Shown: piece by piece, positions 1 through 64,000 of the stretch
Layout of the letters: the number at the start of each line of letters is the position of its first letter
Position numbering within the stretch: the first letter of the stretch is position 1
NCBI GenBank assembly: GCA_965603825.1
Contig: CBFDEM010000020.1
Location: 1 to 64,000, forward strand
DNA: 64,000 nt
From: Blepharisma stoltei ATCC 30299
Lineage: Eukaryota; Protista; Ciliophora
Direction of reading: 5' to 3'
Notes under the pieces: generated by a model
The model's input: only the letters and a program-made list of their open reading frames with translations
Database searches by the model: none
What the model was told of the DNA's origin: nothing
Translations under genes and position numbers: made by a program

Positions 1-864
1 TAACACCCTAACACCCTAACACCCTAACACCCTAACACCCTAACACCCTAACACCCTAACACCCTAACACCCTAACACCCTAACACCCTAACACCCCTAA
101 CACCCTAACACCCTAACACCCTAACACCCTAACACCCTAACACCCTAACACCCTAACACCCTAACACCCTAACACCCTAACACCCTAACACCCTAACACC
201 CTAACACCCTAACACCCTAACACCCTAACACCCTAACACCCTAACACCCTAACACCCTACACCCTACACCCTAACACCCTAACACCCTAACACCCTAACA
301 CCCTAACACCCTAACACCCTACACCCTAACACCCTAACACCCTAACACCCTAACACCCTAACACCCTAACACCCTAACACCCTAACACCCTAACACCCTA
401 ACACCCCAACACCCTAACACCCTAACACCCTAACACCCTAACACCCTAACACCCTAACACCCTAACACCCTAACACCCTAACACCCTAACACCCTAACAC
501 CCTAACACCCTAACACCCTAACACCCTAACACCCTAACACCCTAACACCCTAACACCCTAACACCCTAACACCCTAACACCCTAACACCCTAACACCCTA
601 ACACCCTAACACCCTAACACCCTAACACCCTAACACCCTAACACCCTAACACCCTAACACCCTAACACCCTAACCTAACACCCTAACACCTAACACCCTA
701 ACACCCTAACACCCTAACACCCTAACACCCTAACACCCTAACACCCTAACACCCTAACACCCTAACCCTAACACCCTAACACCCTAACACCCTAACACCC
801 TAACACCCTAACACCCTAACACCCTAACACCCTAACACCCTAACACCCTAACACCCTAACACCC
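1..864 (+). repeat. Telomere, (CCCTAACA)n
   Basis: About 108 tandem copies of the 8-mer from base 1, C-rich strand at the 5' end, with an abrupt switch to unique AT-rich DNA at 865. CCCTAACA is the known heterotrich (Stentor/Blepharisma) telomeric unit. Confidence 0.99.
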
Positions 865-1079
865 AAGAATAAAATTATTATTAATTATGCAAACAGTGGA
901 AAATGCTAAGGAAATTTAAGATTATTATATAATTATTATAATGATGACTTATTAGAATCAAATTTTTTTCTAAATATGCATTTTTTGGAGTAGTTCAATA
1001 CGGTCTTGGCCTAATGCGTCGTTAATAAAATTGATATCCTCCGTAGAAAGGTTCCATTCAATTGAGCCAAGCTGAAAAT

Positions 1080-1500
1080 GCTAATAGGTGTGCTTTCAAA
1101 TTTACTTCCTAATTGCAAATATTTACAAAAATTAGGGTATCGTCATGCTCTTTCTTTGAGCAAATTCCAGTGGTATCAGTCTGCTCTGCATACTATCACT
1201 TCTTTTCCTTCCTCCAGCTTCTTCTTTATATATTCTTCATACTTTTCACCGTACAGCAACACTTGCATTAGTCCTATTCCTCTTCAGTCTAAGCCCATTT
1301 TTTCTAGTTGCATCAGAAGTTCAGTTCTAACATGATTGTATCTTGTATATTCTGTTAATAAATGCTCTTTAGTATCGTGCAGGTTGCACAGGTGACACTG
1401 TCCATCCTGCATCTGGTGTCTAAGTTGTGCATTGGCAGTCCTCATAATAATATAAGCAATCTTTATTACTGCATTCCGGTTTATATATTTCATTTTGAAT
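1080..1500 (-). mobile_element. Degenerate non-LTR (LINE-like) retrotransposon ORF2 C-terminal relic
   Basis: With TGA=W the minus frame reads RTANAQLRHQ..GQCHLCNLHDTKEHLLTEYTRYNHVRTELL..DWRGIGLMQVLLYG. This matches the RTGH..L / CxxC-x4-T-x2-HLL-x2-C-x2-Y-x3-R tail of LINE ORF2, with the last Cys changed to Tyr. No intact RT core is seen. Boundaries are approximate. Confidence 0.55.
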
Positions 1501-2216
1501 CATTATTGGAAAAAACCATCAATATGCCCCACAATAATGATTATCAATTCAGAATCCCAATTATTACAGGCTCCATCTCAATTACCATTTCATAGTATAT
1601 TAATTAAGCAGCCAGGACCGCAAGTGCAATCTCCTCCAGTCAAAGCCACAATTTTGAGTGTTGAAAGAATCGTCACATATGCCATTTCAAAGGTTTTCTG
1701 GCAACAGCAATCGAATTAATGCAAATCTTATAGTAATCAGAGCTTTTTTCGATATTTTGCCTGCCAAATATAATTAAAGTATCAAAGTTGGAAGATGGAT
1801 TCATGTATTCAGAATCACATTTGTGATTGCCTTTCTAAATTAAAATTACTCTGATATCTGGGCATTAAGTTTGACTGCATATAAGGTTTATGCCTTTAGC
1901 CAGTCATAGAACTAGCTATATAATTCATTTATTTATATTTTTGAATTACATAAAATTACATTATATCCTAATCAAGGTTCAGACTTATTCTCTGAAAAAT
2001 TAAGAATTAGCATTCTCACAGTAAATAATTCTATCTTTAAATTGTCAAAAATAGTCATTAATTATAATTTATTTTCCTCGATAAAGGCATCAAAATCGCA
2101 TAGAGACTGATTTCTTTCAAGAAATCGATAGACATTTTTAATTTTACCTAATAAATCTGCTCTTAGCCCTTCAATCCTTTATATTAAAACCCATTAATTA
2201 TCTCGATATTCTTCAT

Positions 2217-2525
2217 CTAAAACAAATTATTATTCTTATTAGCTAAGTATATAATCATTTCTCTTAAGAATTTCTTAAACTCATCCATATAAACCCTGCT
2301 ATCACTATTTTCATCAATTTCAACAAAAATTTCATCTAAATCTGTATCACTTATGGGCAGCTCAATCTCATCTGAAACTTCCTGAAATAAGGATCTTATA
2401 TCTCCTTTGGCTAAATATCCCCTTCTATTAGCATCTAGTCTTTCAAACGCAATTTTTGCCAATAAGCCCAATTTCTCTTCATCCTCAGCAATCTTTCTCA
2501 TTTCTTCTAAATCAAAAGCCATCAT
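2217..2525 (-). CDS. Small two-EF-hand calcium-binding protein (102 aa)
   Basis: EF-hand loops DANRRGYLAKGD and DENSDSRVYMDE; intact ATG to TAG. Confidence 0.85.
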   Translation of the reverse strand: MMAFDLEEMRKIAEDEEKLGLLAKIAFERLDANRRGYLAKGDIRSLFQEVSDEIELPISDTDLDEIFVEIDENSDSRVYMDEFKKFLREMIIYLANKNNNLF

Positions 2526-4617
2526 CTTTTTATGATAAATTTATATATTATTAGGTAATTAATTAATATTTTGTTTTATTAGTTTCCTTATTTTATTTGA
2601 AATCATTACTTATATACAGTATCTTCGCATATGAGAGCCCTAATATCAACTATTTAATATCTAACAGGAATTGTAGTTTTTCATATAGCAGCCAAAGTGT
2701 CAAAACTTTCATATTCTAAGCTTAATTCATAAGGGATCAGATTAGGAGCTGAATGATAGTTATGATAAGGAAATCGACGGCTATGTGGGGCTTATCCATC
2801 ACTCTTGAAGGCTTTAATTTAAAAGCAGCTTATCTTCAATGATAATCCTAAAATATATTTATTTAGTCAAATTCATCTATCATCTAATTAATGCTAAATC
2901 TCTCAAATTGCAGCACTAAAATCATAATATGTTTAGTCTTATTAGTAAGCATTATTTTATATTACTTCTTAAAATTGTTGCTTAAACTAAATTATATCTT
3001 CATCTAGTTCCACTAGACGCCTGCTGTTCTGCTCTCCCATTGCTCCTCATAAATTAGGCATGCGCATTACTATTAAAGAGATAACTAGGCAACATTTGCA
3101 CGTCAATGCTTCATCCAAAATTGGCTCATTGGGCTTCTAGGTTTTTCTAAACAGAGTGTAGCTGAATTTGGAATGCCCTAAAATGGACTTTTGGAATCTT
3201 AAAGATGTAAAGCAGTCAAGCATAGAACTCCATTACTTACTCTCTCTGGCTTACGGCCAAACAAGGTCCCTACTAATGCAAGATTAGAAGCTTGAAAAGT
3301 TTCCATAATAGCCATTTTACATGTATCATGCTCGAGCCATTAGAAATAGTGAGCCTACCAATATTCAACAATAAGGTCTTCATGTCTTGAAGCCTAACGA
3401 CAATAGATGCTAAGGGGGTGTCTCATTGTCTCACTATTTTAATTTATCATCCCTAAGCTATCCATTTTGTAGCTTATCATTCTGGGAAATAGATCCCATA
3501 AATATTGTAAATACTCAATAGCAAACTTTCAAAATAAAAATCCAGATTTATATAACGAGTTCAAAAGAAGCCTTGATGAAGGAGAAATTCTGATTTTAAA
3601 ATCAATAATTAAAGATTAAATAATAGATGAGTGGGTTATTTAATAATATAGTAGTAAATAAGGGGATAAGAGTCAAATTAAGTCGAAAATACATTATAAT
3701 CATTTGAAATATTTAGATGCAAAAAAATTATAAGTAACATATAAAATATTTTTATTTTGTTTTTCCAAAATGTTTTTTCTTGCTCTTGATTATGCTAATG
3801 CACATAATTCATTGCTAGAATTTTGAATCTTTATATTGTTGGGGTTAAAATTCAATTAGTAAATCCTTCCAATAAGCAAGTCTAGTCAAAATGCAATAGG
3901 CATGATTTGCACTTTTCCATCTATGCTAGCTTCAAAAAGATGTAATGGTAATTCAATATTTTTATTATTTAGATAGGGTTTAAGATTTAAGGCTAAATCT
4001 ATGATGAGGATTTTACATCAATTATGCATAATTTTTAAATTATATTAAAATTAACACATAGGATTATTAAATTCTTTTAAAAATTAACTCGGTTTATTAT
4101 GCCTTAACCCTAAATATTCTTGAAATTGAATTTCCTAATTTGCTAGAGTTTTATTTATTTCATTTTTATATTATAGTGCTTAGATAAAAATTTCTATTTG
4201 ACGTAAAAGACCCTGATAAATGTATATATTTTTCGCCATTATAAATTACCGATTTTATGCTGATCTTGCCCGAACTGCTTCATCTTATAAAAATTTATTT
4301 TAAAAATCTCAATAAGCCTTATAGATCTTAAATTTTTCAAACTATTATTGAGACTTGGTATTTTTGCTGTCACCAACTTTGGCAGAAATTGATAAAATGC
4401 TTTTATAATTCTAAAGTGACTTCTGAGCACAATATTTTCGGGTAGCCCGCTGGGAACTTCAGCAATCTTTATCTTATTATCGAGCTGCAACAGCAGCCAA
4501 GCCATCCAATTGGATCTTCTTTTAATCAACTAGTAATTTTTGTCTGCATCATCTTGATCCTCCTATTATCCATGTGTTAGTCCTAATCTTCTTGAGAAGA
4601 TGTGGCCATTATAAAAA

Positions 4618-7600
4618 ATGAAAGCAAGTATTAGGCTTTTCTCTACATTTCTTCTTAGCTTCGCTTTTTCTATTACAAGCAAAATCCCAAGTTTTATCGA
4701 TCCTTCTTTTCTTTCTCCATTAAAACTCGTCCAAGAAGAACTTCAAATTGACTACATTATTGATGCTAAAAGCGACTTTGATGAAATCTCAAAGCAATTT
4801 CTCACAGAACTTCTAGAAAATTCCATTCAAGTTGTATCCTACCTTCTTCAAGATGCTCAAGCAACTATATCGCCATCTGCATCCAACAGCTCATTTTGTC
4901 CTGAAATTGAATGAATAGCCTATTCAGAGAATTTTCATTCAGATATCATTTTGCTTATTGCAAATGATAAAAAATCAAGATATCCGTTAAGTTTTGAAGA
5001 CTGCTCTTCAGATCTTTATCCTGCAAAACTTGGGCTTATAAAGGTAAACATGCCTCTACTTCTTGCCGAAAATGACATCTCAACAATTTATACAATAGTT
5101 GAGAGCTTATCAAAGGCTTACCTTGGAAATGCTGAAATTCTTGAGAAGCTTGATGAGATATTTAATTCAAACTTGGGTGCTTCTTGCACTATAGCATGCA
5201 AAGTTTGCAATACCAATACAGGTTCATGTGTTACATGCTATGACTCTGCTCATATGAAAATAAAAAATGGGGTTTGTTATTGCTCTGACCCGAACGCAAT
5301 ATATTTCTCCCCAACAAACTCTTGTGTATGCAAGAATGGCTACTATTTAAATAGCACAAGCTTGTGTACACCATGTCCTGCAATTTGTGCCTCTTGCTCA
5401 AGCTCAACAAACTGCTTATCCTGCATAAACCCTACCCAAATGACTCTTTATAATAACTGATGCTATTGCTCATTTCCTGAAGGATCAGTCTTTAATTCTA
5501 CTTTAAATATTTGTAATTGTCCCGATGGTACATGGACTTATGGAGATGCATGCCAAGCATGCAATGCAACTTGCAGCTCTTGCATTAATCTGGATACTTG
5601 CACATCATGCAGTGATTCTGCTAATATGAATTTAATTGGAGGAATTTGCAGCTGCAAAGATCCAAATGCCATTTTTAACGAAACATTAGGACTCTGTAAA
5701 TGTGAAGAAGGATATTACATGGAAAATGCAATTTGTAATGCATGTCAACCACCATGTGAAACATGCAGCAATGCAACTTTTTGCAATTCGTGCATCATAT
5801 CAAGCATGCCTTTAATTGGTGGCAACTGCACTTGTCCTGCAAATACTACATTCAGCAAATCTGAAGACAGCTGTGTTTGCGATATTGGAATGTTTTTAAA
5901 TAGTGACCAAGTTTGTGAGCCTTGTCTACCAGAATGTGCTACTTGCAATAATGCAACATCATGCTTAACTTGTATTGACCCAGATTTTATGACAATTGAA
6001 AATGGCATTTGCTATTGCAATTCTCAGGGAAGCTTTAATACAACTACTCGAGAGTGTACTTGTCCTGCTGGACAGTTTAGAGAAGGTTCAACTTGTGCTT
6101 CATGTTCTAATACTGGGTGTGCTGCCTGCAAAAACGCAACATATTGTATATCTTGCTACACTACATCTTATGGTGGGTATTTTAATTATGAACTGGTAAA
6201 CGGTGTTTGCGAATGCTCAGTCCCTAATTCCGTTCCACAAGGATATATGGGCTGTTATTGCTCTCAAGGTTATTATTATTATTATATGAATGGAAATAAA
6301 TGTACTGCTTGTCCAGCTACATGCCAATCATGTTACTATGACCCAGGCAATCCGACAAATAATTTTATAACTTGTAACAGTTGCATTTATCCAGGCATGA
6401 CTTATACCAATAGTCGCTTATGCCAATGCCCCAGCAATTCTTATTTCGTCACTCAATCTAAGTCTTGCCAGTGTAATGGAGGCTATTATAAGTATGTTTA
6501 CCCGCCGTGTACCCCCTGCTCTTTGCCTTGTAGGAACTGTAATTCTCCTACGAATTGCACTTCTTGTGCTCTTCCAAACCAAATGACTTTATCAAATAAT
6601 TATTGTACTTGCACCTCGCCAAGCAACTCTGTCTATAATTCAACTATGAATCAATGCACTTGCCCAGACCAGACATATCTTAACGGCACAACCTGTGATA
6701 ATTGCGCTGAAACTTGCATGAGCTGTGAGAGCAACACAGAATGCTTGGCATGCATAGACCCTGCTCACATGACGCTCGAAAGCAATGGGACCTGCACTTG
6801 TCCTGCAAACTCAACTTTTAAAGGAAACACTTGTGTTTGCAACAATGGTTATTTCTGGCTCTCTTCTGAATACGAGTGTGCGAAGTGCCAGCCTCCATGT
6901 CAGCAATGTAGTAATGAAACAACTTGCCTAAGCTGTTTGGACCCATATAACATGTATTTAAATAATGGAGAATGCTATTGTAGAGATCCACATGCAGTTT
7001 TCGATATCCATGAGAATGTATGTGTATGCTCTATTGGATATTTTATGAGTAATTCCCAGTGCTTTTCTTGTCCAGATACATGCTCATCATGTGAAAACAA
7101 TAATAACTGCACAAGCTGCGTTAATGAAAATCAGATGAGCTTGGTTAATGGATATTGCACTTGCACTGATCCAAGCAACTCTGTCTTTAATCCAGAACTT
7201 AGCCAATGTATTTGTCCAGGAAGGACATATTTGAATGGTACGAGCTGCAGCATTTGCCATGATACTTGTTATAGCTGCGAGAACAGTTCAGAGTGCTTGA
7301 CTTGCATAAACCCAGTTATGACACTTGAAAACAATGGGACTTGTATTTGCCCAGCAAACTCATATTTTATACAAGATGGATGCGAGTGCAAAAGCCAATT
7401 CTACTGAAATGGCGGTGAGTGTGAGGAATGCTATCAAACATGCCTAGAGTGTGAGGAATTTAATTTTTGCTCGAGCTGCATTGATCAAAATGGCATGATT
7501 TTAAATAATGGTCAATGCAGTTGCATAGATCCTCACGCATATTTTGATCCTCAAGAAAGCTTATGCTTATGCTCTGAGGGATATTTTATGATAGATTATG

Positions 7601-9597
7601 CATGTTGGGCTTGCCCAGAGACTTGCTCTACATGCGATAACAATACAAATTGCGCAAGCTGCATTGATGAAAATCATATGATTTTGGTTAATGGCACTTG
7701 CAGCTGCAGCGATCCAAATTCAACCTTCATTTCAAGTCAAAGAATGTGTGTCTGCAACCAAGGATATCAATATTGAAATAATGAATGCATAGAATGTCCT
7801 GTGGAATGCTCTTTATGCTCTGATAGTGATGTTTGCATTGAGTGTGCAAATTCAGAGGAAATGACCATCATATCGTCAGTATGTGTTTGTAACAAAAATA
7901 ATACAGTTTATAATCCATTGACAAACAGCTGTATTTGCAGACAGCAATATTATTATGATGGAGATGAGTGTGTAGCTTGCCAGTCTCCTATGTGTGATGT
8001 ATGTGAAAACGATAGATGCTTGTCGTGTATCGACCCTATTAATATGACTTTGGAATCTGGGATTTGCTACTGTAGAGATCAAAATTCATTTTTTAATACT
8101 TCTTCTAGCTGTTGCCAGTGTTTAAGCAATTATTTATCAAATTTAATTGGAAATGCTTTGCAATGCATCCCATTATCAAGCCCATGCAGAGAGTTTTCAG
8201 TGGATGGCATATGCTTGAAGTGTGCTGATAATAGTATGGAATTATATGAAGGCCAATGCTATTGCTTAGATCCTAATACTTCATATAATAAAAATAATCA
8301 AAACTGTACTTGCAATTTCGGTTATCAATTAACAACCTATAGTAAGCTTTGTCAGCCATGCGATAGCTATTTAAATGGAGGAATAATGGGTTGCATTAAT
8401 TGCAATAATGGCCAATGTTTAGAGTGCCAGAAAAATATGGTACTTTCTAATGGTGACTGCATTTGCAAAATTGGATTTGTATTAGACAATATTTTAGGCA
8501 CTTGTGTTTGTGCGCCAGGATTTTGAAATAGCACTGAATGCCCTTCTTGTGACTGTTATTCATGTTTTGCAAATGGAACTTGCTTGGAGCCTTGCGCTCA
8601 AGATTCCTTTTGGAATAATGGAGTCTGTAGTTGTAATAGCGGCTTTTATCAGTGCGGTGATAATCAATGCTGCAACTTGGATAGAACGTGCAGTATGTGA
8701 AATTCAAATAATTGCGGTGGCTGCAATGGAAAGATGTATCTATCTACTGATTTGGAATGCATATGTGGAGGCGGCAGTATTTATAGTCCTGAACTAAATG
8801 ATTGTGTATGCCCTCAAGGCGAGTACTACCTTAATACCGGGTTTTGCGATACTTGCACGCGCTATTGCAATAACTGCACAAATTCTGGGGAATGCATCTC
8901 ATGTCAAGCACCATTTTTCCTTCAAAACGAAACTTGTACCTGCGATCCTAACGCAATTCAATCATGAAATAACTGTATATGTAAGGATGGGTATTATACA
9001 GGCTCAGATTATTCATGCTTGCCGTGTCCTGAACATTGCGCAACTTGCATTTCATCTACCAAATGCACTTCCTGCAATGGCGATTTGTTGCTTGTTAATA
9101 ATAAATGCCTTTGCTCAGATATCAATGCTGTATATAACATTGAGGACGGTCAGTGCAAATGTGCAGCTGGGTATTATGGTAAAAGCTCTAAATGTGTTGC
9201 TTGCTTGGCGTCTTGCTATAATTGTTTGGATGATGGGACTACATGCACTTCTTGTGCTGATAAAAAGAATATGGTTTTAATTGGAGGAGTATGCAGTTGT
9301 GTTGACCCTAATGCGGTGTTTAACTCAACTACAATGAAGTGCGAGTGTCCAAATGGATATTATAACGGGATTTGCAATGGTTGTGGGTCAAGCTGTTCTC
9401 AATGCTCTAATAACAGATGCTACAGTTGTTATGACCCTGCTAATATGGTTTTGGTGGAAAACTCATGCACTTGCATAGACCCAAACTCATATTTTGTGGA
9501 ATGGGCAAAAATTTGCTCCTGCAATTCCGGGTTCTATTATAATGGGCAGATCTGCGCCCCATTTCCAGGTCTTATATTTAACAAGCAGATAAAATAA
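4618..9597 (+). CDS. Giant secreted Cys-rich (furin/EGF-like repeat) protein, 1659 aa, with a leishmanolysin-like N-terminal domain
   Basis: Seven track ORFs lie in one frame, separated only by TGA (4912, 5458, 7405, 7774, 8524, 8698, 8965); the gene ends TAA. It has a signal peptide, a ~170-aa Cys-poor head, then many ~45-aa CxxCxxxCxxC..CxxC..CxC..CxC modules. No C-terminal TM helix. Confidence 0.93.
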
Positions 9598-10356
9598 TTT
9601 AGATTCTTAAAAGCAGCCCTAAAAACTTAATAAAATTTGAAATTAAAAGTAATGCTATTGAAATTAGCAGGCTAACTATAAATTCATAAGAAGCGAAATT
9701 TTTAAAATTCTGAGATATTCATTTAGCATCGCCAGTGATTTAGAGTACAAAAACCTGCTCATTGTTTAGCACATAGTCTAAAAATTTGCCAAATTATCAA
9801 AGCTATAATTTTATAGCAAATAGCCCTATATAATCCTTTTTTGGGATAAATAAATGTACGAAAATCGCACTTTTCCTTATAATGGGATAAAGCATATGCA
9901 GGCTATCTTGTCAGTTCTGCTTCGATAAAAGAAAAATAAACTTTTTCTAAAAACCATATTTATCGAATTTATGCTTGTTTAGTTTAATTTCAGATACACT
10001 GTGTTAGCAGCATTATTTTTCTACTACATAAGATTTAGCTAATTTTTCTAGAAAATATTATATAATTGCACTCTCCATAATTTTTAGAAAATCAATAGCT
10101 TTATACTTTAATATTTTTAATTGCCGATCTTTCCCGAATATAAAGAAATTGCTTTATCCTAAACAATTCCATTTAAAAATTTTCACTAATCCTTGCATTT
10201 TCAAATTTTCTATAATTTCAGACAAGCATTTTTACCGTAGTCCATTTCAGATTTTATCTAAAATTTCAATAGGGTCAGAGCAATATTTTAATTTATTATG
10301 AATTTAAATGTCTTTCTTGTCCTTCTTGTTGTAATAAAGTGTGGCTATAATAAAAG

Positions 10357-13300
10357 ATGAAAGCAAGTCTTAGGCTTCTCTTCACAATTCTTTTTGGCCT
10401 TGTCTTCTCCAATTCCAGCAATTTATCAAACCCCATTGACTCCTCTTTTCTATCCGTACCAAAGTTCGGCTCAAAGCAGCTTACAATTGACTACTTCCTT
10501 GATGTTGATAGCGACTTTGATGAAATCTCAAAGCAGACCATCACAGAACTTCTAGAAAATTCCATTCAAGTGGCATCCTACCTTCTTCAAGAAATTCCTT
10601 CAGCAATATTGCCATCTACATCCAGAAATCCATTATGCCTTGAGTTCAACCAATTGACTTCGTCACAGATCTCATCTTCAGATATCATTTTGCTTGTTAC
10701 GAATGATAAAGAAACAAAAAAATCGTTAAGCTTTGAAGACTGCTCTTCAGCCACTTATCCTCAAAATTAGGGCTCATAAAGGTAAGCATGCCTCTGCTTC
10801 TAAAAGAAAATGATAACTCAACAATTTTCAAAGTTGTGGAGAATTTATCAAAGAATTACCTTGCAAATACCAATATTCTTGGGAAACTTGACAGTCTTTT
10901 TAATACCAATTTAGGGATTTCTTGCACTAGTTCATGCAAAGTTTGCGATTCAAGCTCAGGGGCATGTATTACATGCTATGACGCCACTCACATGGAAATA
11001 AAGAATGGGATTTGCTACTGTACTGATCCAAATGCAGCATTTTTCCCTCCAACAAATTTTGTGTGTGCATGAATGGCTATTACTTAAATAGTACCAATGT
11101 GTGCGCTCCATGCCCTACGATTTGTGCCTCATGTACAAGCTCAACAAGCTGCTTATCATGCATTAGTCCTACCGAAATGACCTTTTATAATAACTGATGC
11201 TATTGTACTAATCCTGAAGGGTCAGTATTTAATTCGACTTCAAAAAATTGCAATTGTCCTAATGGCACATGGAACGATGGACGATACTGTCAAGCATGCA
11301 ATGAAACTTGTAGCTCTTGCACTAACCAAGATACATGCACATCCTGCATTGACACAACAAATATGAACTTAATACAAGGAACTTGCAGCTGCAAGGATCC
11401 ATCCTCATCTTTAAACCCAGCATCAGGTCTCTGTGAATACCAAGCTGGGTATTATATGGAAAATTCAATTTGTTATGCCTGCCAACCTCCTTGCAAAACA
11501 TGCATTAATAGCACTTTTTGCAGTTCTTGCCTTGGCTCAAATATGACTTTAGCTGATGGCATCTGCTCTTGTCCTGCAAATTCTACATTTAGTTTGGCAG
11601 ATGGAGTTTGCCATTGCATCATTGGATATTTTTTAGATCAATCCCAAGTATGCCAGTCTTGCTTCCTAGGATGCGCTACTTGCAATGATTCGTCATGCTT
11701 AAGTTGTATGGATCCAGGTGCGATGACTATTCAGAATGGAGTCTGTAGTTGCAGATTTCCAGGAGCGCACTTCAATTCAACCACGAATAAGTGTGATTGT
11801 CCTGTTGGGATGTTTAGAAATGGATCAGAATGCTTTTCGTGCTCTGATGGGTGTTTATCATGCACAAGTGAAACAGAATGTTTATCTTGTTTTGAGCCAA
11901 GAGAGTTTGATTATCCATATACTTTGATAAGCGGCAGTTGCGAATGCCTTTATAATAACTCATTTTCTGATGGAAGTAATGGATGTTCCTGCTCAGAAGG
12001 GTACTACCTAACTCAAGATAAACTTCAGTGTTTGGATTGTCCAGATGGCTGCCTAACTTGCTCCTCTTTTAACGGCTTCTGTGGACAAAATCAAAGTGTA
12101 TGCTGCTTATCATGTGTTGATCCTCGAATGTTTATCAGTTCCAATGGCTTATGCCAATGTGGGCTATCGAATTCTTATTTCTCCTCTCAGTTAAAGTCTT
12201 GCCAGTGTAATGGAGGCTATTATTTGAGCAATGACACATGCAGCCTTTGCTCTTTGCCATGTGGAAACTGCACAACTGATCCCCTAAATTGTACTTCTTG
12301 TGCACTTCCTGGTCAAATGACTTTGCTAAATAACACTTGCTCATGCACCTCTCCAAGTAGCTCTATTTATGACTTGAAACTTAATGAATGCATTTGTCCA
12401 ACAGGGAAATATCTGAATAATACAAACTGCGACGTTTGTCCAGCAACCTGTATGAGCTGTGAGAGTAGTGCAAATTGCTTAAGTTGTGTAGACCCAATTC
12501 ATATGACAATTGGTAATAATGGGATTTGCACTTGTCCTAAAAACTCAACTTTTGACGGAAAAGCTTGCGTTTGCAATAATAATTATTTCTGACGTGGATT
12601 AGAGTGCACTTATTGCAAGTCACCATGCAATAAATGTGTAAGCCAAACTATTTGCCTAAGCTGTATGGATCCAAATAATTTTGCTTTGAAAAATGGAGAG
12701 TGTAGATGCAGAGATCCCAATGCACATTTTAATAACGTTGAAGACTTGTGTGTTTGCAATGATGGATACTTTATGGTAAATTCAGCATGTAGGGCTTGCC
12801 AAGTTACTTGCAGCACATGCGAAAATAGCATAGCCTGCACAGGCTGCATTGATAAAGATTATATGAACTTAATTAATGGTATCTGTGCTTGCAACGATAC
12901 TAATGCAAGTTTTATTTCGAGCCAAAAAAAGTGTGTGTGCAATCAAGGATATCAATTAGTTAATAGCGTGTGCATAGAATGCCCTGTGGAATATTCTGCA
13001 TGCTCTGCTAGTAATGTATGCACACAATGCGTAAATCCAGAAGAAATGACTGTCATATCAGTAGCTTGTATTTGCAATATAAATAATACGATTTATGATT
13101 CTTTTTCAAATAGCTGTTCTTGCAAAGAGAAATATTATTATGATGGAAATGAATGTGTTGCTTGCCAATCTCCTTTGTGCGCTAGATGTGAAAATAATAG
13201 ATGCTCATCGTGCAATTATCCTGTTAATATGGATCTAAGCTGTGGAATCTGCTCGTGTAGCGATCCAAATTCATATTTTAATACTTCATCAGGCCTTTGT

Positions 13301-14730
13301 GAATGTTTACATGATTTTGAGCCAAATTTAATTGAAAATACTCTGAAATGTGTTCCAATATGAAGTCCATGCAGAGAGTTTTCAGTAGATGGCTTATGCT
13401 TGAAGTGCGCTGATAATAGTATGCAATTATATCAAGGTCAATGTTATTGCTTAGACCCTAATGCTTCATATAATAAGACAACTCAAAACTGTACTTGCAA
13501 TTTCGGTTATCAATTAACAGCCTATAGTAAGCTTTGTCAGCCATGCGATAGTCAGCTGTATGGGGGTATTAATGGTTGTGTTAACTGCAATAGCGGTATT
13601 TGCTTGGAGTGTCAGAAGGGAATGAGATTAGATTGGAATAGATGTAATTGCTTATCTGGGCAAATTTGGAATGATTTTATAGGTACTTGTGTTTGCCTAC
13701 GCGGCTACTGAAATAGTACCCAATGCCCTTCTTGTGGTTGTTACTCGTGCTCAACAAATGGAGCTTGCTTAGAGCCATGCTCCCAAAACAGCACTTGAAT
13801 CTATGGGAAATGCACATGCAATAATGGTTTTTATGAATGCAGTCCAAATCAATGCTGCACTATGAGTAGAACGTGTAGTGATAGAAGTCGAGGTTATTGC
13901 GGTGCTTGTGTATCAAGCATGGAATTGATAAACGACAACAAGGGAATCTTATGTTTATGCCCTTTTAACTCTGCCTATAATTCGCAACTAAATAAATGCG
14001 TTCCTGCTTGCAGTATATTCTGCAACAATTGTTCAAGCAATAGTACATGCTTATCATGCCAAGCACCATTTCTGGCTCAAAATGAAAATTGTATGTGCGA
14101 TCCTAATGCAGTTCAATCATGGAATACTTGCATTTGTAAGGACGGATACTATATGAACTCAACTTACTCATGCTTGCCATGCCCTGAGAATTGCGCAACA
14201 TGCATTTCAGCTACCATTTGCACATCTTGTCGTGGTGATTTTGTGCTAGTTAATAAAAATTGTCTTTGCTCAGATTTTAACGCTGTGTATAACAGTCAAA
14301 TCAGTCAATGTGAATGCAGCACTGGCTATTACAGTAAGGGCTCTAAATGTAAAGCTTGCTTGACAACTTGCTATGATTGCTTGGATGATGGGACAACATG
14401 CACTTCGTGCGTTGATAAAATAATATGATTTTAAATGAAGGAGTATGCAGTTGTATTGACCCTAACGCAGTGTTTAATTCAACCACACTTAAGTGTGAAT
14501 GCCCATATGGCTACTATAATAACATCTGCAGTGCATGTGGACCAGGCTGCGCTAAGTGCAGATATAACAAATGCTTGAGGTGCTATGACTCTGCTCATAT
14601 GGCTTTGGTAGGAAATTCATGCACTTGTTTGGATCCGAATGCATATTATGTGGAATGGGCTAAAATTTGTACATGCAAATCTGGGTTCTACTATAATGGA
14701 CAAATCTGTGTTCCAACTGCTAGAAATTAA
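10357..14730 (+). pseudogene. Tandem paralogue of the Cys-rich gene with three 1-nt deletions (pseudogene or consensus errors)
   Basis: Collinear with 4618-9597. Single-base deletions lie at ~10762, ~11058 and ~14418 relative to the paralogue, and the first causes TAG at 10768. Cys-to-Tyr changes at 11438 and 12992. Confidence 0.8.
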
Positions 14731-16831
14731 GCTAGCAATAAGATTAGATTAATTTAGTCTCAAAAAAAAAATAAATTGTTTTATCTTAAAGAGGTATAAA
14801 ATACAGACTTAAATAGTTTAAGGTTTTTATCGTCAAAAATATTGGGGCATGTTTTTCTTTTAACATATGTTTTGAATTACCAGCTATAGGGATATCAAAT
14901 TTTTACTCTATAGCCTTCTCGCTGCTCATTAGCTATGCTTACTGATTTGAATTTCAGTAATAAAGCAATATTCTATATGATTAGATATCCAGCCTAAAGG
15001 CTATATCTGTTTCAAAGGATTAGCATATGGCCTGGGAGAATTGTATAAATCCTGAGATTCTGCAACTCTTTCTAGAAATAAAGCTGATGATTAGCTCTAT
15101 CCCCATGCCCCAAGCTGAATATTATTGTAATAAAAAAAATTTAATGGGAATATTTTGATTTCTGGATAAAATTTTGTTATATTCTATTGATAGTGAGTCT
15201 TTTTCAATATATCCGCTTACTTTGCAGAGTGCAAAAGAAAGATTTATTTATAAAAGTGAGATGAAAGATGGATATTTGGAAAGAATAGCAGACTCAATAG
15301 TCCTTAATTAAGTTTCAGCTCTTCATTTTTAATACAGCATTGAGAATTTAAAATTGCAATTTTTAATTTCTCATTTATCATAAAGATTTAAATAAACCAT
15401 GTATCGAAAAATATTCCTTCAAAAATATAGCAACCCTCTTTTTATAAATTAAAATTATTCATAAATAAAATTAAAATTTTACTATTTATGGCAAATATAG
15501 TTTTCTGATTCTAATGCATGATCATTAAGTAATTATTTTTCAACTATCTAAGGTCAAACAATGAAAACTAAAATCTTTTTTAGAGAAAATAATGTATTTC
15601 AGAAGCCCATCCGTAAATAGTTAATAAATAATATATATTTGACTAAGATTTCATACATAAAATTGCATCTTTGAAATTATCAAACTATTTCTTAAATATC
15701 TTTTGAAGTTTTTCATCAATTAAGTGCTTCAGATATTGAGTTACTAGGAAATATTTCCTAATAAGAGCAAGGGACTAGCCATTCTGAGTCAATATTTCTA
15801 TACAAGAGCAGAGAGACTATATTGGAAATTTATGATTTCCCCGCATCGAATACTATCAGTTTAATCTGTATGACAAAATAATGAGAAGATTTATCATAAT
15901 CATCAGATTGGTTTAATAATTCTTGTCTCTCTTCTAGAGGCGTAAATTATAATAAAATACTTTTCAATAAATTAATAGAGATTTTCATCTTCACTTCATG
16001 TAGTTGGAGTTAAGAATTAGGCATGGACGAAGACTTGTATCGTCATATAAGAGATTTACATTATTTCCTCCCTAGCAAGATTCAAGTACTATACAAAACC
16101 TTCTGACTAATCTAATCCCAGATTTACTTTAAGACTGGCTATTCTGAAATAGAGCCCTAAGACTACTTTCATCACTCATCAGTAGGACAAAAGAACTTAT
16201 GGACAAATTTCAGGAAATAAATATTCAATGTGGGTTGCGCCACCCAAGCCGGATAGTAAATGATCCTTTGAATTTATTATATTAATATACATTGGAGGAC
16301 CGATAAAGCACTGGAGAATTCATGGAGCTGTTTTTAAAGGCGTGTGAAAGAATCTGCAGCAGCTGATGGTCTACTTCGGAGGTTCAAATAGATGGTTCAT
16401 CAATGCAGCTTTCAAAATGAGGCATGCAAAAAACCATGGATCTGTTGGTGGATTTGGCTGAAGTTTAGAAGTGTTTTGAAAGTTGTGGAGTTTTGTTGAG
16501 ATTTGTATTTTTTAAATTAAAACGAGAGAAGTGTGACAATTTCGCTTTAAAATATAAGAATAACATTAAAAATTATATACATATACCAAAAATCTCAACC
16601 TATTTTAATTTTAAACATTTTGTTTTCAATTTTAAATTTTGTAGAAAGATGATACTTAAAACCCTTATTTATAATTGAATTTCTTTATGTAAAATTTTCT
16701 AAAATTATGCTGAAGCTACTAAAAATAATAGATTGAGCTAATTCAGATCAAGAAAATTATAATTTAGTGAATGAAATTTGTTGCCTTGAATTACTATCCC
16801 TTTTTCAAATAAAAGCTCTTTTATAATAATT

Positions 16832-17281
16832 ATGTCGTGGCAAGCCTTCATCGATTGCTATCTCCTCAGCGAACTTAATATGAAAAACGAATGAGAATCA
16901 ACAAGCTGCATTGATCATGCAGCGATTCTTTCACTTTATGATATAAAGGTGCTGGCTTTAATCCCTGATTTATCACTGAGTGAATATATGATCGATTACT
17001 ATTCTGTGAACGAAATCGATATGATACGATCAGTTTTGAATTTCCAATCGACTTTTGAAATAGTTATAAGAATTAATAATGAAAGATACTCTTTAGTTTC
17101 TAATAAAAACTCAAGAATTTAATTATGGAAACCAGGAGGAGGTGCTTGAATTTTTAAAACCTCTCAGACAATTATATTTGCTAGTTGGAATTTCGAATTA
17201 AAATCTGAAAATGAGAATCGTTTTCTTTGTTATGAGAAATGCAATAGTTTGGCTGCCTACTTAATAAGCATTGGATACTAA
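16832..17281 (+). pseudogene. Profilin-like gene with one internal TAA
   Basis: Reads MSWQAFIDCYLL...HAAILS...IRINNERY...RI*LWKPGGGAWIFKTSQTIIFASW...LAAYLISIGY. Profilin termini and the GGG/KTxQ motifs are present. 150 codons, with in-frame TAA at 17120-17122. Missing from the ORF track. Confidence 0.85.
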
Positions 17282-19170
17282 TTAAAATTGCTTTTAATCT
17301 GAATAAATATAGTTACCTAGTTTGCATATGAGCAAGCATAGCTTATATTTATAGCCTAGCATAAATCAAAAGTTTAATTACACTTAAGAGTCCAATTAGA
17401 TGGATAGCAAATATACATTGGCTTATATTTATTAGCCATGATATATATTATAATATAAACTTTAAATTAGTTCTTTAAGAAAATTGTATTCTAAAAATTT
17501 AATATGACTGCTAAAATATGCTACCTACAAAACTGGAATAACTAAGCGCATTATACATAGTATGCGCTTCTCCTGATAGTTAATTTGACAAATCACAAAT
17601 AAGCTCATCTAATAGTAATTTAAATCCAACCCTATATTTCTGGCAATTTCACAGGCTATTAAAGATGCAATTTAAAAATTACTGCAATAAAATTCTCTAA
17701 GTGCAGTTTAGCTGCTAAGAGAGTATTTCTATAATTTTAAAGCTAGGACTGATTAATTGATTTAGAATTAATGAAGGCTCGATCTATCTACCTGATCGAC
17801 AAACAATAAAATAAAGTTTTCTATTGAATGCGGAAGTTAGAGTATAAAGGTAATTAAATTGATATTTGACTCTTAAAAAGAGAATAAAAGATGCTAAAAT
17901 TCCAAAATTGATTAAGTAATATTGCAGTAGGGATCTTAAAAGCTTTATTTAACGCAGAGGTATCAGTTAAGATTTAATGAAAAAATATCCATGAATATTT
18001 AAGACCGATTAAAGACTTTATAGCACACTCATGCTTATTTTCATTGCATTAATAATGAGACTTGATATAATCTCTTTAGCTAATTTTAAATTTTATTAAA
18101 AATTGATCATTTTCTCACAGATGTCCTTTAATTATATATTAAATTATTTTGTATTCACATACTCTATTAAGGCTTAAATCTTAAGATTATTAGACCTAAA
18201 ATAAAAAATCTTAAAGCTAGGGAGTTCAAGAATGCTTGTAAAGTAATTTAAAATTTGTGGGTTTTTGATGCATTCTTGGGTTAATTACCGATTTTTAATA
18301 TCATAAACTGATAAAAAAGTTGAATTATTGCTGCAGGCTATACTATAAAGAAATCGAGTGTCTATATCTTTTTGAGGCTCATATTTGTAAGATGAAATCA
18401 GCATTTATTTTAATCAAAATTTAAGTCAAATTTTAATGAATATAAAATTTTAATAATCGAAATTCTCATAATAGCAGATTTATTGCCTATTAAGAAATTC
18501 TGTAGCTTAGTTTGGACAAAAATGCAGCGATCAAATTTTAAATTTACTCAATTCTCAATAAAGTTTAATTTTTATAATTCCAGACCTCAATATAATAGCC
18601 GGCACTGATCGGTTTCAATATTATATTTATCACCAAAATACTAGCAACAGGAAGTTTTATTTATAACAAGAAATTTGCTTGCGCTATACACTATAGGAAA
18701 CTCAAGGAAAATGGCTATAAATGAGCTGCATGCTGCACAATTCCAAAGGTATGGAAAACATGAATAATAACATCATTACAAATGCAGTTATTTCATGATT
18801 AAATCGTGTTAGAATCTCAAGCAAATTTGAATAAAATAGATTACTAGTTTTAAATTTATATAAAACTTTTTAATTAAAATTAGATGCCTCGTAAAAGCAA
18901 TAATTTTTTGTGAACTCATATAGAATGGATGATTCATTTCTTTCAATCTCAGAATTTTTCTATATATTTCCTAATTCTGAAAAATAATTCTTTAGCCTTT
19001 GACAATTAATTTATGAAATAATATAGAATTCGTTCAATACTCAATTTTTTATATTTTTAGTTTTATAATAATTGAGGAAGATGTGCCAAGTATTCTTATG
19101 CCTTGTTCAATTTGATAATATAATTTATCTAAAGAATTACATATTAAAATGAAATTCTATAAATATTAAA

Positions 19171-19617
19171 ATGGGCAGCTCGAAACCTATCCATTACGAT
19201 GATCCAGTACCGTCCAACTTCGAAATATCTCCTGAAGTTAAATTAAAGTTTAGACTGGAAGACAAAGTTAAAAAGCTATTTATCTATGGGAATGATCAAG
19301 AAGCAGCCATTATATGATTTGTCTGCTTAATAGGCGATCTTGAAGGTGATGAGTATTATTTCGTTCCAACAAAAGTAGATAATCATTTTATTTCAAATAT
19401 AACTACAGCGGAAAAGATAGCCTTAAGATGCAATTATGATAAAAAGTCGATTTCAAATGATGCCGTCCAAATTTTAGATGAAGTTAATATTGATGGGAAA
19501 AATGTTAAAGACCTTATCCAAGCTGTTCAGCAGCTTAAAGATTTCAACAGCATATATGATTTATTAAAAGAAACACTAGAAAACTTAGGTGCTTCTTCCA
19601 AATGGTATTATCGATAG
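19171..19617 (+). CDS. Uncharacterised 148-aa protein, trio member A, probable N-myristoylation (MGSS)
   Basis: Open ATG to TAG with one TGA=W. SPEV..DKV..FIYG..WFVC..GDEYYF aligns with the next two genes. Missing from the ORF track. Confidence 0.8.
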
Positions 19618-20065
19618 CTGAGGAATAATATTAGATTTTAAGTAATGCAGAAAAACTTTTAATTGCTAGTATAAATATTAGATAGATAAATCATAACTTT
19701 AGAATCTTTATTCAAGCAAAGCTATACTTTTAAAAATTTTAAAATTAGTCCATTTTTGTAGAATTTTAATTTATAGTTTGCATCTTAGAAGGTAAATTTA
19801 ATTTTCAATATAATTCCTTATTAAGTTAATGATCACTTTTGAAATTATCTCTACTCAGGCATTATCTTTATAGCTGTAGCATATATCATAACCTAAAATT
19901 TATATGATTACAGAGAAGCATAAAGCTGAAGCTCACTATATGCGCTAAAGCAATAAATTCTTAGAAGACTGCAAGGAGTAAGAAATGTCCAAAAAATCGA
20001 TTATTAGAGAATTATACTTCTCTCCAAATAAATTATGCTATTTTTGAAATTCTATAAATATAAAA

Positions 20066-20515
20066 ATGGGCTGCATGTCTTCAAAAGGAGTAAAGGGAGG
20101 TGATATTGAACCAGAGCAAAAAATAACAATTGAGTTAAAAAAATCCCCTGAAGTGGTATGTGAATGATTCAATGGAGATAAAGTTGAGACAATAACGATG
20201 TTTCAAGCCGATATGAATCCTGAACAAATATATAATATTTTTACTATTAAAAACACTGAAGGAGAATTATGTTATCTTGTCTCATCAAAATTTGAAGGGA
20301 ATACTGAAGAAAAAGGTACAAATTATTTGATGACTGATTTGAAATGTTGCCATAAGTATGCAAATAATCAGAAGCCTAATGAAAATCCAAAGGAATTAAA
20401 ATGTAAATCACTGAAAGAAAAGACCCTAATTGAAGTCACTAAGGCTCTTCCAAACAAATGACCGGATAAAAGTAGCAGAAGCTGTGCCGACGAGATTTAT
20501 AATAGTCTTAATTAG
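20066..20515 (+). CDS. Uncharacterised 149-aa protein, trio member B, probable N-myristoylation/palmitoylation (MGCMSS)
   Basis: Extends track ORF 20198-20461 through two TGA codons. Shares SPEV..DKV, GE.C(Y/F).VSSK and the C-terminal A.EIYNSL with its neighbours. Confidence 0.8.
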
Positions 20516-20876
20516 AAAATTATTTATGTTTTATATTTACAATATTAGATATCTTTACAATATAATCAATAAAATTCAATTATTTACAGAAACAAACAAA
20601 GTTTTTGTCTTGAAAAATTATATTGTTATCACTTATCTAAATGGCCAAATTTTTCTAAGATTGAATAAAATTTCTAAAAACATTGGATTTTGCTAAATTT
20701 GAGTTAGCTTGCTTTCTATATTTTAAAACCTCAACTATAATCTAGCAAAATATTATGTTCACTTTCAACCAAGAGTATATAATATCTCTTTTTATCTTAA
20801 GCCATTTTATCTGTGTCTTATCTTGGTTCTACAAATCCATTTTCGATTTAGATCCTATTCTATAAAAATTAATTAA

Positions 20877-21350
20877 ATGTGTTTCAAATACAAGAAATAC
20901 AAGAAAGATCATGAGGACACTCCGATTAAAAAGGATGGCTCTGGTTTAGAATGCCCTCAAGACCAAAGAGTCGCTCCTGAAATAGACGAACTTTATAGCC
21001 AATCAAACAATGTTACTGAAGCGTACATTTATGGTGACAATACATTTGGCGAGCATTTATGGATCGTTTGTAAAATTCGGGCTAACAGCGGGGATGAATA
21101 TTTTTTTATTTCTTCTAAATCAAAGGCTAAACATATTTCTTACTATACATTACGCCGCGAAACTGCTGTTAGATTGGGAAATCTTGAATATAAAAACTAT
21201 AAAAGTGCCGTACTTAAAAAATTCAAGTCTTTGAGGGATACTCGTGTCAGCAGTCTAAACCAAATTGTCCAAAAGTGCACCAAAAATTATAATTATTTCA
21301 AAGCTAACTGCAGGGATTATGCAAATGGCATTTATAACAGTTTAAAATAG
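20877..21350 (+). CDS. 157-aa protein, trio member C, permuted papain-like (PPPDE/LRAT-type) His...NC signature
   Basis: Intact ORF with GEHLWIV near the N-terminus and YNYFKANCRDYA near the C-terminus. The fold call is inference. Confidence 0.7.
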   Translation: MCFKYKKYKKDHEDTPIKKDGSGLECPQDQRVAPEIDELYSQSNNVTEAYIYGDNTFGEHLWIVCKIRANSGDEYFFISSKSKAKHISYYTLRRETAVRLGNLEYKNYKSAVLKKFKSLRDTRVSSLNQIVQKCTKNYNYFKANCRDYANGIYNSLK

Positions 21351-21949
21351 TTTAGTCGATAAATAATATTCTTTTCTTATTGCATATCTATGAATATAGC
21401 TTTAGTATTTTAGTCATATAGCTAGAACCAATATTACTAGGTAGATTTAATTAGATTAACTATGTATATTTTAGTCTCTATTCCGCTCAAGGTAGTTTTA
21501 GACAGGGTCAAACCTCCGATTTTTCGGTATTGATGATTTACTCCATGGTCCAGGTTACGCGGATTTTGCTGAAACCTCCAGCCAGATCATTCTTTATGCG
21601 AAGATTTCTTTAAAATGGAGAGACTTGCATCTGGAATCCGGTCGAATCTACAATCCCTTTTCCCCTGTTACCTCAAAAAAAGAATTCAAAAGCTTTCCTA
21701 TTCAGGACAGACCTTCAAGCAGTTTAGGCAGGTACGCTGTCTCTTTCATAAACCCAATTTGAGCTTGGATACTGTTGGTAAATAACTGCCACTCGAGCCC
21801 AGACCATTATCCAGCTGAATAGCTCTGGTCTTCTTTCCTCGAGGATAGCCCAATCCTTTGGGAACTTCTTATACCTAGATACGTAGGACGCTCATCACTG
21901 ATTTATAGAAAGTCACTTTTTATTTTAACAAATTTCCAAAAAGACTTAT

Positions 21950-22800
21950 AATGCCATGAGCTACCCAAACGAGATGATGTGAACGTTCAGTAAGCATAAT
22001 TAAAGAGATTCTTGATGATAGTTTTGAAGATTTTGTCGGTACAGAATTTATAGAAGATGTCCTTGATGAATGCATTGACTATTATGCAAGCGAGGACGAA
22101 GATGAAGATTGACAATGCCCTTGATGATTACATTTACTAGCATGAAAGCGAGGTGAAGATTGATCAGAAGAAAGCTGAGATGAAGATGAAGAGACAGAAA
22201 ATGAGAGAGAAGAATGCTGGGAAATTGGGAGCTGATTATGACACACAATCAATCAGTTCGTAAGTAGAAGAATTGGGAGATAAGAAATAGGGGAAATAAT
22301 TAGAGGAGACAAATAAAGCAGAAAATTTTGAGGCGGGTAGTAGCCGCAAACTTTTGGGTGAAGAAAGATGACGGAAGATGGGTCTAAAGAAGAATATAAA
22401 AAAGAAACAAAAAATGGACCAAGTCTAAACCCAAAGACAAATCCAAAGACAAACCCAAAGATACATCAAAAAATGAGCCAAAAGATGAGCTCAAAGATGA
22501 GCACAAAAGATGAGCCCGAAGATACACCCAAAGATACACCCAAAGATACACCCTAAGATACACCCAAAGATACACCCAAAGATGAATCCAAGTATGAATA
22601 AAAGATGAACCTAAAGATGAACACAAATATGAGCCCAAATATGAACCCAAAGATGAGCCTAAAGATGAATCGAATGATGAGTTCGATAACGAATATGAAA
22701 ATAAAGACAAGGTTGAGCAGAAAAAAGTGTTAAGAAAGAGGGAAAAAATAATTAAGATGCTTAAAGGCCTGGGTAGCCCCGCCGATGAATAAAAAGTAAT
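21950..22800 (+). pseudogene. Decayed acidic/low-complexity coding relic, copy 1 of an inverted pair
   Basis: Glu/Asp/Lys-rich codon runs broken by stops and frameshifts; homologous to the reverse complement of ~23100-23560. Confidence 0.5.
22425..22680 (+). repeat. 12-bp minisatellite (GATACACCCAAA / GATGAGCCCAAA variants)
   Basis: About 20 imperfect 12-mers that would encode D(T/E)PK tetrapeptides. Confidence 0.9.
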
Positions 22801-23099
22801 TAAAACAGATAGGCTGCTCGTCACTTGCTACATTATGAATAGTATTGCTAGCTTAATTGAAAAAGAGGCTGAAAAAAAAGTATTGCCGCTCATGTGACAC
22901 TATTTATAGTTAGTTTAATATGTCATATGACTTCAGGCTGCATTGAACTCACCTGGACTATGAACTTTACTAAATTCGTTAAGTTGCCTCTTTCAAAATC
23001 AACACAATGAGTAGATATGATAGAGTGCATATTATCATTTGTCATTATTGATTATAACAATGCTATCTCTATATTTGAAGCTCTTATAGCTTTTTCCTA

Positions 23100-23560
23100 T
23101 ATTTTTTGCTTCTTTCTATTTTTCCCCTTTCTTCCACAATGCTGCTTCTGCTTGACTTTTTGCTTTAGTTTCTACTCTTTTCCTTAAAGTTTTTTGCTTT
23201 TCTCTTGATGAGCTTCATTTACTTGCGTGCTTTGTTCCGCAACTAAATTCTCGTCTATAGGACATTAAGTTGCCCGATTGTGTGACAATAGTCAGGTATA
23301 AATTATTTAAAACTTTTCCCTATTGCTTTACTGCCAATCCAGCGATCTCTTTTCTATTTCGAATTCTGTTTATTTCATCTTGACTATTTACTCTTGAAGT
23401 CTCATTTAATCAGCCTTATTTAGATCACAATTATAAATTTCAATGCAGTCATCAAGGATTTCAATAAGATACCCTGCATCTAAAATATATCAAAATATCA
23501 TCTAAAATTCTTTAAATTGTGCTTGCTCCTCATCTAGCTAAGTAGCTTTTGGCAGTTTAA
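23100..23560 (-). pseudogene. Decayed relic, copy 2 of the inverted pair (lacks the minisatellite)
   Basis: 23440-23458 is the reverse complement of 22060-22078 (18/19 identical), and 23276-23295 matches 22232-22250. Confidence 0.5.
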
Positions 23561-24032
23561 GCCTTTTGGAAAATCCATAGAATAAAAAGTATGCTGCTAT
23601 TTATCAACTTGTAAAGTTGACTAGAAAATTTATGTTGCCCAGACAAATCATAGATCGGACAAGCTAAATGAAGCCATGGCGATAATTATTAATTTTACTA
23701 TAATGATTAATTTAAAATATAATTCAAAAAATTTTGAAGTGAATATTTCTTATACTTAGAATTTTTACTAAAAATTTCGGGCAAATATCAATCAAAAGAA
23801 AAAATTTTCTTTACAAAGACTAATTTTATCCAAAACCACAGTAAATTAATATATAAGATTTTCTACATAAAACAATTTAAGTACATCAACTAACTAAAAA
23901 GCAAAATTTTGGATTATATTATTGAGTAATCTCTGCCAGCCGAAATCCAAATTTCAACCTTTTCTCGTTCTAATATAATCTCTAGGCAAAATAATATTTA
24001 TAATTGTAAATTTCTTTTATCCTTGGAGATAA

Positions 24033-24953
24033 ATGTCCACTTCAGATCTCGATCGTCAAATAGAACAGCTCCGTCGTTGTGAAATCATAAAAGAGTCTGA
24101 AGTCAAAGCTTTATGTCTTAAAGCCCGCGAAATTCTTTCAGAAGAAAGCAACGTTCAGCTAATTGCCGCACCTGTGACAGTCTGTGGAGACATCCACGGT
24201 CAATTTCATGATTTATGTGAACTTTTCATGGTAGGTGGAGAACTTCCTCTTACCAATTATCTTTTTATGGGCGACTTTGTCGACCGAGGCTTTAACAGCG
24301 TCGAAACCTTTCTCTTGATGCTTGCTTTAAAGGTCAGATACCCAGACAGGATCACCTTAATCAGAGGAAATCATGAAAGTCGTCAAATTACACAAGTCTA
24401 TGGGTTCTACGACGAATGTTTAAGGAAATACGGCTCTGTCAATGTATGGAGATACTGCACAGAAGTCTTTGATTATTTAGCCTTAGCTGCACTTATTGAT
24501 AATAGGATTTTTTGTGTTCATGGAGGGTTAAGTCCTACTATAAATACAATAGATGAGCTAAGAAATATTAATAGAAAACAAGAAGTCCCTCATGAAGGTA
24601 CAATGTGTGATTTAATGTGGTCAGATCCTGAAGAAACTACTGGGTGGAGTGTAAGTCCAAGAGGTGCTGGATATTTATTTGGCAAAGATGTAGTCGCTAA
24701 GTGGAACAACGATAACAATATTGAGCTTATTGCAAGAGCTCACCAGTTGGTAATGGAAGGGTATAAAAGTATGTTTGGAGATACACTGGTGACTGTATGG
24801 TCTGCCCCTAATTACTGCTATAGATGCGGAAACGTTGCTGCTATTTTAGAGCTAGACGAGCATCTTAATCGTAGCTATAAAACTTTTGAAGCAGCCCCCG
24901 CAGACGTCAGAGAGCCACCAAGCAAAAACCCAGCCATGGACTATTTCCTCTAA
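24033..24953 (+). CDS. PPP4C: Ser/Thr protein phosphatase 4 catalytic subunit
   Basis: GDIHG, GDFVDRG and RGNHE motifs; PP4-type N-terminus [24 protein letters not shown]; C-terminal DYFL. Confidence 0.96.
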
Positions 24954-24991
24954 ATCCTTTTTAATATCATAACTCTTCACATAAATTTTAT

Positions 24992-27090
24992 ATGGAGGTA
25001 TCCAGTGAGTCACCTTACATAGCCTTGACCACTTCTTGCATCCCCTCCTCCAAGCAGATGTCTGAGGACTCAAAAATCCCTATCGCTGCCATAATCGCCC
25101 CATTTCTCCCCAATGAATCCCCATTACCCCAAGTAGTCTTCCACGAGTCCATTATCCGGTGCAAGGACTGTTTGTCCTATATAAACCCTTATGTAACTTT
25201 TGAAGAAGTCTGCCAATATTGAAGATGCAATATCTGCTCTGCTTTAAACCCTACCCCATCCTGGTATATGGCTCCAATTGATGATCAAGGCAAAAGAACA
25301 GATCTAAATAAAAGACCTGAGCTTACCCATAATTCTTATGATATTATTGCAACTGAGGACTACATGACGAGACCTCCTATGCCAGCAGTCTATTATTTTG
25401 TTATTGATATTTCAGCTTCTTCTCACGACGCAGATTTTCTTGATACCATTTGTGATACAATTCAGTCGCTAATAACAAAAAAGTCATTTCCAGGGATGCC
25501 AAGGACACTTGTAGGGCTTTTGGCGTTTGATACCGATTTGCATTTTGTGAGTCTTGACCCTAATCAAGACCAGCCAATGGTGTATACGGTCGCTGGGACT
25601 TTTGAAGAAGTATTTTTGCCTGTTCCTTATCAATCTCTCCTTGTACCATTAGAAGAATGCTCTGACTTGCTTACATCTGCTTTAGACCTTATAAGGACGC
25701 TTCATAGCACTCCTTTTGGCGTTGGGTTCCGCTCAGCTGTAATGGCCGCTTATCAAGTCTTATACAACCAAGGGGGAAAAGCTTTATTTTTCTTATCAGA
25801 CTGTCTTATAGAGTCAGGACACCCAAAAGATTTGAAATTAGATATGGATAATCCTTATTATAAAGAGCAAGCCCACAATATGAGCTCAATGCATATTTCT
25901 TGTGACCTTTTTGCCACATGTTCTCAGTTTTGTAATGTACAGACTTTATCTGAGCTTTCTTGGCACACTGGAGGAGACGTATATTTTTATTCACCATTCA
26001 GAGGAAAAAGCTCAATGGAAAAGCTGAGAAATGAAATAAATATAGCAGTGACTAAAGATATATGCTGGGAAGCTGCATTTAGGCTTAGAACTAACAAAGA
26101 GTTTAAAGCTGAAACAGTTTATGGGCATTTTTCTGTTAAATCTAGAGATTTGTTGTGTTTTCCTACATTTAATTACCATCAGACTATCGTATATGAATTT
26201 CATATTCATGGGACTGATCCTTTGCAGTCAATGCAAATGCAGACAGCAATGCTTTATTCCTCAAGCGAAGGTGAAAGAAAGGTAAGAGTCCATAACATCA
26301 GGGTAGACATAGCCAAAACAATTCATGACGTTTTAAATCACGCAAATTCTGACGCTTTAATCAATTTTTTTTCTAAAAGAGCTTTACAAGAAATGGTGCA
26401 TGCAGATAGGCTTAACTTAGGACGAGAATTTTTAGAAACCCGCTGCAAAGAAATAGCACTGGTATGTGTAAGAAATTTAGGGAAAATGCCAAAGAATTTA
26501 GAAGGGTTTACTTTTGGGATCCAAGGGATGATGAAAAGCTTCCTTTTTGCTAATCAGTATTTAGGCTGTAATAGTCATATAGACAATACAAATTTAGATT
26601 TATTCCAATTTTATAGGAGGAAGCTAGAAACTTTAGGGATTTCAGGCACCAAAATTTTTAGCTGCCCTTATCTGTTTCAGGTGAAGCCAAATGAGCCAGC
26701 AACACCTATAGGGCTTTCTAGTAAAAATATTGACCCTGAAGGAGTTTATTTATTAGACACAGGGGTGGAAATGCTATTATGAATAGGTAAGTATTTATTT
26801 ATGGGAGAGATGTCAATTCTGATTATCTCCAAGACTTGGTAGGGATGGAGAAGTTTGATTTAAGCAAGATGTATCAGGAACTTGAGCTGAAAGATGAAAA
26901 TTTGATGGAGTTTATTAATAGTCAAAGAGGAAGCTGTGGGGTGTATCAGAGTTTGACGATAATTCTGAATGGGGATAGCAGAGAACAAAGGTAAGAAAAA
27001 ATCAGCTTTTTCTCGAAGCTTGTGGAAGATAGGACACTTTTGCCGATTTCTTATCAGGAGTTTTACCAGAAAGTCTTTGGGTTTGTTTAG
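24992..27090 (+). CDS. SEC24: COPII coat subunit Sec24
   Basis: Zn finger RCKDCLSYINP..W(TGA)RCNIC, RPEL..YD..ATEDYM.RPPMPA.Y.FVID trunk, RKVRVHN, YLLDTG..LW(TGA)IG and C-terminal LVEDR..SY.EF. Two tiny introns at ~26787-26807 and 26991-27005. Confidence 0.93.
26991..27005 (+). other. 15-nt intron (Sec24)
   Basis: GTAAGAAAAAATCAG; removal deletes an in-frame TAA and restores the Sec24 C-terminus. Confidence 0.9.
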
Positions 27091-27168
27091 AGATATAACA
27101 CAATTAATCCATAGATAATTTCATTAATACTTCATATATTTATTAGAAAATCCAAAATATTACTTATC

Positions 27169-27327
27169 CTAGTTTTCTTTAGCTTTTTCTTTCTGCTTTA
27201 ACGTCTGTTTTGTCTTACTTCCTTCTGCTATCTCATCCTCATCAAGACACAAGAAATGGTACCCAATAATCATCACAACAACCACAGCTCCCAGCACATT
27301 CAGCAAGAAATAGAGCTCGTACTCCAT
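27169..27327 (-). CDS. OST4: 52-aa single-pass microprotein, OST4-like oligosaccharyltransferase subunit
   Basis: MEYELYFLLNVLGAVVVVMIIGYHFLCL plus a charged tail; the N.LG...YHF pattern is that of OST4. Below the ORF-track length cut-off. Confidence 0.65.
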   Translation of the reverse strand: MEYELYFLLNVLGAVVVVMIIGYHFLCLDEDEIAEGSKTKQTLKQKEKAKEN

Positions 27328-27389
27328 TTATAAAGTTTATATTACCCTTTTACTTATTATAATCTTATATTAATAATTCCACAAAAGCC

Positions 27390-28808
27390 TTACTTGACCT
27401 TCCTTTTTTTCCTCACAATTTTCGTTACCATACTTTTGATCTCTTGTACCATTTCTTTTGTAACAATTGTGGTGGCAGTGATCGTGTCCTTTGTGAGATC
27501 ATCTGTTTCCACCTTAAATGGCCTAGAAATATAGGCTGGGATCTTGATTGGCTTGATTTTCCACTTGCCAAAGGCAGATCTGAGCGTTGATTTATATATA
27601 ATTAGGGATAGTCTGACTGCGGTCATGCTCATATGTTTATCATTTTTTAATGATAAATCTTGGAGTTTTGACTGCAACTGGGACAGTTTTAGCATAAATT
27701 CTTCTTGTTTGGCTTCAAGCTCTTGTTTACAAGCTTTATTAGGTATGGCTGTTCCGTATTTTTGGACGTTATCAATGTCTTTTAAGGCTAACCGAGACTC
27801 TTCTTGGAATATAGCAGCTTTGGCTTGCAGCTCTTTGTTCTCTGACTGGAGCTTTTTAAGCTTTTCTTTGAGGATTTCTATGTCATTTTCTGCAGTCTTG
27901 GCTTCTTTATTAGATTTTTCTGAGTGATGCCTTCGGAATTGGTGGGGTTTTTGTGGATGATCTTTATGAAAGCTTAAGTTGTCAAGCTTGCTGCTATTAA
28001 GTCAAGAGTCTGAGTCGTGGCGATTTATTTTCTCAGCATTCCGCTTCATAAAATTAAGGATTTTTTCAGTGCTGGTCAAAGTGGTGTCAGAAGTGGCTGC
28101 TAAATGGTATTGGTTCGAGGTACTTGTCGATAAAAAAATGTTTTCTTTAATGCATTGGTTTATCATAGCCCGAATTCCTGTAGGGGTGAATAAGTAAGGG
28201 TGCTTAAGGGTTCTATTTATGAATTCTCTAGCTGAAATGTGGATATTTTGTGAGAGAAGCTGCTTTTTGTAAGAGGAAATAAAATCTTTTTGCCCATCGA
28301 TGAGCTTTTGTTCGATATCTGCCAGTTTTTCCATAGAAATCTGGTCAGGTTTTTTGCCTTGTGCTAAGCATACAAGATTGATTGATAATGAGGAAAGAAT
28401 TTCAAGAAATTCTTCTATTTGTTCTTCATTGATTTTGTTAGTTGTCCATCTCATTGCATGGTGAAATAGACGAGCTTTTACCTTTAGCAAATCTTCTGAT
28501 AATAAAATGACCAAAATTTTCAGTTTTTTTATGGAAATTTTGTCATCTTGTGTCAAGTTTTGATAAAATGTGCTGACTCTTCCACTGTTGTGTGGAAAAG
28601 AATTAGAAGGAAATTTAAAGAAGAACAAGATCTCGCATAATGATTTTTCAGAAATAAATTCTTCAGACTCTTGGTTTGATTCTATGCACTCTATCATTTC
28701 TTCAGCTTTGCAGTCATAGAAGTTTAGCTCTCTTTCTCAGTGGGAGATTTTAGAATCATCGATTTTCAAATGGGGAAGACTGTTGGTATTTGATGCAGAG
28801 CATCCCAT
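27390..28808 (-). CDS. 472-aa protein, N-acylation motif MGCSAS, C-terminal coiled coil
   Basis: Track ORFs 28002-28697 and 27390-27695 join in frame through TGA; the in-frame ATG at 28808 is reached through another TGA. Confidence 0.8.
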
Positions 28809-29708
28809 ATTTTATGTGAAGATTCGTTTTTTTATTTATTTTTCAGCTAGAATTAGAAAGATTTCTAGTGATATTTGATAAAAATTTTGGATTGAGGTAA
28901 GGATGTCGTTATGCAGATTTTATTAAAATGGGAATTATTTAGGGGAAGAAATGGAATTATTTTTTATTAGGGTTGTATAGAAATAATATTTTTGATTTTT
29001 GAAGTTTTAAGCATAAGCTAAAAGTATAAATTAATTAAGTATTAGATATTAAGATATCAGTGAGGAAAGAAAGCTAAAGTAAATTGAAATGAGATATAGT
29101 TTTTATGGAAGAGTGATAAGACTGGAGCCACTTAATAATTATTAAGCATGAAATGTTAAGAATTAAGTAAGAGCATTATGATCAATAAAACAATTTACTG
29201 ATGAAATGCTTCAAGATTGTTAATTTCTCAATTTAGATCAGAATATTTATAGTGAAAACCCTTAATAATTAAAAATCTACCTGTACAGAGCCAATGTAAG
29301 CATCCTCAACCAATCAGATGTAGAAAAATAAAACAAACTCAAAGTCTTCGGAAAATTAAAATGAAAGATCTTATTAAAACTTTGAGTAAAATTAAAACTA
29401 GTTGAGAGGGTTAACAATTTTGGATTGCGAGATTTTAGAAGAAAAATAGAGTGGTGATGACAGAAAAGTTATTTTAATGGCTTTGCCTGAAAAAAATTTT
29501 TAATCGAATGGCATTATTCAGAATGCTCTTATATTCAAGAAATCTTTTAAGCAAAGCTAGAGAAACAATAGGCGTATTGGCAAATATTAAATGTGGAAAG
29601 CTGTGCTATACCTTTAAAGAGTAGTTTTTGCAGTTGCCCTAATATCACATTGGCAGCTTTAATTTAAGAATTAATATTTAAATAATTAAAAATATCCGTT
29701 TTGCTTAA

Positions 29709-30551
29709 ATGGAAGAGAACTCGAATGAAGTCGATATAAGAAACGTATCTGAAATTACTCCTTTAGTCAACGACACTCGCCGAGAATTTCGAAATGCAAT
29801 TGGAGAAGCTGTTTACGTCAGCTATATCTCATCAAATAGCTTTATTTTCATTCTTTTTACCTTATGCTCTGCCAAAGTAAATTTAATTTAGCTTATTACT
29901 TGTGTAACGATTTTTCACTATGCTAAAACTGACACTGATACCCCACTGAACGCTTTTATTATTGGAAATTTAATAATTGATGCTTTATTTATGCTTATTC
30001 TTGGGTTGAAATATTTATCTAATGAATTCGACTGCTCTATGACAGTTAAGAAAAATTTACTTATCGTGCACAGTATAGTTGGACTGTAATCTATAATTAG
30101 AGGTTATTTTATATGGCTTGTAATAGGAAACTACTGGTTTTATACTTGTGATGGGTGCTTTGACGATGCTCCTTTGTTAACTTGGCTTGCTTTTAGCTTG
30201 ATATTTTTAGGGTATATGTATTTTTGTATGCCTGTATTTTTGTGTATTGGGATGTGCATATGTTTTCCTATTACTCTTGTGGTTTTACTATTATTAAAAG
30301 TAAAAGTACAAAAACATGCCAGCGAATCATTGATAAATAAGTTGAAATCCCAAAATTTTAGCCCAGAAAATCATATAGGAGAAACTGCATGTACAATTTG
30401 CTCCTATGAATTTGTAGAAGGAGACTCTATTATTGTTCTGCCCTGTGATTCAAGACATTTCTTCCATGAAACTTGCTGCAAGCAATGGCTTAGAATAAAA
30501 TCAGCATGTCCGTATTGTCGAAAACAAATAACTGAAGATAATATTAATTAG
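29709..30551 (+). CDS. Multi-pass membrane RING-H2 E3 ubiquitin ligase
   Basis: TM helices, WLVIGNYW, and C-terminal CTIC..LPCDSRHFFHETC..W..CPYCR. Two 15-nt introns. Confidence 0.9.
29877..29891 (+). other. 15-nt intron (RING E3)
   Basis: GTAAATTTAATTTAG; removes an in-frame TAG. Confidence 0.9.
30086..30100 (+). other. 15-nt intron (RING E3)
   Basis: GTAATCTATAATTAG; removes an in-frame TAA. Confidence 0.9.
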
Positions 30552-30564
30552 CTTTTTATATAGC

Positions 30565-31668
30565 TTAATTAGATTTCAACTTAATCCAATGGAATGAGTC
30601 ATCTGAATCATGATGTTTTTCTTCACCAAATATAATTGATAGCAATTGCGGCAAAAGAAAGGTGTGGGCAAACCCAAATGTGTATCTATGGATACTCAGC
30701 ACGAAAATAAGAACTAGACCGTTTAAATTCTCAAGGATCATAGCGTCAATATATTTTAATGATGCCATTAAAAAGTGGTGTAAGACGATAGATACGATAA
30801 GCAGTATGATGCTAAACTTGGGATAGGCTTTATTTTTCAAAAAATAGACACCAATAATCATTCCGGCAATAAACATCACAATGTTGGTTTCCCCAAAGCT
30901 TTTTATCATCGGACTATATACCGATAGCCCAGTATGGCATCTTTCCCTATATTTCTCGCTCCAGCTTGGATTCCATAAAGGATTTCTGTAATCGTATATA
31001 AAAGCTCCAACTATCAATCCAGCAACTAAAACTACATGTGTTTGTAAAACTGAATTAGTATTATTTCTGAAGCTTTTAATGTACTCCAGGGTGTTAGGGT
31101 GTAAAAGAATTGCCACAACAAGTGCTGCATATGAATATCCCAAAATAACTTGGAAATGGAAATGGACACCGATATATACCCTATCAATAGCTGTAATAAG
31201 TGATATAAAAATAACGATTATTGTTCTCCAGAGCTTGGAATCTGCAGTTTTAATCCATATATAGCCTAAAATAAATAAGCCTCCGCCAGCTGACATAGCG
31301 TGGCCTGAAGGCGTTCCAAAGTCCTTTGGGCATTCTTCTCCTTCTAAATTTGAATATTTCCAAAAAGGTCTGGGATGTGCAAATTCCATTTTAAGGGCTC
31401 CAGAAATGCAGACACCAAGAAGGCCACATATCAGGCCTACTAACCCTATGTCTCTTTTGCCAATTAGGAAAAGCGTGCCACTCATGAGGAGGAAACCAAC
31501 GCCTGTAACCTTTCCTACATGACTAAAAATATATTCGATAGTTTCGTTATCTCTTTTTTGTAGCCATCTTGTTAGGCTTGCACTGGAATCTTCAAGTTCG
31601 TCTTCTTTGAGAATTGCTATAATTGTGAGCACGAAAGCAAGTAAAGCAAAAAACAAAATGGTTTTCAT
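30565..31668 (-). CDS. PAP2-superfamily membrane phosphatase (glucose-6-phosphatase-like)
   Basis: Motifs KMEFAHPRP, PSGH and DRVYIGVH; many TM helices. Confidence 0.9.
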   Translation of the reverse strand: MKTILFFALLAFVLTIIAILKEDELEDSSASLTRWLQKRDNETIEYIFSHVGKVTGVGFLLMSGTLFLIGKRDIGLVGLICGLLGVCISGALKMEFAHPRPFWKYSNLEGEECPKDFGTPSGHAMSAGGGLFILGYIWIKTADSKLWRTIIVIFISLITAIDRVYIGVHFHFQVILGYSYAALVVAILLHPNTLEYIKSFRNNTNSVLQTHVVLVAGLIVGAFIYDYRNPLWNPSWSEKYRERCHTGLSVYSPMIKSFGETNIVMFIAGMIIGVYFLKNKAYPKFSIILLIVSIVLHHFLMASLKYIDAMILENLNGLVLIFVLSIHRYTFGFAHTFLLPQLLSIIFGEEKHHDSDDSFHWIKLKSN

Positions 31669-32612
31669 TGGATTATTATTAGATATGTAATGGATAGTTA
31701 TTATAATTTACAAATTTTAAATTCACTTACTAAGTTTAACATTATTGCTTGGAAATGTAGATTACATTTCTAAATAAATTTATCATAGGCAATAAAATAG
31801 GGTAACTGGCTATTTATTAGTATTTGTATAGGTTCTTTGGGAATCGGCATTTTAAAAGTCAAAATGAAAATACTGATGTGATAATGGATTTTCTCTCGAC
31901 TGCATTAATACGTTCTAAATTATTTTCATTTGCAAAATACTAAGTATGCAGGAGTTAAAATTGATTTAGAAGTCTCAGTGGTTATAATTTTTAATTCTTA
32001 AATAAAAAAATAGTTGGTTTGACGTTCTCTGCTTTATAAGCTTATCTAAGCATTTAAAATGGAGCTAATAGCATGAGCTGAATCCTATGAGACTCGATTG
32101 ATTTAGCGCCATTTCTGTCACTCAGATATTATATTTGCTTAGGTTCATCAAAAAATGAAAATTTATTTTAATTTATCATTTATTCAATTGTCGGCTTCTT
32201 AATTTCGTTATTATAAAAATTTATTGGAAATAAAGAGCTTCTATTTATAATCATATTGAAGTTCAGATTAAACTGTAAGTCTTTTAAATTTTTTTCTAGA
32301 CCTATCATTTGCTTTAATTTAAAAACTATGCAGCCTTGTATTGTTCATTTGGTGAATTTATATTATTACAAAGCTATATCTTAATCTTTTGAAAATGCTT
32401 GGCACTAATAATCTCTGAAGTGAAATAGCAACTTATAGAGATCTCATTTCAATGTTTAGTTATGCCAAATTTTTGCTTTTATTCATATCTAAATATCAAT
32501 CAAATTTCTTTCTCCTAAATTATATCCTTCTTGCAAGCTGTCTTTCATAAAAATTCTCTAAATAGTTGCCAAACTCTCTATTTTGCAAATATTTAAAATT
32601 TTATAAATTAAA

Positions 32613-35333
32613 ATGGGACATCATTCTAGAAGTCACCACCATTCAAGACACAGATCAAGAGATCGCCGCTCTCATTCTCGAGATCATTCATCTGAGCGCA
32701 AGCACCGTAAGAGTGACTCTCGGCATAGGAATCATAGAAAAAGCAAAAGAACAAGCGAAGAGCGAGAATTGCGCAAAAAACAAGAACGACTTGCCAAGGC
32801 CAGAATTCTGCTTCTTCAAGAGGAAGAAGAAGCCGAAATGCTCCCTATGGCACAGGACGCTTCAAAAGATGTGCAAAACTCTGAGAATCCTTCTCAGCAG
32901 GACCGCTTTCGTGACGAACTGGAGTTTGATGAAGAAATGCCAATTCACCCTGTAAAAGACCTGAGCTCAGAAATTGACCCCCTCGATCAATATATGATGG
33001 AAATCGACAAAGAAGCAGTCCCACAAGAAGGCAAAGCAAGAAACCAACAAATTGATGAGGTAGATGAAGAAATAGATGAAGACGGCCTAGACGAAGACGA
33101 ATACCATATGCAATTTCTCCAAGCCTTCACTAAAAAACAAGATCCTGTCCAAGAAAACGATAAAAAACCTGAAGTCTTGTTTGAGGAAGAAGGAGAAACC
33201 GCATGGGACATGCTACTAGAAAACGATGAAACTGAGGAATTTTTAAAAAAGGTAAAAAATATATAGCAAAGAAAAATGCAAGACAAAAGAACCCTGCCTA
33301 CGATTGACCACTCTCAGATACAGTACGAACCTTTTAGGAAAGACTTGTATATACCTTGTAAAGAACTAACCAATCTTGAGTACGAAGAATTGCAACAAAT
33401 GCGAGAAGATGTCGGAGATATAAAGGTCAGAGGCAAAAGATGCCCAGCACCAATACTTAATTGGTATCAGTGCGGGTTAAGTGACAAAATGTTAGGGGTA
33501 CTGGATAAAAAACAGTTTAAAGGCCCATTCGCTATACAATCTCAAGTAATTACTATATAGGCAATCCCAGCAATAATGGCAGGCCGAGATGTAATAGGAA
33601 TTGCAGAAACAGGCTCAGGCAAAACTTTAGCTTATTTATTACCTATGTTCCGTCATATTTTAGACCAAAGACCTCTACAAGATGGTGATGGTCCAATAGC
33701 TTTAATTTTAGCTCCTACCAGGGAGCTGGCTTTCCAGATCTACGCTGAGGCAAAATCATTCTGCAAACACCTCAATTTACGCTGTGTATGTGTATATGGA
33801 GGCTCAGGGGTTTCAACCCAACTATCAGACCTAAAAAGAGGCGCTGAAATAGTAGTCTGCACTCCTGGGAGAATGATTGACGTTCTGTGCCTCAGTAACA
33901 GTAAAATTACTAATCTCAGAAGAGTCACTTATTTAGTAATAGATGAGGCTGACCGTATGTTTGACATGGGCTTCGAGCCACAAATAAGCAAAATTGTTGA
34001 AAATACCCGCCCTGACCGCCAAACAGTAATGTTTTCTGCTACTTTTCCTCGGTCAGTGGAAAAGCTTGCCAAACAAATTTTAGTAAAGCCTGTAGAAATC
34101 GTCGTTGGAGGCAGAAACAAGACTTGTGACACTATAGACCAGTTTGTAGAGGTCGTCGAAGAGGACGAAAAGTTCAACAGACTGCTAGAAATCCTTGAAG
34201 AATGGGTTGGAAATGGCAGCATTTTGATTTTTGTTGAGCGGCATGACGAAGCTGACGAGCTTTTTAAAGACTTAATCAAAGAAGGCTATGAGTGCTTAGT
34301 CCTTCATGGTGGGCATGATCAAGTTGACAGAGATTTCACCATCTCCGACTTCAAAAAAGGCGAAAAGACTTTAATGGTAGCTACTTCTTTAGCAGCCCGA
34401 GGGCTTGATATAAAGCAGCTTAATCTCGTCATAAACTACCGATGTCCAAACCACATGGAAGACTATATCCACAGGATTGGGAGAACAGGCCGCGCAGGTA
34501 ATAAAGGTACAGCGATTACTTTTATAACAAAAGAAGAAAAAAAGTATGCCTGGGAGCTTATCAAGGTGTTGGAAGCGTCAAATCAGGACATTTCTGAAGA
34601 CTTGCTAGACCTTTCACTAGAATTTAAACAGATGGTTGATTCTGGAGAGGCAAAACCATATAGATCAAGAGGATTTAGAGGGAAAGGATTTAAGTTTACT
34701 GGGGAAGAGAAGGAAAAAGTCAAAGAAAGCAGAAAAAAATCGAAAAAAGACTATGTGTTTAGCGATAGTGACACTGATGTGTCAGATGTGGAGGACTCAA
34801 AACCACTTAAAAAGTCTGAAATGACTATTGCGGATTTCATAAAAGACCCCAAAATTAAGGCTGCGGCTATGTCTGCTGCGCAGACTGCAGCTAAGGCTGC
34901 AATAATGAGTGGAAACTCTCACAATGCCCTAAACGCAGCTAAAGAAGCTATAGAATTAATTGTCCTGCAAATGAAAAACCAGCCTACCCCTGAAGAATCC
35001 TTAGAAAATGTCCTTAAAATCAGAGATGAATGGGCTGCCAAAGTGGCAGAAAGCACCGGAAAAGTATTTGTTGAATTAGATATCAATGATTATCCTTTGT
35101 CTGCAAGAACAAGAGTTATGAGCCGAGACTATTTGAACACCATAAACGACCTAACTGGCTGCTCTGTAAGTGTAAGAGGCACTTATGTCGACCCTAGCAA
35201 GAAAACAGGCATTGGGCAAAGACGAATCCACCTGTTCATAGAAGGCCCAAGTAAGCTGCACTGCAATAACGCTCGCAACGAAATCAAAAGGTTTTTAGAA
35301 GACTTAAGCCCATCATTGGCAATTACTTATTAA
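32613..35333 (+). CDS. DDX46: DEAD-box RNA helicase Prp5/DDX46
   Basis: RS-rich N-terminus, DPLDQYM, AETGSGKT, DEADRMFDMGFEPQ, SAT, HRIGRTGRAG and a C-terminal KH-like INDYP..R. Two 15-nt introns. Confidence 0.95.
33252..33266 (+). other. 15-nt intron (DDX46)
   Basis: GTAAAAAATATATAG joins two in-frame ORFs. Confidence 0.92.
33546..33560 (+). other. 15-nt intron (DDX46)
   Basis: GTAATTACTATATAG; removal restores the Q-motif IQSQAIPAIMAGRD. Confidence 0.95.
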
Positions 35334-35341
35334 TCTTTTAC

Positions 35342-36988
35342 TTATATATCTCCTCCCCAGAATCTCTTCTGACTTTTTCCATAATTAAAAGTTTCGCTTC
35401 CTTTGGCCATCACTACCTTTTGGTTTCCCGCCGCATCAGTTTCTAAGTATCTAGGAATCGTTGTATTCTCGCACCAGCCTTCTCCGCCTACTATATGCCA
35501 GGCATTTCTGATCATAAGTTCAAATTCATCATCTCTATCAATGCTAGCTGAGACGTCTTTATAATATTCTTCGAATTCTTCGACACTTACAATGCCGTCC
35601 TGCTTTATAGTGTCCCATTGTGACATAAATTCAGTCAAAATTTGGTCCCGCGTTTTGGTCCCTGCTTGGAACTCAGGGTGGAAAGAGACGTCATAGGCAA
35701 TTCTCATGTCTTCTAATGTGACGTGGCCGTCACCATTTTTGTCAAGTTTTTGGTAAGCGAGGTCTATAAGTCTTTTGCGGCGAGAATTGAGATCTCCTCG
35801 GAGGGCGTAGAGAAATTCATCATAAGAGACTTTTCCGTCCTTGTTGCGGTCGAAGAATTTGAAAAGTTTATCGACGTCGACTGGGCTTAACATGTGCCCG
35901 TTTTCTCGCAAGCCCCATTCAAATTCTGAGTGGGATAAGTTTCGGTCTCTGGACCGGTCCATTCTTCTGAAAACTATGCCAAGGCCTCGGATACCATTGG
36001 TGCCTCTTCTTAATAGTTCAGATTTGACTTTATTTAAAGCGTCAGCTGGGAATTCTTCTTTTGGTAAAAATTGATGTCGGCCAGCAGCTCCTTTTTTGGC
36101 GAAATGTCCTGAGAATTCTTCGTAGTCTAAAAACCCTGAATGATCAGCGTCAAATTTGTCGAAAAGCGACCTGATTTCGATTTCTGTAAAAACACAGCCC
36201 CAGTTCTCTAGGCATCTTTTAAATTCGTCAAGAGAAATAGACCCTGATCTGTCCCTATCGAAATGCCGAAAAGTTTTAAGCATGGCTCTTCCTTCATCTT
36301 CATCGCCTTTGCATCTTTGTCTGATTTTCTCATATATCATTTCTTCAATCTGCTCAATTCTTGGTAATGGGACCAATGATTGTGCTGAGCTGAAATTTCA
36401 GCATCCCACAAGCAAATTTGTGAAAAACCGTTCTTGCTCAGCTGGGATTGTAGAATTCACACTTGTATAATAAGAAATAAAGCTGGGCTTTGAAATGGAC
36501 TGATTTTGAGCATATTTTCTTATTGAGCTTTGGAAATCTTGCCTAATTGCTTCAGGAGTTTTTTCTCTAGCAAGGACACGTGGATGCTGATTTTCATTGT
36601 AAAGCTTATAAAGCTGCTCAAGCGGCAATGCTCCTCTTCTTTCAAAATCTAGATTTTGCCATGCTCGATTTACAGCTGTTAGCCTGCTTTCAGAAAGATT
36701 TAACTGTAGCCCAGAAACAAGCTCAGATTCTGTGACCTCGCCGCTGCGGCTTTTATTGAAAAACCTAAAAAGGTCGTTAAGCTCTTGCGTTGGCAAAAAC
36801 AAGCCAGTCTTGTTTAAAAAAGTTTCAAATTTGGCACGATTTAAGCTGTTATTTCTGTCTGAGTCGCATTCCTATATAAAGCTTACATAAAACAGCTGGA
36901 TTGCTTTTTCAAGCCCATCAATTTTATTGGCATGCAGTCCTGCTCGCAGGCGGTTTTGCAGTGAAGAAATTTTATTTGTCAAGTCCAT
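35342..36988 (-). CDS. Multi-EF-hand calcyphosin-like protein
   Basis: Repeated EF hands, GIRGLGIVFRRMD and YYKDVSASIDRDDEFELMIRNAW. ORFs join through TGA at 36398 and an intron at 36872-36886; ATG at 36988. Confidence 0.9.
36872..36886 (-). other. 15-nt intron (calcyphosin-like gene)
   Basis: GTAAGCTTTATATAG on the minus strand, phase 0, removes a TAG. Confidence 0.88.
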
Positions 36989-37082
36989 TTTTATATAAAT
37001 TAAAAAATATTTTAAACAATTAATCTAGACAAGCCTTTTGTATAGCATTAAAAGCAAGCATGAAATTTTCTCTATATAAATT

Positions 37083-38870
37083 TTACCCCAGCACGTCAGG
37101 AGTCAACTGTCCATCTGACAGCTCCCAATTCTGGTTTTCTCCAGGAGAGTCCAAAAAGTCCTGTGGCAATAATTCTGAGCAGCTATGCAATTCTTGGACT
37201 TCAGTTTCTTCAGTCCACCTCAATTGTCTAGGAGTATCAGACCCAGAGCTCATATCGCCTGGGCTCATCATATATTTCTGCATAACGGTGCTCAATGTAT
37301 GAGCTGGAGCTACTGACTGCTCTTTTGAAATTTCTTCTTCTCTATATTTCTTTTCCTCATGCCTCAATTTAGCTAATTTTTTAAGTTTTTCACTAAGGGA
37401 AAGCTCTTCTTGATCTGCCTCATATTTCAGTCAATTAAAAGCTTGCTCGTCGACTGGATTTTCAGTTTTCAGCTCTTCTTCAAGAGTTTCTAATGGGTTA
37501 TCACAAGAGCTGAAAACTGAAGGTTTTGGCTCTTTGTTCTCAAGTTTTTGATATTCTTCAAGCTTCGCTTGAAGTTGGGCTTTATTTGTTTCGAGGTACT
37601 CGATATATTGTTTTTGTTCTTTGCATTTCTGGAAATATGTGGGAGGCCTTACGTAGTATCTGAGCACTATTGAGTCATTTTTGCTGAGGTAGCCTTCTTC
37701 TTTTAACAAATCAATTTTGAAAAATTTATTATAGCCCCAGCATTCGCCAGACTCAAAATCTGAAGCAAATTCTCGGACCACACACAAGTTTGGGTCAGCG
37801 TGGTTCACCATTTCGACACGGTATTCGTAATTATTAGTATCTTGAAGCCCTTTAACCATTTCTAGAAAAACAGAAATGTAATGATTTCTTGCTACTCCAT
37901 TTCCATTTGGATACACTTTTAGCCTCCAAGAAATTCCACACACTTGCAAAAGGTCCGAATAAACCACTTCCGTAGTAGTCCTAAGCCTAGAAAAGTTATT
38001 TATTTCAAAAACCCCTGCATCATAAGCTGGCGAAATTTCTGATACAAATTCAACTGACACATTTTCATTCTGAAAATCCACAATCGGCTTATTTTTTATT
38101 TCTTTCAAAATATTCATAATTTCTGGGCTTTTTGATATCAATTTCGACTTGCAGCTCTGCTCCACCTGCTTGCTTATCTCATTTTTAATATTTTCAAGAT
38201 TATCAATTTCTTCACAAATAATATCCCTATGCTCATTAAATTTTTGTAATTTCCCTTGCAGCTGCATTTCCAGCTTATCTTTCATAGTCCCTACATATTG
38301 TATAAGCTCATTACTTTTGGTTTCTTGATTTTTTTTAACTTTTTCAATATTCTGATCAATTGTGTGCAAAATCACTGTCAATTCTTTCAGCCTTTTTCTA
38401 AGACCTTGGGCTTCTTGCTTGATAATTTCTACATGTTTGTCGTAGATAGGGGAAAGGTGTTTAAATTCATGGCCTTTGTGCTCCAGCCCAAACATAGCAC
38501 AGTCTGAACAAATAGCAAGAGAACAGGTGATACAAAAGTAATTCAAAGGAGCTGAATGGACTGAACATTTTTCGATTAGGTCTGGCTTGGCCACTTGGAG
38601 GCTTTCTAAAGCTTGAGAAATTTCAGCGACGAAACGGCAGCTTACAAGGTTTTGGGGTCTTAAAGGAGAACGGCAGTGAGGGCACTGAGAGCGTTGTTCT
38701 GTTAGCCATTTCACTATACAAGTGTAGCAGCATAGTTTTGAACATGATGGACACATTTTTGCGTCGACGACTCTTCCGAGACAGATAAAGCATTTTAAAA
38801 TTTCTTCGAAATTCGCGCAGTTGGCAAGTTGGCTTCCAAAGAAAAGTGATTCTTGGAGGGAATCGGACAT
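37083..38870 (-). CDS. TRIM37: TRIM37-like E3 ligase (RING, B-box, coiled coil, MATH), 595 aa
   Basis: CFIC..CPSCSKLCC..WLTEQRSQCPHCR, a B-box, and WRLKVYPNGNG..REFASDFESGECWGYNKF. Reads through TGA at 37431 into ORF 37083-37367. Confidence 0.92.
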
Positions 38871-39161
38871 TTTGAAAATTTAATTATTTCATATTCAAAA
38901 AGTTTATAACTTATTTTAAGAAAGTCAAAAATTGGGATTTAAATAATTTAGGGGAATCTTTCTAATCGAAATAAATTTAAAAAGACTTAAATAACTATTA
39001 AGTTTAGAAATGGCTCTGGGGTAATTATAAGAGATATATAATTGCAAAGAAAAAAGGATTTTTGGCATAGATTTATTGAATTATAAATTTTCTCTAGTAG
39101 TTATAATTGAGTTTTTTCTATGTAAACGCATTTCTTAAGAAATACTTTAAATTATGACCTC

Positions 39162-40301
39162 TTACCATTGAGTTGGTGTTACAGGCTGCACCTCATACTT
39201 TGCATCCCAAGCCAAATTCACGTGCCCCACAAGTTCCGGATTCCAGTTTTCTGGAGGTGATGGCAATGGCGCTGGGGCATATTCCGCAGGATATATCATC
39301 ACAGGCGTAGAAACAAAAGTACTGTCTCCGCAGCACATGCAGGTTCCATCCATTTCTGCTTCAACAGCCAAACTGTAGCTGCACTCAACTATTTTCCCTT
39401 TTGTAGTAAAATGCCCGACAATTTTATCTCTTGACTTGCTGAGATCCAAAGAAATATTTAGTGCTCTTTCTTGCAAAAGGGGGTCAGTCTCAGAGCTTCC
39501 ATCAACTCCTTCAGGAATTAGACACTCAGTGAATGATTCCACAATATTATCACTCAAAAGGTGATAATGGGTATAACTGGTGAGATTAAGGTCGATCAAA
39601 GAAGTAAGAGCAGATTCTTTTCCAGTTAATCTAACTTTTCTTGTTAAGACTGTTCTTATCTTTTTAACTTTTAGCTTGCTTAGTGAGTTATTCACGTCAA
39701 CAATCGCAGTTGCAATTTCATCTGGAGTGTAAAAGTCCTTAGCAAACCTTGCTTTAATTGAAAGCGCTCCTTTACTGACGCAACACCAAGTTGATATTTG
39801 AGCCGTTTTTTCGCACTCTATATTTTGGTTAATGCTTTCAGCTACTTGCTTGATTTCTATTTCTCGTTTGTTTTTAAAAAAAGCTTTTCCGCTCACAGGA
39901 ATTAGCTTTGCCCTCATCTCATATCTGATGAAAGCGCTAGTGCCGCTGCTAGCCGTAATACTAAATGAACCAGGAAGGTTATCTGGCAATTTAAAAGAAA
40001 AAGGAATTGTATAGCTTTGTACCGACTGAGAAGCGTCCAAAGCATAAATTTGATACTTGAAATTAGAAATGCAGTGTTTACCTTCATAAAATCTGAGATG
40101 CCTGTGCTTCCCTGAGCCTTTGTTTGTGCTCCAATGAGTGTATTCTTTTCCTTTGAAACCAAGAATAACTTGTGAATTTGGAATCGGATCATCAATTTGA
40201 AGGAAAATATTTCCAGACACAAATTCACCACCGACATAAGAAGATTTATCTGTTGAGATATGAAGGCCTCCTCTTATTGTTGACCCTTGACTATTGCCCA
40301 T
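39162..40301 (-). CDS. Arrestin-domain protein, paralogue 1 (MGNS myristoylation motif)
   Basis: FKGKE.T.W, PFSFKLP..LPGSF, IRYEMRAKL and a YTPDE C-domain. Confidence 0.88.
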   Translation of the reverse strand: MGNSQGSTIRGGLHISTDKSSYVGGEFVSGNIFLQIDDPIPNSQVILGFKGKEYTHWSTNKGSGKHRHLRFYEGKHCISNFKYQIYALDASQSVQSYTIPFSFKLPDNLPGSFSITASSGTSAFIRYEMRAKLIPVSGKAFFKNKREIEIKQVAESINQNIECEKTAQISTWCCVSKGALSIKARFAKDFYTPDEIATAIVDVNNSLSKLKVKKIRTVLTRKVRLTGKESALTSLIDLNLTSYTHYHLLSDNIVESFTECLIPEGVDGSSETDPLLQERALNISLDLSKSRDKIVGHFTTKGKIVECSYSLAVEAEMDGTCMCCGDSTFVSTPVMIYPAEYAPAPLPSPPENWNPELVGHVNLAWDAKYEVQPVTPTQW

Positions 40302-40857
40302 TAATTAATTTCTAATAAAACCTAAACAAAATTCCAAACTCTTTTAAATTCAAATTAATTTTTGGCAGAATTAAATTGATTTTTAATAGTAATAAACATT
40401 CAGTTTTATAGAATTTGCACAAGTTAAATAACTTGTTGTGTCTCAAAATCAACTTTCTATTAATTTTTTATTAAGCAGCCTTATAGGTTTATGATCTTTA
40501 ATCCTATATAAAGATGAGCGGAAAGTTACAATGTAAATTTTCTGAGTAACTATAAATTCTTTTTGGTTTTTATTTATATCAAAATCAACAAAATCCTGGT
40601 AAGGAAAATTGAAGAGTTACACAAATATATAGAATGCCTGACTTATGGCTTTTTATTTTGATGCTTTAAAATTTATTATCCAAAAATAAGTAAAATTCTT
40701 TTATAATTAAGTTGAAGTATAATAAAAATATTTTCTCAAGTTAATGATTTTGCCATCTTAAGCGGTTTAGCAATTTTATATTATAGATATTGGCTTTGGA
40801 TAAGAAATTTTAATTGAAGTAAAAATATATTTGATCTAAGTACTTTAAATTATGATC

Positions 40858-41991
40858 TTACTTAGTAGAAGGCTGAACCTCGTACCTTTGATCCCAAGCT
40901 AAATTTACTTGTCCTATAAGCTCAGGGTTCCAGTTTGCAGGAGGTGTTGGCAACGGCGCTGGAGCATATTCAGCAGGATATATCATTACTGGCGAAAATA
41001 CAGAAGGGCTATCACCACAGCACATGCAAGATCCATCCATTTCTGCCTCTATATTCAGACTGTAGCCACACTCTACAATAGTTCCTTTTGTAGTAAAATG
41101 GCCAATGATTTTATCTCTTGCCTGGGTAAGATCTAAAGCAATCTGCAATAATTTTCCCTGCAAAAGAGGATCTTTTTCAGAGCTTCCGTCACTTTTAATT
41201 CCTTCAGGAATCCCAGTTTCAGAAAACGCTTGCATAACAGTTTCACTATAAAAATGAGTATGGCCAGTATTCGTTAAATTGAGATTCATCACAGCACTGA
41301 ACCCTGTTTCTTTTCCATTTAATCTGACTTGTCTTATTAAGGATGCTTTTACTCTTTTAACTTTTAGCTGACTAAGGGAATTATTGATATCAGCAAGGAC
41401 AATGGCAATTTCATCAGGAGTGTAATAATCCTTAGCAATCCTTGCTTTGATGCCAATTTTTCCTTTACTGCAGCAACACCAAGTCGAAATTTGTGCTGTT
41501 TTTTCGCATACAATATTTTGATGAATACTTTCAGCTACTTGTTTAATTTCTATTGGGCATTTATTTTTTAAAAATGCTTTACCACTCATAGGAGCAAGCT
41601 TTGCTCTCATTTCGTACCTGATGAAAGCACTGGCGCGGTCATGTGAATAATTAAATGACCCAGGAAGGTGATCTGGGAGCTTAAAAGAAAAAGGAATTGT
41701 AAAGCTACGCATAGGCTGAGAAGCGTCTAAGGCATAAATTTGAAATTTAAAGTTAGAAATGTGGTGGTCGCCTTCATAGTTTCTCCAATGCTTATTCTTG
41801 CCTGAACCTCTTCTTTCGCTCCATTTCGTGGACTCTTTTCCTTTGAAGCCAAGAATGATTTTTGAAGGAGGTATTGCTTCTTGAATTTGGATAAAAATAT
41901 TACCAGTAACTATTTCACCGCCTATGTAGGAAGTTTTATCAGCTGATATTATAAGACCTCCTTTAATTGTTGATCCTTCACTATTACCCAT
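40858..41991 (-). CDS. Arrestin-domain protein, paralogue 2
   Basis: Collinear, highly similar tandem duplicate of 39162-40301. Confidence 0.88.
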   Translation of the reverse strand: MGNSEGSTIKGGLIISADKTSYIGGEIVTGNIFIQIQEAIPPSKIILGFKGKESTKWSERRGSGKNKHWRNYEGDHHISNFKFQIYALDASQPMRSFTIPFSFKLPDHLPGSFNYSHDRASAFIRYEMRAKLAPMSGKAFLKNKCPIEIKQVAESIHQNIVCEKTAQISTWCCCSKGKIGIKARIAKDYYTPDEIAIVLADINNSLSQLKVKRVKASLIRQVRLNGKETGFSAVMNLNLTNTGHTHFYSETVMQAFSETGIPEGIKSDGSSEKDPLLQGKLLQIALDLTQARDKIIGHFTTKGTIVECGYSLNIEAEMDGSCMCCGDSPSVFSPVMIYPAEYAPAPLPTPPANWNPELIGQVNLAWDQRYEVQPSTK

Positions 41992-42569
41992 TAATTATTT
42001 TCTAATAAAATCCAAATAAAAAATAAGCATTTTAGATAAACTAAACAGAAACTGCCTGCTCTAAGATTTAATTGAGTTGAATGCTTTTAAGGCAGAAAAA
42101 TTATATTTGTGAGTACTATAACTATCCTTATATAATGTAGGAATTACTCGGGAGTTATAAAGCTTGCTAGTAATAAACTTAATTTGTCACATGATAAAAT
42201 CTAAATCTGCTTATTTTTAGATATATATTCGCTATACATTTGTGTCGGTTATTTATCTTTTAAGGTTGTCCATATTTCTAATTAAATATAAATTTACCAT
42301 TTTATTTACAAGTGTTTTTTATATTAAATCTAAAAGCTATTAATTCAACGCAAAATCTATTATAAAATTATTTGGAAGGCCTAATTTTTTAAAAAATCCA
42401 AAATATTGATCTAATGTATATTGATATTAAAATTCGCATACCATTATAGTTGTTTTAGCAAAGAGACTTTTATTAATCAATTTTACAATAATTATTAATA
42501 GTTATATCAATTGGCCAAAATTCTTTTTTCTATTCCTTTCTGAAATGGATCTAAAAATAATTCTTCCAA

Positions 42570-43208
42570 ATGGGTTCTCATTTAACCAAAAGCAAAACGC
42601 CAGCATCATCCCAAAATCCTTTAAATTTTCCCGAAGAATGGCTTCGTATTGACTATGTATTCAGATGTCTCTCCACAAGAGAAGTAAAAATCCTTTTTTC
42701 TCATCTAGACTACACTCCAACTACGATAACAAACATCGGAAATGTAGATACTCCAATAATCTTCTACTGCATCTGTAATTCAAGGCTTAAAATATTAAAA
42801 TGCTTAGTAGAAGAACTAAACGCTGATTTACGCTTTGTTTACAAAGGAGAAACTGCTTTAACTACAGCTATCATCAACAACTGCTACGAAAGATTCCATT
42901 ATCTTATCACCCTACCAAGCATTGACATTAACCAAGTCACAACAACCAAAAGCAGCGCTATAATCCACGCTGCAAAGCCAGGGAAAGAAAAATTTTTTAC
43001 CGAATTGTGTGAAATTAACGTCAACCTAGACCCAATCGGCAAGCACAAAAATAAATCTGAGCTATCAAGATCAGCTGTAGACCATTGGTACACAAACCGG
43101 GTCATAAAAGTCCGATTGTTATTGTTTTGGAAGCCATTCCAAAAAGAAGAAAACATCCTCAAAAACTTGCCTCAGGCACTAGTGAGAGAAATCGCTGAAT
43201 ATATTTAA
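42570..43208 (+). CDS. Ankyrin-repeat protein with a C-terminal LP..L.REI..Y (SOCS/F-box-like) helix
   Basis: TPIIFY..ILKCLVEELNAD, GETALTTA and SAIIHAA ankyrin units. Confidence 0.75.
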   Translation: MGSHLTKSKTPASSQNPLNFPEEWLRIDYVFRCLSTREVKILFSHLDYTPTTITNIGNVDTPIIFYCICNSRLKILKCLVEELNADLRFVYKGETALTTAIINNCYERFHYLITLPSIDINQVTTTKSSAIIHAAKPGKEKFFTELCEINVNLDPIGKHKNKSELSRSAVDHWYTNRVIKVRLLLFWKPFQKEENILKNLPQALVREIAEYI

Positions 43209-43224
43209 TAGTATTTAAACAAAT

Positions 43225-45747
43225 TTATATTCTGAACCCTGAAAGTTTATTTTCGAGCTCAGTTTTATTGTCCTGCAACAAGTTCAGCCTAAGCCTTATT
43301 TCAGCTAAGCTGTTTTTTAACACCCCTCCTCCTTCTCTAAATGTAGGAGGAGTCTGATGTTCTTGCAGCTGGGCATGCTTCATTTGTAGCCTTGGTGACA
43401 AATAATTTTCACATTTTGTTTTGTGGACTGGAGAAACTGTTACAGTGGGCTCTATAGAATTGTTAAAAATTTTCCTATCGATTTCCATTGAAATGTTAGG
43501 AGACTCTAACGGCAAAGTTGTGTCTGGGCTTGCCCCGTTGTAACGGTCTGACATTCTGGCTCCCATAGGGGTGCTTAATAAATTAAGCGTCCTTTCTTTA
43601 TACTCTTTTGCCCTTTCTCGTAAATCTTTTTCTAGATTGGTAAACAGCTGCTTATTTTTTGATTCAGCTTCATTTAAATCCATTTTCAGCTTGCAGTTTT
43701 CTTTTTCTAAGTTTTGAATTTTTTGCTTGAATTCAATTATAGCTTTGTCTTGGCTTGCGATTTTATTTTGGTAATTTTCGCATTGTTCTGTTAGTAAAGT
43801 CATGGATTTTTCAATTTGGTCACATCTTTTGATGAGGTCTTCTGTGTCAGCAGCATTTTCTGCTGGTTTTGAATTTTTTCTGACCTCACTCCTGAGCAGC
43901 TCTGCTAGTTTTTCTTTTTGCTTGATGGTCTCTTCTAAGGTGATTTGGTCATTTTCTTTATTTGTCAAAAGCTTGCGGATTTCTTGGTCTTTTAGCTTTA
44001 TTTCATAAGCGTATTTTTCTTCAAGTTTTTGAAGTTCAGCCTCAAGCTTCACCCTGCTGCGGATTTCTTGCTCCCTTAAATTTTCAATATCTTTAAGCCT
44101 GTTTTCTAGCTTTTCAATAATTTTAGCGTCCGAATTTCTTTTTAGCTCCAAGCTCTGCTTGATGTCTTTTGCCTCTTTTTCTTTTTCTTCTGCTATGATT
44201 TTAAATCTTTGAATTTCTTTACTATGGATCTCATTTTGGTATTTACTGGTGTCGTTTACCCTCTGTAAAGCGATTCTCATGTCGCTTAATTCTCCTTCAA
44301 GCTCCCTTATTTTGACGCCACACTGATGCCTTTCAGTAGATTCCTGGTCTTTTTTCTTATGCTCGTATTCTTCTTTTTTAATATAAGAGCTTTCTAAATC
44401 TTCATGTTTTTTGGCTTCTCTTTTAATATTTCTGGATTTTGTGGCGTCGGTGTGGGAATCGTCAATAAAGCTGTTTTCTTTTTTGGTATAGACTTTTGAG
44501 GCTGAGGATCGGGCTGATTCAAGCTTGGAGGTATATTTTGAAGGTGTTTTAGGGCCAGAAATTTTAGGAGGAGATATATATCTTTTGACTGATTGAGCTC
44601 TGTCTTGCCCTTTTGCTACTAAAATAGGACTTTTTCTAGGCGATTTTACCTGTTCTCCATATATATCCTGCCCAAGTGCTAAGGCAAAATTTCCTCCACA
44701 AGACACCAAGCTGACTTGTCTCCCTGCAAGAATATTCAGCCTATTAATAGTAGCCCTCCTTTCATAGTCCCCAATGCCTAATTCTCCATTAGAGTTGCTT
44801 CCCCACGTTCAAATATTCCCAGCCTTATCTAAAACAGCCCCAAAAGTACCACCCAAGGTTAAATCTTTGATTTCTGGCAGCTCATTCAGCAGCTTAGGAG
44901 CCAGGCACTCTCCAAAAATGCCAGTCCCCCAGACATAAAGTTCACCAGTCTCAGAAATTGCGGCTGAATGGTAGCCACAGGCGACTTTTGCAATTCTTTC
45001 TCTATCCAGCCCATTGACCCTTATTGGTATACTTGAGCTTTTTTTGTTGCCAATCCCAAGCTGGCCAAAGGCGTTACCTCCCATAGCCAGAACAAACCCT
45101 GAGACAGTGACCACAATACTGTGATAAAGACCACAGGCTACTTGTTTTGGGGCATCAATCAAATTTATAAAAGCAGGCAAAAGCTCGTTTTCTCTTTTCC
45201 CAGTCCCCAGCTGGCCTGAATCTCCTGCTCCCCACATAAAAAGTGACTTATTCCTGTTATTTTCACAGATAATCCCTGTATGTCTGCTCCCACAACTTAC
45301 TTGTAAAGCTTTAAAGCCTTCATTTAAAGTGACATTTTCAGGAGTCCATCTGCATTGTGTATCTCCTAATCCTAAAGCTCCAAAATCCCCAGAACCCCAG
45401 GAAAATACTAATCCACCTTCAACAACAGCGGCTGAGTGCCCACCTCCACATGATACACTTATAGTCCTATATCCTGATAATTTGTCGACTAAACAAGGAG
45501 AGGAGCTCTGAGTCGTCGTTTTATCACCAATTCCAAGTCTCCCATTTAAATTACTGCCCATTGTATATAAGTAGCCTGTTCTTGACACAAAAGCAGCGTG
45601 CTCTTCTCCACACGAGACTTGTGATATTAATACATTAAATGTACAAAAGCGAGGAGAGCAATAAGTTTTGCCAGTTGTGTGTGAGCCTAAGCCAAGCTGT
45701 CCAGAGTTGTCATTTCCCCAACTAAAAACTTCAGTGTATCCTTCCAT
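43225..45747 (-). CDS. RCC1-repeat propeller plus coiled-coil protein (840 aa)
   Basis: Seven WG.N..GQLG / VSCG..H repeats. The two track ORFs join in frame through TGA at 44809; likely start MEGYTEVF at 45747. Confidence 0.9.
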
Positions 45748-45902
45748 CTCTAACGGTATGAAGATTTGATTTATGAAAATGGTTTGAATGTCTATACATT
45801 TGAAATTATTCAGCAATATGAATAAAAATATTTTATAATGTCTATAACTATAAAGAATCCTTTTAATACCAATAATAATCAAAGAAATATTAAATTACTG
45901 GA

Positions 45903-46883
45903 TTATTGCCTAATTCTTGATTGATCAGGAACCCAAAACAACAAGTTTTGACACCCTGATGTCAGCAGTGCATGCTCTCTGCTCCAAGCCAGACATGTAG
46001 GTGTTTTCGGGTGTCCTCTAAGTTCATGCACTTTTTCATAGGTATTCACATCAAAGAACACAATTGAGTTATTTTTTTCGTCCCCAGTTGTGATATACTT
46101 GCTATCTGGGCTAAAGCACGCCATCACCTTTCCATTCTCATTCTGAAAATCCTTAAAAATATGTTTCTTCTGGCCATCCAAAGCATCTAAAAGTAAAATC
46201 ATATTTTCCACTGTATATGCTAACAGATACTGCCCGTCCTCACTGAACTGTATCCCTTTAATCTCTGGACACTCCACTTCCCAGGTCGAAAAAGCGCCAT
46301 CTGCATAATTGTTGGCATCTATCAGCTTTATGTAATTTTTTGTCACATTTTGCGTCACCACTGGGTAAACCAATGCAAAAATTGCTCCAGACGGGTCAAA
46401 AGTGCACATTCCGCCAGCTGAGGCTTCTTTATAATCAAGCCTGCCAAGAGCCCTTCTACTTCTTAATTCCCATAAGAGCAGCAGCTTGTCTTTTGACGTC
46501 GAAATAAACATGTCGTTTTTCGGGCTCATATCAATAGAGGTGATATCGTCGCCGTGGCCTCTGAAATTGTGGATAATCCTGTTGTCGTATGAGCTCCAAT
46601 ATTTGACCAAATGCTCGTTGCCCTTTTTTGTGGAGCATAAGAAGGCGTTGTTGTGGTGAGTGAAGTGGACGTTCTCGACGCCATATTCTTTGTTGTAGAG
46701 AAGCTTGTCACGGGTTCCACGCTGGACATTGTAGATGTTGACGGAATCGTCGTCTGCGGAGGTGATCAGGAGGGAGCAGTCGTCGGAAAAACTGATAGAG
46801 TTGATGTCGCGCTGGGAGTCTTTGAAGACTTTGCCGATATCCATGCTTTGGATTACATTTTGTGTTAGCTCTATTGGCTCCAT
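45903..46883 (-). CDS. WDR82: WD40 protein WDR82/Swd2 (COMPASS subunit)
   Basis: KVFKD..INSISF..DDDSV.IY..KEYGV..FTH..FRGH..MSPKND.F.S pattern; likely start MEPIEL. Confidence 0.9.
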   Translation of the reverse strand: MEPIELTQNVIQSMDIGKVFKDSQRDINSISFSDDCSLLITSADDDSVNIYNVQRGTRDKLLYNKEYGVENVHFTHHNNAFLCSTKKGNEHLVKYWSSYDNRIIHNFRGHGDDITSIDMSPKNDMFISTSKDKLLLLWELRSRRALGRLDYKEASAGGMCTFDPSGAIFALVYPVVTQNVTKNYIKLIDANNYADGAFSTWEVECPEIKGIQFSEDGQYLLAYTVENMILLLDALDGQKKHIFKDFQNENGKVMACFSPDSKYITTGDEKNNSIVFFDVNTYEKVHELRGHPKTPTCLAWSREHALLTSGCQNLLFWVPDQSRIRQ

Positions 46884-47235
46884 TTTATTATAGACTAGAT
46901 ACAATTTTGAAAAACAAAGTCCCCGATAATAAATTTGTTGAGAATTGATTAAGTTAAGAGATTATTTGCAGTTTAGTAGTTTTAATGCTTCCTATAAGTT
47001 TGTAGAGACTTTTTACTTTTCTAATTATTTAATCTAAGATTCCAAAACATGAACTTTGCTGGAGGATAGGATTGATACACTTTATTATAAAAAATTAGAT
47101 GCTATCATTTAGTATTTTAAAAAAAGTGCTAATTAAGTTGAATTTTCATAAAATCAAATTAGATTTAATTGTTTAAACAAGCTTTGAAGCCGTATTTGTA
47201 TTAATTTTATTAAGCTTTCAGCCTCATATTAGTAT

Positions 47236-47914
47236 TTAAAATTTCTCTGTGATTTTACTATAATTTCTTCTGATATTTCAAACAACTTCTTCTGATGTAT
47301 TTCTAAAAACGTCATTTATATTTTCTCCAGTTAACGCACTGACTTCCATATATATCGCTGCCCATTTTTCTGCTTTTTCTCTAGCTTCTTCTTCACTAAT
47401 CTCTCTCACCAAGTCCTTTTTATTCCCTAATAAGGCAAAAACTGTCTCTTTTGCAGCAAAATTTTTCGCTCTGCTAAATCAATAATCAACATGTTCAAAG
47501 GTTTCCCTATTCGATAAGTCAAATACTATTATAGCGATATCTTTATTCTTATATGGCTTTTGATTTTTTTTTACGAATGCTCTGATATTCTGAGCCAAAA
47601 TTGATATGAAAATTAATTGAATTTTATGCTTATGATTCCTTGATATTCCAAAAAAAATTAAAAATGCATAAGCATATATAGTATACCTGTGGAAGCTTGC
47701 CAAATCTTTCTGATCCACTTGTATCTCAGACCATAAGTCTGACGATAAATTCTTTAAAACGCTCAAATTTCATTGTGAAAGAAGGAGGCACGCAATTGTA
47801 AAAGCCAGGTCTGAAAGCTCCTTCATCATATCTAACAAATAAACTTGACTTTCCAACAGTAGCATCCCCAATTAAAACAGCTCTTATACAGTAGTCATAT
47901 TCTCAATCAGCCAT
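47236..47914 (-). CDS. Atypical Rab-like GTPase A, interrupted by a 127-bp TA-bounded insert
   Basis: EYDY, GDATVGKS, W(TGA)DTSGSERF, IVFDLS, GNKKDL and EVSALTGEN. The frame is fully open only after removing 47554-47680. No C-terminal Cys. Confidence 0.8.
47550..47680. mobile_element. IES-like insert (127 bp plus one TATA direct repeat)
   Basis: TATA direct repeats at 47550-47553 and 47677-47680; imperfect terminal inverted repeat TATATG(G)CTT; AT-rich; contains an in-frame stop and shifts the frame; absent from paralogues at 51639 and 52409. Confidence 0.7.
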
Positions 47915-47962
47915 ATAAATAATATTTATAACTCATTTCTTATCTCTTCTGTCATTATCTTA

Positions 47963-49654
47963 ATGTATCTATCAGAAAGTGACTTCACAAAAGAAGAAAT
48001 CATCTACAAAACAAGCTCAGTCGAAGTATTTAAAGCAAGAATGAACCAAACCGGCAGGATAGTTGCAGTTAATAAGCTCAAGATTAATTCAATTGATGAA
48101 ATGAATTCTATACAAAATTGATCTAATACAATGGCATCAATACAGCACCAAAACATTGTAGAGCTCAAGTCATTCTTCATAACTGCATTTGCGTCGACTA
48201 TTGAGCACGCTTTTTTCATCATGGATTATTACCCAAATGGAGATTTATCTAATGAAATCAGTAAAAGAATCAAAGAAAACCGGCCATGAAGTGAGAATGA
48301 CTTGCTTTATCACTTTAAATCACTGATTGATGCTCATTGTTGACTGCAGAGGAAAGAGCTTGCACATAGAAATATAAAGCCAAGAAATATTTTAATTAGT
48401 AATGATGGTGATCTGCACGTTGCAGATTTAAGGTGGGCTTATAAAATGAAAACATTAATATTGGAAGACTCAGAATTCACAATAGCAGGGACTCCTTTAT
48501 ATTTGAGTCCGAAATTGAGAGAAGCGTATGCTAATTTTACAAATGGGCTTGGAAATGGAGTGGCACAGCATGATCCTATTAAGTCTGATGTTTATTCACT
48601 TGGGCTTACGTTTTTATACATGGCCAGCTTAAAAGATTTACCTGACTTAACTGATTTAAGAAATCAGGAATTTAAAGTGAGAGAAAGAATACAGGAAATT
48701 GGCTATAGTGATGTAATAAAAGAAATATTAACGAGAATGCTGATTTTTGATGAAGATAGAAGGCCTGATTTTGTATGACTTTCTAAATATCCTGCTTTTG
48801 TGAGTGTAAGCAAACCTCAGATAATAAATAAACCCGAAAATCAAATAATAAGCCCAATTCAAGCGACTAAAAGATCTCTTGCCGTTAAGGCTAGTGGCAT
48901 TCAGCAGCAACCACCTAGCTCTACAAAATTAAAAGCAAATCAAGGATGAAACTGAAATAGTTTGCTCAAAAATAAGCGTATAAAAATCTGGGTAAAATTC
49001 TCAAAAATAAAAAATTATTTTTTACGCATTTCAGACTCGATTTCTGCTCAAATGCCTCCCAATATCTCAGACTTGATAAATTTTGCTAAATCAACAGGAG
49101 CTGTTATTAAAGTCTCCTCTTTGTCATATAAATGCGTTTTTTGCAATTTCAAAAATAGTGATTCTCAATTTACGTGCATCCATCGTTGGCCATTTCATAA
49201 GCAATGTGTCCCCCAAAATTATATTTATGCTATCGACAGTGGGGATATCAGGCAGTATCTTATTAATTGCTGAGAATGCACCCAAGGGACTGTGTTTTGG
49301 GTTGAAAATCTTAATTATCATGAAATAGTTGATTCAAATGCACTTTCTTTACAAAGCCATACTGCTAATACACCCTCTATCATTCAAAATGGAATGCAAA
49401 ATCAAAATGCTAATAATGCATATGAAGAAGCGAAAGAATCTGAAGAAATTCGACTTATAAATGGAGTATGTCGCAGATGCAGGAACATTCAGAAAAAATT
49501 ACTATATTATCCAAAATGTAAACATACAGTTTGTAAGGAATGTAAAAGTAATAGAAAAGGGCAAAGTGTGTATGAATGTCCCTTCTGCCCATTAGAATAC
49601 GCACCAGAATATAATCCAAAAATTTATGAGTGCTTATACAATATCTATAATTAG
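47963..49654 (+). CDS. Pseudokinase with two C-terminal RING-like Zn fingers (563 aa)
   Basis: One frame through several TGA codons. Kinase fold (HQNIV, GTPLYLSP, KSDVYSLG, RP) but with VAVN, HRN and DLR at the catalytic motifs. Then CVFC..C.H..HKQC..CWEC and CRRC..CKH..CKEC..CPFC. Confidence 0.82.
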
Positions 49655-50089
49655 ATTTGTTTTTTAAGTTTAGCAGAATATGAATTCAATTAATCTTCTC
49701 TGTTAGTCACAGATTTTTGTAGGCTAATTTTTAGGTTAAAAATTTTATTATCAAAATTTAAGATTTTTCATAATTATAGGAGGGGTATTAAAATCTTATT
49801 AAATTACAATTTATTCAATTTTAATTTCTTTTCCTTTATATTCTGTGAATTTTCTTATATTCTGTTCTAATTTCTTCTATTCTGGGGACTGAAAATGCTA
49901 TGATCAGTTATTTTAGCAATTATTGAAATGATCCGCTTATGATCAAGAAATAGAAAAATTTATAGGCTTATGATCTGCCAGTCATGCACATTTAATGCTT
50001 TGTTCCAATTTCATAAAGTCTAATTCTAAAATGCTAAAAATAGATGAAATTTATTTGAATAATATGCTAGAACCTCATATTTATAGTAT

Positions 50090-50740
50090 CTTCTTCGGAT
50101 TGATGAAATAAATTAAGCTTTTGAAAAAAACTGTTTTTTGATACACATATGTGGCTAGCTCATAAAATAATCAGAAAATCGCTTAATTTTGCTATACTTT
50201 ATTATCATATTTCCAAGTTCAATTTCTCTGTTAAATTTAGAGGCAAGTTTTCAGATAAATAAATCTTCCGTCAAATATATTTAAATTCCTATTATTGGAT
50301 CCTCAAATGTACAGATGGTGCAGCTCGTAAAAATGACTTATAGATTTTCGATCCCCAAAGTCTTATATGGCATTTAGTTAATCCTTCAGGCATCCCTCAT
50401 ATGCTCATTCTGGCAACGTTAGGGACAAACATAAATTTTTTGGGTGACTACACTAAAAAAGAAGGACAATATTTCAATGCTATTTTTCAGTTCTCTACAA
50501 CATCTTTATAATGGCAAGAAGTTCCCCAAGCTCAAATTTCAGGCTTAATAAAGGACTGGCCACCCTTCGGTATTTTATAAGGATTCTTTGTTTGCGTTAG
50601 AAGTTATGATATTACTTACAATTTTAATGATTTGATGCAATTTAATCTGCATTATTTAACTCGAAAGGTAATTCAAAGCGAAGTGACTTGGAAGAACAAG
50701 ATTATTTTGTTTGGAGAACGAGATGGGCATGATACACTTT
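50090..50740 (+). pseudogene. Kelch-repeat pseudogene fragment
   Basis: DGAARKNDL*IFDP..WHLV, YFNAIFQFSTTSL*WQEV, FNDLMQFNL and WKNKIILFGERDG, with TAG/TAA stops. It ends where the duplicated block begins. Confidence 0.65.
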
Positions 50741-50896
50741 ATTATAAAAAATTAGATCTTATCCTTTAGTATTTAAAAAAGAAATGTTAATTAAGTTGAA
50801 TTTACATAAAATCAAATTAGAATTAATTGTTTAAAACAAGCTTTGAAGCCGTATTTGTATTAATTTTATTAAGCTTTCAGCCTCATCTATTAGTAT

Positions 50897-51576
50897 TTAA
50901 AATTTCTCTGTGATTTTACTATAATTTTTTCTGATGTTTCAGGCAGCTTCTTCTGATGTATTTCGAAAAACGTCATTTATATTTTCTCCAGTTAACGCAC
51001 TGACTTCCATATATATCGCTGCCCATTTTTCTGCTTTTTCTCTAGCTTCTTCTTCACTAATCTCTCTCATCAAGTCCTTTTTATTCCCTAATAAGGCAAA
51101 AACTGTCTCTTTTGCAGCAAAATTTTTCGCCCTGCTAAATCAATAATCAGCATGTTCAAAGGTTTTCCTATTCGATAAGTCAAATACTATTATAACAATA
51201 TCTTTATTTTCATATAACTTTGCATCCGTTTTATTCATGATCTAATATTCCGATTAAAAATAAGGTATGAAAATTAATTGAATTTTCATGCTTATGCTTC
51301 CTTGATATCCCAAAAAAAATTAAAAATGCATAATCATATATAGTAGACCTATGGAAGCTCGCCAAATCTTTCATATCCACTTGTGTTTCAGACCGTAATT
51401 CTGATAATAAATTCTTTAAAACGCTCAGATCTCATTGTAAAAGAAGGATGTGCACAATTGTAAAAGTCAGATCTGGAAGCTCCTTTATCATATCTATCAA
51501 ATAAACTTGATTTTCCAACAGTATAATCCTCAATTAAAGCAGCTCTTATACTGTAATCGTATTCTAAATCAGCCAT
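50897..51576 (-). pseudogene. Atypical Rab-like GTPase B (pseudogene) with a 128-bp insert
   Basis: Duplicate of gene A with a CAG-to-TAG nonsense change just before the insert, P-loop G-to-E (EDYTVGKS) and G3 D-to-N. Confidence 0.85.
51212..51342. mobile_element. IES-like insert, homologue of 47550-47680 (128 bp plus one TAT direct repeat)
   Basis: Same codon position (79) as in gene A; TAT direct repeats on the minus strand; removal gives VYYENKD. Confidence 0.65.
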
Positions 51577-51638
51577 ATAATGATTAATTTCTTATCTCTT
51601 CTGTCATTATCTTTCAAAAATAAAATTATTGTTATATC

Positions 51639-52187
51639 TTATTTTTTTATTAGTTTATCATAATTTCTTCGAATATTCTGAATTGCTTCTTCTGTATTTA
51701 TTCTAAAAGCTGTATGTATATTTTCTCCAGTTTTAGCACTAGTTTCTACATAAGTCACTGACATCATCCTTGCTTTTTGCCTTGCTTCTGCATCACTCAC
51801 TTCTCTTGGCAAATCATTTTTATTACCAATTAATACAAAAACTGTGCTTTTTTGAGTGTTTTTTTGAGCTTTAGTATGCCATAAATCAACATGATTAAAG
51901 GTTTCTCGACTTGATAAATCAAAGACTAGCATTATAATTTCTTTATCTAGAAAGCCAACCGTTGGGAGATCGTTATATCTCCTAGCTTTGCTTCCATCTC
52001 AGATCATCATCCTTACAAAACAATCATCAAACTGTTCATATTTGTTCATAAAAGAGCTTGGGAATAAATTTCAGTCATCAGGATAGAAAACGTTTTTCTC
52101 AAACCTTGTCATCAAGCTTGATTTACCGACATTGGTGTCTCCAACTATAATTATTCTTAGCAAATAATCATACTCCGAGTCTACCAT
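51639..52187 (-). CDS. Atypical Rab-like GTPase C (182 aa)
   Basis: EYDYLLRIIIVGDTNVGKSSL, IW(TGA)DGSKA, GNKNDL and ETSAKTGEN. No insert and no C-terminal Cys. Confidence 0.88.
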
Positions 52188-52408
52188 TCGAATTATTTAG
52201 TTATTCAGGCCTTACTTATATTTTTAAAAGGAATATTATATATTTTTCCTTTCTCTCTGTAAGCAATTAAAGTTTGTCTGTAAATTGAGTAAGCCAAATT
52301 AACCCCACTCTTAATAAATCTAAAAAAATTATAAGTTTTCTCCAGCCTCCTTCGTTCACAATAAGTTGCTGATAATTATTATAAATTTAAATTCGAGATT
52401 TAACATTT

Positions 52409-52954
52409 TTATTTTACCAATTTGTCATAATTATGTCTGATTCTCCAAACTAAGCTTTCTAAACAACTTCTAAAAGCGTAATTTACCTGATGCCCATATT
52501 TAGCACTAGTTTCGACATATAACATTCCTAGCATTAATGCCTTTTTTCAAGCCTCTTGATATCCGACCTCTCTTTCCAAGTCAGTTTTATTGCCAATTAG
52601 TAAAAAATTTGTATCTTTCGATGCATAATTTTTGGTTTGGGCTACCCAATAATCAATGCTATCAAAAGTGCTTCTTCTAGATAAGTCAAATACTATTATT
52701 ATAATTTCTTTATTTTTATAGCTCATGGGCCAAAAGGTTGCAATTCTTTCTATTCCTTTTCCTTTTCAAATCGTAACTTTCACAGAAAATTCATAAAAAT
52801 GTTCAAATTTTTCCACAAAAGACCGCTCTGGCCAATCTCAGTGATCAGGAAAGAAAACATTGTTCACAAACCTTATGAGTAGGCATGCTTTCCCAACATG
52901 CATATCTCCAATTACAAGGATATTTGCCAAATAATCATACTCCGAGTCTACCAT
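52409..52954 (-). CDS. Atypical Rab-like GTPase D (181 aa)
   Basis: Open with three TGA=W: GDMHVGKA, IWKGKG, VFDLS, GNKTDL and ETSAK. Missing from the ORF track. Confidence 0.85.
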
Positions 52955-53174
52955 TATTTTCTTATAATTCTGCTGAATTATCACTATTCTGTAGAAATGT
53001 CGTTAGCGATAAATATGAATTTAATGAAATAAAAGACAGAATTACTTCCTATTATTTTTCTAAGCTGAAAAATTTTATAAAGAATCTATTTAATAATATT
53101 TTTATATATTTTAGGTCATATCAGCAAAACAAAAATTATTGATAAAATCGTTGAAAAAACACCAAAGCAGCAAT

Positions 53175-53400
53175 TTATGGCTTTGTAGCACTAGGCTCAT
53201 TTTATATCCTGTGACTTGGCCTGGCTTTCAAGTTTTGTCTTCTTTTTATATACACGCAAATCTCTCGATTTGCCATCAAGATATGGCAAAAGTAGCTGGG
53301 CTCTTGTCACACATGGGACAAATGGTATCGGTCGAGCCTGTTCAAAAGAGCTTGCAAGCTAGGTTAGCATTTTAATAAATTGATTTTGATGGAGAAGCTG
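53175..53400 (+). pseudogene. Truncated short-chain dehydrogenase (3-ketoacyl-CoA reductase / 17beta-HSD12-like) relic
   Basis: LDLPSRYGKSSWALVTHGTNGIGRACSKELAS* resembles YG.WAVVTGATDGIG; flanked by stops and frameshifts. Confidence 0.7.
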
Positions 53401-53607
53401 CCAATCAAGTAAAAGGCTTGAAGATTGTGTAACGGGAGCTCTTAAAGTTTTTGGAAGATGAATTGAAACTTTTGGAGTCCAAGATATACTTGGAATGGAT
53501 GGAAAAATAGCTTTATTTCTGATGATACAAGAAGTGAGAGGACTTATGGAAATATTTTATTAAAAAGTAGTTGGAATCTATTTAATACATTTAATAAATC
53601 TATCTTC

Positions 53608-54570
53608 CTACAAGGCCTTAATCTTCGCATTTTTCGTAAAAAATTCAAAAAACAACGACGGGTACTTTTCCATGACTTTTTGATGATCCACAAGTTGAAT
53701 ATTCGGACAAACTCCTTTATTAACTCGATAAAGCACTGCATATTTTAGCTCACCGTTATTCTGGTAGCATCCAAGGATTTTAACAGGCCTATCTTTTTCA
53801 ATATCCCCTCTTTTATATAATTCTCTAATTCTTTTAATTCCTCTAGAATTGTTGATATCCTTTATCGGCTTTTGTTCTTCTGGTCTTTGTGGAGATTTCG
53901 AGCTAAGTATAGCTTTAACAAAAGATTTGGCTATTTTTGGAGGTTCTTCTTTGGCTTCCACACTAGGGGTTTGGAGAGTTTCTGATGTTTGTAATTTTTT
54001 TTGAGAAGGAATTGAGAGCTTAATAGTTTTTTTTGGAGGCTCCTTTTCTTCATCTAGATCAATGACATCAGTAAATGCAGAATTTTTGCTTTCACTTTTC
54101 TGCTTTTTTGAAGGCAAATCTTCTTCACTTTCTATCAACGCTTGAAGTGTGATATTACCGATTGAAGATTTTGGAAGGGTTTCAGGGTCTATAGGAGCTT
54201 GCTGCACAGCTTCTGCCTTCTTTTCAGAAGTAGGCTCAAATGTTTCCAAATTATTGCTTGTTGGGCTCTCTTTTTGGCCACTCTTTGGCTTTTTTTCGTT
54301 TGTTTCTGCGACTTTTACAGCTTGTTTGCTACTTTTATTCGGCTTATTTTTGCTTTCACTTTCTTTTTTCAATATTTCTTGAGACTCTTGGTCAAAGCAT
54401 TCTATAGGGAGTAAAGATGTAGATTTTTTCCCATTGGCCGAATTTAGCCATCTGACTTTGTAAAAGTCTTCTTCAGTGTACTCATTGTACACCTTAGACA
54501 AATACTCAACTTCTTGGTATTCATCTTTTGCAGTAGCCTTTTTGTTTCCCCCTAGTTTATCTTTTGGCAT
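53608..54570 (-). CDS. HP1-like protein (divergent chromodomain, charged hinge, chromo shadow domain)
   Basis: N-terminal EYQEVEYL..FYKVRW..S.LPIECF; C-terminal RG..PVKILG..GELKYAVLY..LV..KYPSLFFEFF. Confidence 0.7.
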   Translation of the reverse strand: MPKDKLGGNKKATAKDEYQEVEYLSKVYNEYTEEDFYKVRWLNSANGKKSTSLLPIECFDQESQEILKKESESKNKPNKSSKQAVKVAETNEKKPKSGQKESPTSNNLETFEPTSEKKAEAVQQAPIDPETLPKSSIGNITLQALIESEEDLPSKKQKSESKNSAFTDVIDLDEEKEPPKKTIKLSIPSQKKLQTSETLQTPSVEAKEEPPKIAKSFVKAILSSKSPQRPEEQKPIKDINNSRGIKRIRELYKRGDIEKDRPVKILGCYQNNGELKYAVLYRVNKGVCPNIQLVDHQKVMEKYPSLFFEFFTKNAKIKAL

Positions 54571-54603
54571 TAATATTTATAAGATTGGATTAAAATAATT
54601 TAT

Positions 54604-56154
54604 TTAGCGCTTCCCCAGCTTGGCTTCAGGGATAGGAGCAGTAGTTTCTATCACCTGCTTCAGTAGCGGCTTATTAAGCGCTCTCTCAATGACATCCATT
54701 CTGGCCAGATCCTTTTCTTTCTTTTCTTTAATTTGCTGCTTCAGCTCGTCTTTATACATCTGAACAAGCTGTTCCCGCTTCATTTTTTCCTCATTTTCCA
54801 TCTGCAGAAAATCATTATACTCTTTTTTCCACACCTGGGCTTGCCTTACCTGGACGTCTTTTTCTCTCTTTTTTTTGGCGTCCTTGATTTTCATCTGTTC
54901 TTCGAGGATTTTTCTCATTTCTTTTTTCTGTTCTTTATCTCTGGCTTTTAGTCTATTTTGTTCATCTTGGTCATAGTCAATGGTATCCATATAATGCTGC
55001 AACAACGCTCTGTCGTCATCTTTATTCATCTGATCTTGCTGCTGCAACACAGCATTTGCGTTGTTGTTTAAAAAAGTCTGGACCCTTTCTTCACGTTTTC
55101 TCAGCTCATCAAGCCTGTCTTGTTCTATTTTTTCTAGCATTGCCTCGTGAGCTTTTTGCAGCTTAATGTCTTCAAGCCTATCTAATTCTTCTCTTTCTCT
55201 TTGTCTCTGTTTAGCTGCCAAGTTTTCTTCAAGCATTTTTTTCCTCTGGTGGGTTTCTTCAATTCTTTTATTTTTAAGGGCTTGTAGCTCTTGTTTATAC
55301 TCCTCTTGAAGCCTTTTTACCATCGCCACATCAGTGTTTTTTTCTTCTTTTTCCCTTTGCCGCCTCATTCTTTTCAGATCTTTCATCTGCTTGTCCCTCA
55401 AAGATTTCTCATAAAGGATTTTCTCCTTCATCAGCCTTGCTTTTTCAGCTTCTTTTTGATCAAAATCATTCAGATTATGTGCTTGGACTTCTATATACTG
55501 CTGCAATTCTTGCCTTTCCTGGGCTTCTTTTTGTTTTTTCTCTTCAATTTGTCGGTCTAGCTCCCTTTTGAGTGACAGTTTCTGCTGTCTTTCTCTTTCT
55601 AGCCTTTTTCTTTCTTCTTCTCTATAGACAGCTTGGTTATACTCCAAAATGACTGCCCATTCGTCTTTATCAGACGGCAAGGCTTCGCTAGAAATTTTTG
55701 AGACTGATGAAACTGTGCTCTTTTGGTCAATTTCTTTGGCGGTGGTCTCTGAAAGTCGAGAAGCCCCTGACATATAGGAGATCGATTTAACTGATTCTGG
55801 GGGTTTGTCTGACATTCGGCCTTGACTTGCACCAGTTCTTACAGATATTCCGGAGATGATGGACTTGCCTTCTTGGCTTTCAATTCGAGAAGCAGAAGGG
55901 GCGATTGAGGAGCCTTGCCCAATGCGCTCGTCGAGCTTTCTTAGGTTTTCTTCTGTAAGTGGAAGAGTGTTGAGGACGTTGTTGACTTCTTTTTCAATAA
56001 AAGACAAACGGCGGCGTTTTCCATACTTTGCGAGGAATTTGGTAATGAGTTGGCCTTTTAAATCTTCTCTTTCTTTGATCATTATCAGTTTTTGGCGATG
56101 CTGGTCGCTCATATAGGAAGAAGTCGCTGATTTTTTGGATCCTGCAATGGACAT
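54604..56154 (-). CDS. Long coiled-coil protein (trichoplein/TPH-like, probably ciliary)
   Basis: 516-aa intact ORF with an E/K/R/Q-rich helix and L..Q(I/M)..K repeats. Confidence 0.75.
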   Translation of the reverse strand: MSIAGSKKSATSSYMSDQHRQKLIMIKEREDLKGQLITKFLAKYGKRRRLSFIEKEVNNVLNTLPLTEENLRKLDERIGQGSSIAPSASRIESQEGKSIISGISVRTGASQGRMSDKPPESVKSISYMSGASRLSETTAKEIDQKSTVSSVSKISSEALPSDKDEWAVILEYNQAVYREEERKRLERERQQKLSLKRELDRQIEEKKQKEAQERQELQQYIEVQAHNLNDFDQKEAEKARLMKEKILYEKSLRDKQMKDLKRMRRQREKEEKNTDVAMVKRLQEEYKQELQALKNKRIEETHQRKKMLEENLAAKQRQREREELDRLEDIKLQKAHEAMLEKIEQDRLDELRKREERVQTFLNNNANAVLQQQDQMNKDDDRALLQHYMDTIDYDQDEQNRLKARDKEQKKEMRKILEEQMKIKDAKKKREKDVQVRQAQVWKKEYNDFLQMENEEKMKREQLVQMYKDELKQQIKEKKEKDLARMDVIERALNKPLLKQVIETTAPIPEAKLGKR

Positions 56155-56322
56155 TTAAATACTAAAAATGGTTGAAACTTCACATGGATTTTAAATTTCT
56201 TTAGGATAGGAAGAAAAAATAAAAAAAAATTAAATATTTTATGAGATGGATTAAAATATTAGAACGATTAGAGTCAAGAATTTTATTTAAATTATTGCTA
56301 AATTAAAGCTTAGTTAATTTTA

Positions 56323-57069
56323 TTAAAATATATAGCATTTTTGGTTGCTTTTCATCTCTTTTGGCTGAGATTTAATTGCAGCAGTTCCAAATAGCTTGAT
56401 TTTGCACTCTTCACATGTACAGCTTTCTATAGCTGGCATGACGATGCTATTCTGATTGATGCTTTTAAGAGTTTTTATATTTTTCGCCAAATTTTCACAT
56501 TTTTGTGCATCTGTCTCTTTTTCATTCTCAGCTTTTTTTAATTCATTTTCCAATTCTAAAGCATACTTATTTCTCTCAAGAATTAGTTTTTCTCTATCTT
56601 CAATAACTTTTTTATAATTCGAAATCGCATATATTAATCTTTCATTCTCTTCCACAACTTCTTCAATTTTTGGTTCAATTTTAGAGCAAGTCTTTTCATG
56701 GTCAAGTTTATTCTCTTTGAATTTTATATTAATCTCACTCTCTCAGATCTTAACCTCTTTAATTTCTTTAGATAATCTTTCATTATCTAAAGATATCTGT
56801 GAAATCGCGCTTTTCAGCTCATTGAGTTTCGGAGCACTTTGGCTGATCAGAAAAAGCCTAGTTTTATTAAACCTGCATTTGTCACACATTCTTGATAAAG
56901 TATCATCAATTCATTTTTTCTTTGCAGAGTGGTCTATGCACACAAAACTTCCACAGTGCCGGCAAGTTTTTCTGATATTATTTATTGAAAACGGTTCTTG
57001 GCATATGTGACAAACTTCTTCATTGGAAAAGGGATTTAAACTTGCTCTTTTTTCTGCGTCTTCATTCAT
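56323..57069 (-). CDS. FYVE-like Zn finger plus coiled coil plus CaaX (248 aa)
   Basis: Extended through two TGA codons: CHICQEPF..RKTCRHCGSFVCIDHS..RMCDKC; C-terminus CYIF. Confidence 0.82.
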
Positions 57070-57255
57070 GGCTAGTTAAAATTATTTTATAATAGATTTC
57101 TTTAAGGACACTCTGAATGATAAATAAATTTTGGAAGACAAAGATGTAAGCTATTAGAAAAATGACAAAATAGATTTGGCATGGAGGGCGTTATAGAGAT
57201 TAAAGCTATGCACTATACCATTTTGAGATTTATATAGACTATTATGTTAAAATTA

Positions 57256-58188
57256 CTAATTTGATGATAATAACTTCTGCTTTGCATTGTCAATCGCTTG
57301 CTTTCTCTTTTTTTCTACCTCAGCTAAAGCTTCTGCTAGTTCTTCTTCCATAACTTTTTTCATCTGATTTTTAATGTCATTTAATAGTGGCGAGTCTCCC
57401 ATTTTTGTCACTTCTCTTAACTCCTCGTTATAATTTTCCATAATTCGGCTTTTTATTTTTGCTTTTTCTTCCACAAAATTTTCCATAATGCTTTCTACTT
57501 CTTGTTCAAACAATTCAAGCGGAGTTTTTTTGCAAAACCCGCCGCTCCTATCACTTTCTTCATTTTCAGGGCTTAATTCTGGTCTAATAGTAAATTCTCC
57601 TATTGTTGATCTCCTATTTAATTTATCAGGTGAAGGCGTCTTACAGTGGCTTTTTCTTTCATGAAGCCTCATATTAAGTGAATCTGCCTGCAATTTTAAA
57701 TTTTCTTTAATTTTGCCTTTAATCATGGTATTTGAGCTGGCATGAGTGATTATCGTTTGTTCAGCGTTTCTTTCAATAGCCACATCTTTGTTTAAATGGA
57801 CATCTGCTTGTTTGACCCTCATTTTTTGTCTTTGTTCAGCTTTTTTCTTAAAGGTTTCGGTGGATAGTGTCGGGGTTGGCGTCACACTTCTGTTTTCTCC
57901 TTGGGGATTTTTAATTACTTGGAGCACATCTTTTCGTGCCAATAAATTTTGCATTCTTTCTTGATAGTGGAGGTATTTTGGGTCTTTTATTGACTCGAAG
58001 AATTCGATTGCCTGGGTGTAGAGCTGCAAAAGTCTTTGAATTGTCTCAATATTGCAGCAGAAATCTAATTCGCCTTCGAGATCTAAAACTTCTTGTGCGA
58101 AACCTGAAGACAATGATGGAGAAGGCTCGATGAAGGAATTGGACTTAACCGATTTCGGTTTATTCTTACGCCCAAACATGATCTGCAT
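57256..58188 (-). CDS. Hypothetical helical protein (310 aa)
   Basis: Intact ORF with coding-like composition; no family recognised. Confidence 0.75.
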   Translation of the reverse strand: MQIMFGRKNKPKSVKSNSFIEPSPSLSSGFAQEVLDLEGELDFCCNIETIQRLLQLYTQAIEFFESIKDPKYLHYQERMQNLLARKDVLQVIKNPQGENRSVTPTPTLSTETFKKKAEQRQKMRVKQADVHLNKDVAIERNAEQTIITHASSNTMIKGKIKENLKLQADSLNMRLHERKSHCKTPSPDKLNRRSTIGEFTIRPELSPENEESDRSGGFCKKTPLELFEQEVESIMENFVEEKAKIKSRIMENYNEELREVTKMGDSPLLNDIKNQMKKVMEEELAEALAEVEKKRKQAIDNAKQKLLSSN

Positions 58189-59213
58189 TTTATTTTTACA
58201 TATTTATATGTCATGAGTTGCATGAGATTTATCATAGACTAGGCTTGGTAAATGGAGATTCAATAAAACATTAGTTTAAAAGGCTACTTGGAATAATAAA
58301 TATTGATATTTAAAATATTAATTATTAATAATATTTAAAAACAAAATCTTTGTGGAGATTTAAATGAGTCACTAAAGTTTTCTAAAAATGATTAAGGAAT
58401 ATTGAAAAAAATATTTAAATAAGAGCAAATTATTTTTTAATTTGATAATTATTAAGACTTTTCTTAGTAGTATTTATCAAATTTTTCAGATGGAATAACT
58501 AAATGTGATATATAATTAATTATTCTAAAAAATTAAATAACTATTTAGCTGCTCTTATAACTCAAAAATCCGATTGTAATTTTAGATTCAAAAAGTTCTT
58601 TAGCTTTATAGTAAATTTGAGGTTTTCCGTGAGAATATTTCTATTAAGACAAAAGAATTTCTAATAGATTTTCTTCTTATAAATCAAGAGAGCTTTGAAA
58701 GTGTTCCTGCTGGATTATGAAGAAATAGAGCCATATTCTTTGTGATTTAAAATTTATAATTTAATTCTACTTCAATCAGAAGTAATGGAACTTTTATATT
58801 ATACAAGAAAATCTTCTCGATTCTAAATGCTATAAAGTTACAAGGTGAGATAAATGAATCATGTGTGAGAATATGTTTATCATTAGATTCCTCAAAAATT
58901 TAATTATCATATAACAGGATAAATTATTTAAACATGTTTAATCCTTATTCGTTATATGGCCATATAATATTAATTTTAATATATTATTAGTTTAATGATT
59001 AAAATCCCTAATTTATTAATTAATCTCATTTTCACCAAAACACTTATATAACAACTGCTAGCTTTCTGACTTATTTAAGATCTCCATCTTTGGAGAGAAT
59101 AATTTAATTTTCAAAGAAATTATCTCTTCCCAAATCGTTATTTATATCAAAAATCATTTAATCTAATTCTTAAAGTATTTATTAGCATTTTCAGGAACAT
59201 CAATTTACTTAAA

Positions 59214-60269
59214 ATGATAAAATATATGGTTCGGAACGGCTTCACAAGGCCTTATCACCCTCTCCAAGTCCTCTCCTGAGCAATAGTTCTTATTTTAGCA
59301 GGGACATTTTATTCCTTGACTTTACCACCTCTTTACCTTGATATGCAAGTTTTGTCAGGAATTTCATATTCAATAATTTCAATAGTAATGTGTATTTTTG
59401 GATTTAAAGTGACTTCAATCGATCCTACAGACCCAGCGGTTCTTGCTGCATTTAATTCACAAATTTCAGGGTATTCTTTAAACAGTATTGAGCTTGATTT
59501 ATCTGAGCTCACCAAGCTTTGCAAGATTTGTAAAGTCCACGTCCACAGTGACTCAAAGCACTGCCGAGAATGCAACCGGTGTGTCAATAATTTCGACCAC
59601 CATTGCAAATGGCTGAACAATTGTATAGGGAAAATGAATTATCGGCAGTTTATAGGGACTATTTTGAGCCTGCAAGGACTTATGGCAGTTCAAATTTTAA
59701 GCTCGATTTATTTATTAATTGCGATCGACAACGGCTGAGAAGAAAAAGAAAATGTCAAAGAAATGCTGGGACATGCTAAGAAAGGTATAGAAGGGATATA
59801 TATTTATCATATAGTAGTCGTTATTATTAGTTCACTGGTATTTATAGTAGTTGGACACTTATTTGGGTTCCATGTTTGGCTTATGATCCACCATATGTCT
59901 ACTTATCAATATATTTTGTCAAGGAGAGCAGATAAAGCTAAAGTAAAATTTATATAGAGATCTAACAAGACTACTCCTGACGCCAATCCTAATGAATCAA
60001 TACAAAGATATTATGAGCCTTATATAGTATCTAAAGAAGAGGACGAAGAATTACCTTTCAGAATGGACCGGAGGGTTCCTAATTTTTCAAAAATAGAAAA
60101 CAGTCTCAATAAAGAAAATTCAATTGACAACACATTTTACCATCTACAGATTGCAGAAGATTTGAAAAAAGATAAGCTGGAAATAATCACAAATAAAGAA
60201 AATTCGCAAGACAGCACGTATAATAATTCGCAGCTTGCGGAAGAAAAAGCTGAGCCTAATGTAAATTAA
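59214..60269 (+). CDS. DHHC palmitoyltransferase (ZDHHC1/11-like)
   Basis: RNGFTRPYHPLQVLSW(TGA), DPTD, CKIC..SKHCRECNRCV..FDHHCKWLNNCIG and FH..STYQYI. Intron at 59943-59957. Confidence 0.92.
59943..59957 (+). other. 15-nt intron (DHHC gene)
   Basis: GTAAAATTTATATAG; removes an in-frame TAG. Confidence 0.85.
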
Positions 60270-60324
60270 TTTGTTTCAATATCTTCTATATCTCGGCCTT
60301 AGCATTATTTTTCATATTTGTAAT

Positions 60325-63300
60325 ATGAAAAACTTAAGCGACTCCAACATAAATGCAAACTCTGACAAAGAGCTCGAGTCCATTCTCCACGCTGCCAGAG
60401 AGAGCTACCACAAGCGCATCAATTCTTTACGACAATCCTTAAAAACGTCTTATTCAGAAGTCCACAACGACGAACTTCTCATAACTTTAAAAGAAGACCC
60501 AGCAACTGAAGCATTTGTCCCTTTAAGAATTAAAGAACTTAACGAAGACCGGGCTATCAAAGAAATGATAGAAGGACTTAAAAAAGAATTAAGCAGCTGT
60601 CTCACTGAAATCCAGCTGCTTAAAAGTGATAAAAGTAAGCTGGAAACAAGCCTAGAGCGCCAACAGGAAAATCTGGATATAGAAAGAGGAAAATTAATAG
60701 ACCTTGAGGCTGAGAGAAGGCAGCTAAAAGAGAATTTGGCAAATACACAGTCTATATTGGAAGAGCATAAAGAAATTTTGGACCAAAAATCGTCTGAGCT
60801 ACAAGATGTGCTTATGCAAAGCAAATTTGAATCAGAAAAGTTTATTCATACGTTGGAAAATAATGAAAAAGAAAATTTTAGACAGAGATCAGAGCTAGAA
60901 ATATTGAGGCAGCAGATGGAAAGAGATTTTGAGTTTCGAAATGATTTAAAAAATCAGCTAAAAGAGTCAAGAAATAACGAAGCACAACTCCAAGAATCTT
61001 CGAGGAAATGAAAAGAAAGATGCCAAGAAAATGAAATTATGAATAATGAGCTAAAAGACAAGCTGAAAGACGCAGAAATAGAAATAAATAAACTTGCTGG
61101 AGAAATTGAGAATTTAAATGAAGAAAAAAATTTATTAGCTAAAGATTTCGAAGATTATAGAAAAATAGCTGAAGACACAAAAATCTCACTGCAAAATGAC
61201 TGGAAAAAAGAAATTGAGACACTTTCAAAGCAAAACCACGACAAAGAAAAAAAATTAAAAAGTGCTTTAAAAAAAGAAAAAGACCACAGAGGCATTTTAG
61301 AAGAAAAATTCAATGAGCTAAGGCTGAGCTTTGAGCACCTGCAAGCACAGTGTTTCAGTGACAGAGAGAGATTTGAGATGAAAATAAAAGAAGTCGAAAC
61401 TTACTATGAGCAGCAGATTAATTCAATTCATGAGGATTATGAATTAAAACTAAAAGAAATGAAAGACAAGCATGATAAAGAAATTTCGGATTTAAATTTA
61501 AGTAGCCAAAATAGGCTTGATAAAAAGCAAAAAGAATTTGAGTCACATGTGTCAGTCTTGAAATCAGAGTATGAAGACCAAATCCAAGATTTCGAATATA
61601 AGCTTGCTCAGCATAAAAATATGCTGGAAAATGATTATATGCCGAAAAAATCACATAGTGATTTAATTACAGAAAAATCAATTGAGCAGAAATCACAGTT
61701 TCAAAGAGATTTGCAGAGCCAAGAGACTAGTTTAAGGAATGAACATAGGAAGGAGATTAAAAGACTTAACCAGCAGCATGATAATATGGTGCAGGCTTTG
61801 AAAGCTAAACTAGCTCAAACAGAAAATGAAAAAATGGAAGAGCTGAGGAATAAACTAAACTTGCAGAGTTTGCTAGAAATTGAGACATCAAAATGTGCAG
61901 CTTTTAGGGAAAAATTAATAAAATTAGAAGAAAGATTAACTGAACTAGAAGAGTTGAAGCAAGAAAACTTAAGGACTTCTGAAAAAAATAGCGAAAATTT
62001 AAGAAAAATCAAAGCTGAGCTGAATTTGTCACAAAATATTAAAGATGATTTAGAGATAAGATACAAAGAATTGCTAGACAAAAATAGTTACCTAGAAAAA
62101 ATAGCCCAAGATAAAGACACTTCAATGAAAAAATATATTGACTTAGAAAAAAGTCAACATTTAGACAGAAGTCAAGGATTTGATGAAGAAGTAACTAGGC
62201 TAGAAGAAAGCGTCGAAAAGCAAAAAGACGAAATTGCTTATTTAAAACAGACGATATATTCACTAGAAAAAGATAAAAAAGAAGCAGCCATAACAATGCA
62301 AAAATTAATCGAAAAAAATCAATTTGAAATATTAGGACTAAAAGATTCATATAGAGAGCAGCTGCATTCAGCATCAGAAAATATCGAAACTTTAAAAATC
62401 CAGCTTAAACAGTCAGAAAAACAGGTAATTTCTGTTAAAAATGATCTAGCTAAAAGCCAAGAAAATGAACGAAATTTTAAAGCTGAAATTGAAGATTTTC
62501 ATGAGGATTTACAAAAAAGCATAGCAAGAATAAAAGAATTTGAAATAAATGAAAACCATTTAACTGAAGAAAACGAAAGACTCAGCCAGTCACTAATTAA
62601 ATCAAAGATTAAGCAACAAAAATTAAATAACAAATGGAAAAGATTTATTTATAAATTAAAAGAAAGATATATCCAAGAAATAATGGCAATGCAAAAAGAA
62701 ACATTTGATAATTTGGCTGAATTTAAAAAATATTTCAATTCCACAATTTCTGAATTAGTAAAAGGATTAAATAGCAAAGCAAGTTTTTCAATTGGAAAAT
62801 TAATTGAAAAATTGGAGAAATCAGAAAATCGTGCCAATGCTTTGCAGAAAGAATTAAGTGAGATAAATGCATTAAAAGAAGAAAATATAGAAAGAAATAT
62901 GCAGGAAAGAAATATGGAGAAAGAAGAATTTAAAGCAAAATTCTCTCAGCTGCTGAGAGAAACTGAAATAAAAGACGAGAAAATAAAATACCTCGAAGTT
63001 TCTATAGAAGACTCTATCTATAAAAATAAGCAGCTAGAAAAAGACAAAAGCGAGCTCAGACTGCTTATCCTTAAAAAAGAAAACGAGCTCTCAGAAACCT
63101 ACAACAACTCTTTATTCGAAAAATCCTATATCGAAAAAAACCTTAGCCAGCAGCAACAAAAAGCAAAATTTTATTTAGAAGAAAAATATAAAGAGACTTT
63201 AAGCAAATTAATAGCCCAAATCCGCAGCCTTGAAGAGTCTACACAAAACCAATTTAATGAATATATCAATGAGATTTCTTTATTAAAAGATGTCCATAAA

Positions 63301-63618
63301 GAAGAAATTGAAGAAGTAAAATCAAACGCCTCAGAGCAGATAAAGCAAAATAACTCGCTAATTTTGCAAGCTAAAGGGTCAATTGAATGATATAAGAACC
63401 AATTGTCAATAGTAGAAAGTGACCTGCAGAAGCAAACAAATAAATTTAAAGAGGAAACTGTGAATTATGACAAAGAAATAGCTACAGTGATGCAAGATTT
63501 AAAAAATGAACAGAAAGCGAAAAGAGACCTGAAAGCAGAAACGGGGAAAGAGATAGAGAATTTGGTGAGAGAAAATAGGCAGCTAAAGCTAGAGCTAGAA
63601 AGAGTTAAAATAAACTAA
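60325..63618 (+). CDS. Large coiled-coil protein (1097 aa)
   Basis: Three track ORFs in one frame, joined by TGA at 61009 and 63388; likely start MKNLSD. Confidence 0.85.
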
Positions 63619-63713
63619 ATTAATTTATTAATAGCTGCTCTATTTTCGAAATATGGTATTTTTAACCAGATTTTATCGTATTTGTATTAAATCTGATGTC
63701 AGATAAAATTTAT

Positions 63714-63983
63714 TTATTCATGCTTAAAAAGCCAAATTGCTATCTGGCCAAAGTAAAAGTAAATGAAGTGGCTTAAATCATTAGGCAGATAGATTGAGAA
63801 ATTTCTCCCCACAATGCAGTGCCAGTTCGGTTTATATTTATTTTCTAAATTTTGCTTTATATAATTTGCTATTTCTCTTTCAGTATTGAATAACTCGACT
63901 GCTTGACTTGTGTAAAAGACTGCATCTTGCTGTTCTTCTTCAGTCATATCTGTAGTTTTTATGAATGCTCTTCTTACTACCAT
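63714..63983 (-). CDS. DYNLL: Dynein light chain LC8 family
   Basis: IKTTDMTEEEQQDA, EREIANYIK, WHCIVGRNF and FIYFYFGQIAIWLFK. Confidence 0.92.
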   Translation of the reverse strand: MVVRRAFIKTTDMTEEEQQDAVFYTSQAVELFNTEREIANYIKQNLENKYKPNWHCIVGRNFSIYLPNDLSHFIYFYFGQIAIWLFKHE

Positions 63984-64000
63984 TTTATTACAGCTTGAGC

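Follow-up and report, generated by a model that had tools for sequence, protein, structure and literature searches.

An IES-type insert kept in the somatic assembly within a Rab-like gene of the ciliate Blepharisma stoltei

Why should a Rab-like gene on a somatic chromosome of Blepharisma stoltei be interrupted by a segment that looks like an IES, and does the segment switch the gene, splice out of its transcript, or simply sit there? The locus lies in a 64,000-nucleotide stretch of contig CBFDEM010000020.1 (the window), which starts with telomere repeats (positions 1 to 300, CCCTAACA units). These cap a somatic contig of strain ATCC 30299, in agreement with the original prediction of a telomere-capped somatic chromosome. 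In the published somatic (MAC) genome of this strain, UGA encodes Trp and introns are tiny. The same code applies here, as in-frame TGA codons fall at conserved Trp positions of the Rab-like gene. The gene (copy 1) and two related genes nearby are laid out as follows.

47914 to 47236, minus strand: Rab-like copy 1, whole gene (ATG at 47914, TAA at 47238-47236)
47678 to 47914, minus strand: copy 1 before the insert, from ATG to Tyr79, with G1 (GDATVGKS) and G3 (WDTSGSE)
47677 to 47680, minus strand: left TATA of the terminal direct repeat
47550 to 47676, minus strand: 127-nt insert including the right TATA (47550-47553), AT rich, with stops in the exon-1 frame
47236 to 47549, minus strand: copy 1 after the insert, from ..KNKD to TAA, with G4 (GNKKD) and G5 (SAL) and no C-terminal Cys
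51639 to 52187, minus strand: insert-free Rab-like paralog of 182 aa (...WPMSYKNKE)
52409 to 52954, minus strand: insert-free Rab-like paralog of 181 aa (...PTVGFLDKE)

The two exon pieces of copy 1 were searched against Pfam separately, and the joined, insert-free protein was used for the frame check only. Both pieces matched the Ras family (PF00071): 47729-47902 with 22.8 bits (E value 7.7e-5; cutoff, 21.6) and 47281-47478 with 44.5 bits (E value 1.6e-11). The small-GTPase motifs GDATVGKS, DTSG, NKKD, and SAL are all present. With Ser in place of the catalytic Gln and no C-terminal Cys, the gene is called Rab-like.

The predicted 127-bp, TATA-bounded interruption of this gene was confirmed. 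The two TATA repeats (47680-47677 and 47553-47550) are spaced 127 nt apart, and the coding strand at the insert reads CAG GTA TAC TATA TATGCTT ... AAGCCA TATA AG AAT. Cutting out the 127 nt in silico produced a 552-nt open frame of 183 codons (TGA read as Trp), reading ...ERFGKLPQVYYKNKD..., and the insert-free product aligned without gaps to the paralogs at 51639-52187 and 52409-52954. The expectation that deletion opens the frame at exactly paralog length was thus borne out. With the insert left in place, the exon-1 frame is stopped about 19 codons inside it. Because translation ends there, the somatic copy 1 as assembled is unable to encode the full GTPase.

Several properties of the insert recall B. 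stoltei IESs, about three-quarters of which are TA bound. The repeats seen most often in these IESs are TA, TAT/ATA, and TATA; their ends share a weak consensus (TAT rrn ttt t), and about 70% of them lie within genes (Seah et al., 10.1101/2022.05.02.489906). At fixed points 127 nt apart, a 4-nt TA-containing direct repeat is found at 0.18% of window positions and a TA/TA pair at 0.7%. Against that background, a TATA repeat lying exactly at the homology-defined boundaries is beyond chance. Read inward, the right end of the insert fits the consensus (copy 1, TAT GGC TTT T; copy 2, a tandem copy described below, TAT AAC TTT G), and the left end matches it poorly. The imperfect inverted repeat that had been noted at the ends is there, in weak form (14 of 20 positions; shuffle P = 0.025). 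G+C content is 22.9% in the insert versus 31 to 38% in the exons. Neither the whole insert nor its left hairpin folded, as DNA, with a significant score (z between −0.1 and −1.9). In a search of the 41-Mb somatic assembly, the insert was found at just two homologous places, and an insert-free copy of the locus was not found.

The second of those places modifies the original prediction, which held the paralogs to be insert free; the insert of the second copy had been pointed out in a separate remark by the same reader of the window. This is correct for the 182-aa and 181-aa genes but not for the nearest paralog, copy 2, which carries a homologous insert.

51576 to 50897, minus strand: copy 2, whole tandem copy
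51340 to 51576, minus strand: copy 2 before the insert, with G1 broken (G16E), G3 broken (D64N), and TAG at codon 76 (51349-51351)
51212 to 51339, minus strand: homologous insert of copy 2, bounded by TAT repeats and 128 nt long, at the codon boundary that the copy-1 insert also occupies
50897 to 51211, minus strand: copy 2 after the insert, 95.6% identical to copy 1

Since the homologous insert of copy 2 sits at the same codon, the insertion predates the tandem duplication. The two inserts differ by about 19% overall, which is comparable to the synonymous divergence of exon 1 (dS = 0.25), so insert and duplication are of equal age. At 127 bp (copy 1) and 128 bp (copy 2), the inserts are inside the IES range (about 65 bp upward) and miss its published peaks.

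The two copies have diverged unevenly. An 80-nt patch that runs from the right-hand portion of the insert into the beginning of exon 2 (47531-47609) is 62 to 72% identical. Exon 2 beyond this patch is 95 to 100% identical, and the better-matching side of the insert is at 47610-47690. Identity between the inserts reaches 91% across the left 87 nt, above that of exon-1 synonymous sites, and no significant hairpin was found in this conserved left part to account for its conservation. The pattern may be a gene-conversion mosaic. Just upstream of both copies, 27 nt on the minus strand (47935-47961 and 51587-51613) are 100% identical and form the 5′ edge of a duplicated segment of about 880 bp. At copy 1, this stretch occupies most of the 48-bp gap to a protein-kinase gene transcribed in the opposite direction. 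It may be a promoter element common to both copies, or it may simply be the duplication boundary.

The defining trait of an IES is absence from somatic DNA and presence in the germline. A contig of GCA_914767885.1 (CAJZBQ010000020.1), reached via the annotated copy-2 protein, aligned to the window as the same sequence with about 10 extra blocks and is therefore the MAC+IES (germline-scaffolded) assembly of Seah et al. The following positions in the window correspond to blocks discussed here.

47523 to 47525, minus strand: TAT junction of a true 106-bp IES (MAC+IES assembly, L004 13785-13893)
about 42447: C-run IES of about 982 bp (L004 19069-20052)
about 55775: C-run IES of about 340 bp (L004 5047-5390)

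The 106-bp TAT-bounded IES belongs to the same exon as the insert, 27 bp downstream, and is present in the germline version and absent from somatic DNA. The 127-bp insert, by comparison of assembly consensus sequences, is the same in the MAC assembly as in the MAC+IES assembly (100% identity). The excision machinery thus acts on this exon, but in the assembly consensus the insert is still there, as the term "retained" in the original prediction implied. At copy 2, the site homologous to the 106-bp IES is intact and IES free, and the IES is therefore younger than the duplication. From this comparison, its presence in copy 1 alone would be a postduplication gain or, alternatively, would reflect a precise loss from copy 2.

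Ten true IESs were found within 18 kb, ranging from about 71 to 982 bp and bounded mostly by TA, TAT, TATA, or TAA. The insert had no significant similarity to any of these ten, the adjacent 106-bp IES included. Two of the germline IESs, those listed above as C-run IESs, have long runs of C (..GACCCCCCC..) at their ends in inverted orientation and probably belong to a repeat family; the nearby short IESs are AT rich instead.

Taken at face value, the sequence comparisons favor the reading that the insert is an old IES-type insertion that the soma of the reference strain does not remove, or removes poorly, to which we assign a probability of about 0.55. A short, AT-rich, transposon-like element would have entered a TA in the switch-II region of a germline Rab-like gene. 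Tandem duplication would have followed, with both daughter copies inheriting the insert. In the reference strain, the insert would go unremoved in macronuclear development, or would be removed from a minority of copies only. The younger 106-bp IES in the same exon is removed cleanly. Copy 2 has decayed further than copy 1. We infer that the insert started as an excisable IES and that excision has since been lost or become inefficient.

An IES-type origin, which is what "IES-like" claimed in the original prediction, appears well supported. It draws on a TATA repeat of one of the commonest published types, a length in the IES range, and the fit of the right end to the consensus; on the fact that precise removal restores paralog length and GT..AG pairs cannot; and on excision of a true IES 27 bp away. 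With the B. stoltei IESs described by Seah et al. (GCA_914767885.1), the insert shares its TATA repeat, weak inverted repeat, T-rich inward ends, low G+C content, single-copy status, intragenic position, IES-range size, and restoration of the frame upon conceptual precise removal. It differs from them in its presence in the somatic assembly, true IESs being germline limited, and in a length off the peaks. These two differences also count against a stuck IES, as do the poor left end and the lack of likeness to any neighboring IES.

The alternatives differ in what they require of copy 1, in which the insert is the sole defect and all G motifs are kept. With the 182-aa paralog as the outgroup, 3 residue changes map to the lineage of copy 1 and 11 plus a stop to that of copy 2 (P = 0.057). 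Pairwise dN/dS between the copies is 0.43 (Nei-Gojobori), and the synonymous excess was not significant when the observed transition bias was simulated (P = 0.18). Neutral change is expected to yield about 0.027 stops per substitution, so a neutral copy 1 could plausibly still be stop free. No indels separate the copies in 552 nt of exons versus seven events in about 335 nt of noncoding sequence; this contrast is weak evidence because indels prefer AT-rich runs. Purifying selection on copy 1 is thus only suggestive. The 3-versus-11 changes and the dN/dS of 0.43 nevertheless hint that the gene functioned while carrying the insert, which would make continued removal of the insert, from DNA or from RNA, likelier than a dead relic.

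These data bear first on the idea that the locus is a plain pseudogene, in which neither copy has functioned since the insertion of a transposon or MITE that was destined for the soma and was never an IES. The TA repeat would then be a target-site duplication of the Tc1/mariner type, a notion that suits the weak terminal inverted repeats, the somatic location of the insert in both copies, the decay of copy 2, and the low stop expectation for a neutral copy 1. The insert shows no sign of a mobile family, however, being confined to two homologous somatic places, and neither the indel-free exons nor the asymmetry of residue changes, with copy 1 conserved, is what a pair of dead copies would lead one to expect. 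We consider this explanation unlikely.

Rather unlikely, too, is the on/off switch of the original prediction: a live IES, variable or maternally controlled, that is still excised precisely in some somatic copies, clones, or strains, and whose retention in ATCC 30299 would silence the gene through its epigenetic state or through assortment. Such an element would account for the canonical Rab-like frame that precise TA-to-TA removal restores in copy 1, for the in-frame TAT-to-TAT removal still available in copy 2, which gives a product of equal length, and for the slower evolution of copy 1 with its full set of G motifs. IES excision in Blepharisma is a continuum, and assemblies conceal partly retained IESs (Seah et al., 10.1101/2022.05.02.489906), as a variable element would require; the 91% identity across the left 87 nt of the inserts could let one retention state serve both copies. 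Against this, only the insert-bearing form is in the assembly, the dead duplicate carries the same insert, the selection signal is not significant under the modeled transition bias, and homology-dependent maternal control is not reported for Blepharisma in the literature that we consulted.

The on/off switch has no direct support. The model for it is the mating-type switch of Paramecium tetraurelia, in which the mtA promoter is removed as an IES (context in PMC6182129 and PMC7900874). There, one germline locus undergoes alternative somatic rearrangement that decides expression, and the states, their maternal inheritance, and the phenotype have all been demonstrated; here the likeness is proposed from assembled sequence. 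It is very doubtful that excision is all or none between clonal lines, with maternally inherited retention and homology-dependent protection of both copies. Incompletely excised or retained IESs of Paramecium (PMC3698930, PMC6771405, and PMC8670300) offer another parallel, being likewise IES-type insertions in somatic coding sequence that can truncate the product. In Paramecium, retention is measured as the proportion of reads that keep the IES, and lines often differ in it, whereas the insert here is known as assembly consensus and is common to two old paralogs.

Removal might instead occur at the RNA level. The insert would then be an unusually long spliceosomal intron, possibly an IES turned intron, and the gene would work despite its somatic insert.

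47557 to 47686, minus strand: candidate 130-nt GT..AG intron (GT at 47686, AG at 47558-47557), product ..GKLPQ joined to PYKNKD..

The required GT and AG exist, their use preserves the frame, and both are conserved at the aligned positions of copy 2 (as a 131-nt option), even in the fast-diverging right part. An intron would also explain how copy 1 stays intact and slowly evolving with a permanently somatic insert. Three other GT..AG options that share the donor and keep the frame are 58, 97, and 139 nt long. The two modes of removal predict different transcript junctions, GTATACTATAAGAAT from excised DNA and CCACAG joined to CCATAT from the 130-nt intron. The spliced product, however, would be one residue shorter than every paralog, within a conserved helix, and no GT..AG pair restores paralog length. 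Copy 2 has C at donor position +3, and the TATA direct repeat at the homology-defined boundaries, which is no feature of introns, would go unexplained. Heterotrich tiny introns resemble the insert in that a frame-keeping GT..AG pair surrounds it, and they differ in size: 97% of Blepharisma introns are 15 to 16 nt long, and splicing efficiency drops with length (Singh et al., PMC9942806 supplement). The published pipeline took introns of 10 to 99 nt only, so a 130-nt intron was uncallable. Its silence is uninformative on this length and weakly against the 58- and 97-nt options, which its two-digit limit accepts. On balance, we regard an intron as quite unlikely.

Three deposited gene models cover the two copies.

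47236 to 47865, minus strand: official 209-aa model of copy 1, an uninterrupted ORF in the exon-2 frame that crosses the insert, with exon 1 out of frame
51349 to 51576, minus strand: official 75-aa model of copy 2
50897 to 51238, minus strand: official 113-aa model of copy 2, with its ATG start inside the insert

On the sequence, we judge these models to be wrong here, that of copy 1 as a wrong-frame read-through and those of copy 2 as a split gene. That the 209-aa protein, read straight across the insert (47865 to 47236), is the true product can hardly be credited: the frame is open for 209 codons with TGA as Trp and is the one deposited, but its first 100 or so residues are an out-of-frame Rab N terminus plus insert, a Pfam search with the 95-aa N-terminal piece returned no families, motifs G1 to G3 lie in another frame, and the equivalent frame of copy 2 is shut by several stops.

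Only two NCBI assemblies, both of this strain, contain the copy-2 protein and the neighboring WD40 protein. The sole Logan contig in the WD40 cluster (SRR24908292) is from another heterotrich species, with 76% nucleotide identity. It keeps the WD40-RCC1 gene order and has a coiled-coil gene in place of the Rab-like cluster, so the cluster is lineage specific. A metagenome scan with the exon-2 piece returned distant GTPases only (at most 57% identity), and an ortholog was not found in it.

Beyond the original prediction, the analysis adds the same-codon insert in copy 2, the true IES 27 bp away, and the artifactual nature of the 209-aa model. For annotation, the consequence is that the deposited 209-aa model is, in our judgment, wrong. 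A blind spot also came to light: introns of at least 100 nt are uncallable by the published pipeline and are bound to be missing from the official annotation of this genome. If the insert is simply stuck, it would add to the documented IES-type insertions that were spared elimination, here at the cost of one gene in a redundant cluster. The old retained insert and the young excised IES, 27 bp apart, would make a dated pair for the study of lost excision competence. If excision or splicing is variable, the locus could serve as a natural reporter, in an early-branching ciliate, of IES retention or of the change from IES to intron. Were excision in fact all or none between clonal lines, a single germline genotype would yield somatic lines that possess this Rab-like GTPase and others that lack it, the first heritable gene switch by excision outside the oligohymenophoreans.
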